Source: Centroscyllium fabricii (lineage: Eukaryota). From it: a stretch of 64,000 nt of DNA. Each line of letters begins with the position of its first letter. The first letter of the stretch is position 1. Shown here in pieces: positions 1-64,000 of this stretch. The notes under the pieces are model-generated. The model saw only the letters and a list, made by a program, of their open reading frames with translations, did not search any database and was not told the DNA's origin. Position numbers and translations under genes: made by a program. The stretch lies in NCBI GenBank assembly GCA_051313645.2, contig JBNRSN020000004.1, positions 317,750,001 through 317,814,000 on the forward strand. The letters run 5' to 3'.

Positions 1-1040
1 TCCTTTTTGTCTGTCCTTCCTAAATGTTGAGTACCCTGGAACATTCAGTTCCTGGCTTTGGTTACCCTGCAACCATGTCTCTGTAATGGCAATTACATCA
101 TACCCATTTACTTCCATTAGTGCCATTAATTCATCCACCTTGTTGTGAATGCTGCATGCATTTAGATAAAGTGCCTTCAACTTTGCCTGTTAAATATTTT
201 TCTGCACTTTGACACTCTTTACTGTCGGCCTTTGTTTATGCTCCCTACTAGTTAATCTGACGACCTTTCTAACTTGCACTTCCAGCTTTGTTTCTCTCTG
301 TTCTGGGCCCACACTTGGGTTCCCAGCCCTCTTAAAATCTAGTTTAAATCCTTCCCAACAGCACTAGCAACCCCCCCCCCCTGCGAGGATATTGGTCCTG
401 GTTCTACCGAGGTGTAACCCGTCCAGCCTGTACAGGTTCCACCTTCCCCAGAATCAGTGCCAATGCCTCAGGAATTTAAATCCCTCTCTCCTACACCATT
501 TCTCCAGCCACACATTCATCTGGTCTGTTCTCCTATTTCTGCTCTCACTAGCACGTGGCACTGGGAGTAATCCTGAGATTACTACCTTTTTGGTCCTGCT
601 TTTTAATTTATTTTCTAGCTCCCTATATTCTGCTTGCACGACCTTGTCCTTTTTTCTACCAGTGTCGTTGGTACCGATATGGACCATGACCTCTGGATGT
701 TCACCCTCCCCCTTCAGAATGTCCTGCAGCCGCTCAGTGACTTCCTTGACCCTGGTACCAAGGAGGCAACATATCATCCTGGAATCACGTCTGCGGCCAC
801 AGAAATGTCTATCTGTTCCCTTTACGATAGAATCCCCTATCATTATTGCTCTCCCACGCTCTTTCCTCCCTTCCTGTGCAGCTGAGCCACTCACAGTGCC
901 ACGGACTTGGCTCTTGCTGCATTCCCCTGAGAAACCATCTCCCCCAGCAATATCCAAAACGGAAAATCTGTTGGAGAGGGAGATGAACCTTGGGGACTCC
1001 TGCACTACCTTCCTAGTTCTCATACTCTTCCTAACGCAGA
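1..1040 (-). mobile_element. CR1 LINE 5' part: ORF1 SGNH/GDSL esterase domain followed by the start of the ORF2 AP endonuclease; runs off the window start
   Basis: ORF 454..1098(-) has the GDSIV and VHIGTND esterase blocks, with a premature stop at 454. Positions 1-180(-) translate LKALYLNACSIHNKVDEL..YDVIAITETWL, a CR1 endonuclease N-terminus. Confidence 0.9.
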
Positions 1041-1099
1041 AAAAAGGTTCAAACCATCGTAGGCTAGCCCAGCTCTTCAATGAACAGCTCTGCAACAAA

Positions 1100-1620
1100 T
1101 CGATATGCTTGAACAGGACTTCCTACTGTAGTAAGGTATATAAATGATATGGAAGTCACTGTCTTTAGTAACAATGTCTTAGAGATATGTCACTGGTTTC
1201 AGGAAAATCTCATCATCGATCACCTTGCAGGCATGCAGACGTCTAGCTACCGAAATGGACTCCACTGCAGAATGACTCGGATGCTTTTCGACAAGTGGGT
1301 TAGACAGAAATGATCTCTTGGTAATCTTTTGTAATGAAAGATTGCCAAGATTTTGTTGCAGGAGCTTTCAACGGCCTGTCTGTCTCTTGCAATAGGAATT
1401 TCCTTTATGCTTTTTCTGTTTCCTTTTATACCCAGGATCAAAATATTTGGAGAAAACCACAGGCATCTTAATGACTCCGTACTTGCCATGGAAAACTTGG
1501 GTCCTGGACATCTTAGCAGCAGGATCACTGAACCTTCATGATTTAAGGCTACGGATGGAAAGACAAATATGCCTTAGTGCCCATCAAAGTTTCTAGTTGA
1601 TGGACTGGCTCTTAAGAAGG
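1100..1620 (+). mobile_element. Decayed DIRS-type (tyrosine recombinase) retrotransposon fragment, RNase H and methyltransferase-like region
   Basis: Frame-broken peptides in DIRS order: TVVRYIN, EICHWFQENLIIDHLAG, NERLPRFCCR, FLYAF, ILMTPYLPWKTWVLDIL. Confidence 0.6.
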
Positions 1621-2336
1621 ATCAGACTAATCAAATGAGGTTTCTTTTCTTCCAGTGGAAGAGACCCTCCAAGAGTCTCTATTTACAAAAGGCTAAGAAT
1701 AAAGTAACAGTCAAAAGAATAAAGGAAACTGAACCAAAGTAGTTCATCAGTTGTTATGTATATATTAAAAAGAATCGAAGAAAATACATGATGGAACGGC
1801 CATTTTTAACAATGATGCCACAAACTCAATGAAAACACTGAATTTACTGGGGTGAAAGTCACCCGCTGCTCAGAATAGGGATCTGAGTCATCCATCAAAC
1901 ATTTCCATTTTAGAACCTATAAGAATAAGAGGTGTGTTTATTGGTGCAAGATCATGGATCTGTTCGTGAAAACGTCAGAGGGAGTTTAAAATAGGGAAAT
2001 CCATGATACATTCACGTTGACATTTTCAATAACTGTGAACAGAAGAATGTATACCTCCACAATTTTAACCGGTTGGGGTGTAACAATGCAGCTTTCCTTA
2101 CATAATGAAGGGCTGTCTGCTACTTCATTCTCTTGTCCATCCCTGGAGGAAAGTTAGTCTCCAGATTCACAAGGGGCACTTGGAAGGCTTAAGCATTGAA
2201 CATGCGTAGGTAGAAGAATATTGTCAATTTATCCTTGCAACAACCACTTTTTAGGCCAATATAAGAAGGGTATGTCTGGACATTGTGGAAGATAATACTT
2301 TGTATTATGATTTTTATCTAACCGTTTAGACACCAA

Positions 2337-2972
2337 GGGGGTGAAATTGGGTGCCTTTGTGTCTCCCGTTAGCGCCCCCAGGGGCACTAATGGGACGCAA
2401 ACGGCTTTGTGACCGGACGCGGCGCTAACACCGATTCCCGCCATATTCGGTGGGAGTTTTGCAGCGGCGCTACGGCGTTGTGCCCCAATCTCCTTCGCCC
2501 AAAGATCGTGACATCATCGCCGTGCGCATTGCCCTATTAGTGACCCGGACCCGAAAATACCGACAGTTGCATGAGGCGTGCATCGGGCAGCCGTCCACTT
2601 CGGGGGTGATGATTAAAGGCAAGTTTGAAAAAAAACTTACCTTTCTTGTTCCAGTCTTTTTCTTGGGTTCCTGCCCGCGATCGATTAGCCTGGCACGCTG
2701 CTTGAGTGCTGGGCTGATCGCATTGGATCACGGCTGCCTTGGTGGTCCAAGTAAGTACTTTTTATATTGCAGAGCCTGCAGCAATGGCCCTTCCCTTTAA
2801 GGGAGGGATGGAGCCTTTGTGCAGCCCAGTGTGCAACGCTGAAGTCTTTGCCCCGCCTGCTGGAGCACAAAACCAAATTATTTTAAAGTTTAGAAACATT
2901 AGCGCCTGGTGCTAATTTTCTCAACTTTTAAAAGTTAGTGCCCCAAACGGGGCTATAATGAATTTCTCCCCC
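2337..2972. mobile_element. GC-rich PIF/Harbinger-type MITE
   Basis: TIRs GGGGGTGAAATT / AATTTCTCCCCC with 3-bp TSD CAA. The left end resembles 44107-44732. Confidence 0.7.
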
Positions 2973-4069
2973 CAAGCATTTCAGTGTAGCTGTGTTCCAG
3001 ATTGGCTCTAACATTGAGCCGATTGAATTCCCACCTCCAATTATTGCATGGCTCAGTATAATTTATCTGTTTGTGGAAGTTGGACAAATAGGGCAGAATG
3101 TAAGATTACCAACTCTAGCTACAGTCTTTCTTCTTTCAACATATTTCAGCCTCCACATGCAAAGCTCCTTACCTTCCAACCATTTGGTCCTCTTTCTGAC
3201 TTTGGAGCAACTTGGAACTTTCATCATTTTCGTGTGTAAGTTACATTCTCTCATTGTTTCTACTTGGTCCTTCTGCTTCTCCTAGTCAAAAGACTAATGT
3301 GTGGCTCAGGGCAGCACATTATATACGGTGGATGTGGGAAAGAACATCTGAACAAGATGGCTGCGGATGGCACAATGTTCTTATAGGGCCAGTGTCCCTA
3401 GGTGGCAATGCCCCTGTTGAATGACTGTGTTCACTTGTATGTGGAGGTTGAAATGCTTTCAAAGAATGAGGGAAATCATACCTATGGTAGGTAGTCTAAT
3501 TTTATCTGTAGGATTAAAGAGGTGATCATGTTGATTAACATGGCATACTTAATTCTGCAAAGTGTGAATTCAGTTATTGTCATGTGCTGGCCGATCAAGA
3601 TCACACATTGTGCTTTTAGTTCTGCCTAAACTTCATATCCTGTAGAATGAAAAATATCTAGCATCCCTGAAGTTAGCCTTAACTTTTAACTGATAACTTG
3701 TTATTGATAGATGAGGATGTTAAATCTGCATGTCGAGTTTCAATGGACAACAGAGACATAACTTTAAAAACTATACATTTCTGATAATCACAAATCTTGT
3801 ACAATATCACTGTGAAAGCACTTTACTCTAATATTGATGTACTGCACTGGAACCCAGTAGATTTGCCAATGGACAGGGGATGGGTGTAACTGATTCAATG
3901 GATCATTAAATACATTCTGACATGAGGCATTGCACTTGCATGGTTGGGAAGATTCTTGTGCAGAATTTTTACAAACAATCTTTTACAATCAATTGATGCA
4001 CTTCCTTTGAGCCAATTTTCTCCAATTGCCCTTCTGTTGGGATATGGTTCTACAGGCGTTGACCACCCT

Positions 4070-4445
4070 CTGTAAAACAAACGCTCTTTCGGAGCTCCGG
4101 CACGGCAAGAGAGTCCCAGGTAGGCAGAGGAAACGCTTCAAGGACACCCTCAAAGCCTCCTTGAAAAAGTGTAACATCCCCATTGACACCTGGGAATCCC
4201 TGGCCCAAGACCGCACAAAGTGGAGGAGAAGCATCTGGAAAGGCGCCGAACACCTCGAGTCTCTTCGCCGGGGGCAAGCGCAAGGAGCGCAGGTCAACCC
4301 AAGCACCCCGCCCCTTGAACCACCGTCTGCCCCACCTGTGACAGAGACTGTAGGTCCCACATTGGACTCATCAGTCACCGGAGAACTCATTTTTTATGTG
4401 GAAGCAAGTCATCCTCGGTTCCGAGAGACTGCCTAAGACGACCAC
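4070..4445 (+). mobile_element. RTE/BovB-like LINE 3' end
   Basis: Translates SELRHGKRVPGRQRKRFKDTLKASLKKCNI..WESLAQDRTKWR, typical of the RTE ORF C-terminus. Confidence 0.85.
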
Positions 4446-4740
4446 CCTCTGGTACCTCAACCCAAATGGCCATTTTTTAAATGTATGATCCCAATGACTG
4501 TTGACATTCTATTCAACAGTGGTGGCATCACAGCCGACCCTCTCCTGACATACACATCCACTCACTTTCCAACAGTAATCACAGGATAGCAATCAGGAAC
4601 TGGACAGCGACTGATTTGTGCCCCCACCCCAACTCAAGACACTGAGGCGAGTTATAGCATCCTGCCTGAGATTAGCTAATTTAATACAGACTGGGGATTG
4701 AACTTGGAACCGTCCAGCCTGTATGCTCACCAATAAAGCC
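4446..4740 (-). mobile_element. LF-SINE-like tRNA-derived SINE
   Basis: The reverse complement has a B-box-like GTTCAATCCCC, TTAGCTAATCTC, CCTGATTGCTATCC and TGGCCATTTGGGTTGAGGTACC; these motifs are shared with 14440, 16610 and 38130. Confidence 0.6.
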
Positions 4741-5539
4741 ATAAAGGGAGCACACTTAAAAAAAAAAAAAAAAACTTGCAATCTTGCTGGACTGTAGATT
4801 TTATTATTTTGTCACTGTACACCAGTGACCTTTTCAGCTGTAGTTTATTCCAGTAAAAATTACTTATGATTTATTTACTGTCAAAACCAACTATAAGAAA
4901 CACTTTCTTATTTTTGAATTTAAGAAAAAAATTATATTTGTAAATTATACAATTCATAACATTTTCCTTCAGTCCACAAAAATACTTAAAGGAGCAGTAT
5001 TGGAGTTGTGTTTGAGTTTTTTTCTTAGTGAAGATTCTGGAAGAATTTCTCTGTTTACTGTTTGTAGAAAAATGCTCAACACATATATAAAGAACCTGTT
5101 AACAATTACGCTACAAATACCAAACATAGGAAATATCCCCCACGATGCTATTCCTTTACTTATCACATTTTTAATCTTAGTTTTGGTTTTACTTTTTAAC
5201 CACTGCATTTTTTACTGCAAAGACAAAAGTTGCAACTATTTGCTGGATGGTGGTGCATTTAATTACCTTTTCTGATTTTTGATATATGTGTAATTAGCTG
5301 ATCTCGACAGGGGACGGCAGCTACAATTGGCCTCTGGCCCTAGCTAAGGAGGAGAGATCAGCTAGAATTCTCACTCCTGATCTGTGTTCAGAAATTAAAC
5401 ACTTTCAAACAATTGCGCATGAGGAAAATACCTTTGCCGCCAGTGCTGTGAAATGCATCCTGTAAATGGAGCTACAATTTCTGTAATATTACAGAACCAC
5501 TTCTTAAAGTAGCCCTGTAATATAAAGGGGTCACCAAGA

Positions 5540-6636
5540 CATACCTAGCAGCTGAGGTAAAAACACTTGATAAGTATGATGCATGGAATTAAGGGGAATG
5601 TTACTAAATGGAGAGAAAGATGGTTGGGAGGGAAGAAAGCAAAGGGCAGCATTAAAAGGAAGTTTCTCAGAATGGATAGATGTAGTGAGTGGTGTTCCAT
5701 ATTAGTTTGTATTGGGGTTGCTCTTATTTACTATACATATAAATGATCTGGAATTGAGGGAATACTATTGAAACATGTTGATGACATCAAATTGGATATG
5801 TAAAATTGTGACAACAGGTTGCAAAAGAATGCAGGAGCATATGAGCTAGCAGAGTGGGTAGCTGTAGTACCATGTAGAAAAATGTGAAGTAATGCATTTG
5901 GTTAATAATAGATAAAGCAAATGCATCTTGCATGGAAAGGTTTTAAATAAAGTGGAAGAGGGATTTTAGTATACAGACAGATGCATAGGTCATTAAAGGT
6001 GTCTTCAAAGTAGATAAAGCTATAAAAAGAATCTTTGATTTTGTATCTAGAGGCATAAAATACAAAAGCAAGGATGTGATTCTGAAACTTGTAGAAAATC
6101 TTAATTAGATGGCAGTTGTAATATTGTATTCAGTTTTGGACACCCCATTATAGGAAGGATATAAAACCAATGGAAAAGGCGCAGTGTAGGATGTTACCAG
6201 AGATAAGGGGTTACAATTATGAAGAGATTGGAGAAGTTAGTGTTTTTTTAAACTAGAACTGAGGAGGTTAAGGGGTGCCTTATGGAGGGAGGCCTTTGAG
6301 GTTATGATAGGGTAAATAGATTATTTACATTAGTCAGTGACATATAACAAGAGGGCACACATTTCAGATGATCACAGACGATTAAACGGAAGGTTAGAAA
6401 ACATTTCTCTACACAGAGGGTGCTTTAATGTGGAAATGTCTGTCACAAATTGTTGAAGAAAATTCTATAAATTCTTTTAAAAAGGAGCTAGAGAGTTTCT
6501 TGAAAAAAAGATATTGAGGGGTGTAGCGAGTGATTGGGGAGTGGGATTAGCTTAGGTAGCTCATGTGGAGAAAAATATCAGCACAGACTTGATGGACCAA
6601 ATGGCCTGTTTCTGTGCTATTAACATTCTATGATTT
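5540..6636 (+). mobile_element. Old CR1 LINE, RT C-terminal half and 3' tail
   Basis: Degenerate SGVP/IYINDL/DDIKL and YCIQFW motifs; tail GGACCAAATGGCCTGTTTCTGTGCT...TTCTATGATT. Confidence 0.8.
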
Positions 6637-8356
6637 TGATATTTGCATATAACTTAGGATGTTCACCGACAACTTACTTGCCTTTCATGTATTGTCCTGT
6701 TGAACAGTAGTGAATGAATAACTCTTTCATGTAACAGGTTTCTTAGAAAATGTTTAACCTCTCATTCTTTTTTTCAGTATGTCACCAGGAAGTAATTTTG
6801 TAAAACTGATTTTTGCCTAGGCTATTCCACTATAAAATCGCTTGCTACATTTAGGAATATCTTGCTCCGATTCCTGCAATGCAAATTTAAATTTGTTCGT
6901 GTTTTTGGACAATGCATAAAGTTACTGTTTCCTTTCGCAAAAGATTATCCACATGGGGTTGTAAGAACCAAAAATTCCTTGAGAGAATGCAATGAAAGTG
7001 AGAAACACAGAGCAGTGTGGCCTCTTACTTGAGCTGAAAAGCAAAAATAGTCATCCTAGGAAACTTAATGATGAGTCAGACCAAAATTAGTGTATGACTT
7101 TTTTTAATTGTCAAGAAGTAACTGACCAATAAATCACAATTGTTTCAGTGGTCTTTAATTAAGGCATGCTGCTCATTTAAAATATTGGCATAGAAACCTA
7201 AAAAGAAATGCAAGCCGTAAAGTGTCCCACCTGAATTTTACTGTGTGTGTGTGCACGCTCTCTCAGTTTCTTGTATTTGTTCATCTGTGATGTGCCTGCT
7301 TCAAAAACAGTTTCTGTTCTCATTGGCAATAAGGCATCCTATCATGTTCTGTAGTTTTATGCCAGTGTTGTCGAACACATTTGATCACTAGCCACATGTT
7401 GCTAATTGGGAACCCAGATGTAGTTAATTACATTTCTGATAAGTAAATAAAAAATGAGTAATAGACATTGTCGTTAGGCATGTGATTTCAATACTCATTC
7501 GCGTGTCGTATGCATGTGTACTTTAATGTTTAATGCATTTATTGGTAAAATGATAAGATGAAAAGCAGGGTGAGTGTTTTTTGATTGATGAGTGCGTAAC
7601 TTCCTTGGTTACTGAATGGCAGTAGATGTTTGTAAGAAAATATACACGAAGTACATTTACCCGCATTGTGTGAGTGCATGTAAGGCCTTTTCTACTAAAA
7701 TTAGTGCATGTGGTTAAAATGGTATCACCGTAGCCACACCTGTGGCTAGTCAGCAATTTCTATTGGACAACACTGCTTTATGCACAACTGCTGCCTTTAC
7801 CTTTGTTGTTTGAGTGGTAAAGCATGTATATGTTGGGCATTCTTTGAGTTGGGTATTTTATTGGGTAGAGTAATGGAAAACAAGGAGTCATTACTTGGGT
7901 TCTAATCTTAACTAAGAGTGAGGTCCTGATAGTTTATATAATCACCAGAACCCTTTGATTAGATTGCAGCCTGAAATAAACCATTCCTGTTGTTACAAGT
8001 AATATATACTGAACATTTTGTTAATCTCAAGATCTTCAGCCTTGGCCCAGTGCTTAGAAGTTTCACAATGCTAGTCCATTTTTTTGTGACAAATGATAAT
8101 GTTATTTCTAATCTACCTATTATAGATGATAATGCTTTTTCCAATCCCAACACTTGGTGCACTTCCTGACAACTTGTTCCAGTGTGAGTTCCTATATCCA
8201 CATTTATAATGAAAACTCCTTATGTAAACTTGTTGCACTGTAATTGCACCCTTTCTCCAGTGAATGTGCTGCAACGCCACCACTAGTGGAACAGTATAAT
8301 TACAGATGGACAGGTTTGCTTGGGCAGTTTCTATTATAAATATGAGTATAGGCACT

Positions 8357-8642
8357 TATAGAATCATAGAATAGAATCCCTACAGTGCAGATGGAGGCCG
8401 TTTCGGCCCATCGAGCCTGCACCGGCACACCTGAATCTTAAGAGCCACAGATCTCAGCAAAGCTCCATGCAGGCACGCAATGAATGGCGGAGCAGGCTCG
8501 AGGGGCCGAATGGCCTACTCCCGCTCCTATTTTCTATGTTTCTATATCCCACCCTATCCGTGTAACCCCACATATTTAATCCCCCTAACACTAAGGGTCT
8601 ATTTATCCTGGCCAGTCAACCTAACCCACACATCTTTGGACT
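8357..8642 (-). mobile_element. 5'-truncated HE1-like V-SINE with a single CR1 tail, interrupted by an opposite-strand CR1-tail fragment (~8430-8543)
   Basis: 8545-8642 matches the body of the full copies at 28157 and 54774. 8357-8430 is a CR1-type tail ending in TTCTAT-type repeats on the minus strand. Confidence 0.75.
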
Positions 8643-11069
8643 TATAATGGAACTATAAGGGCAGAATGTATGAACTTAAAATGGGGACTGAATTACATCT
8701 GCAAACCATGGTCCAATGATCCCCTGGCCGCTACCACAGTTCGCCTGAACACTGCACCTGGTCTGGACTCCCCCTGTGCAACATCACAGGAGATCAATTA
8801 GTAATGATGGATGGTTGATGGAAGTTGAAACTGTTTCATGTTATTGTTTGTGGCATCTTAGGGGTCAATTTCCATGTTTGCTCTGCTGGGAGCTTTTCCC
8901 ACCAGTAGCACAAATTGGTGATTCGGGTACATACTAGAGAATTGATTTTGCTGGTCAGAAATTTGTGATCAATGCATGTCTAAATTTACAATTTGCAGTG
9001 CCAGTGCATGAGATTCCCTGCCAGCCATGCAGATTTGTAAAATGTCCCCCCCCACCCCTGTGGTGTTTTTAGTCCTTTGAAACTTAGTAGTAAACTGACT
9101 GCAAAGAAGACTGTGGTAAACTGACTGCAAAGAACACTGATATAACCTTCACAAGGTTATTTAAAGGTGCAGGTCTCTCAGCATCAGCTCCAGTTAGAAA
9201 TATAAATGACCTGAATTATCTTGTTCATGAGCTGCCACGAGATGTGCCAGCTCTGTTTTGTCCGGCCCCTGATGAAGATCAGCATGGGCTGAAAATGTAA
9301 ATGGGGGACAATGGCACTGGAAGGCTGGCACAGCATATGTTTACCAAAAACAGCACTGCGATGTAAATATACCTTAAAGTGCTGTGGAATATTACTATCA
9401 CCAATTGTAGGCGGTCTACAGTGATTGCATTGGAATGCTATGTTCAGTATATATTAGTGATTTATTATCTATCTATATGTATGTATGTGTTCATTAGTTG
9501 TCCTGTCTCTTGATGTAGCTTGTGTACACATCCATCTGTTTTTTCCCCCAATCCTTGTCTGCAGTTTCACAATAAATACTATGAGCACCATGAAGCTGGC
9601 TTTGTTCCTTCTGCCACTACAAATCCAGGGTTCAAAAGTACGTCGAAATCATTTGAAAACAAGCATATCATTTAGAATCGTTTTTTTAAATCTAACAACC
9701 CGAGAAACATGTGTATTGCAAAATGTTGGATGCAGAATATCTTAAGACCATTGCAAATTAAACTGAAGTGGAATAATCCTGTTTGATCCTCCCTGGTGGG
9801 AGAGTTACTGTGACTCTCAATTTGGCTGATTTATCGTTGTACAGATTTGAAGGTTTCATACCTCGTGAGTGACAAGTTGGACTGCGGAAATTATTTTCAA
9901 TATAGCTGAAGATGAACTGATTAAATATGTAGTAGGAAAAATTGGTCACTTTTATATGTGATGTCCAGTAAATTATGCAAAGAACTTTGGGAGCTGTACT
10001 GTTTTTAAAAATGTATACAATGTACATTCCCTTCACTTCCTTTTGACCTCTATGGTTTGCACACTTATTCGGTAAGATTAGTACTTATCCAGCCATAACC
10101 ATTGCATTTTCAAATATGGCTGGGACTTGCCTTACAATGTCAGTTCTGCAGTGGAAATGTTTTACAGACTTACCTATTGAGCCTGAGATTGAAGATTGTA
10201 TGATTTACTCAGAGATGGGAGAGGAGAATAACAGAAGAGAAAAGAAAATTAAGTGAAGAGAAGGAAGTGGAATAGGAAATGGAGCCTGGAAAGAGATAAT
10301 CTAAGGAAATAAAAGTGGTTGGAAGAAGAGAAAAACAACAGTAATGAAACAAAAAACTTAGTTGGAAAAATATTTGTACTTTCCCACCCTTCCTTTTTTT
10401 CCTTTCTTTCCCTTTTGTTTCCCCTTCCCAAAGGTAGCATTAGTTGAGAGAGTGACGATACTAATTTTTGGTTTAAAATGTAACCTGTTTTGATGTATAG
10501 CACCAAAAATAAACTAAGCTCAATATAATTATAAATGAGTTTGCAGTGCAATCACTCCTCCTTGAACGTAATTTTCACTCCTAATATTTTCCAATGTTGA
10601 CGGCTGTTCTCCCTCTCTGTACTTTGCATTCCTCTGAGACACTACATAATTTCCCCTCATACTATCCATGTCTTATTGTCTCCTAACTTTGCTTCACTTT
10701 CTATGTTTGTTTACCCCTCACCCATCTTTTACCTGGCAGGTTCACCTTGTATCACACTTCCATCTTTAGCATTCCTTACCACTCCCACAACTTCACCGTT
10801 GATGTATCTTTAATCCCGAAGCACATTCCTTCTGTTCTTATTCATTACGGTAGGGAAGAAAAGTGTTCTGCAGATGAGAGTATTACATACCATTTAGTGC
10901 CTTAGTTTGGTCTGTGCATTTGTGATTTCAATTATAATGTATGAACTTCTCCAGTGTGTTAGATAATTTAATCACTGGGATCGGGCTTAGAAATCACAGA
11001 CGAATATATATCAATTTAACCTTTGTTTCATGATGGAAGCTCAAAGTCCAGCAAAACATAGAAAGAAAG

Positions 11070-11185
11070 AAGAAAGTCTTGCATTTATTATAGCGTCTTT
11101 CACGACCACCGGACGTCCCAAAGCGCTTTACAGCCAATTAAGTGCTTTTTGAAGTGTAGTCTTTGTTGTAATGTACAAAACATGC
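11070..11185 (-). mobile_element. L2-type SINE/LINE 3' tail fragment
   Basis: Reverse complement of the tail of 13208-13670 (GCTGTAAAGCGCTTTGGGACGTC). Confidence 0.7.
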
Positions 11186-11856
11186 AACATTGACCACAAT
11201 AGTATGAGGGCATGAGGGCAACCTTACAGGAAAAAGTAGTTAACCTATTCTTGGAGCATGGCCAGCGACATCTCTCTCTCTGGAGGTTCAGTGCATCTCC
11301 CCGCCTGGGTGCAGACCCTCTCCCTATATACCTTTTCTTATCACTGCTATGTGACAACTGGCGTATCTACCCATTAAATGATTGTGCCAAAAACAATTCC
11401 ATATAAGGAGAAATTAATAAGCAAACCTATACTTTATCGTTAACCCGGTTAACATATTACTGTAGAATATATCTTCCTTCAGTTGAGCTAACAAGATCAG
11501 TACAATTCTTTTTTCAGTTATCTTATCATGTAGCACATTCTTCCTGCAGTTAACTGTTGTGCAACCAAGTGAATCTGGTGACCATAGTCGGTCTCTAATT
11601 CTGCAATTTAGTACATCAGTTCTAATCTAACGTAGGCAATTATTTTACACATATAAGGTCCAATTAAAAACCTGCCCACTAGGGCACTTTCCCAATTTGG
11701 GGATTAGCTCATACAAGCAACCCAATTATTGTGACCAGTGCTGTAGGGGTCAGTTTCAGTTCAACAGTTTATTGACCTCCATCTTGGGCAAGTGTGTAGA
11801 AAAGTACATTGAGGCTTAAAGGCTATAATCATCATGCTTTGCAAAGAAAAGATTAA

Positions 11857-12645
11857 GGCCAAACTTTTGATGTCCCCATGAGGCGGGGATTTGGGCAGGT
11901 CGGACGGCAAAATAGCAGAACTGGTGGGTCCTGACAGTCTCCCCCCCCCCCCCCCCCCCCACTTGATCCCTGCCGCTTTTCCATTTTCCGCCACCCTGTC
12001 TCCCCGCCCCGAATCTTTCCCGCCGGTGGGGATGGTTGTTAAGCTCATTAAGGGCCCTTAATTGGCATCTGTAATGCCATTTTAAGGGCCCTTAGCAATT
12101 TTCAACCCCTTCCCACCCAAACCCCGCCATCCTAAAACCCCGCTGCTGAAACCCAGCGGAAGCGCAGTGGTCTTGCTAACTTTCTCCTTCAAGGTGTTGA
12201 AGGACCTAGAGCAAAATGCTTCCCAGGCCTTCAACACCCTGGAGGTGTAAGTCACTCCCTTGGGTGAAGACCAGTTGTGGGGAAAAACTTAGAAATCTTA
12301 GCTTCCCAGCTCCATTTACAGCCGGCCCCTAGCTGTCAAAGATTTACAGCCCGCCCGCCCACCTGTCACTCGAGCACTTGGCCTTTCCCATGGGAACTGT
12401 AAACACACAGTCGCCGCAGCTGTCTGACAACCTCCTGGAATCCCTTTTAAGCTCCGTAATTGCCGACTCGACTGATGCAATTACCAGGGCACCCCGCACG
12501 CGGGGATTTAATTGAGCAATTAAAGGAAAATAGCATCTGCTTCCCAGGCCCTTGGGCGGGCGGGAGAGGAACCCGTCCCGACCAATCCCCGCCAGGTTCC
12601 CGCACCTCCAGGAAACACCCCCCCCCCCCCCCCTCCAAAAGTCTA
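11857..12645. mobile_element. GC-rich non-autonomous DNA transposon (MITE-like)
   Basis: Sharp GC island in AT-rich intron, weak terminal inverted similarity (ACTTTTG / CAAAAGT), and AATTG/CTTAAT motifs like the other MITEs here. Confidence 0.45.
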
Positions 12646-13207
12646 CATTACTGCAATATACTTAGTAAACCCATATAAAAATAAAGCATAGCAGCACTAG
12701 ACTAGCTAATTCCATCCAATTACTCAAGTTAGCTGCAGGATCCCTGTTGCTATCCTGATTAACCCTTTCCATTCCATTCTAGCCTATTACGTTCTCAAGT
12801 TATTAATATTTAAGTTATTCATTATTCTATAATGCATGTGCATGATTGTAGCAGCTTAGCTCATTTGATAACACCCTCGCCTCTAATTCAGAATGTTATG
12901 GGTTCAAGCCCACTCCAGAACTTGAGTATGTAAGCTAGGCTGACAAATAATTTAAGAACGTTCATAGCTAAGAAGAAACACAAATAGTGCAACGCACTGA
13001 ACAGGTTCTTTCTGAATTAATGAAGTCAATTGTACTAAAAGTTGTGAAATTTTAGGAGTTCACCAGTTAAAGCTGTCATTTAGAAATGATAAAACCATGA
13101 GCTATTTCTCAGAACTAAAATAACCATACTAACTGGCTACTAGTGAGGCATCCTATTCTTGTCCTTTATCTATTTCTAATTAAAAGAAGTCTTGTCAGCC
13201 ATGTCCG

Positions 13208-13670
13208 GTGTCAGCCATGGCTCAGTGGGTAGCACTCTCGCCTCTGAGTCAGAAGATTGTTGGTTCAATTCCCACTCCAGATACTTGAGCACATAACCTC
13301 ACCTGACACTCCAGCGCAGTATTGGGGGAGTGCTGCACTGTCATAGGTGCTGTCTCTTGGATGAGACGTTTAACCGAGGCCTTGTCTGCTGTCTCAAGTG
13401 GACACAACAGATCCTATGACAATATTTCAAAGGGGAGCAGGGACGTTATTCCCAGAGTCATGGCCAAAATTTATCTCTAATCCAAATCACTAAAACAGAT
13501 TATCCAAACATTAAGCTGCTGCTGTTTGTGGGATCTTGCTGTACGCTAATTGGCTGCTGTGTTTCCTACATCACAACAGTGACTACACTTCAAAAGTACT
13601 TCATTGGCTGTAAAGCGCTTTGGGACGTCATGTGGTTGTGAAAGGCGCTATATAAATGCAGGGCTCCCTT
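13208..13670 (+). mobile_element. DeuSINE (SacSINE1-like): tRNA head, Deu domain, L2 tail
   Basis: A box TGGCTCAGTGG, B box GGTTCAATTCC, Deu core GAGTGCTGCACTGTC..GGATGAGACGTT, tail AGGCGCTATATAAATGCA. A head fragment is also present at ~12850-12945. Confidence 0.8.
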
Positions 13671-14439
13671 TATTTCTAATTAAATGATGTAGATGAATGT
13701 TTTAATTATTACATTGAACATAAATACATGAAATTTTACTTACATTAATTGCCTTCTCTGTAATACATTGTTTTCAAGAAAGGACATTATATTTTGGTAA
13801 TAAGAATTGTGTGCATTTTTCAATTAAGCTCACATCGGTATTGTATTGAGCTTTATTAAGGTAAACTTTTATACAGTAGTTTTGTTACTGCTTTCTGAAA
13901 CAATTTTTTTTCCCCAAAATAATAATTTTCATAAACTCCATGCAGCACATAATCTCACAACACGATGTGTAAAGAGCTAAACTGAAGGATTGCATTATTG
14001 TATTATTGGCGTGATTGGTAAAAGAAAAATTATAAATGTGACATTTTATGTTTGTTGACTGAGCCCAAAATCATGATTATTATAAAAGTTGAGTTAAGTT
14101 TGACATTTGTTTAGTTCATGAAGTGATTCAGTTATAACTTTTTTAAAAAATGAACTGAATTATGAAGTGATAAATTAAAGTTGAGCTACATTAAGAAATA
14201 TATCAACATTAATATTCATAATAGTATTGTAGTTAATTTCTATTTTAGATTACTACAATACATCAATGCAATAACTCAATATAAGACATTGTAACTCATT
14301 ATGACAATAGTTATTCATTATTTCAATTCCATTGACCAGTGAAATGAGATTACTAGGGTTGTGAGAAATCTTTCCTGCTTTCAATCTTTAGTTAGCAATG
14401 GCATTAGTCTTGGTGGTAACTTTTAGCTTTCAAAACATT

Positions 14440-14760
14440 CTGGTGACTTAGTCGGTTAAGCTAGTAACTAACTGAGCATACTAATGAGGAAGGTATCAGT
14501 TTTGATCCTCATTCTGTGTTGGGTTAGCTGTTCTTAGCTGGAGTATTGTAGGAATGCTACAGTTTGCCTCGGAGCCTTCGGAGAGAGAAACCAAGTTCCC
14601 ATCTTGCTTTAATTTACTGGAGGTGCAAGTGTGTGGACCTCTGATGAAGATTAGATAGGGTTTGGCTGTGATTGATGATTTGCTCAAGTTTATTGCGGAG
14701 GCTCACCCATAAAAGAATGACAACTTAGATAAAGGGGTGGGGGTGGGCCGAGGACCTTCC
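14440..14760 (+). mobile_element. LF-SINE-like SINE, diverged
   Basis: Colinear with the 16610 and 38130 copies. Confidence 0.45.
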
Positions 14761-15299
14761 CCTTACAGCTCTTAAGTATTTATCAGCCACCAGAGTGATG
14801 CTCTTATGAAATAAAAATCCTCCCTGCACAGTTGCCACTTCATCAGCCAACCTTACTGGTTCTATTCTCCACTTCACAATTATGCAATTAACTGCAGATG
14901 CTTCTGATTGTTTTCTGCCAGAGCAGCCATATGCTACCTGCAGCACAAGCTACCTTAATAAAATTTATTGGGCAATCTTTATAGCCCACGCAATCTGCAC
15001 CGCAATAGTGTGGAGCAAAGTCCAACTCGTCTACATTCAACTTTCTGTGCATGGCAACTTTGACCTGGACATCAATCCTAGCATCCTCACGCAGGGATTC
15101 CATTTTACCTAAATTAATTTAGTGAAGGGCTCCAGTAATAGTTAATCATTGGCAAGACCGAAGGAGTTCCTGTTTGGTTCTCGCTGGAAGCTCTGAACCC
15201 TGATTCCACTTCCTTTCCCTGCTTGCTGAGGGTGAATTTAACAGTTACGCAGCCTTGGTGTCCTGAACTGAACTTCAGACTCCTTTTCCAGTACATCAC

Positions 15300-15890
15300 C
15301 AGGACCCCTTTTTTCCATTAAATTTTGCCCATCTCTACCCCCTACCTCCCTCCCCACCAAAATAAAACCATCCATGTCTTTGTCCAGCATTCTCCTCACT
15401 GCCTGTTGTGTCCACCCTACACATGCTCACAACTTTTCCAGCATTCCACCTCCCACATCCTATACTGTGCAAAGTCTCCATCTAGTGCCTCCAGCCTTTC
15501 TGGCCTTCACAGGCACCCAATTCTCCAATGCACTTCAGAATCCTCATCTACAAATTTGCTATGACCTTGTTGCATCCTATCTCTGCAACATCTTCCAATC
15601 CTGCATACCACTTATCCTCGTCACTCTTCGGAGTCTGGGCTTCTGTATGTTTCCCCTACCTGCCACTCCCATCAGTAGCAGCCATCATGGCCTTGCTATT
15701 TGGAACTCCCATCCTTCACCTTGCTTCATCTCCTTTTCACACCCTCAAAGGCTAGGTCTTCAATCTATCAACTATCCTAACCCCACTTCTGAACCATGTT
15801 CAATGTCTAAATTATCTCCTCCACACCCACTTGTGAATAGCCTTGGAACAGTTTGCTTGTTAAATGTCAAAGTACAAGTTATTGTAATAA
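15300..15890 (+). mobile_element. Old L2 LINE 3' fragment
   Basis: CT-rich L2-like text (..CCTATCTCTGCAAC.., TGGAACTCCC); the 3' end resembles the L2 tail. Confidence 0.45.
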
Positions 15891-16609
15891 GAGTACAATA
15901 GGTACCAATTAGTAAATAAAATTGCAAACCACAATACTCAAATTCATGACAGCCTGGAATATTTTGTAACTAAGTAAAAGTGCTAACGCTCTTAAGAAAA
16001 TGAGAAATAATTTTACATTCTTCAGAGTACAGTGCTTGCAAACACAGCCGGGAGATGCACTGCTTTCTCTGGATAGGCTTACTCGATTTAAATTTCTACT
16101 CTTAGTCACTGAAACAAATAGAGGTTTATGAAGCCACTCATTGAAATCTTGCATGTTACACTTTACACAGGCACTACCCACAACCTCATTTCAGACTAGT
16201 AAACTGGTAAATCCTGTTATGAGCCTCAACAACAAAATAATTTGAAAGCAAAGGAGTGAAGAACCACACAGCAAATGAAGGGATGATTCCATCCAAATCT
16301 TTTGACACTAACCATCGAGACAAACCTCCTGAGAAACTATTTGGTTTCTTTGCACCATTCTTCTCGATGAGGGAAAACTATGCTGATTGACAATCTTACC
16401 TGCTTAAATGCAAAGATGAGTTTAAAACTGTACAAGTGTCCTCAGAGAAAGTGACTAAACACTGCCAAGCACTAAATCAAGGAACATGAGAGTAACGAGA
16501 AGGCATCATTTGATGGGATTAAAAATTTGCTCCCTCTGCCATTTCCCGAAAAGTGGTAGTGCTGATAGAGGCTATTTAATTTTTTTTAATTAAAAAATCG
16601 CATACTGGC

Positions 16610-16990
16610 TCCCCAATGGCTGATCAGGCTTACCCAATGAGTGGCTGGTCAACATTTATCCTGATTGGATTGCTGATCTATTCTGAATTAGTTAATCTTA
16701 CTGGGGCAGAGACTCTACAGTTGGTCTCAACATTGCTAGGTTATGGAAGTAGAAATTAGCACGGTTGTCATTCCTGATCACTACTGAGAAGTATTGCTAG
16801 TATTTCACATGACCGGATCGGGCACAGTTATAATGCCATGTTCCCCCTGCTTCTCCGGTGGTTGAATAGATTGCCAGCACACATTGTCAGCTATAAATAA
16901 TGGCCACTTGGGGGGGAGGTACGACACCATATCCGGCATCCATGGAAATGCACCCTGCAAGGAGTCAATGCCTTTGGAACAGGAGAAAAA
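16610..16990 (+). mobile_element. LF-SINE-like SINE
   Basis: TTCCTGATCACTA, GGATCGGGC, GTTGAATAG and AATGGCCACTTGGGGGGAGGTAC motifs. Confidence 0.55.
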
Positions 16991-18274
16991 TTGGCAGAGA
17001 AAATTGATCAGAAAAAACTCTCAATACACAGCGCATACATTTCTTAACATCTCTCAGGAATGAGATTGATTGTCTTTTTTTTTTAATTAAATAATAGTAG
17101 CTTAAAGGACTTCAAATTATTTTCACAGATATATCAACAATGTCAGAATTGTCAATTAACAGGTAGCAAATCTTGAAGTTTTATCTACAAATTAAAATTC
17201 AGTCTTCTCCCTTTCTGGTTTGCTAGAATATTTGAATCAAGCCAAAACCCTGTGCTGCCCCAAGTAAGACTCTCTAAACCTAGCTTTGTAATGCATGGGT
17301 ACTTAATGACACCATGATGTGCTATACCTTCGGCATATGTCTGGCACTTTGCACATGGACCTTCAACTTACAAAGTTAAAACTACTCAACTTCCACAGCA
17401 ATATGGCACCTAATACAAGGGCACAAACCAGTAAAGGAGGACAACTGAGTAATTACAAGCCATTAACCCTCTTGCAGGAGGTCACTCCTATACGACCATC
17501 GAGAGGGTAAGAGAAGGTGAAGCTGCAAGCCTTCCCCAAGTTAAGGGCTAATATCGATTATGTCTTGTTCTCACTCTCTCCCACAAAGCCGTACGCACAA
17601 ACAACTTAAACAATTAATATCCTGTTACGTATTCTGTGTAGGGCAGGAATTGCAGCAGCCAGGACAAGACAGCACCCTGCCTCTTTCTCTCCAACATTTT
17701 TAAGCACCAGCATAGCTACACACATGCAGTTAATGAGCTCGAGATAGTAGCACTGGGTGAGTCACGTGGCCCAGGTGAGCATAGGAACAGGAATAGACCA
17801 TTTAGCCCCTTGGGGCTGTCCACCATTCAGTTAGATCATGGTTGAGCTCTATCTTAACTGCCAGAGGAGGAGTGACAAACTGCTGGTTGTCATCAAAGAA
17901 TCTATATCCTTTGAGCAATGCAGTGATATTGGACAGTAACATTGTGCCTATTGTTAGTCAGTAGCAAAGAAGATTAAATAGCTGGTTATGCTGACTAATG
18001 CAAAGTACCAACCAAATGGTGAGGTTCATTGTAGGCATCCTTTAAGCAGATGGTATAACTGACCAGCTGATCCCCCTGCTGACCCACAGCCTGTTCACTA
18101 TAGTTATTGCTGTAGAGTAGGATTGCCTGGGGCCATCTATCTTCCTTGATCAAGTTCACACCACACTTTTAAGTCACTTGAGAACCCATATAAATCACTG
18201 ATGGGATTGGCGAAAAACAAGTGGCACCTCTACTTTGTACCTGGGATTTGGAGAATCTGAATTTGGAGATTCAG

Positions 18275-18460
18275 CTATCTCCGATTTTAACCAATGCACC
18301 CAGTGGAAATGGGGTGGGTTTGGGTCAGAATGTGCTTTACACCCGTTCCGATTTTACTTTTCCATTGACATGGAGTGTAAAATTGGGTGGAGTGCAAATT
18401 GGGGGTCCAGAAAAACAAGCCCTGTTCCTTCTGGGGGTGAGAGGTTAAAATGAGGGCTAT
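18275..18460. repeat. Short imperfect palindromic MITE-like element
   Basis: ATTTTAACC..GGTTAAAAT ends and internal TTTACACC/GAGTGTAAA symmetry. Confidence 0.4.
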
Positions 18461-19814
18461 AATTATTAGTACACAGGTTATTAAAGGCAACAGTAGTTCC
18501 GGGTTACTGTCTGATGTTTGTTAAGTGAAAAGCACTGTTTAAGGTCAAGTTGTTGTTGGCTACAGTTACGGTCTTTTCATATATAGGAAATATCCATCAA
18601 AAGAGGAATGCAGGTTGCATTCTGGAAGGTCCATGATCTTAATAACCCCATTGAATTTATAGATATTGGCAGTAATTGGGTGACTTGTGTATCAGACACC
18701 TGCCAAGATGCATAGGAAATAGATGGGAAGAATGCTCTTAGAAACTTTAAGTATTTGCAGCGGACAAGTAGACATTTTCTTCCAAAAATCACAGTACTGG
18801 AGAACATATTTAGCGATGAGGCAGATTCTTACTGTTAGTATTCTGTTAGACGGAAAAGATACTGACCATTTATGCTCCCAACAGTAACCTGTGTTCTTTC
18901 TTAGCCTATATGGCCTCAAACTTTTCCCAACTGATGTTTGCTCCATTATAGTTGGCAACAAATAAACGGAATAAATATTAGGTGAACCATTTTACAAATC
19001 TCAGGGTCCTTGGGTCTTGTTAATCAGACCTTGAAGCAGCTCTCCAAGAGCAGATGGACTTCACTGATTTTTAATGGATGGCTCATGAGGGAAAGGCAAT
19101 ACTTATTTCTCTACAATCGGTGAGATATACACAAATATGGACTGTTGCTTCCCTCCCAAGACCAACCTGTAGCATTGTACTGTATGACTTTGTCCTTTTC
19201 ACCCATCACTAACAGTGTACTATAGCCCTGCTCCTCTCCAATGTCATCATCCACTTTGCACAATACACATTTTATAAAATGCTTCTGACAAGCTAATAAA
19301 AAACTACTCTTCCTTCCTAATATCAACATGTAGATTCAGAAAATGTTACAGTACTGAAGTAGGCCATTTGGCCTATCAAGTCTGCGATGGTGTTTTTCTT
19401 CACATGAACCATCTACTTTAATTCCACACTCTTGCTCCCTCCCCATACTTTTTAATATTCCTCTTTCTCAATCAACTATCTGATTCCATTTTAGAACAAT
19501 TTATGAACTCAACTCCAACAACCGTTTGTGTCTGAGAGTTTCACCTATTTAGCCTTTTCTTAAAATTGCAGTGTTTTACAATAAAACACATCTTGCAACT
19601 ATCAATAATGAATCCAAAAATGACAGTTTGGGAAAGTGGACAAACACAACTATCAGCTTTAATATGCAAGTACATGAACAACGAAATGTGATCTTGCAAG
19701 CTCCCAAGAGTCCAGCAAAGCCGCTGCGTCTGTGTGTGCCGCCATTCCATCTTTCCATCATTCCGACAATCCTCAGCCAACCGCCCCTCCCCGGGGCTCC
19801 TTTCATGACCTTCT

Positions 19815-19879
19815 GCACCTGGTATTCCCTAGTGGTCACCCATTCAAGTACTAACCAGGCCTGGTTCTGCTTAGCTTCC
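19815..19879 (-). pseudogene. 5S rRNA-derived fragment (pseudogene or SINE3 head)
   Basis: The reverse complement GGAAGCTAAGCAGAACCAGGCCTGGTTAGTACTTGAATGGGTGACCACTAGGGAATACCAGGTGC matches the 3' half of vertebrate 5S rRNA, including the internal promoter. Confidence 0.85.
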
Positions 19880-20732
19880 AAGTCTTCCCTGTGGCCCTGT
19901 CCCTAGTCCCAGGAACAGGGCTTAGCCTGTACTTTATAAAATTAACCAATTTAATAGTCAAAATCAAAATATATAACCCATCATTTCCGAAACAATTGCA
20001 CATCTTTTACCTTATTTTCCTTTTCCTCCAGCTTTTCTTAACCAGAACCTAGTGTTGCCTTGTTAGTGCATCACTCAAACTGATAAAACTGTTGGTCGGT
20101 ATGTCAAAGAACCTTTTCTAAATCCTGCTGCACACAGTCTTCCACAATAATATGGTAGGCCACATTTTTTTTTTTTTTAAAGCAGAAAAAGGCCTACTAA
20201 AACAAAAAACATTTTCTAAACCATGTGATGGTTGGTGAATTCTTAAATATTTTATCATGGTGTCCTGTGGCATCCTACCTCACAAACCTGAAGTTGTTTG
20301 AGGTCTTATATTGCACAGTACTAACCTGTAACAGAAGGCCAGCATGAAAAAATAAATGCCACAGAATACGCACAATGCTGGATGTCTATCAGACGATTAC
20401 AGGTAGTAATCCCGTCAGATGCAGCTGAAAAACTGCTTCAGAATTATCCAAACCCTCCCTTTAGGTTACTGCCTTGTACATTGCCATCTTCCAGAAACTT
20501 CTGTTTTCATTAGTCTTGTGATATCTTCCACACAAATTTGTCTCAAGTTTCTCAATAGAAACACCCATTGTATCATACTGCCTATTTCCAGAATAAAGAA
20601 AGCTGTACTTTCTCTATTAAGATGCTAAGTTTTGTTAATATTGATGTTCAAGATGTCGTTGTGAAGTTTTTTCAAAATATCTTTTGCTAGTATTTTAGAA
20701 AGCACTAAATTATTTTCTTTGTTCATTCTTAG

Positions 20733-21222
20733 GTGGTGCTTCCAACTTTTATTTTAGAGAAGAGGTCATTGCTGGAAATGTATGCAAATTTCATGGCCCA
20801 TGCAGACATGTTTGTGTCGATCACTGCAGGTACCACAGCTGAAGAACGGATTATCTGCTTTGTGGAATATTACCTGACTGCTTTCCACGAGGGCCGAAAG
20901 GGAGCGGTGGCAAAGAAACCTTATAATCCGATAATTGGAGAAACTTTCCACTGCTCTTGGAACGTGCCAAAAGATAAAGTGAAAGCCAACAACGCTTTAA
21001 CCATTGCCAAGGACGAGCCCAAGACCCAACATGCCCTCGAGTCTAGCAAGGACCCGACAGAATGCTACAAAGTGAGATTTGCGGCAGAACAAGTTTCCCA
21101 TCATCCACCGGTTTCTGGTTTTTACTGCGAATGCAAGGAGAGGAAAATATGTGTGAATGCGCATGTGTGGACCAAGAGCAAATTCATGGGGATGTCCATC
21201 GGGGTCACCATGGTAGGGGAAG
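20733..21222 (+). CDS. OSBPL10: Oxysterol-binding protein-related protein 10, internal exon (ORD N-terminal half)
   Basis: Splice sites ttcttAG and GTaag. Encodes [29 protein letters not shown] and the OSBP signature EQVSHHPP. 490 nt, ends in phase 1. Confidence 0.95.
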
Positions 21223-21504
21223 GTAAGAACTTTGCAAATCTAACATTATTTTTTTAAGCTAACTTGGTGTATTATGGTGGATTGAAAGTAACTATAATAT
21301 TCAATTATTAATTTAAGGTAGTGTTTTGTAGCTAATATCCAGTTACATTTCTACATGTAATTTTCAGTGACTGAAAATGTATATGCTGATCCAATCCAAT
21401 ACTTATTGGAGAGTACTCTATTTAATCAGCAATGCTGCAAGTACTTGTTTAAATCTTCAAATTTCCCCCCCCCCCCCCCCCCAAAACTTGATTCACTTTT
21501 TATA

Positions 21505-21612
21505 TCTAGGGTTAGATGAAGTAGAGTGGGAGGAGGCTAGTCTGGAACATAAACACCAGCATAGATCAGTTGGGCTGAATGGCCTGTTTCTGTGCTGTAA
21601 ATTCTATGTAAT
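21505..21612 (+). mobile_element. CR1 3' tail fragment
   Basis: TTGGGCTGAATGGCCTGTTTCTGTGCTGTAAATTCTATG. Confidence 0.65.
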
Positions 21613-21765
21613 GTAATCTTGAAAAATAATCCTGAATTTTCCAACATGGTGGGCTGGAACACAAGAAATGTTGAACTTTTGAGCAACAATATCATACTAA
21701 ATGTTAGCAATTCAAGAATAGAATTATTGGGACTCAGTATGTCATCAATATCAATCAGCATTGTA

Positions 21766-22109
21766 CAGGTTGAGCAGCGGTAATCCGGCACCCGATGGTC
21801 CAGCAACTTCAGTGGTCCGGCACGAATCGAAACCGGCGGCCTTCAGTTTGTGGAGCAGCCGCTCGGTGGCACCGCCGTTTCCTGCGAAGGGTGGGCGAGC
21901 GCCGACGGTGTCGGGCATTTGGGTTGCTGGTTTTTCAGTTCTTGTAAGTGTTCTATCCCCGGGCTCCCTCCCGGGGAGTGTTCTATCCGCGCGCTCCGGG
22001 CCCCGGGGAATGTTCTAACGTGCTCCCCCGAACCTTCAGTGGTTCGGAATTTTCAGTGGTCCGGCACCAGCCTGGTCCTGAGGATGCCGGATTACCGGTG
22101 CTCAACCTG
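21766..22109. mobile_element. Tigger/pogo-like MITE, subfamily A
   Basis: TIR CAGGTTGAGCA..TGCTCAACCTG, TA TSD; interior shared with 47727-48107. Confidence 0.85.
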
Positions 22110-22211
22110 TAGTACAATAGCAAAATACAGTGGATGCTGGTATATAAAATAGAAACCGATAATGCTGGTAATACTCAGCAGGTCAGGCAGCATCTGTGGA
22201 GAGAGAAACAG

Positions 22212-22248
22212 AGTTAACGTTTCAGGTCTGTGACCTTTCGTCAGAACT
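22212..22248 (-). ncRNA. Minimal type I hammerhead ribozyme, intact core
   Basis: Minus strand reads AGUU-CUGACGA-A-AGGUC-aca-GACCU-GAAA-CG-UU-AACU, with palindromic AACGUU in place of helix III. Confidence 0.85.
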
Positions 22249-24195
22249 GGAATAAGTTAGAGATGTGACAGATTTTAACCAGGTACATAGGCAGGGAAAG
22301 ATGAGGTGCTGTTCCTCGAGCTTACGTTGAGCTTCATTGGAACAGTGTAAGAGGCGAAGGACAGAGAGGTCAGAGTGGGAGCAGAGCGGTGAATTAAAGT
22401 GACAGGCGACCAGAAGCTCGGAGTCACCTTTACCGACTGAACGGAGGTGTTCCGCAAAGGGATGGGGCTGGTCGAGGGCCATGTCAACCCAAGATCCACA
22501 AAGAGGACTGCCCTGGTAGACCCATCGTTTCAGCCTGGTCTTGCCCCACAGAACTGATTTCATCCTATCTCTACTCTTTTTTTTTTCTCCCCTTGTCCAG
22601 TCTCTTCCCACCTACATTCATGACTCTTCCTACACCCTCCGCCACTTTAACAGTTTCCAGTTTCCCGGCCCCAACCATTTCCTTTTCACCTATGGATGTC
22701 CAATCCCTCTACACCTCCATCCCCCACCAGGGTGGCCTGAGGGCGCTCCGCTTCTTCCTTGAACAGAGGCCCAACCAGTCCCCATCCACCACAACCCTCC
22801 TCCGCCTGGCTGAACTTGTTCTCACATTGAACAACTTCTCCTCTGATTCCACTCACTTCCTCCAAATTAAAGGTGTTGCTATGGGAACCCGCATGGGCCC
22901 TAGCTATGCCTGCCTGTTCATGGGATAAGTAGAACACCCTTTGTTCCAGTCCTACTCGGGTCCCCTCCCTCACCTCTTTTTCTAGTACATTGATGACTGT
23001 ATTAGTGCCATTTCCTGCTCTCACCCTGAACTAGAATATTTCATTATCTTTGCTTCCAATTTCTACTCTTCCTTCACCTTCACACGGAGCATCTCTGACT
23101 CTTCCCTTCCCTTCCTCGACTACTCTGTCTCTGTTTTTGGGGAAAGGCTATCAACAAACATCCACTATATGCCCACTGACTCCCACAGCTACCTGGACTA
23201 CACTTCCTCCCACCCCGCTTCCTGTAAGGACTCTATTCCATTCTCCCAGTTTCTCCGTCTCTGCCACATCTGTTTTGACGATGGCACCTTCCATACTAGT
23301 GCTTCTGATATGTCTTTCTTTTTCCTCAACCGAGGAGTCCCCTCTACCGTGTCCATTCCATTTCCTGCACTTCTGCTCTCATCCCTTCCCCTCCCCAGAA
23401 CCACGATAGGGTTCCCCTTGTCCTCACCCTTCACCCCACCAGCCTCCACATTCAGCAGAGCATCCTCTGCCATTTCCACCACCTCCAGCGTGATCCCACC
23501 ACCAAACACATCTTCCCCTCCCCTCCCCTTTCAGCATTCCGAAGGAATCGCTCTCTCCGTGACACCCTGGTCCACTCCTCAATCACCCCCAACAGTCCTT
23601 CCCCTTCCCATGGCACCTTCTCGTCCAAGTGCAGGAAATGCAATACATGCCCTTTTACCTCCTCCCTTCCCACTGTCCAGGGCCCCAAACACTCCTTCCA
23701 GGTGAAACAGCGATTTACTTGTACTTCTTGCAATCTAGTATACGGTATTCACTGCTCACAATACGGTCTCCTCTACATTGGGGAGACCAAACGCAGATTG
23801 GGCGATGGCTTTGTGGAACTTCTCCGTTCAGTCATAAGGGTGACCCCGAGCTTCCGGTCGCCTGTCTCTTTAATTCTCCGCTCCGCTCCCACTCTGACCT
23901 CTCTGTCCTCGGCCTCTTACACTGTTCCAATGAAACTCAACGTAAGCTCGAGGAACAGCATCTCATCTTTCGCTTAGGCACTTTACAGCCTTCTGGACTC
24001 AACATCGAGTTCAACAATTTCAGACTATAAGCTCTGCCCCTATTTCTTTCAGACGGCAGCTGTTGTTGATTCTGCCATTCCCATTTGCAGCATTTAACCA
24101 CTCCTGCCTTCCACCCTATCACAGACCTTCCCCTTTGTTCTTTCCTCCCCTTTCCCTGCCTCTGCTTAAAATCTGTTACATCGCTAACTTTTTCC

Positions 24196-24232
24196 AGTTC
24201 TGACAGAAGGTGACAGACCTAAAACGTTAACT
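24196..24232 (+). ncRNA. Degenerate hammerhead ribozyme copy
   Basis: AGUU-CUGACAG-A-AGGUG-aca-GACCU-AAAA-CG-UU-AACU; G8, A9 and G12 are changed relative to the 22212 copy. Confidence 0.75.
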
Positions 24233-24334
24233 CTGTTTCTCTCTCCACAGACGCTGCCTAACCTGCTGAGTATTTCCAGCATTTTCTGTTTTTATTTTAG
24301 CATTGTAGTGTGTTGTTGTAAATGCACCCTGGTC

Positions 24335-24982
24335 ATTGATTTTAGAATGTATGCATACGTGCCCATCGCCATTTTTATGGTGGCGGGTTTTGTGACGTGT
24401 GACTGTCCCACCATGGAGAGGCAGGGCACTTCATTAGCATATTGAAATCAGGCTTCCACAGTGCAATTGGGTTAAATTTAATAGTTGCCATGCGCGTTTC
24501 CCAGGACTCGAGAAACCGGCAGTAAAAGGGAGGCAGGAGCTGGCGGCTCAAGAAGGTAAGTGCCTTTTACAGCACTCCTTGTGGGCCAGCAGGAGCAGGA
24601 GTGCTCCCCCGATCCCTCAAGTAAGCCTTTAGCTTCCCCCCTGCCAGCTGCAACCTCTTTCTTTCCTGCTGCAATCGCCTCCGCCCCAAGCCCCGATCTC
24701 TCTTTCCCTTCATCCCACAATGGCCTCTTTCTCACCCCCACCCCCCAGCCTCGACCTCTCACTCCCTCCCCCCTCCCGATTGCCGGGGACCATTCGCAAG
24801 GGTCTCCAGTTGCGGCCTCCAGCTGATGCCCACCGTTTCCCCGTCATCCAGGTGGGAAACGGAAGAAAAAGTTATAATGAAGTACTGCCATTAGATTCAG
24901 CAGGTCCTCCACCTCCTCAGCCTTGCCAGGTTTTCCCGACGATCCCCCACACCTTCCCCAACTCACCGTAAATATCGGGGCC
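24335..24982. mobile_element. GC-rich Harbinger-type non-autonomous element, diverged
   Basis: Ends in AAATATCGGGGCC; the AAGGTAAG/AGGAGCAGGAGTGCTCC interior resembles the reverse of the 38624 element. Confidence 0.45.
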
Positions 24983-25889
24983 TCTAATTCACCTTATTGC
25001 TGCTTGGGCAAATATCTTCTAGATTGAATGTACACTTCAGTTGCCAAAGAGAAGGAGTGCTGTTCAGCATCTACTACAGTGATCCAATCCCTATCCGCCA
25101 CAAATATGAAGTCTCATTTGAATGTGTAGTTTACAGCTGTCATATCGAAAGATATTTATTATTTCCATATTTGTGCTCTTAGGTCCTTATCTGGGTCTGC
25201 TATTCCCCCCTCTCTGGCTAGTGCACAGAATCGTACGATTAAACCCACAACTTTCATCTCATTGTTGTTTGCTCCTCAGATCCATGCACAGCCACACACA
25301 CCTTGCATGACAATGAAAACTTTCTCAATTTAGCACCACTCTCAATACTATTTTATTATTCAGTGCAGTGAACTGCAGCCCTACAAGGAAGTCTCAGGAG
25401 CATGACTTAAATAAGACTGTGTCAGAGGAGCAGTGTGAGGATATGTCTGCTACTCTGTGTGCACCGCAACCAGCTTGCATGTGACAAGGTCAATTCAAAA
25501 TCTTTCATGCAATATATTATGTTATATGCTCCTGGACTTGATAATAGCTCGCAAATGTTGGACAGGACTGTTGCAAGTAAGATGGAGAGTTTTACACCTT
25601 CTTTAGCATCTTCTAAATATGCCTGGTCACTTGTACTACCTGGAAACGTTTCTGCTGAATTGATAAATGAATTTCTATTGACTTTGACCTTTGTTACAAC
25701 TTGCTGGAACTACTGGTATTGATTTCTCCAGCCCATTCCTCTGCATACGCTCCTTCAAACCTCATGCCAGTGTATTTTTTTGCTGTTGCATAAGATGCGG
25801 TTGTTCCTCTTGTATGGTCTGGATAAGATTGCTCTGGAGAATGGCTCAATCAGAGAGAGTTAGGTGCTATATCCAGCTGATGCTAAAGG

Positions 25890-26129
25890 AAACATAGAAA
25901 CTAGGAGCAGGAGTAGGCCATTCGGCCCTTCGAGCCTGCTCCGCCATTCAATTAGATCATGGCTGATCATCCAAACCCAGTACCCCGCCCCTGCCCCCTC
26001 CCCATATCCCTATCGAGCCTGCACTGACACATATCCCACCCTATCCCCGCAACCCCACATATTCAATCCCCCTAACACTAAGGGTCAATTTATCATGGCC
26101 AATCAATCTAACCCGCACATCTTTGGACT
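25890..26129 (-). mobile_element. 5'-truncated HE1-like V-SINE
   Basis: Near-identical to 28157-28392. Confidence 0.9.
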
Positions 26130-26189
26130 TTATGCCTAGATTCTGTTTCTACAGTATCACAAGCATATGGTTGGAAACTCAAATCTAAT

Positions 26190-27080
26190 GGGCCCTGTTT
26201 TCCTGTGGCCCGATTGCTGCGGGTGCGCGCTCACGTGCACCCGCGGCGCACGCGCACGTAATTAAAAAAAAATTCTGACAGCAATTTCCTGTGGAAAATG
26301 CCGGGTTTTTTTCCAGCGTAGGGGTCTTTTTTTTTTGGTGCGTGGTGCAAGCCACGCCCACTGAGGTCGGCTTTCCCCCCGCACAAAGCACAGAATCGGC
26401 CTGAGGATAAAGAATATCGGGTAGGAAGCACCTTTTTTTTGTTTTTTTTAAGTTTCTAGGAAGTTTTTTTTAGGTTTCTGCCTTTTCTGCTGTTAGGGTT
26501 TTTTTTTGCTGGAAGTGAAAAAAACACGTTTAAAGTTGTTTTTTTTTTTATTCCTTTGCAGATATTTGTCTGTGGTCTTTCAGCTTGTAAATGGGTAGGG
26601 TTTTTTATTTTTTGGTGAAAGTGAAAAAAAAACGGGTTTTTAACGCGAATTAAGCAGCTGTGATGGCCATCAGAGCTGCTGACATCGCGTTCAAAACCCG
26701 TTTTTTTTTCACTTTCACCAAAAAAAAAACCCTACCATTCAAAAGCTGAAAGACCACAGACAAATATCTGCAAAGGAATCAAAAAAAAACTTACCTTTAA
26801 ACGTGTTTCTCCACTTCTCAAAGCTGCTGCAGCACCTCTGAGACTGCTTTATAAATGTGCAGCTGAAGAGAGACTTGCCCACGTGATACACACGCATTTT
26901 GAGCAGCTGCCACAGGAAATCTGCAGCTCAAAGTCTTCCTGGGTAGGAAGCTGAAGCCCCTTGCCCATCAGCACAGGAAATTCACGTTTCTGGTAATCAC
27001 CCGAGCTGCACCCCCACGAGGCATTTCTGACCCCCCTTCGTGGGGGTGCAGCTCTTCTGGAGCACAGGAAAACAGGGCCC
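26190..27080. mobile_element. Harbinger-type MITE with a long internal palindrome
   Basis: Perfect 18-bp TIR GGGCCCTGTTTTCCTGTG, TSD AAT; second copy in opposite orientation at 56775. Confidence 0.9.
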
Positions 27081-27329
27081 AATGACTTATTTATGCTGGT
27101 GCAAGCAAATCCTTCTTTTTCCCCAATAAGTGCAATGCCATTGCATATCTTTCATTGCTGACTATTGGTCAATCCTGTGTGCACCCTAATCTGGCAATTT
27201 TTTTTTACATTTCGTACAATTCTGTGGACATATATAATGAACCTTAGCTGTTCTGTTATTTCATTTTTTTTTGTTATTGTCAATTTTAACTTGTTGATTA
27301 GTTCTGAGATATTTTTTAAAGTGCTGATA

Positions 27330-27600
27330 CAGGTTGAGCACTGTTAATTCAGCACGGTCGGGACCAGGACTGTGCCGAATTTTTGAAAACTCCGAATGAT
27401 TGAAGTTCGTCGAGCGCATGCGCAGACCATTCAAAATGGCCACCGCGAAATTTTGAATGGTCTGCGCTCGCCGAGAGGCCCGGGCATGCGCAGCCACGCG
27501 CGGCGGCCATTTTGCACATGCGCGCACCAGTCGGCCAGATTCGTGCCGGACGTTTGAAATTGCCGGACAATTGGTGTCCGGATTAACGGTGCTGAACCTG
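27330..27600. mobile_element. Tigger/pogo-like MITE, subfamily B
   Basis: TIR CAGGTTGAGCAC / GTGCTGAACCTG, TA TSD. Confidence 0.85.
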
Positions 27601-28156
27601 TATAACAAATGCTGTTACTGACCCCAGAGTACAAATTACCCTAAATGCTCATCCTTTTGAGTATACTTTCCTCCTGTTGCTGATGTTCATGGAAAAGACA
27701 ACGTGACCAGTGGCAACATTTTGCTAAAATTTGCAACCAGAGGAAAATATACTCCCTAAGGTCTACCTCTGTTTAAAATCAGTGTTAACAAGAACCACGG
27801 TACTCTCTTCAGGAATATCTAAATCGACTCTAATAACAGTGTTAAATAGATGAGTTGTAATCTTGCATTAAAATTTGCTAGCTGCAAAAATGGGTGAGGA
27901 AAGAACGTTTTAAACTTTGAAATGTTGTTAGCGGAACACATTGTAATGTTTTACAGACCACAGCTGTAAAGAGGTAGCTTCACATCATTCCCAGCAATAA
28001 GGTAAAGATTCAGACGTGACCTTAACTAAATTTACGTTTGTCGGATTCAGATTTTTCTCTCTTGGTTTACATTTAGGAAACATGTAGTCCTTCATGTGTT
28101 GGACACACACAGCTAATTCTAACTAAAAAGAGCCAAGTAAAAATGTTGCTCAAAAT

Positions 28157-28542
28157 ATAGAAGATAGGAGCAGGAGTAGGCCATTCGGCCCTTCGAGCCT
28201 GCTCCGCCATTCAATGAGATCATGGCTGATCATCCAAACCCAGCACCCCATCCCTGCCTTGTCCCCATATCACTATCGAGCCTGCACCGACACATATCCC
28301 ACCCTATCCCCGTAACCCCACCTATTCAATCGCCCTAACACTGAGGGTCAATTTATCATGGCCAATCAACCTAACCCGCACATCTTTGGACTGTGGGAGG
28401 AAACCGGAGCACCCGAAGGAAACCCACGCAGACACGGGGAGAATGTGCAAACTCCACACAGATAGTACCCGAGGCTGAATTTGAACCCAGGTCTCTAGTG
28501 CTGTAAGACAACAGTGCTAACCACTATGCCACCGTGCTGCCC
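28157..28542 (-). mobile_element. Full-length HE1-like V-SINE
   Basis: tRNA head with A and B boxes, V domain (TGTGGAGTTTGCACATTCTCCCCGTGTCTGCGTGGGTTTCC), CR1 tail. Confidence 0.92.
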
Positions 28543-29038
28543 CTTTTTGACTCTATTAGTCCTGCCGCAGAGCAAGATTTTACCCACAAGCTAATATCTG
28601 GGACTGAAACCATCTGTTTTATGGTTTCAAAGTCTTGGACCAACGGGAGCAAACTAGAACAAAGTCGGGAAGCCAGAGGAACAGGAATCAGGACCAGCAC
28701 TAAAGCTAGCCCATAGAACGTTGGAAATATGTAAAATAAATTATTCTTCAACTTATTAACATTTTGTTACAGCCATGTTAATACTGTTATCATTTAAAAA
28801 ATGCAGCCCACCTTAAATAAAACTTGCATGTGTGTTTTCAGTCTGTATTTTTCATAAAATGCGCAGAAACAACACATGCAGAGAAAGATAGATGTATAAA
28901 ATGCATAATCTGTATAACTTGCCCCTTTCGTTTTCTTTCCCAGAAAATGACTATCTCTTGTTCACTTGAACAATGATAAGTTTTATATCACCATATTTTG
29001 TATCATTCCAGTTTTCAATGCCTTCCCATCTTTTCTAG

Positions 29039-29225
29039 GTGTCCTTTTCCTCGGTGAGCACGATGAAGAGTATGTTTTCACACTGCCTTGTGCCTATGCA
29101 CGTTCCATACTGACAGTCCCCTGGGTAGAACTGGGGGGTAAAGTCAGTATTAACTGTGCCAAGTCTGGTTACTCTGCTGCTGTCACATTCCACACCAAAC
29201 CTTTCTATGGAGGGAAGGTCCACAG
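29039..29225 (+). CDS. OSBPL10: OSBPL10 internal exon
   Basis: Splice sites ttttctAG and GTaat. Encodes [45 protein letters not shown]; phases 1/2 fit the neighbouring exons. Confidence 0.95.
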
Positions 29226-29457
29226 GTAATTTACAAATGCTTAGTACACAATGATAGTACCTGTACCTGTATTGTGAAAACCGTGTTTGACTGAAGAAAA
29301 AGCTGATTTTGTAAATTGTGGATGATATTTAATTTTGTTCAGCTTTCTCACACTGGCTGGAATCACTGTAAGCCACAATTGCCCAATTGAAGTGCTTAGC
29401 AGTTCCTCATGGGCAGTTTCTTAACTACTTGTAGTAATATACCAATTTAGGCTTCAC

Positions 29458-29608
29458 AGGATAGATTTTGACTTTCTGCAATAAGTGTAAAACAGGCGAT
29501 AGCGAATCCATTGAAGTCACTAGAAATAAAAATCAGTAGAAATGTAAAACCGTCTGCCGATTCGTTTTCACCCATTTTACACTATCGCATAATGTCAAAA
29601 TCTACCCC
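29458..29608. repeat. ~150-bp palindromic MITE
   Basis: TAGATTTTGAC / GTCAAAATCTA ends, plus AGTGTAAAA / TTTTACACT and CGAATC / GATTCG arms. Confidence 0.7.
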
Positions 29609-30564
29609 GTCTTTTTTTAAAAGACTGGCAAAAACCAGGAGGAGGGACAATATATTGTGTTACCAACTATTACAATGCTGGGTCACAGTTCTCTATTCAG
29701 TGACTTCCCAGTCTCAGCCATGTTGTTCGACTGAGGTACAAAGGTGAGGAAAAATCCCAGGAAAATTAACGTGGATCTTATGGTTCAATGTTCTAGTGGG
29801 AAGCCGTGGACTTGGAAGCAAGTTACCTACCATGCTGCTCAGGCAGGGAATGTAAAGGCCAAAAGAGAGGGGTTAGAGTAATTAAAATGAGTTCAGAGCG
29901 ATCTTTAACAAACAATTCAATTTGAAGAAAAGCAAATCAATTACTCCAATATTTATGAAATAATTGTTTGGTATTTGCTCTAGTTACTACTGACCTAATA
30001 CTACAGCCCCCCTTTTCCTCACCTCATTTTAATCTCATACCACTAAACTGCTCAGACTTTTCCTCAATTTTCCATTCTTTTTCTACGTAATATCCTTTGT
30101 GTTATCCAGTACCTTATACCTATTTAGTGCTGTTACCTTGTGTGTTAGTCCACTGCTCTTTTTGCATTTGCTTACTAGCCCAATTCCCATCACTTTTCCC
30201 AGTCGTTTCTCAAAACGTGCTTTGAGTTGAGCTTTCTCTTTTACTGAGTCTAATACCAACAATGTATCATCTGTGCACTTTTCACACTTACCAATGCCTC
30301 TCAGCACACAAACCATGCTCTCTATTCCCCTACCCTCCTTAATTATCAAATAGTGTTCACAACAGCAACCCTGTCTGAACTCTTAGCTCTGATGTCTGAA
30401 TAAAGATCACAGGAAGGATAAGGTTTCTCGAACGTTTTTATCCAAATTCCACGTAACAAATCTTGTAGCCTTTTGTTCCCCCCTACCAATGAAAGCAGGT
30501 ACTGGTAAGCCTGACAAGCAGTGGTCATCAGAGAGAACATAGAAGTAGTCAGCTGTGGCTCAAT

Positions 30565-30770
30565 GGTAGCCCTCCCCAACAGCACTAGCAAACACTCCCA
30601 ATGGGACATCGGTTCCGGTCCCACCCAGGTGCAAACCGTCCAGTTTGTACTGGTCCCATCTCCCCCAGAACCGGTTCTAATGTCCCAGGAATTTAAATCC
30701 CTCCCCCTTGCACCATTCCTCTAGCCACGTATTCATCTGAAATATCCTTCTATTTCTACAGCTGCAGAGG
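30565..30770 (-). mobile_element. CR1 ORF1 esterase C-terminal fragment
   Basis: Homologous to ~350-550; translates QMNTWLEEWCKGEGFKFLGH. Confidence 0.8.
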
Positions 30771-30789
30771 TAGTGTGATGGATGCAATG

Positions 30790-31295
30790 GTGCACAGGTA
30801 AGTATGACAGGTGAGAGAATGTAGTGAGAAATATTTTTATTCTTTGTATATGTATCTGCAGGTGACAAGATTTGATGTTTCTGTGAAGCCTCACCTGATT
30901 GGGAGAATTGACAGATGGCTTCTGCCAACTCACATGCAGCTGCCATCTGTTTTCTCATAACGAGAGAGTCATTGGTGAGCCTGACTGCAAGGGTTCACCT
31001 TTCGACAGTGATTGTTAGTCTTTGACAGCACCTCAATGCCGTCAAACACTGACAAATCATCTGTCAAAAAATTATGGGGCCTGACCCTTTAAGAAAGCCG
31101 GCAGATGACGTGTCACGCACTGACATCACCTGACACCGGCTTTCCCTTAATTGGTCGGCTAACCCGCAGGGCGGGGCTTAACAAGGCCAATCAGCAGAAA
31201 ATAGCGTCTATTTGTCAGATGTTGCTGGGGGCGGGACTAGAACCCGGAAGGCAGCAGTCCCGCCCCCACCCGTATCGGCAGGTAAAATCCAGCCC
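30790..31295 (-). mobile_element. Harbinger-derived fragment (one terminus)
   Basis: Ends in AAAATCCAGCCC; 31020-31295 is colinear with 45810-46080 and 33150-33421. Confidence 0.6.
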
Positions 31296-32519
31296 TTTTG
31301 AAACACAGGCAGTCTTTTATTAGTAAAAGTAAGAGACAGTCTCATCAGGAGGCAAAATAGGTTTTATCCATGCAACAACACATTTATGTAAGTTTTTTTG
31401 TACAGCTCATAAAAACCTTCAAAATAATCCAAAAGCTGAAGTACATTTTTGAACAAAGCTGTTTGCATTAAAAATGCAAAGTTACTGAGTTTACTTGGAA
31501 GAATTGCCACATTCCGAAACACTTAATTGCCGGTTTTATCAGTTCTGTTCACTTGCCTCTTTGCACTTGTTGATTAAATTGTCTCTTTTGTTGTGTTATG
31601 TTCCCTTCCATGTATGAAGTGGTGTTTTTGACCTTGCATAGCTTCCAGTCCCATGCACAGTTGATGATAGCTGAGCCAGCTCTACCCATAACCATTTCTG
31701 TGGTATCCAAAGTCCCACTAAATAACAGGAAGCATGAACCCAGGACATCATCCACACATTCAGCCACTTCAGTCATAACTTTACAACTAGTTGGTTGGAG
31801 AAATGTAAAGAATTCTTTGCTTTTTCCATGAGTAGGAAACCTCGTTACCGCATTCAACTGAAACCAGAATATAAACAGCAGCATTTAATCCACATCGATT
31901 TTAATGGCCCGGATGTTGAGCTCAGTGGCGAAGAAACAGCGCTCGCCGTTCACTTCGCTCACAGCTGCCCACAAAGATTTTACGGGCTTTAGAGCGCAAG
32001 ACTTTCTAATCTGGCATCTGTTTCAGCACCGCGCCCTCTACAGTGGCTCTGGTGTCTGTGAGCTGGAAAGAAACAGCAAGGCCCGTCAACCAACAGATTG
32101 AAGAATCCTCACTGAGACACAGACCGTCTAAACCAGGAAGTATAAAGCAGGAAATTTAAATTAGATTTAAATGATGTACAGATAGCAAAATAAAGATTGT
32201 GAAATACAGATGAGATTAAGGGAGAGAGATGAAAGAGACTGAAAGAAAAAGAAAAAATAAGATTTTTTAAATTTTAATTTTTTTCTTAAACCTAAACACT
32301 CATTTTCTTCTGAGGGAGAGACGGCACACCTGTAAAATAAAATGTTCAGGGTCAAAGAGGTTGTTCAGTAATTATCTTCCGATTTGCACGTTTAACTGCA
32401 CATGTATGGACACCAAAAGTTGCTGTCCAATTTATCCCGTTAATACAGTGAGCGCTGTTAGCCTCACCATTATTCTTATCTTAAAATATGGCCCAATGTC
32501 TTAATGAAAAAATTGCAGG

Positions 32520-32754
32520 ATCTCTTCTTATGCAGCAACTGGTTAGGATCTGAAATGCACTGCTTGAAAGGGTGGTGGAGCCAAACTCAATCGTGGCTTT
32601 CAAAAGGGAATTGGATAAGTACCTGAAGGAAAAGAAATTGTAGGGCTACAGGGCAAGGGCGGAGGAGTGGGACTAGCTGTAGTGCTCTTGCAGAGAGCCA
32701 GCATGGGCTTGATGGGCCGAATGGCCTCCTGTGATGTAACCATTCTATGATTCT
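32520..32754 (+). mobile_element. CR1 LINE 3' end
   Basis: FKRELDKYLKE-type end and tail GATGGGCCGAATGGCCTCCT..TTCTATGATTCTAT. Confidence 0.8.
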
Positions 32755-33421
32755 ATAAGATGGGGATGTGATTATGTAAATAGAGAGAGGGGCATGGGTG
32801 GAGGTGCAAGCTATGTTGGTGTGAGTAAGGATGTGCAGGAGTAGGGTAGAGAAGACAGGGTGATGGGGATGTGATGAGACGCACAGCAGGATGAAGTTGA
32901 GTGTGACTTTGTACTAACTTTTCCTGATCTAATGAGATCATTGAAACGTTTGCACCACTGCATCCAGATCCTCCTGAACACATCCCTGCTTGTGACCTCC
33001 TCTGCAATCTGCAACCAGGCTGTTTTAGACTACAGTGGAGGTCTCTTCCACCCATCGGAAGGGAAGAGGACCTCCCTGCGTGCTCTGACTCCCTCCATAA
33101 GTATATGGCAGTCATCGGAGAACCTGGGTGCCTCTGTGCAGTCATTGTCAGTGTTTGCAGCACTCCAATGCGGTAGTGCACTGACAGCACTATGTTAGAT
33201 TAAATGTCAAATGTAATGTGGCCATGGTCCTTTTTACGACCCCAGCTGAAAACACGTCATGAATGACGTCACCAGACCCGCTCCATTTAATTGGGCTGGG
33301 TAACGAGCTGGGCGGGCTTAATAGGCCCTATTAACATAAGTTCATTTTCAGCAGCGGGATGGAGCCAGCAGCCATGGCCACTGCCTGCACCAGACCCGCC
33401 GAGGTAGGCAAAATTCTGGCC
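32755..33421 (-). mobile_element. Harbinger-derived fragment with Myb/SANT-like ORF remnant
   Basis: Translates AWLQIAEEVTSRDVFRRIWMQWCKRFNDLIRSGK; paralogous to 45400-46080. Confidence 0.75.
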
Positions 33422-33975
33422 ATTATCTGTAAATATGGGGTCAGCTTCCAGCGAGACTCAGCTTTACTTCTCCGCCACCACTCTCAACTCAACTACTATT
33501 GCTGCGCTGTCTGACTGCCTGTCCAACATCCAGTCATCGATGAGTCAGATATTTAGCCTTTTTCCTTCACGTCATTATGCATCAGATTTGTAGAACGGAA
33601 CGTACCACATGGTTACCTTTGGGATACAGAATATATTTTCCAAGCGATGACTTTTCACACTTGGTTTATGTGGCTTGCTCCTAAATGGAATAGCTGTTAC
33701 ATATACAACAAATGTACAGTATTGTATTAACCTCATAAAAGTGGCAGCAGGTATTATCACCTTGGATATCAATGTGGTCAAACTCCGGTAGCACCAGACA
33801 GGCACCATTTTAGACACAACCTTTGGTGTGGTCTATGACCAAAATAACTTCACATAAGTAGTTTAGTCACTGTCAGATAAAAAGTAACCTGTTTCTGCTT
33901 CATTGGATGCTCATCAATTTACAAATGCAAAAAGTCACACAACACCAGGTTTAAAGTCCAACGTTTTATTTTAAA

Positions 33976-34013
33976 TCACAAGCTTTCGGAGCGTCTGCCC
34001 CTTCGTCAGGCAA
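33976..34013 (-). ncRNA. Minimal type I hammerhead ribozyme (3' pLTR)
   Basis: UUGC-CUGACGA-A-GGGGC-agac-GCUCC-GAAA-GC-UU-GUGA, with palindrome AAGCUU; followed by AATAAA at 33970-33965. Confidence 0.8.
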
Positions 34014-34293
34014 AGAGAAACTGAGGTCAAAGATCACACACATGGGGGAGGGGAGAAATTTGATCCCATACATCCAACCCTAGAGCACACAAGCATATTA
34101 GCATACCTTAACACCTCAGTCTGCAAACAATGGGGCACAATTGCAAAACACAGTGTGATTTTTTTTCCCTTTTTTAAAGCAAAAAAGACACATCAAAAGG
34201 GTGCAGTCACCGGGCCTAACGCTAGTCTGCTGTAAATCCCACAGAATTAAGCCGAAGATGGTTCGGGTCTGGACGACTCCACGTCAGGCAGGG

Positions 34294-36962
34294 TCACATG
34301 TAGCGCGACATAAACCCAATATCACGGTTGAGGCCGTGCTCATGGGTGCGGAACTTGGCAATCAGCCTCTGCTCGACGATTTTGCGTTGTCGTGTATCTT
34401 GAAGGCCACCCTGGAGAATGCTCACCCGAAGATCGGAAGCTGAATGTCCTTGACAGCTGAAATGTTCCCCGACTGGGAGGGAACATTCCTGCCTGGCGAT
34501 TGTTGCGCGGTGCCCGTTCATCCGTTGTCGTAGTGTCTGCATGGTCTCGCCGATGTACCATGCGCCGGAGCATCCTTTCCTGCAACGTATGAGGTAGACA
34601 ACATTGGTCGAGTTACATGAGTATGTGCCATGTACCTGGTGTGTTGTGTCCTCACGTGTGATGATTGTATCTGTGCTGATGATTCGGCACGTTTTGCAGA
34701 GGTTGCTGTGGCAGGGTTGTGTGATGTCGTGGTTGCTGTTCTCCTGAAGGCTGGGTAATTTGCTGCGAACTATAGTCTGTTTGAGGTTAGGTGGCTGTTT
34801 GAAGGCGAGTAGTGGAGGCGCGGGGATGGCCTTAGCGAGGTGTTCGTCATCATCAATGACATGCTGAAGGCTGCGAAGAACATGGCGTAGTTTCTCCGCT
34901 CCGGGGAAGTACTGGACGACAAAGGGTACTCTGTTGGTTGTGTCCCGTGTTTGTCTTCTGAGGAGATCTACGCGATTTTTCGTTGTGGCCCGTCGGAACT
35001 GTCGATCGATGAGTCGAGTGTCATACCCCGTTCTTACGAGGGCGTCTTTCAGTGTCTGTAGGTGTCTGTCGCGTTCCTCCTCATCTGAGCAGATCCTGTG
35101 TATTCGCAGGGCTTGTCCATAGGGGATGGCTTCTTTAACGTGGTTCGGGTGGAAGCTGGAGTAGTGGAGCATCCTGAGGTTGTCTGTGGGTTTGCGGTAG
35201 AGGGAAGTGCTGAGGCATCCGTTTTTGATAGAGATTCGTGTGTCCAAGAATGAAACCGATTCTGAGGAGTAGTCCATGGTGAGTTTGATGGTGGGATGGA
35301 ACTTGTTTATGTTATCGTGTAGTCTTTTCAGTGATTCTTCACCGTGGGTCCACAGGAGGAAAATGTCGTCGATGTATCTGGTGTATAGCGTTGGTTGGAG
35401 GTACTGTGTAGCGAAGAAGTCTTGCTCGAACTTGTGCATGAAGATGTTGGCGTACTGGGGTGCGAATTTGGTCCCCATGGCTGTTCCGTGTGTTTGGGTA
35501 AAAAAATTGTTGTCGAAGGTGAAAACATTGTGGTCAAGGATGAAGCGGATGAGTTGTAGGATGATGTCTGGAGATTGGCTGTTGTTGGTGTTGAGTACTG
35601 AAGCTGTCGCAGCGATGCCGTCATCGTGGGGGATACTGGTGTAGAGTGCCGAGACGTCCATCGTGGCAAGGAGTGTTCCTGGTTCAACTGGTCCGTGGGT
35701 GCTGAGTTTTTGTAAGAAGTCTGTAGTGTCGCGACAAAAGCTTGGGGTTCTCTGAACGATGGGTTTCAGGATGCCCTCGATGTATCCAGAGAGGTTCTCA
35801 CATAGGGTTCCACTGCCTGATACAATAGGGCGTCCCGGTGTGTTGGCTTTGTGTATCTTTGGGAGGCAGTAGAAATCTCCCATGCGGGGATTCCGTGGGA
35901 TGAGGGTGTGTAGGGTGTTCTGAAAGCCTGGGTCGAAGGTCTTGATCAGTCTGTTGAGCTGGCGGGTGTGTTCCTTGGTCGGATCTGCGGGTAGCTGTCT
36001 GTAGTGTTCTTGGTTGTCCAGTTGTCGGTATGCTTCTTTGCAATAGTCTGTTCTGTTCTGTATGACGATGGCTCCTCCTTTGTCTGCCGGTTTGATGACG
36101 ATGTTGCGGTTGGTCTTAAGAGCGCGGATGGTGTCGCGTTGTGCTCGGTTGACATTCTGGACTGTCTTGTGAGTGCGGCTGATGAATTTGGCATTGATGC
36201 ATCTCCTGACAGCTTGAGCATACATGTCCAGCTTAGGGCAGCGGCCCTCTGGAGGGGTCCAATTCGATTCTTCTTTGGTTGCTGCATTGCGTATTCCTCT
36301 ATCAGCTGTTCCGGATCATTGATTGTCTCATTGGGTTCGCCGACATCTGGGGGTCTGTGGAAGTATTCCCGGATCCTAATTCTCCTGATGAATTCCTCTG
36401 TGTCCACCGCAAGACCAATGGGGTCCATCTTGGTGGTGGGGCAGAAATTGAGCTCTCGGCTGAGTACTTCGATTTCATCTGGTTGAAGGATGTGGTCGGA
36501 CAAGTTGACGATGGATTTTCCTGTGGTTTCAACCGTGGTACCAGTGGAGGCTTGGTTTCTGCTGGTGGTGATGCCGAGTTTCTCAAGCTTCCTGTTCTTG
36601 ATGTGCATGTAGGCAGTGTAGTTCCGTCGCCTTGTCTGTTTGGCAGTGTCTCGTAGCTGGTCTGCTGTGTCCTGGGCACAGGCTGAGAACATGGACTCCA
36701 TCCTAGTTTCGAGGTTGCGGCGTCTGCTGTAGAGCTGGTGTACGAGATGGTTGAGGAGTTTGTAAGAAGTACGGCGGCAGAGTCTCTCAGCATAGTCTGT
36801 GTTGTAGGTTGACTTGAGTGGGTTTGTGATCTGTAGTCCTTTTGGGATCTTGTCTGCTTTCCTGCATCTCTGTAGAAATTTGATGTCTGTGTCTAGATGT
36901 GCGATCTTTTTGCAGAGTCTCTCCACTTGGAGCCGGCAGTTCGTGGTGTCGATAGTAGCCAT
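34294..36962 (-). CDS. Penelope-like polyprotein (N-terminal region, RT, Cys linker, GIY-YIG endonuclease) with one frameshift near 36270
   Basis: ATG at 36962 (MATIDTTNCR..) is open to ..QQPK, then shifts frame to ESNWTPPEGRCPKLDMYAQ, which continues as the 643-aa ORF with MDVSALYTSIP, GTAMG, RYIDD, CHSNLCKTC and VVYLIRC..WYIGET. Confidence 0.9.
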
Positions 36963-37049
36963 AATGCGGAGGTGCCGGTGTTGGACTGGGGTGGACAAAT
37001 GCAAAAAGTCACACAACACCAGGTTTAAAGTCCAATGTTTTATTTTAAA

Positions 37050-37087
37050 TCACAAGCTTTCGGAGCGTCTGCCCCTTCGTCAGGCAA
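37050..37087 (-). ncRNA. Minimal type I hammerhead ribozyme (5' pLTR)
   Basis: Identical to 33976-34013; lies about 90 nt upstream of the ORF ATG. Confidence 0.8.
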
Positions 37088-38129
37088 AGAGAAACTGAGG
37101 TCAAAGATCACACACATGGGGGAGGGGAGAAATTTGATCCCATACATCCAACCCTAGAGCACACAAGCATATTAGCATACCTTAACACCTCAGTCTGCAA
37201 ACAATGGGGCACAATTGCAAAACACAGTGTGATTTTTTTTCCCTTTTTTAAAGCAAAAAAGACACATCAAAAGGGTGCAGTCACAGGGCCTAACGCTAGT
37301 CTGCTGTAAATCCCACAGAATTAAGCCGAAGATGGTTCGGGTCTGGACGACTCCACGTCAGGCAGGGTCACACGTAGCGCGACATAAACCCAATATCACG
37401 GTTGAGGCCGTGCTCATGGGTGCGGAACTTGGCAATCAGCCTCTGCTCGACGATTTTGCGTTGTCGTGTATCTTGAAGGCCACCCTGGAGAATGCTCACC
37501 CGAAGATCGGAAGCTGAATGTCCTTGACCGCTGAAATGTTCCCCGACTGGGAGGGAACATTCCTGCCTGGCGATTGTTGCGCGGTGCCCGTTCATCCGTT
37601 GTCGTAGTGTCTGCATGGTCTCGCCGATGTACCATGCGCCGGAGCATCCTTTCCTGCAACGTATGAGGTAGACAACATTGGTCGAGTTACATGAGTATGT
37701 GCCATGTACCTGGTGTGTTGTGTCCTCACGTGTGATGATTGTATCTGTGCTGATGATTCGGCACGTTTTGCAGAGGTTGCTGTGGCAGGGTTGTGTGGTG
37801 TTGTGGTTGCTGTTCTCCATCAATTTACAGACCACATTTGTGACATGTCCACAAACAGTAAGCATTTATTCTTTGCAAGTAGCTTATTTGATGTCAATAA
37901 TTTTACCTTAGTTAATTTCTCTTTCACGTCAGCTTTTTTTCATTTCTCTTCTTCAAATCACAATTTGAGTGACTGTTAAAATTCAGGTTATATCAGTAGT
38001 ACTGTAGCTATTAAATCTAGGTGACTCTATCCACACTTGACCAGATCCTTACATCCTTTCTCTTCCAGCTTGTGCAGTGATTAAAAATGTAAACTGTCTT
38101 TTAATACCTTCTCCTATGACTTCGTGATT

Positions 38130-38500
38130 AAGGCAGTAACTGAGCCAGAGCGATCAGGAAGGTGCCAGGTTCGAGCCCCAGTTGAGTTACTTCATCTCAG
38201 TGGGGCAGCAGTAAGAAAGCTAGAATTAACTTCAGCACCCCTGGAGAGAGAGACAACTCAGTTAGCACCCCACTGCAGATCGTTATCCAGTGACCTGTGC
38301 TGGAAATGTCAGGTGAGGTCAGGATCAGGCTTGGCTGTGAACCCCCACGGTCAAATAGCCCACCAAAACTCACTGTCAAGTCTCAGCAATAATGCCCTGG
38401 CATGTGAGATGCCAGAAGGACCTGCAGAACACTACGCAAGTATGGATTCAGTGCTTTTAGGAGAGAAGGAGGTGAGAAAATTGTCCGAAAAAAAGGAGAG
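38130..38500 (+). mobile_element. LF-SINE-like SINE
   Basis: B box GGTTCGAGCCC, GATCGTTATCCAGTGACC and GGATCAGGCTTGGCTGTGA. Confidence 0.6.
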
Positions 38501-38623
38501 AAAAAATACTCTACTAGAGAATTATCACGATGTTCACTTTTTTAGGATGGCAGATTGAAAGGGAAAAAACATCCATTAATTTGATGAGATTTGTATCGGG
38601 TCCATCCTGAATGCAGTCACATA

Positions 38624-39109
38624 GGAGGAAATTTTATTATTCTGGGGGGATGGCGGTGGGTGCGGGAGACGCGGTTTCCCCGCCCACACCACAGCGTGCG
38701 TGTGACATCAATGACAGGTTCCCCATCCAGAGGTCAGCCTGATTGACAGGCTGGCTTCCGTCGAGTGGAGAACGATGGAGAAGGGATCGCAGCCGCAGGT
38801 AGGTTTGATCCCTAACTCCGGGGGGGGGGGGGTTGATGTTGGGGGATCTTGGGGATCCGGGGGGGGGAAGCACACCTGCTCCTCCCAGCCCACAATGAAT
38901 GGTCCCCGAGGCTGTCCTTGCTTCGTTGCAGCTGCTGGGGTCTCGAGGCCTGGGCACCCCGGCTGGCCACAGGTTTCCAGCCTTATTACCATATTTAAAG
39001 TGCCAACCTTCCTCTGTTAAAACAGGCAGTGGGCAGGTTGGGGTCGGGATTCAGATTTACTTCCCACCCGACCCAAACCCGCCCATTTTTGGGGGTTAAA
39101 ATTCTCCCC
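38624..39109. mobile_element. Harbinger-type MITE
   Basis: Imperfect TIR GGAGGAAATTTTA / TAAAATTCTCCCC, TSD ATA; related partial copy at ~50923-51170. Confidence 0.65.
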
Positions 39110-40256
39110 ATACTCACTTACAAAATGAGTGCAGGTTTCTATTTATAGCTCATTATTTTGATAATGTAATCAAAGATAATGAAGTCATTAAAAACTGCAC
39201 AAAGCAGTAGTGTTGTGTAAATGCCAGTGCTTTCAGTAAAGGTGTGCATGCAAACACCAAACTTGTGGCATAAGTTGTCTTAAAAACACATTACCTCTTT
39301 TAGACCTTGGCATTACAATATGTGAATTTCAGTCTGTGAACTTAAATTGTGTTTGCATGAAACTTCCCCTACATCAACAGAGGCATTAGGCGATTTAAAA
39401 TAATTCGACTAGGAAAGCATAGGGAGAGTATCTTTAGTAGAAAGTACTACACAATCTTTTTAATTTGTTTTTAAATCTACCTATTATATATTATAAATTC
39501 AGTGAATTATTTCGGCAGGACAGCACAATTAAGGCAGTTAACTCGTTATGGAATTTAGACACAAACCTCTGTCTTGGTTATGATGTCTTTTGCACCTGGA
39601 AGATTAGAGTACATTCAGTTATCCTGCATCCCCAGCAGATTGCTTTACTTGATGGGAGCACAGTTTGGAGAGATGGCTACACTGTAGAATGCATTTCCCA
39701 ACCCGTGCACCTGTTAAGCAAGCACCAAGAGCGTGAGATCATTGAATAAATCCCATCTTGAATTCATTGTCCATAATGGAATACTGAAGCTCTTGCATCT
39801 GTCCAGGATTCTTTTAACTCACTTGCAGTATGAGAAAATGTTACTCATGTACTGTACCAATATAATATCCTGTATTTACTTGTGGTTATATTTTAATGTT
39901 AACTATGAATTAAGTAATAAAAGTAACTTTTGTTACAGAAAGGATCTTATTAAAAATTCAAGACCCAATTTGCAGCTCATTGGTTGCTGGCTGGACAGGT
40001 GGAATTAATTTGTTGCTGAATCAAAACATTACACAGTGGAATATGATTGTGCAGAACAATTTTCCCTTCTGTATACTTGATAACAGCTGAAAGGTGTTGG
40101 TGGGGGCTGTGGAGGTTTTTCGTTCTATACTGTCGGCGAGCAGCAGCATGGAGTAGTCAGCACAGATTTACGTGTGCAGTTTACACTCTCCTCAGTTTGT
40201 GGAGCTAAATGTAGGCCACCAAAAAGGAGAGTTTGAGGGCTAGACAAAAGCAAATA

Positions 40257-40817
40257 CAGGTTGAGCACCGGAAATCCGGCACGGGCGGGACCAGGCCCGT
40301 GCCGGGAAAGTGAAAAAAACGGCAGAATGAAGTCGGTCAGTGCGCATGCGTGCACCATTCAAAATGGCCGTGCGCATGCGCACAACATTGGAAATGGCCG
40401 CCGAACGTCCTTGCGGAGTCTCGGCTGCGGTTTGTGCCTCCTGATGACGGCCAGCAGGCTGCTCCGGGGAACCGCGCGCTTCACCATGACGGGCGTTCGG
40501 GACTCGCACATTCAAAACGCGGCGCGAGCCGCCGCGCCCTGACGCCACGAAAGGCCCGGCTCGTCCGGCGGCCATTTTGAATTATCTGCGCATGCGCTCG
40601 CCGTCCAGCGGCGCATGCGCTCGCCGTCCAGCGGCGCATGCGCAGATCATTTAAAAAATCTGGCAGCCATTTTGAATGATCTGCGCATGCGCAGATCATT
40701 CGCCGAAGCCTTGATCGCAGCTGCCATTTTGTGCATGCACAGTGCAGTCGGGGCAATTTGTTCCGGAAGGCTGAAGTTGCCGGCGTTTCGGGTAACGGAT
40801 TACCGGTGCTCAACCTG
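40257..40817. mobile_element. Tigger/pogo-like MITE, subfamily B, CpG-rich
   Basis: TIR CAGGTTGAGCACCGG / CCGGTGCTCAACCTG, TA TSD. Confidence 0.9.
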
Positions 40818-40914
40818 TATCAGAATATCAAGAGAGGATTGATTGAGTTCTGACGATTCTAATCTGGCTGAAAAGTATGCCCTTTAGCAAAGAATGAAGA
40901 GGAAGGAACATTTA

Positions 40915-41280
40915 ATGTGCATATATGTAGCGCTTTAACGTAGTAAAACGTCCCAACGCGCTTCACAGGAGTGTAATCAGATAAAAATGGACACCGAGCC
41001 AAAGATGACATTAGGACAAGTGACCAAAAGCTTGGTGAAGGAAGTTGGTTTTAAGGAGTGCCTTAAATAAGGGGAGAGAGATGTACAGGTGGAGTTAAGG
41101 GAAAGTAATTCCAGAGCTTAGGGTCTAGAAGCCATGGCTGCCATTGTCGGTGATATGCAAGAGGTCAGAATTGGAGGAACACACAGTTCTCTGAGGGTTG
41201 TAGGGCTGGAAGAGTTTACAGGAATAGGGAAGGGTGAGGCCATGCAGGGATTTGAACACAAGAACATGAATTTTAAATTT
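40915..41280 (-). mobile_element. L2 LINE 3' end
   Basis: Same family as 62115-62420 and ~46540-46770 (TTTAACGTAGTAAAAC.TCCCAA.GCGCTTCACAGG). Confidence 0.75.
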
Positions 41281-41370
41281 GACGCTATTTAACTATTTTG
41301 CTAAATAGTTCTAGATCAGCTTCTTCCTTTCTATTTACTTTCTCAATTGATTTCTACTTTCTGCTTGCAG

Positions 41371-41553
41371 AGTTACGGCTGAAGTGAAGCATAATCCCAC
41401 AAATACAATCGTATGCAAGGCACAGGGAGAATGGAATGGAACACTTGAATTCACGTACAGTAGTGGGGAAACAAAAGTGATTGATACGACCAAACTGCCA
41501 GTAATCAGAAAGAAAATACGACCTGTCAAAAAGCAAGGATTGTTCGAATCTAG
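41371..41553 (+). CDS. OSBPL10: OSBPL10 internal exon
   Basis: Splice sites cttgcAG and GTgtgt. Encodes [35 protein letters not shown]; 183 nt, phase 2/2. Confidence 0.95.
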
Positions 41554-41935
41554 GTGTGTGGAACCTGAGCTGCTATAAATTCAGTGATGTTGCCAAGTCA
41601 TATTTAGTCTTCCCGGCATCAAAACCCGATAACCCACAGGAGCTGTATATTTGAACTGCAAATTTTTAGTTCTCATATTTAAAAATCTTTGCTTGGACAG
41701 TTATATTTCTTATCAAACCCAATGACTATGCCTAAATCATTTAATCCACGTGCAACTGAAAACATTTTTTGAAGGTCAGGGATATCAGTACTGGGAAATG
41801 GACCACTTTCCATTTCAGCCACCCAGTGTCAGATCCAAGCACTCCTCGGTCTGTTACAGCACAGCCAGATTCAGAGCAAAGCTCTCTCAATTCTGCTACA
41901 ACCTCAAAAGAGTACCTTCCTTCTTAACTTGTGTG

Positions 41936-43158
41936 CAGGGCGCAACAAAACCGCTTGCCCGGGGCAAGCAAAACAAAATCCCACTTGCCCGGCCCGGGCA
42001 AGTGCGGTGGATCCCGCCCTGGAGGCTGGTGTGGATTAGGCGGGGGGGAGGGGGCGGGGGGTGGCAGTGATTGGAGGAGGCAGCGTGTCAATCGGGAGGG
42101 GCAGCAATCAAGTTAGGTGCAGCGGGCTGGTAGCGGCACCAGAGGCGCTGAGAGTGTCCGAGCGCCGGGTTCAATCCCTTTGTGAGGTTCAGGGACACTG
42201 ACACCCAGAGACCGAATCCAGGGACACTGACACCCAGAGGCCGAATCCAGGGACACTGACACCCAGAGACCGAATCCAGGGACACTGACACCCAGAGACC
42301 GAATCCAGGGACACTGACCCCCAGAGACCGAATCCAGGGACACTGACCCCCAGAGACCGAATCCAGGGACACTGACCCCCAGAGACCGAATCCAGGGACA
42401 CTGATCCCCAGAGACCGAATCCAGGGACACTGATCCCCAGAGACCGAATCCAGGGACACTGATCCCCAGAGACCGAATCCAGGGACACTGACAGACTCCC
42501 AGAGACCAAATCCAGGGACACTGACTGACTCCCAGAGACCAAATCCAGGGACACTGACTGACTCCCAGAGACCAAATCCAGGGACACTGACACCCAGAGA
42601 CCAAATCCTGAGACAGTCCAGGGCGCGACAAAACCGCTTCCCGCTCGATGATCGAGGCCATGGGCACGGGTGGGTGGATCCCGCCCTGGAGGTGGGTGCG
42701 GATTGGTCGGCGGGGCCGGGCGGCACGTCAGGGATTCGAGGGGGCGGCGTGTCAATCAGCGGACGGGGCAGCAGCCGGGTTAGGTGGAGCGGGCTGGTGG
42801 CGCGCGACAAGAGTGGGTCGGTGCCGTCGACCCGCTGAGGGGGAGAGAAAAAACCAGAGCGGCTGCTGGACGAAGGTAGGCGGGGAGTGAGAGTGAGGGA
42901 GCCTGCGGAGGCTTCACAGAAAGTTTGGTAAATGAGGGAAGAATGTTCAGAGTAGAGAGACCCTGGCAGAGAGGGTTAGAAACTGGGCCAATGCAACTAA
43001 AGGCACAATCACAATCTATGGCTTTATATTGAAGCATTTTAATAAAAATGTAAAATCTTTATTTATTTATTTTAAAATTTTGGACAAGTGAAATTTGTGT
43101 TTGAGCAAGTGTTTTAGAAATCCTGGGCAAGTGGAAAAAAAATTTTTGTAGCACCCTG
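41936..43158. mobile_element. hAT-like non-autonomous element with a duplicated left end and an internal minisatellite
   Basis: TIR CAGGGCGCAACAAAA / TTTTGTAGCACCCTG, flanked by GTGTG on both sides; repeated subterminal GGGCAAG/CTTGCCC motifs. Confidence 0.75.
42191..42608. repeat. Minisatellite, 14 units of 29/33 bp
   Basis: Unit AGGGACACTGACACCCAGAGACCGAATCC: ten 29-bp units, three 33-bp units and one 29-bp unit. Confidence 0.97.
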
Positions 43159-43687
43159 GTGTGGCACTTTTTCCCCATACTAGGCCAAATTAATTTGTGC
43201 CATGTTTGTGCTGTAGGCCCATGCCTCCTGGGAGCTGGGTTGATGCTGCCCCAACTCATTTCACATTGGAGGACTCCAACAGCTAACAGGTGGATTCCAT
43301 TCCATCAGTCTAGTTGTATTTGAACCCAGAGGTGAAAGGCCAGTTTCTAACCCACTGTACCGCCCAGTTCCCCATTTGGGTTTTCATTTACTTTCAATGT
43401 TGTGCTTGAAGTGGGAAACTGCAATGGTGGTTGACAATGCAGTTGGTATACTCTATCATAGATGTAAACAGGAACCCAACCTTCATATTTACACAGATAT
43501 GATCTCAACCACAGGAGCTAGGGTTACTTTTGCTCAAGTGTCTCAATCACAGTCGACAATGATGTACTTTACTTATTTATCATGGAGCTTGATTATAAAT
43601 ATTTTAGAGCATAAGGATACTGTCCTTTCATAATGGAGTGAAATATTTTACTAAATAGCAAACACCACATTTGTGACTTGTGATACT

Positions 43688-46080
43688 GGGCTGGATTTTG
43701 CCGGCGCTCAGATGTTGGGTTTGGAAAGGGGTCCGCTGTCAAAATAGCAAAGATTGACAGCGGTTACGAAAGACACTGTCAACCTGCCTCCACGCGAGTC
43801 TCCCAGGTGTCGGGCCTATCAGAGGAGAACTGATCCGACACCAAGCAGCAGGGGAGACAATTGAGCTCATTAAATGGCTTGTTAAGAGCAATTTAATGGT
43901 ATTTTGTGGCTTCCTTCCAATTTTATGTGCTCTCCCACGAGTTACCTGCTGCTCGGGGAACACGCCAGCTCACCCTGGCGTGTTTGGGGTCTGCTCTGAT
44001 GTTTCTGATAAGCTGACAGCTGCAGAAGTGGTGTGAAGGATGCCATGTTGCAGATGGTCAGTTTAAGAGCGCAGAAACAGTTGGTTACTTCATTTCTAAG
44101 ACACATGGGAAAAATTCGGTTACTTTGCGCTTCCTGTTAGCGCTCTATAGGGAGGCGCAAAGCAACTAGCGCCCGGGCGCGGCGCCACCAACGCCTCCTG
44201 CGAAATTCAGCGGGAGGTTAGCGGCGGTAACGTTAACGTGCCACCGGCGTTGACATCATCGCTGCGCGCAGCGCCCCGGCTACAATCTTCGGTAGTGCTC
44301 CCTGACTTACCTACGGAGTGGCACTATTTAAAGGCGAGGTACCAGGTGGCCATTTGTGTTGCTGGCCACCTGCCAGCACCTGCCTCCACTGCTGTGCCTG
44401 GCCTCCTGACTAGCCCCCCCCCACCCTCCGCAGAGTGCCGGCTGCGCTCCATGAGGCCGGCACTTCTCTTGAGTGCCGGGCTCTTTTGCCGGCCCTCCTG
44501 ATCCCCGGTGGCCCAGCTGGGCCCCGGGTCGTGCTGTGCAAGGCCTTTAAAAAGGGGAGGAAGGCCTGCAGCACCCCAAGAGGGAGGCAGGGTGCTTCCA
44601 GTAACGCCCCGCTTCCGTCTTGGGACGCTACCACTCAATTTTGTTTGCGGGGATGCTAATTTTTTCAGGGCTCTAAAAGTAGCGCGCCGCCGAAATTAGC
44701 ATCCCACAAAGGACGCATCTCAATTTTTCCCCCATAAAGAATTTTTTAGCTTGCAAGTGATTAGAGCCAATTGTATGTCCAGCGCCACCTCATTAGAAAA
44801 ACCTCTCTCACCATTAACAGATCGCTTCTGTCATCTCACCTGCAGCTGATATCTATTGCAGCAACATTGGTGCCCTAGAAACAATCTTACCATGCTCCTC
44901 TGATTCCTTCCATGCTCAGCCCCAACACCAACATCACCAGGCACACCAGCAGCACCAAGAACACTAACCTTCTCCACCATCACCTGATGCTGCACAGGGC
45001 AACATTGCTGCGCAGGAGGCTAGCAATAGCAACACTATGGCCAGATTTACTTCACTTGACGCTGTTAACCCTGGCTGCCACATGATGCGTCAGTGTGACA
45101 CCATCCCACACCAGCACCGTAAAGCATCTCTTTAATGTCCAAGCCATTCCATGCACACTCATCACTATAGCGGGGGTGGGGAAGTTATGTCTCAACATTC
45201 ACTGGAACTCTGAGATATTTCTCAAGGTGCGCACAGATCTGTCCAATAAGGGGCAGTGTTGAAAATATAGATTTCACTGTATGGCAACACATTACCAGAA
45301 ACTTTACATGAACATTGGCTAAACCTCTCAAGTGCCTACCCTTGTGTGTTGTTAGTTGGTATGATTGCAGTAGAATGAGGGTAAGTGTGAGGGGTGGCTA
45401 GTGAGATGGGGAAGTGATAATGTAGATTGAGAGGGATGGGTGGAGGTGCAAGGTAAGTTGGTGTGAATAATGATGTGCAGGAGTACTGTAGGGGAGGCAG
45501 AGTGATAGGGATGTGTTGAGTGGCACAGCAAGTTGAGTTTGAGTGTGGCTTTGCAGTAACGTTTCGTGATTCACTGAGATCATTGAAAGGTTGATGCCAC
45601 TGCAGCCAGGAACCCCTGACAACATCCCTGCTTTTGCCGTCCTATCCAATGTGCAACCAGGCTGCGTTGGTGTCCTGGGGAGGTCTCTTTCGCCCTTGGA
45701 AGGGAAGAGAACCTCCCTGCGTGCTGTGACTCCCTCCATAAGCATATGGAGGGAGTCATTGGAGAGCCTGGGTGCAAGTGTCCATCTTTGTACAGTGCTT
45801 GTCAGTGTTTGCAGCACCTCAATGCTGTCAAACACTGACGGAACTAACTGCCAAACTCAATGTGGCTGTGGTCCCTTTAAGGAAACCAGCTGATGACACA
45901 TCATCAAATGACATCATCAGATCCACATCCTGTTAATTGACCGGGAATCCCGCAGGGTGGGCTTAACAAAACAATCCAGGGAAAATCCCTTTGACAGAGC
46001 GGCTGCAGCTGGGAGCGGGAACAGAACCCAGCAACCAGCTCTCCCACCAACATCCCGACACCGCTGAGAAAATCCAGCCA
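43688..46080. mobile_element. Internally deleted Harbinger element with a Myb/SANT-like remnant (minus strand, ~45520-45800)
   Basis: TIR GGGCTGGATTTT / AAAATCCAGCC(A), TSD ACT; APRLSNDSLHMLMEGVTARREVLFP and PFNDL peptides. Confidence 0.75.
44107..44732. mobile_element. Harbinger-type MITE nested in 43688-46080
   Basis: TIR GGGAAAAATT / AATTTTTCCC, TSD CAT; GC-rich, related to 2337-2972. Confidence 0.7.
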
Positions 46081-46183
46081 ACTGTTTCTATTTCTGTCAC
46101 ATGTATGGGAATTGAGATTTTTTAAAAGGCCTGAATTCCTGATCGTTGTATATATATAGATATATATATATATTCCTTTTTAG

Positions 46184-46337
46184 ACGTCTATGGGAACTAG
46201 TTACCAATGCACTAAAAGCCGACAATATTGATGCAGCAACTGAGAACAAGCATCTTCTGGAGGAGCGGCAGAGAGCTGAGGAGAGGCAACGAGCAGCAAC
46301 AAACACTCTTTGGAAACCAAAGTATTTTCTAAAAGAG
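46184..46337 (+). CDS. OSBPL10: OSBPL10 penultimate coding exon
   Basis: Splice sites cctttttAG and GTaat. Encodes RLWELVTNALKADNIDAATENKHLLEERQRAEER..WKPKYFLKE; phase 2/0. Confidence 0.95.
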
Positions 46338-47726
46338 GTAATTAAAATCCCTGCAGTTTGACAGCCAATCCAGAAAAAAATTATATAGTACCCCAGCATA
46401 TTCTGCATAACCTGACTATAGATTATATAAATTCTAATATTTGGTTGGTTGCTACAATGGCATTACATGATAGAGCTCCAACAAGCTGCATTCGAGTCTT
46501 GGGGTTCCCGTTTGGCCCTGCCATTCTGCTGAGTTCTCTGAGGTAGGTTTGAAGGAGGGTTTTATAGGATGAGAGAGGTGGAGAGGTTTAGAGAGGGAAT
46601 TCCAGTACTTAGTGCTTAGACTGTTGAAGATACAGCCGCCAGTGGTGGGGTGAAGGAAGTGGCGGATTCACAACAGGCCAGAGATAAAGGAAAGCAGAGT
46701 TCTCGGGGGGATTGTAGGGCTGCAGGAGATTACAGAGATAGGGAGGAGCAAGGCCATCAGGGATTTTAACACCTCTCTAAGCCATGTTGCTGGGCGAGGC
46801 TGAGAAAGCTTTTAAAGAATAAATTGAAGAAAACCTTAACACTGATAAAATGCGTTATCCAGTGGGTTACATTTCAACAGAAGAAAACGCAAGCTGGTTA
46901 AATCACTTGCTTGTTTGCTCTGTTGATGAGCTAATTAACAGGAAGGTACAATACTTCCTACTGGTTAAAGCTAAACGATTGTCACAGCATCACCAATAGC
47001 TTCAGCTGTTTAATTCCATTCATTACACTCTTACCATTCATTTACTGTTGATCTTCAGAGGTCATTTGATATAGTGAAGAGAATGAATTGCTTTATACTT
47101 CACTCAATCTTCTCCCTCTAATGTTGTTACATTAACAAACTCTAGAAGGACTACAATAGTAATTTGCAACAAAATAAAAATTGGAATGATGAAATTGATT
47201 TAATTCTGCTTCATAGTACAGGTATTTGGAAAACAAATCACTTGCCATATGTTCTTGAATAACTTTGAAAATTTATACAGGGCATTAGAGATGAAATATT
47301 TATGAGATGGAATGTCTGACAGTGTTGCCTGTTGGGATGCAGTATACTCCAGTACCTAAGTAAAATTTTAAAGGCCACCAGTGCTGAAATTAGGGTGTGC
47401 TTGATTCAGCGCCAAGTAAACCCCACCCCCATCTCTCAATGTCATTATAACACCTAAGGTGCTCTGAAAATGAGCATAAGAGCCATACTAGGTGAAGCAT
47501 GGCCACTGGAAATTTATTTACATTAAATTGTATAAGAAAGGCAAGTACAAATGGTTCACCAGGAAAGGCTTACATATGATTTTTGAGTTTTCCTTGGATA
47601 TTCCTTTAGCTACTTACAACTCAAGATTCATTAAGAATGTTTTTTCTCACACTTATCATCTCAAATTTGTGGAAAACAGAATATTTTCCATCAATTTGAC
47701 GCATTCATAAGAAACATATTCTAGAA

Positions 47727-48107
47727 CAGGTTGAGCACCAGTAATCCGGCACTTGATGGTCCGGCACCTTCAGTGGTCCGGCATGAATGGAATCCAGCGC
47801 TCTTCATTTTGCGGAGCAGCCACTCGGCGGCGCCACCGTTTCCCGCGATGGGTGGGCGAGCGCCGAAGACGTCGGGCGTTTGGGTTGCTGCTTTTTAGGT
47901 TTTCTAAGTGTTCTATCCCCGGGCTCCCTCCCGGGGAGTGTTCTACCCGCGCGCTCCGGGCCCCGGGGAGTGTTCTATCCCCGGGCTCCCTCCCTCCCGG
48001 GGAGTGTTCTACCCGTGTGCTCCCCCTGAACCTTCAGTGGTTTGGAATTTTCAATGGCCCGGCACCAGCCTGGTCCCGAGGGTGCCGGGTTACCGGTGCT
48101 CAACCTG
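47727..48107. mobile_element. Tigger/pogo-like MITE, subfamily A
   Basis: Same TIRs and interior as 21766-22109, with one extra GTGTTCTA..CCCGGG subrepeat. Confidence 0.85.
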
Positions 48108-48727
48108 TAATTTGCACTGGTGTACCTTAGCAGCATTCCTGCATCTACCACTGGACCAGCTCTCTTGTAAAACAGACTGGAGCTTGTGATTTAGCTGAAG
48201 TGCACAGTATCTTTATATAGTCTGCCTGCAAGGTCACTAATTCCTTCACTGTGGGCTTCTCCCTTGAGGCTGCAATTTCTCGTTCTGGGCTGCAGTTCTG
48301 AAGGCATAGTGCCAACGTTTGATTTCTTTTTACAATGTGCATAATACAGTGAGCATAATACATATTAAATCGCACCATAGGCCAACATTAAAGCAACATT
48401 GAATATGGATTGGAGAAAGCACGGAGAGTTTATTATTTATCATAGGAAATGTTACAATGCCTTTCTTGGGACACTTATATTAAGCATTTCATTTTTCCCC
48501 CTGCTTGTGGCATAACAGAACCATTTGTCCATCAGCAAAATATTAAGTAAAATTCCGCTCATGATCCGATTAACAATTCATGACATTATTGCTCATGGCT
48601 GATCTGGCCTTCCATCTGTTAATAAATACGATAGAATATCCTGAACTTCTGCTGTTGCTGGACTAGTGCTGTGTCTTTTACACCCAGTTGTGCTGCTGAA
48701 CTAACTAACTTTTCGATTCCATTCTAG

Positions 48728-48775
48728 GGAGATGGTTGGGTGTACTATAGTCCCCTCTGGAAGACACACTGCTGA
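48728..48775 (+). CDS. OSBPL10: OSBPL10 terminal coding exon
   Basis: Acceptor ccattctAG, then GDGWVYYSPLWKTHC and TGA, matching the OSBPL10 C-terminus as I recall it (GDGWVYFNPLWK). AT-rich UTR-like sequence follows. Confidence 0.92.
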   Translation, partial: GDGWVYYSPLWKTHC

Positions 48776-49837
48776 CAGACTGAGCTTAACCTTTACCACC
48801 TACCTCAGATTTCCTCCGATTTGCCATTTGCCATCTGCAAATAATTCTGAGGTGATGTTTAAAAGACAAAAAAAATGGGAACGCTAAAAATTGACCAGGC
48901 TGTATAAAACAATTAACTTGTATAGAACAAGAAACTATATTGTGTATCGAATTAAAAATAGTTGTAGGTTCACCAAAAGAAATTTATTCAGGAGCTGTCC
49001 TGTATATATGTGATACCTGCATGTGAGGGATTGAAATGTTAATGATGGAGAAATTTTATTTTAATGTTTAAGATTTTATATTTTTCACTTGCAAAGACCT
49101 TTTTCGCACTTATATAAAGAAATGTGCCATTGGTGTAGTCACTTTAGGCTGTGTGTTTGAACTGAATGATGTAAATCATTGTCAGAGTGTTTTAATGTGG
49201 TTAATGGGCATGCCATTACACAAACTTTATAGCATACAGCACTAGAGTGCATGTGGACCCCTTTTTACTGCAGTGAGCTTCATCACTTGCACAACTGAAG
49301 TCATTAGATCTGGTTTGTTTCTTAAACTATTCAAAATGAATGGTGGTTTGAAAAAACAGAAGCATCTACTGAGAAACACAACCATTTGTACCTGGTGTTC
49401 ATAAGGATGTGACATGCAGCTGAACTTTATAGTTCCCATTAACTAACCAGAAAGGACGCTTTAGTCCCCATGTAGAAGAAGAATTCACTAAAACTTCTGC
49501 AAAATGAAAATTCTTTATTAAAGGTGGTCCTGATTTTTATCCTCCCAATATCCCTAACATTGTCTCCTCTTGCATTCAGAATAATAGAAATACAATAAGG
49601 AGAATTAAACTGTCTAAGAATTTTTAAAGTGCCCTTATCTCAAAAGCAAAACAATAGTCAACTGTGATATTACATTTATTTAGTCTAACTTGTACATATT
49701 TTTTCTTGATTTATAACTTGAAGCTCACAAGGATTGCTGATGGCTGTCTAACTTTGGAGCTAAACACAAAACTATTCCACCCTTATGATACAGGGTTCTC
49801 TTCCTGCCTTTGCACTCACTTGTACACACACAAACAC

Positions 49838-49930
49838 AGAAGATAGGAGCAGGAGTAGGCCATTCGGCCCTTCGAGCCTGCTCCGCTATTTTGATGAGAT
49901 CATGGCTGATCATCCAAACCCAACACCCCC
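49838..49930 (-). mobile_element. V-SINE/CR1 tail-only fragment
   Basis: GATAGGAGCAGGAGTAGGCCATTCGGCCCTTCGAGCCTGCTCCG; a similar fragment lies at ~51635-51725. Confidence 0.8.
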
Positions 49931-50589
49931 CCACCCTCTCCCCACATCCCCCGACACCCCCTATGTAATTTTGCATCCACATATACATTTATATTACGCA
50001 CTCTTCCAATTCTGCAGACCTATGCACCAACGAGTAAGTCACCTACTTATCATTGATAGTCATTGATAGCACTGGCATCTCATTGGTGTCAGTAGTGCAG
50101 TCCCTACACACAGTGAATGGGAAATGTATAGGTGTTTATCGCAGTGCTAACATAAACTTCTATTATGGATCAGCATTTTTGGTCCACATCACACGCTTTC
50201 AAAAAACAATATTCCCTGGGAAAACCATTTGATCACATGAAAAGAGTGAAAGACCCATTCAGATCAAGCATTGAGGCAGGTTTGCCTTTGGGCTTTTCAC
50301 TTAAAACATATGCTTTTCGAATGGGAGTCATTTTTGGATCCCATGGTGGATGCCGGGAAAATTCTAGTAGTGCCTTTGTGTATTCTAATAGTATTGTAAT
50401 ACAATGTGACATTTAATTTGGGGGAGAAAAGCACCACAAATAGAAATGTACTTTCACAGAGGCAGAGGGCAAATGTGAAAGTCGGGGTGATACTGAAATT
50501 CACAAAAATAATTGGAGCAGAATAATTGCTAAAATAAAAGTAGATAGCCATTTCAATACAGCACCTCAAAATCATACAGTGTAGATTAC

Positions 50590-50915
50590 ATATAATTACC
50601 TAGGATATGCAGCATAGAAACAGGCCATTCAGCCCAACCAGTCCATGGCAGTGTTTATGCTCCACTCAAGGCTCCTCCCATCCTTCCTCATTTAACTCTT
50701 ATCAGCATAACCCTCTATTCCCTTCTCCCTTATATGCTTATCTGGCTTCCCCTTAGATGCATCTATACTATTCGCCTCAACCCAGTGATAGTGAATTCCA
50801 CATTCTCACCACTCTTTGGGTAAAGAAGTTTCTTCTGAATTCTCTATTTCATTTCTTGGTGACTATCTTATATTGATGGCCTCTAGTTTTGCTGTTCCCC
50901 ACAAGTGGAAACACA
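50590..50915 (-). mobile_element. CR1 LINE 3' end
   Basis: Minus strand encodes FFTQRVVRMWNSL and a CR1 tail (GGTTGGGCTGAATGGCCTGTTTC). Confidence 0.8.
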
Positions 50916-53900
50916 CTCTCTGGACTGGATTTTCCCGGGTCCCACCCACATGGTGCGGGGGGACTTGGGAGACGGCAGGAAACTCAAAGTGGAATTTCCC
51001 GGCGTGCTGTGGAGATTTAACTGTACAGCGTGCATGCGACGTTGGGGCGAGTTCACCACATGGAAGTTGGCTTGATTGACAGGCTGGCTTCCAGTCGTGC
51101 GGGGGATTCGGAGAAGGAGGTCGCGGGACAAGGTAAGTGCTGGGCCCAGAATTGGGGGGGGTGGTGCGGGGTGAGTGGCTCACGAGCAGTAGTGTGCCAC
51201 TACAATTTGAACTTTGCTTCCTTGGCTATAAAGCAGAAAAACACGCCAGTGTTTTCGCTCCAAGCACATGTTGATTAAAGGGCATATTCAGTAATCCTGT
51301 CCTCATGGGCATGGAGCCTCAGTTGATGGGAGTGTGGGTCGGGGAATTGCAACTGCAGTGTTGTTGTGCCATCTCCGACCTGCAGTTCCATCTAGCGAAG
51401 CTCCGTGCTGACTGCCCTGCAGAGTAAGGGCAGGCTTGGACTCAGCTGTAAGGACCTCCAAAGTGGAATAGTTAGCCAACAAGCATATTGTACTTGAGTG
51501 ACACGTACTAGAGAGCCAGGGCTGCCCTTGCAACCCTGGCAAAGTTGGTGTAGCCTTGTTCAGGAGAGATGGCATACAGATGGATAGTGGAATTGGAAGT
51601 GGAGAAAGGCAGTACAGACAACTACATCTTTAGTTCATAAGAACATAAAAAATAGAAGCAGGAGTAGGCCAATCGGCCCCTCGAGCCTGCTCCGCCATTC
51701 AACAAGATCATGGCTGACCTGATCCTAACCTCAAATCTACTTTCACTCTCCATCCCGCCCGAACCCATGTGATCCCCCGGGAGAGGCAAAAAACCAGACA
51801 AAAACCCAGTGGCCAATTTGGGAGAAAAAATCTGGGAAATTCTTCTCCGACCCATCTCGGCGATCGAAACTTGTCCAGGAGATCACATGGCCGATCTGCA
51901 TAATAGCACAAGGATGTCTGATTTAAATGATTTCCAAGTCTGTAGATTCATAGACATTCTGCGAATCCTTTTATCCTCTAGCTGTGCAGCAATATTTCAT
52001 TGGGGTTTGAATCATACATCAGAGACTAAATTGACTCTCAGTTTTATTAGTGAAGACTAAAGGTCTTAAATAAGAAATATTTTGTGCTATATAAAGTCAA
52101 TAATTAGTCATCCGTGTTCACTCAACCTGTCATATTAAATATGTATTTGCAGTATTATGCCCATTTATTTCAGTGATAAAAAATTAGCGTGAGAGATTTA
52201 GCACCATGAAATGCTTGACTGGACAAATTAGAATCCCAATATTAATTTCTGCAGATTTTGGTATTGCTTTGTCATGGAATTGTCAGGTAGGACACGTTTC
52301 ACATCAGCATTCCTTCCCGCACTGATTGATTTCCAATTTCAAGTCTCGAGACACTTTTTCCCATAGGGAGGATGGGATGGTTGAAGGGAATGTCAAATCA
52401 AGCAGCTGCCAAGTATCAGCCAAGGCTAATTGTAGAGCAATGTTGGTCACAGTCGGAGGACAGGCCACCTGTCTGCTCTTTCAGCTGGAAACGGATTTAT
52501 ATTGAGGGGGTTGAGAGGTAATTTGAAGAATTGGTATCAATACATATAAATTGAGATTGTGGGGAAATCAAAACTCCATTAGTTCACAGCTTTGGGCCTA
52601 AGGACTGAGGTTTTGCTTGGCTCATATGTGCCCTTGGTCCTGAATGGTTTCCCATTGTCCTGCAGCTTGTGTGTGCTTTTCCTCTCTCCAGTGCACTTTC
52701 ATCAATGACTGCATTTTCTTACCACTAACAGTTTATCTTACCTGAGGGTTTAGAGTTACATAAATGAATACAACTCAGTTGTTGAACTGCCTTTTCTCAT
52801 TGATAATTCCACCAGATGTTCTCTTAATCAAATGGGGAAAAAAATGGTGCAAGGTTTATAGACTACCTCGCCACTGCTGGCACATGCAGCGTTAATTTTG
52901 TCATACGGGAGAAACAGCTTTAGATTCACTTGCGAGTTATGCGCCAGGACCCAGTGAGTTACTTTACCTAGTGCCATTCTAAATTCTTACAAATAATTCA
53001 ATGAAGGAATGATGAAATAAAACCTGCGAAAAATGGCTTTCACAGCTCGGGGTGCTTCTATACAGGGTTTGTTTCTATATGAAGCAGGAAATAATTCTGC
53101 AGGAAGTAATACATTTAAGAGCATTAATCTCTCTTCCTGTCCCCCTAACCGCCCCCCCCCAATATTCATGATCCCCTACTAACAACTGTTCTGTAATTTG
53201 CACTGTTTGTCAGTGCAACATGCAGTCTTACTTGAAGCCTTGTTTATTTTATCTGTTTGCTTGTGAACGGCCTGTTGAGGCGATGCTGGAGTGCCTGTTC
53301 CCGGAGAAGAAGCATTCAGTTACTTCTATCCACACCTAGCTCCAGCCAGGTTCTTATTAGATGATTGTTCAGAATGGCAGTCAACCGTGACTCTCCTCTC
53401 CCCTGGACCCAAAATGGGTGGCTGTGGGAGTATGCAGTCTAAATAATGAGCTGCACGACCTGTACAGTTTGAATAGATTTTTTAAACTTCCAAAAAATCA
53501 TGATGCTGTGTCCCCAAAACCCCTCTCCACCATACACATCTGTAGTAATGTGATCTGGTGTCTTCCAGACAGTAAGTGAAACTGTGAATGTGTTTGTAGT
53601 AAATGAGACCAGGGTAAATATTAAATCATGCCAAGTTATATAAATTGCATGTTATTGGCACTATGTTACAACACTTCATTTTTTTTAGCTTTGTTTGTAA
53701 CCGGTCAAGTAATGATTACTTGGTTAACAGTTATGCAAATGAGAGATGCCATGGAATGAAACTGTGCAATAATGAAACAAAATAGATCAGTTTAAGACTG
53801 ACCTTTCACATTAGAAGTTTGCTCTAGAATGGAATTTATGATTTATGTTTTGGAACATCTGGATCTACTTAATTTGTTCATCCCTGTGATGAGTATTCAA

Positions 53901-54773
53901 AATTTGGTTTTAGGAATGGTGTTGAGTGAAATTCAGACAGCCAAACCACAGATTATATAAGCCAAACTACCACCAATACCGTTAGAAATGTTTCAAAATT
54001 CACATAAGTACCGGGCCAATTAACTGTCGTCAACCTTTGATAGTCTCTGATCAGTCTGGCAGATACAGATGATTTTGTCCATCTTCCTCTGATCTGTGCT
54101 ATGAAGCCCTTTCAGCTACCCCACCAAATCATTAAACAAAAGTTGATCCACTATAATGGCAGACAATCGCATACGTGGGCATTTAATGTTAAATGCATTT
54201 GTTTGAGGAATATTCAGAATCAAATTATTGGCAGAAATCTATCAGCAAATCATCAGGAGCCAACCCTTAAATAAGCTTGTCTTTAACGTTTTTTTCCCCC
54301 ATTACTTTTGTATATGCAAATTCCAAGGACAGAATTTTGTATTTTTCTTAAAATGCTGCGAGTTGTATTACCCATTTAGTTAAAGTTACTTCAGTGCGCG
54401 CACACTTAGCCACAGAGCCATGGCTGCAGGCACTTTGTTATGCCCATAGTTTGTGCTTGAGAGATTAGAGCTTTGAACCTAGATGATGATCTTCCTCACT
54501 AGTGCCTATATTTGATCAGGTTCTCGATCTCATTGTGCATTAGCTGAGGGCAAAATAGTGGCAAGTTTAGCATCAAATGTAAGTTTTATCTCTGAGCACC
54601 AGTGATTGAACATTCAGCAAATGTGCTGTGACTGTATTGTCAAGGCACTGCAGGGGGAGCCAGATTTACTGCTGACGTCATACCTTTTGAGTGTTTATTT
54701 CTGTTACTGGATATGGAGCAGAAAAACATCAAGTATATACTCTGCTCTACGTGAGAAGTTAAATAAAAATTAT

Positions 54774-55182
54774 GGGTGGCACGGTGGCTCAGTGGTTAGC
54801 ACTGTTGCCTTACAGCACTAGAGACTCGGGTTCAAATCCAGCCTCGGGCACTCTCTGTGTGGAGTTTGCACATTCTCCCCGTGTCTGCGTGGGTTTCCTC
54901 CGGGTGCTCCGGTTTCTTCCCACAGTCCAAAGATGTGCGGGTTAGGTTGATTGGCCATGATAAATTGACCCTTAGTGTCAGTGGGATTGAATATGTGGGG
55001 TTACGGGGATGGGGTGGGATATGTGTCGGTGCAGGCTCGATAGGGATCGAGCGATATGGGGACAAGGCAGGGACAGGGTACTGGGTTTGGATGATCAGCC
55101 ATGATCTCATTGAATGGCGGAGCAGGCTCGAAGGGCCGAATGGCCTACTCCGGCTCCTATCTTCTATGTCTATGTTTCTATG
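54774..55182 (+). mobile_element. Full-length HE1-like V-SINE
   Basis: A box TGGCTCAGTGG, B box GGTTCAAATCC, V domain, CR1 tail ending in TCTATG repeats. Confidence 0.93.
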
Positions 55183-55324
55183 TAAACCGAGGAGGTTTAT
55201 AATGACAGTTTAGTAAAAATAATTTTTCTTTAACTTTACAAATAGAGTAAAATATACTGCCTTGTTCCATACCTGTCTTGAACACATTCACCAACCAACT
55301 AAGCAACAAACTTACAACATGCTA

Positions 55325-55505
55325 TATATCCTTCATCGTCGCTGGGCCAAACTCCTGGAACGCCCTCCCTAACAGCACTGTGGGAGCACCTTCACTACAT
55401 GGACTGCAGCAGTTCAAGAAGGCAGCTCACCACCACCTTCTCGAGGGCAACTAGGGATGGGCAATAAATGCTGGCCTTGCCAGCGACCCCCACATCCCAT
55501 AAATT
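55325..55505 (+). mobile_element. LINE (L2/CR1 group) 3' end
   Basis: Translates FIVAGPNSWNALPNSTVG..FKKAAHHHLLEGN* followed by a short tail. Confidence 0.7.
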
Positions 55506-56774
55506 TTAAAAAATGTAGTCTCAACTTTCCTACATGTGTGAATGTTACTTGTCGTCCAGTAGACCATTGATTAATCTTTTTGTAATTAAGCCATTTTAGT
55601 AGTAAGTGAAACATGCAGGAACTGTTTCATTTCTCTTTCCCCCCCCCCCCCCCCCGCAACATGGCCTTTGATTAATCCAGTGCATATCCAGTTAGGGAGA
55701 ATACACAGACACTAATCCAAAACCAATATAGTGGGAACAAACAGGAGCATCGCTGGTTTTATCATCTATAATTCAGCATTCTTGTCTCTTAAGTTTGCAT
55801 TAAATGTTGATTTTGCCAGTGAGTACAATACTAACATTCTACTGTTCATATTTTAAAGGGGCAGTATTTTAATAGGCGTATATTTGTATGTGAATACAGA
55901 ACTTTCCCCCTGAGGCTCGAACTGTCTGGAAAGCAAAAGCTTAAGTTAATGACAAGCTATTGTAGGCTGTCTGTTGGTGCGTGAAAGCTGAGCATTATAC
56001 AAGGACCTATGTGTGAGGTTTTGATGAATGCATTATTAAACGGAGCTTCTGAAGACTTGAACTGTTCAGAAATTCAGTGGCACCAGCTGGCACCTCTCTA
56101 CATGAAGTGAAGGGTGGAAACGCAAGGATGACCTACTTGGCTCTGTCAATTGAAAAAGCTTTAATTAACTTGTGTGGAATCCACTACAGAAATGAAATTT
56201 GCAATATACAGTGTCCTCGACTAAGTATTAAATTGCGTAACACTGCATAATTTTCCATTGTTTCTTATTAATGTCTGTATTCATTCTATCAGTGTTACCT
56301 TTTAAAATCAATCTTGACAAGCTTTCATTATTGTGTGCTGCGAGGTGTGAAATGTTCGGGTTTATACTTAATCACTTGATATTTTCTATGACTAAGCTGA
56401 CGTTTAGTTTCTATTTTCTAGAACTTTTTTTTAGCACAGTATACTGATTTTTGCCTCAAGAATTTAGCATTTGTAGGTTCATGACTAATTCCACAAAGGT
56501 TAGCCCATTACTATTCATTAAGCCAATGGAATAGCTTTAACTAAACTGTTCATTCTTTCGAATGTAGGTGTGTAATACGATTAACCTGTACAGCTTTGCA
56601 ATTCTGTAATTAGCATCAACCAAACTGTGTTACGTGTGCTTGGAACCTATGCAACACTCATTTTGTTATATAACAAAATAAATCACAATGATGTGAAGAT
56701 GATTTATAATTCTGTTTTGATTAAGTAATAAATATACCTTGGCAGTCACATTTTGTTTGTATTATATTTCCAAT

Positions 56775-57482
56775 GGGCCCTGTTTTCCTGTGCTCCAGAA
56801 GAGCTGCACCCCCACGAAGGGGGGTCAGAAATGCCTCGTGGGGGTGCAGCTCGGGTGATTACCAGAAACGTGAACTTCCTGTGCTGATGGGCAAGGGGCT
56901 TCAGCTTCCTACCCAGGAAGACTTTGAGCTGCAGACTTCCTGTAGGCAGCTGCTCAAAATGCGGGTGTATCACGTGGGGAAGTCTCTCTTTTGCTGCACA
57001 TATAAAAAGCAGTCTTAAGAGGCTGCAGGCAGCTTTGAGAAGTGAAAAAAACACGTTTAAAGTTTTTTAAAAATTGATTCCTTTGGAGATATTTGTCTGT
57101 GGTCTTTCAGCTTGTAAATGGGTAGGGTTTTATATCTTTTGGTGAAAGTGAAAAAAAACGGGGATTTGAACGCGATGTCAGCCGCTCTGATGGCAGAAAC
57201 TTAAAAAAACCAGCTTCCTAGAAACTGGAAAAAAAAGGTGCTTCCCTACCCGATCTTCTTCATCCTCAGGCCGATTCTGTGCTTTGTGCGGGGGTAAAGC
57301 CGACCTCAGTGGGCGTGGCTTGCACCCCGCACCAAAAAAAACACGACCCCTCCGAACGAAAAAAACCCGGCTTTTTGCACAGGAAGTTCACGTGACAGAA
57401 AAAAAAAAAATTATGTGCGCGTGCGCCGCGGGTGCACGTCAGCGCGCACCCGCAGCAATCGGGCCACAGGAAGACATGGCCC
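56775..57482. mobile_element. Harbinger-type MITE, inverted copy of 26190-27080 lacking one palindrome arm
   Basis: TIR GGGCCCTGTTTTCCTGTG / CACAGGAAGACATGGCCC, TSD AAT. Confidence 0.9.
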
Positions 57483-57826
57483 AATCTTCCTAGTACCTTT
57501 CCTCTGTCCCATGAACCAACCTGTACTCAATTTTCTCTCCAATTCTTAGTGCAGATATTGTTCTCCTCCCACTCCCACCCCCCTACAGAAACACTGAAAG
57601 CAAGTAGGTTAGTCGTCGAGCGCAAACTTACAATTTTCAGGCTAGCCGATTGTACTTTATGCTATAAAATCCAAGGAACTGTTTAGTGTTGAATGCATTG
57701 TTAAAATCAACTATTACGTCAGTCTAAGCTGTAAATTGTCAAACAGCAAAATTATCCAGATGTCCAAATGCGATTTGATTTTTTGAACCCACCCCCATTT
57801 TATTAATACTGTTTCACCTTTTAAAA

Positions 57827-57872
57827 CATTTTTGTTGTGTACAAGGTTCATTTTTGTTGTGTACAAGGTTCA
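57827..57872. repeat. Exact 22-bp tandem duplication
   Basis: CATTTTTGTTGTGTACAAGGTT occurs twice in a row. Confidence 0.9.
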
Positions 57873-58253
57873 CCCATCATTGTCCATATAAGATGCAATG
57901 GCACTCAGATGCATAGAAACTATCTAGAAAAGTTGTGTGGTACTAAGCATATACAGGGACAATGTTTAACCTGTTTTGGTGTGAATTCTGACTGCACAGT
58001 CTAGATTTGTACCAAGGAGTCATTGCTTTGTTTGATGTTGTACTACTCAAGGTGAGAGATGTTAATGTTGAGCAGAACATTTGCCATTTTGAACACCCAG
58101 TGCCAGTATCAAGCTTTTCTAGGTCAGGTTAGATGCACAATAAAGTTCCTGTATTCAATAATGTGCCTCAGTGTTTTTCCATTTCCCACACCCACCATTC
58201 TGTGACTTCTTTGAAGCACTTTTAACCTTGTGTGATTGCCATTAACTGCCGAT

Positions 58254-58507
58254 AACATAGCAACATAGAAGATAGGAGCAGGAGTAGGCCATTCGGCCCA
58301 TCGAGCCTGCTCCGCCATTCAATGAGATCATGGCTGATCATCCAAACCCAGTATCCTGTCCCTGCCTTGTCCCCATATCCCTCGATCCCTATCGAGCCTG
58401 CACCGACACATATCCCACCCTATCCCCGTAACCCCACATATTCAATCCCTCTAACACTAAGGGTCAATTTATCATGGCCAGTCAACCTTAACCCGCACAT
58501 CTTTGGA
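58254..58507 (-). mobile_element. 5'-truncated HE1-like V-SINE
   Basis: Near-identical to the reverse complement of the 3' part of 54774-55182. Confidence 0.9.
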
Positions 58508-59159
58508 TAAGCAGTTCTCCTGCAGTTAGCTATTGATTTCCTGTGATCTTGTGTTCTGCCATTGGACTACCTGGCTCCCGCTGTGACCTGTGAAGTCTGC
58601 TGAGTCAGTCGAATGCATCAGTGTACTTAAGCCATGTGCAGAACAGCGTGTTGATGGGAGGAAGCTGACACACAGAACTGACAGCGGCAACTGCGGGCCG
58701 ATCATGATGTTCACAGCCCAGGCCAAATCCAATTTTCTAAAAATAATTTCAGGGTCAATTCAAAGAAGAACAAGCTTTGTACTGGCATTTGTCTCTGCTG
58801 TCCTATAGGCCCATTTGATTTGTTTTCCTTCCTGTAGTTCAGAACCTTCAGCTGTATGACTCACCACAACACATACAGCTTTTACTGACCATCGGGGGAA
58901 GTAAATCTATTTTAAAGGATGGAATACAAAGTGGAAGAGATTTGCTTTATAATGCAGTCTTAAATCCAGTTTGATTAGAATTCATCAGGTGGCCATTTTG
59001 GCCAAAGGTCTTTTTGGGTGGCAAAACTAGGTGAACATCCCTAGTGTTGATTGGTTAACTGGTGTTAAGGTCAAACTCTTCATTCAGACCTTAACGTCAG
59101 TCAAGGATCTAAATCTCATCATTTGTAAACTGATGTGTTCTCACTTGAAAGCTATGCCA

Positions 59160-61745
59160 TCATAGAACATACAGCACTGTACAGGCCCTTGGGCCCTCAA
59201 TGTTGTGCCGCGCTTAGTCCGTCTCTGATTTTTCCTGTCCCCCCTACTCTTCTTTCCCCTCCATGTACCTATCTATCATCCTTTTAAAAGCTCCCAGACT
59301 GTCCGCATCCACTATTTCAGATGGTAGCCTATTCCACTCTCCGACCACTCTCTGTGTAAAGAACTTGCCCCTGCCATCCCTTCTGAATCTTCCTCCTTGA
59401 ATCTTGTGTTCGTGCCCTCTTGTTGTCATTCTTCCCACCCGGGGAAACAGTCTCTGCACGTTTACTCTATCGATCCCCTTCATCATCTTAAACATCTCTA
59501 TTAAGTCCCCCCTCTTCCTTCTCCGCTCCAGGGAGAAGATTCCCAGCTCCCTCAACCTCTCCTCGTACGACTTTCCCCCCATTCCCGGCAGCATCCTGGT
59601 GAATCTCCTCTGTACCCTCTCCAACGCCTCCACATCCCTCCTGTAGTACGGTGCCCAGAACTGCACACAGTACTCCAAGTGTGGTCTCACCAGTGACCTG
59701 TACAGCTGTAGCATGACCTCCCGGTTCTTAAACTCTATTCCCCTGTTGATGAAGGCCAATACACCATAGGCCTTTTTTACTGCCTTATCCACCTGGGTGG
59801 CAGCCTTCAATGATCTGTGTACATATACTCCCAGATCCCTTTGCTCCTCTGCTTTGCTCAGGACCCTGCCGTTGACCCTATATTCCCAACTCCTATTTGC
59901 CCTACCGAAGTGCATCACCTCGCATTTCCCCGTGTTGAACTCCATTTGCCATTCTTCAGCCCAACTCTGCATCCTATCTATATCCCTCTGAAGCCTTCTA
60001 CTTCCTTCCTCCTCGTCCACTACTCCCCCAATCTTTGTGTCATCTGCAAATTTGCTGACCCACCCCTCAGTCCCCTCCTCCAAGTCATTGATAAAGATTA
60101 CAAATAGTAGTGGCCCCAACACCGACCCCTGTGGCACCCCACTGGTGACCGGTCTCCAACCCGAGTATTGGCCCTCTACCACTACCCTCTGCTTTCTCTG
60201 AGCCAGCCAATTCTCAATCCATCCCACTACTTCTTTGTTTACCCCGCAACTCCTTACTTTCTTCATGAGTCGACAGTGCGGGACCTTGTCGAACGCCTTG
60301 CTGAAGTCCATATATATGACATCAACCGCCTTTCCCTCGTCCACACACTTGGTCACCTCCTCAAAGAATTCTATCAGGTTGGTCAGGCACGATTTGCCCT
60401 TAACAAATCCGTGCTGACTGCTCCTGATTAATTTGCCCCTTTCTAGATGGTCGTAGATCCTGTCCCTCAGGACCCTTTCCATCACCTTTCCGACCACCGA
60501 GGTAAGGCTGACTGGTCTGTAGTTCCCTGGCTCGTCCCTGCTCCCCTTTTTAAATATGGGAACCACATTCGCCTCTCTCCAGTCCTCAGGGACTATCCCC
60601 AAGGATAGCGAGGAACTAAAGATAGAGGTCAGTGGCTCTGCGATTTCGTTCCTCGCTTCCCAGAGAATCCTTGGATATATCCCGTCCGGCCCAGGAGATT
60701 TGTCTACCTTCAGTTTCTCCAAAATATCTAATACCTCCTCCCTCTGAATATTTACTTCTCCCATCCTTTCCCCTTGTATCTTGCACTCCTCCTCTACTTT
60801 TAGTCCCCTCTCCCTTGTGAACACGGACGCAAAATATTCATTTAGTGCTTCCCCAATTTCCTCTGACTCTGTGCACATTTCTCCCTTGCCGTCTTTGATC
60901 GGCCCTACTCTTATCCTAGTCATCCTTTTATTTCTTACGTAAGCATAGAAAGCCTTAGAGTTCTCCTTTATCCTTCCCGCTAATGCCCTTCCTTAGCCCA
61001 TTCTTCAGTTCTTTCCTTGCTTCTTTGTACTCCTTTCCCGCCCATGCTGTACCCTGCTTTCTCATTCTATCATATGCCTCCTTCTTCTTTACTAAATGTT
61101 CTACCTCTTTCGTTATCCATTGTTCTCTCATCTTTCCCTTGTTTCCCATCCTACTCGGGACATGCTTATCCAGGGCTTTCATAATTTGCTCCCTGAACAC
61201 TCTCCATTTTTCTTCCGTTCCCCTCCCAGCAAGTTCCCGTTCCCAATCGAGGTTAGCTAAATCCTGCCTAACCCTGTCGTAATTTCCCCTCCCCCAGCTG
61301 TATACCTTACCCTGCCTCATGCTCCTATCCTTCTCCATTACTATTGTGAACGTCACCGAGTTGTGGTCACTGTCCCCAAAGCGCTCCCTTACCCCCAGTT
61401 CTACCACTTGGCCTGGTTCATTTCCCAGAACCAGGTCCAAGGTTGCCCCTCCCCTTGTTGGTTCCTCCACGTATTGTGTCAGGAAACCTTCCTGCACGCA
61501 TTGTAAGAAAATCTCTCCATCTGCACTATTTGACCTACCTAGATTCCAGTCTATATTAGGGAAATTGAAATCTCCCATGATAACTACCCTATGTCCCCCA
61601 CATCTATCCATTATTTGTCGCGCAATTTCCTCCTCCACCTCCCTGTTACTATTTGGTGGTCTATAAAAGACTCCCACTAACGTTACCGCCACTTTCCTAT
61701 TTCTAAGCTCCGCCCATACTACCTCCGTACGTGTGTCCCCCTGTG
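59160..61745 (-). mobile_element. Young 5'-truncated CR1 LINE (ORF2 endonuclease and RT, one frameshift near 60990)
   Basis: ORF 60955..61692 has YRPP, GDFNFP, LDLV and SDH. ORF 59244..60923 has KSPGPDG, NYRPVSLTS, MDFSKAFD, GVPQGSVLGP and FADD. Short 3' UTR ends TATGTTCTATG. Confidence 0.96.
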
Positions 61746-62114
61746 TTTTTCATGTGCTTACATATGAAAGAACTAGCAATGTACCTGTATATGGTACGAT
61801 AAGCAAAAGTAACAGCTGACACTACAGTACATGAAGTATTAGAGGTAGAAGAAATAAAACAAATGACCAGAATCAGCTAAGTCAGAAATTTATTGTCCCA
61901 CAAGGCTAAGCCAACTTTAGTAAGGGTCTTGTCATTTCATTTTTATTTTTGTTCATGTTTAGGTCTTTCAAAGTCAGTCCTAAATCGTTGAATGCAACTT
62001 TTTTGTCTTGTCATTTAATGTTCACATGCTTCTTGCCATCTTCTGGTGACTTCAACTAACTCAAGAACATTTAACTTTCTTTGCAACAACACACCAGCCT
62101 TTTTAGGTTTCAAT

Positions 62115-62420
62115 AACAACAACTTGTATTTATAGTGCCTTTAACGTAGTAAAACATCCCAAGGCGCTTCACAGGAATGTTATAAAACAAAATTTGACAG
62201 CAAGTCACATAAGGAGATATTAGGGCAGATGACCGTAAACTCGACCAAAGAGGTAGGTTTTAAGGAGCTCCTTAAGGAGGAAAAAGAGGTGGTGAGGTTT
62301 AGGGAGGGAATTCCAGAGCTTAGGGCCTTGGCAATTGAAGGCATGGTCACCAATGGTGGAGCGATTAAAATTGGGGATGCTCAAGAGGCCAGAATTAGAG
62401 GAGCGCAGATACCTTGGGAG
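62115..62420 (-). mobile_element. L2 LINE 3' end
   Basis: Translates LRSSNSGLLSIP..IGDHAFNCQGPKLWNSLP..KELLKTYLF. Confidence 0.85.
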
Positions 62421-62457
62421 GGTTGTGGGCAATATTCCCTTTGTTGCCCTTCACAGC

Positions 62458-62707
62458 TAGAGTTGCCTGGTTGGACGTATTCCTGGAGGTTCCATCACAT
62501 GATCTCCAACCACTCGACCCAGTCAACAGCCTTTTTTCCCCATCTCCAATATTTTTATAACTAATAAATAAGTGGTTGAATAAAATGAAAGAAACTTTTT
62601 TTTATTGCCCCTATGATTTTTCTCCTGGGTTGCTCGCAGCAGTGTCCAGGAGATTAATCTTTAATTCCTGGAGACTCGAGGACAATCGTAGAGGGTTGGA
62701 AACCCTA
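62458..62707. mobile_element. hAT-type MITE, diverged
   Basis: Ends TAGAGTTGCC / GGAAACCCTA resemble TAGGGTTGCC TIRs; repeated CCTGGAG. Confidence 0.5.
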
Positions 62708-62744
62708 TTCAGAGTGGATATGGGGTCCATTTTAATGAGCAACT

Positions 62745-64000
62745 AGCAAACATCAAGACATTGTTTCCAAGACTGTCACTGACCTCATCTCCTCTGGAGA
62801 TCTTCCCCGCAGGGCCACCAGCCTCATAGTTCCCCAACCCCGCACAGCCCGCTTCTACCTCCTTCCCAAGATCCACAAACAGGACTGCCCTGGTAGACCC
62901 ATCATTTTAGCCTGTTCTTGCCCCACGGATCTCTTATCTCGACTCCATTTTTTCTCCCATTGTCCAGTTTCTTCCCACCTACATTCGTGACTCTTCCGAC
63001 GCCCTCCGTCACTTATAATAGTTTCCAGTTTCCTGGCCCCAACCGTCTCCTTTTCACTGGACGTCCAATCCCTCTACACCTCCATCCCCCACCAGGACGG
63101 CCTTAGGGCGCTCCGTTTCTTCCTTGAACAGAGACCCAACCAGTCCCCATCCACCACCACCCTCCTCCGCCTGGCTGAATTTGTTCTCACATTGAATAAC
63201 TTCTCCTCTGATTCCACTCACTTCCTCCAAATTAAAGGTGTTGCTGTGGAACCCGCATGGGCCCTAGCTATGCCTGCCTGTTCATGGGTTATGTAGAACA
63301 CTCTTTGTTCCAGTCCTATTCAGGTCCCCTCCCTCACCTCTTTTTCTGGTACATTGATGACTGTATTGGTGCCGTTTCCTGCTCTCGCTCTGAACTAGAT
63401 AAGTTCATTTACTTTACTTCCAATTTCCACCCTTCCCTCACCTTCACATGGTCCATTTCCGACTCTTCCCTTCCCTTTCTTGACTTCTTCGTCTCCATTT
63501 CTGGTGATCAGCTTTTGACAAACATCCACTACAAGCCCACCGACTCCCACAGCTACCTGGACTACACTTCCTCCCACCCCGCTTCCTGTAAGGACTCTAT
63601 TCCATTATCCCAGTTTCTCCGTCTCCGCCGTGTCTGTTCTGACGATGCCACCTTCCATACCAGTGCTTCTGACATGTCTTCCTTTTTCCTCAATCGAGGA
63701 TTCCCTTCTACTGTGGTTGACACGGCCCTTGACCGTGTCCGTTCCATTTCCTACACTCCTGCTCTCACCGCTTCCCCTCCCTCCCAGAACCACGATAGAG
63801 TTACCCTTGTCCTCGCCTTTCACCCCACCAGCCTCCACATTCAACGGATCATCCTCCGCCATTTCCGCCAACGTGATCCCACCACCAAACACATCTTCCC
63901 CTCACCTCCCCTTTCAGCATTCCAAAGCTCCCTCTGTGACACCCTGGTCCACTCCTCAATCACCCCTAACAGCCCTTCTCCTTCACCTGGCACCTTCCTG
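62745..64000 (+). mobile_element. Penelope-like element RT region, same family as 22490-24298; runs off the window end
   Basis: FYLLPKIHKQDCPGRPI, DVQSLYTSIP and YIDD with frameshifts; colinear with 22490-23620. Confidence 0.92.

Follow-up and report, generated by a model that had tools for sequence, protein, structure and literature searches.

The locus described here raises the question of how a Penelope-like element (PLE) rebuilds its tandem repeats, and what part the hammerhead motif in each repeat plays in that process. Within the window, by which we mean the whole 64,000-nt stretch of DNA that was analyzed, a sequence-only reading had noted a tandem PLE and proposed that two hammerheads paired in one transcript could release a unit-length, possibly circular RNA in a likely active ribozyme-retroelement system. 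We hold with considerable confidence a more ordinary explanation, in which an abundant shark PLE (likely of the Neptune clade) left here a frameshifted and likely non-autonomous copy, likely inserted into an intron by target-primed reverse transcription (TPRT) in the form of the usual partial tandem with one hammerhead per repeat.

The element occupies 37818 to 33921 of the minus strand, with the following features in order of position.

33912..33923, no strand: left copy of the target-site duplication (TSD); its last 3 nt are common to the element's 3' end, and the site is empty in organism D.
33921..36994, minus strand: full 3,074-nt unit (tail, ORF, 3' UTR and hammerhead module).
33921..34744, minus strand: 3' pseudo-LTR, with 818 of 824 positions identical to the upstream copy.
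33965..33970, minus strand: downstream AATAAA followed by GU/U-rich sequence, putatively poly(A)-signal-like.
33976..34013, minus strand: downstream minimal type I hammerhead motif, predicted cut between 33980 and 33979.
34294..36267, minus strand: reverse transcriptase (RT; DKG, YIDD), CX4CXXC linker and C-terminal GIY-YIG endonuclease (EN) with CCHH.
36267..36268, minus strand: frameshift lesion, where family contigs have four extra letters; the N-terminal frame continues to a stop near 35946.
36268..36962, minus strand: N-terminal part of the ORF, with the ATG at 36962 and a Gly-to-Glu change at 36406 in a conserved GLNF motif.
36964..36994, minus strand: C/A-rich 'tail' of 31 nt, missing at the 3' end of this insertion; many family contigs stop at 36964.
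36995..37818, minus strand: 5' pseudo-LTR, made up of the upstream copy truncated at its 5' end (last part of the EN coding sequence, 3' UTR and hammerhead module).
37039..37044, minus strand: upstream AATAAA followed by GU/U-rich sequence, putatively poly(A)-signal-like.
37050..37087, minus strand: upstream minimal type I hammerhead motif, predicted cut between 37054 and 37053, 91 nt ahead of the ATG.
37818..37829, no strand: right copy of the TSD, with 1 nt common to the element's 5' end.

The two repeats (33921–34744 and 36995–37818, 824 nt each) are 99.3% identical at an offset of 3,074 nt, in agreement with the tandem of a partial and a full copy that had first been noted. The insert measures 1.27 units, and in its 5' repeat the repeated 5' UTR is preceded by 451 nt of EN coding sequence; a further AATAAA immediately precedes the ORF. 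The TSD, CATCAATTTACA, has no third occurrence within the 64-kb window, and a 12-nt match of this kind has a chance of about 4e-6 with 30 offsets allowed. It overlaps the 3' end of the element by 3 nt (ACA) and the 5' end by 1 nt, so that the 11–12-bp duplication with ACA microhomology at the 3' junction was recovered at 12 nt. In organism D, a relative, a contig fuses 33456–33923 to 37845–38338. This is the empty orthologous site, and it confirms both the element boundaries and the target duplication.

Judged by its predicted protein, the element is a canonical RT and GIY-YIG (EN+) Penelope-like retrotransposon. The RT was matched by Pfam RVT_1 (E 5.8e-10), with DKG at 78 and YIDD at 314 of P0001, and is followed at 535 by CHSNLCKTC, a finger of the CX2-5CxxC kind in the RT–EN linker. 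The GIY-YIG part was recognized by sequence motifs (VYLIRCRKGC..WYIGET, GHR, EHF, VEQ and GLN), with the CCHH and the R, H, E and N residues present; searched alone it had no match in Pfam, and a PDB sequence search gave 0 matches. The hallmarks of PLEs were also found at the DNA level, namely a partial tandem forming pseudo-LTRs, an optional tail of 30–40 nt and a variable TSD. According to Craig et al. (2021, PMC8557442), the CX2-5CxxC finger occurs in Neptune and Nematis and not in Penelope or Poseidon. The CX4CXXC linker, taken with the criteria of that paper, leaves Neptune or Nematis, and Neptune is favored because it is reported in vertebrates; Li et al. (bioRxiv 10.64898/2026.07.22.740005) list only Neptune and Poseidon in the vertebrates they sampled. 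The clade is thus likely Neptune, whose N-terminal region, RT, linker, C-terminal GIY-YIG with CCHH, partial tandem and 30–40-nt tail are all shared here; this copy differs in its frameshift and in lacking an inverted 5' copy. A different identity, that of a non-LTR retrozyme, was rejected, as the unit is 3,074 nt long and protein coding rather than short and non-coding.

The best-matching proteins, among 3,222 matches from 8,000 scored candidates, come from Heptranchias perlo (89% identical) and Scyliorhinus torazame (84%), which makes a shark the likely host. In sequencing run X1, 77,007 contigs fit the stretch, mostly at 90–99% identity, and their summed depth (which is not copy number) was 56,000–2,600,000 over the element compared to 15–29 in unique flank bins. 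Depth drops toward the 5' end of the ORF. Contig numbers, identities and falling depth together point to a large, heterogeneous and 5'-truncated family. At 36964, 257 X1 contigs depart into unrelated, heterogeneous DNA, which defines the optional tail; its 31 nt fit the 30–40-bp tail of PLEs. A stem predicted around the tail was not significant (z 1.01).

From the ATG to the stop at 34294 the ORF measures 2,669 nt, which is not divisible by 3, and the 'full copy' has no continuous ORF, as its N-terminal and RT–EN parts lie in different frames. Homologs of full length (881 and 882 aa) match the N-terminal part in one frame and RT–EN in another, and the shark-like homologs P0123, P0126 and P0129 cross the break in a single frame. 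Because homologs in the family are continuous, the split marks a damaged copy and not another family. The four extra letters at 36267 were found in family contigs of three of the four sequencing runs; in run X1 they account for 7,986 of 38,990 depth (about 20%, 3 contigs), a share at which the lesion could be sub-lineage-wide or an assembly error. On these comparisons this copy is likely, though not certainly, the only one with the frameshift. Four shark gene models start at an internal methionine, which had suggested a programmed frameshift or an intron at this point throughout the family; the idea was rejected on the uninterrupted shark-like homologs and the four additional letters of the family contigs. 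The glycine replaced at 36406 is present in all six homologs displayed (three more were missed by the motif search), and the letter found in the window accounts for 12 of 35,375 depth in run X1, about one copy. The RT–EN frame is open for 673 codons, keeps all catalytic motifs and departs from unanimous close homologs at only two positions, and a protein starting internally from it is conceivable. The earlier suggestion that an excised RNA would carry the whole ORF is not supported for this copy, whose ORF is split by the frameshift near 36267.

The insertion is present in both samples (2/2) of organism A, the best match to the window, although one of them may be the source of the window itself. 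In samples S1 and S2 alike, unbroken contigs of single-copy depth run over both junctions. No empty-site joint for runs X1 or X3 was seen among the 15 of 251 joints listed, a weak sign of presence next to the unbroken contigs over the junctions. Insertion polymorphism, which had been put forward as a check, was not observed between the two samples. The repeats differ by 0.73% (95% range 0.27–1.6%), about one-fifth of the distance between the flanks of the window and those of organism D (32 substitutions in 962 letters, or 3.3%) and less without CpG sites; three of the six differences are CpG transitions (P = 0.015). At the epaulette shark mutation rate of 7e-10 per generation, a divergence of this size would take about 5 million generations (0.9–57 million when both confidence ranges are applied), which is an upper bound because CpG sites mutate faster and the repeats of the parent may already have differed. 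The description of the element as recently inserted is therefore correct in that insertion followed the split from organism D, but recent applies on an evolutionary scale only.

Exons of an oxysterol-binding-protein gene (Pfam PF01237, Oxysterol_BP) were found on the plus strand near 20733–21215 and 29050–29223. By these positions the element is antisense in an intron of that gene, at an AT-rich site. Regions near 41400, 46200 and 48700 are likely further exons, assigned by sequence motifs. Given the antisense position, host pre-mRNA contains no sense hammerhead, and to bring both hammerheads into one RNA the element needs its own promoter. For Drosophila Penelope such a promoter has been demonstrated, and its transcript begins within the 3' UTR. 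Transcription of the host gene runs on the opposite strand, and the hammerheads at this locus are for that reason likely idle.

The hammerhead cores start at 37083 and 34009 and are identical, as the sequence-only reading had observed for motifs 3,074 nt apart. Each consists, in this order, of a helix I strand UUGC, the core CUGACGA, a single unpaired A, helix II (GGGGC/GCUCC, closed by a loop of 4 nt), GAAA-GC-U, U17 and GUGA. The defining features of the minimal type I motif were all found (CUGANGA, GAAA and UH; an extra nucleotide at 9/10.1; G10.1–C11.1; palindromic 15.2–16.2). A descriptor scan returned three matches in the 64-kb window, whereas 100 Markov simulations averaged 0.08 per 64 kb; this background fell to 0.00 when helix I of at least 4 and helix II of at least 5 were required; an Rfam search of the sequence gave 0 matches at E ≤ 1. 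AATAAA starts 9 nt past each predicted cut, again as first noted. The self-complementary AAGCUU is likewise present at both motifs (AAGCTT at 33980–33985 and 37054–37059), but its six letters include U17 and A14, which we take to be unpaired in the active core, and the working palindrome is presumably the inner 4 nt.

Helix I of both motifs has two G-U wobbles, compared to four Watson–Crick pairs in other family contigs (loose-end consensus at 34010/37084). The lowest-energy fold predicted is that of a competing hairpin rather than the hammerhead, with pairing probabilities of 0.03–0.83 for helix II, depending on context, and at most 0.08 for helix I. In a model without tertiary contacts, the active dimer was predicted at −13.5 kcal/mol, two misfolded monomers at −16.6 and the best co-fold at −21.7. 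The hammerheads, a family heritage, would cut weakly, and only as dimers or with the help of protein. A pattern scan of metagenomes returned five loci, none from this shark family. Three of them (two distinct sequences) fold as hammerheads; the other two appear to be chance bacterial matches and were set aside. The two distinct sequences are unrelated marine-metagenome sequences of the same architecture, with helices altered yet paired, a comparison biased by the fact that the pattern fixed part of helix II; one of them (L001/L002) is followed by AATAAA. The same scan of viral contigs gave 0 matches.

That PLE pseudo-LTRs carry minimal type I hammerheads for which dimer cleavage is proposed is indeed stated by Cervera and de la Peña (2014, PMC4209133), who described motifs about 3 kb apart in PLE repeats with weak cleavage as dimers, and proposed circles as the template for PLE copies of more than one unit. 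The shark motifs are of the same type and position, and differ in a helix II of 5 bp and the two wobbles in helix I; sharks are not named in the portion of the main text covered here. The PAc element of Anolis carolinensis (Poseidon; Frangieh et al. 2024, PMC11167929) shares with the shark element an AT-rich target with ATT, a pair of neighboring internal RT start sites on either side of the tail and a hammerhead near the ORF start. In contrast, Poseidon has no linker finger, the PAc hammerhead overlaps the start codon rather than being cut 91 nt upstream of it, and the shark insertion has 3 nt of target–RNA microhomology. Hammerhead mutants of PAc insert normally in vitro, and the Anolis RNA-seq described in that report had no reads ending at the cut site. 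Non-LTR retrozymes (Cervera and de la Peña 2020, PMC7229834; Li et al.) have tandem type I hammerheads as well, with a dimer requirement in vertebrates, but are short, non-coding units of 51–972 bp with demonstrated circles, whereas the unit here codes for RT and EN over 3,074 nt. Other prior work on the subject includes PMC6765202, PMC10587355 and PMC3846280, and PMC2377424 saw no obvious mechanism for PLE tandem rebuilding.

With PAc as the guide, insertion may have proceeded as follows. The GIY-YIG nuclease would nick the AT-rich target, and three nucleotides of the target end would base-pair with the RNA at the start site that leaves out the tail, 56–59 nt downstream of where the hammerhead would cut. 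RT would start there, at one of the two internal sites on either side of the tail (nicking and start sites as suggested by PMC11167929), copy 1.27 units across two intact hammerheads and halt inside the EN region. Because the insertion starts 56–59 nt past the predicted cut and extends over 1.27 units, a linear RNA running from cut to cut cannot have been the sole template, which leaves as candidates a multi-unit RNA that was never cleaved, a circle, or an RNA put together by strand transfer. We rank uncleaved or strand-transferred linear RNA first; the two Anolis results and inverted joints at the upstream edge of the hammerhead in family contigs speak for the linear readings. A seamless insert of 1.27 units is equally compatible with a circular and a linear template.

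The circle is the template proposed by the sequence-only reading and by Cervera and de la Peña (2014), in which the hammerheads pair by their palindromes and excise a 3,074-nt RNA that is closed by a ligase and then copied by RT for more than one round. We regard it as unlikely that the family replicates in this manner. The insert does begin downstream of one cut site and cross two without a scar, and its 451 nt of EN coding sequence would be absent from a transcript beginning in the 3' UTR, as in Drosophila Penelope; short vertebrate hammerhead retrozymes are known to form circles. However, no 3-kb PLE circle was found in the openly accessible, non-subscription literature that was covered, minimal hammerheads cleave weakly even as dimers (PMC4209133), and only one of nine Xenopus retrozyme dimers was cleaved (Li et al.). 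The predicted energies favor the misfolded monomers and the co-fold over the active dimer, and no loose end falls at a cut site among the 24 listed (with 5,420 further). Similarly improbable is a rolling-circle origin of this insertion, with reverse transcription begun 56–59 nt past the cut on a 3,074-nt coding circle and continued for 1.27 rounds. Doubtful, too, is a scheme without any cutting, in which a linear RNA runs from just upstream of one hammerhead to past the downstream AATAAA and RT jumps between its overlapping ends, as at the retroviral R, to rebuild the tandem. An AATAAA with a GU-rich element after each hammerhead, and the AATAAA after the unrelated marine-metagenome hammerhead, are consistent with such a transcript, as are inverted joints at the upstream edge of the hammerhead in 10 X1, 7 X3 and 1 X11 contigs (0 in the fourth run). 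The 3' end of the insert nevertheless lies about 45 nt past AATAAA, where poly(A) cutting usually falls 10–30 nt past the signal, and the loose ends at 34010/37084 may reflect subfamily divergence, as they resemble the window's own upstream sequence.

Each of these schemes concerns the family. That this very copy is active, its frameshift being an assembly error or translation starting at the internal ATG at 36225, is very improbable. The open RT–EN frame and the four shark gene models that start at the internal methionine (36225) speak for it, but the full-length homologs need the N-terminal 200 aa, and the second lesion at 36406, the drifted repeats and the insertion in both samples count against it. 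Together with the frameshift, these observations leave the earlier view of the copy as likely active unsupported.

Under the preferred reading of a damaged TPRT insertion, the locus is one more defective copy of a known element class and a poor test object. The model leading from dimer cleavage to circularization is not new, having been proposed in 2014 (PMC4209133), where it is presented as a proposal, and it is still unproven. The locus restates the question of how PLE tandems are rebuilt and what the hammerhead does, without answering it, and a family member that is both intact and expressed would be better suited for study. Were the rolling-circle reading true, the two sharp start sites and huge copy number of this family could settle the 2014 circle model from copy ends and germline RNA. 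A demonstrated 3-kb coding circle would tie autonomous retrotransposons to retrozymes and viroid-like replication.

The Penelope-like element at 33921-37818 (minus strand) lies antisense within one intron of an oxysterol-binding-protein gene, whose plus-strand exons span 20733-48800 and which we take to resemble OSBPL10/11. The window also holds long minus-strand frames at 59247-61749, resembling a CR1/L2-type LINE endonuclease-RT, and remains of other Penelope-like sequences. Among these is a second, degenerate family at 22141-24299, in which inverted end modules lie on both sides of a broken ORF.

Other Penelope-like remains in the window
22244, minus: predicted minimal hammerhead, intact-looking, with palindrome AACGUU, in one end module of the second family (motif)
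about 22449-24012, plus: broken ORF of the second family (sequence)
near 24190, plus: hammerhead with a damaged core, in the other end module (motif)
62799-64000, plus: another degenerate Penelope-like RT fragment, continuing beyond the window end (sequence)

Outside the main element's family, minimal hammerheads were found in three marine-metagenome loci unrelated to it (L001:395-460, L002 and L003:395-450), with a core and GUGA helix I strand identical to those of the main element; AATAAA follows the hammerhead in L001 and L002.

In the region 36964-37045, two separate stretches just past the main element's hammerhead are complementary to the element's C/A-rich tail. With these stretches the tail may pair in alternative ways, giving stems that surround the site where RT starts; the predicted fold of this region was not significant (z 1.01). 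In some family contigs the tail is duplicated with a 9-nt spacer, a doubling that resembles the one or two 34-bp repeats reported for Drosophila Penelope.

Contigs of the main element's family from three sequencing runs contain opposite-strand joints at 34010 / 37084 (10 in X1, 7 in X3 and 1 in X11). These joints fall exactly at the upstream edge of the hammerhead and suggest that head-to-head hammerhead modules may occur in this family.
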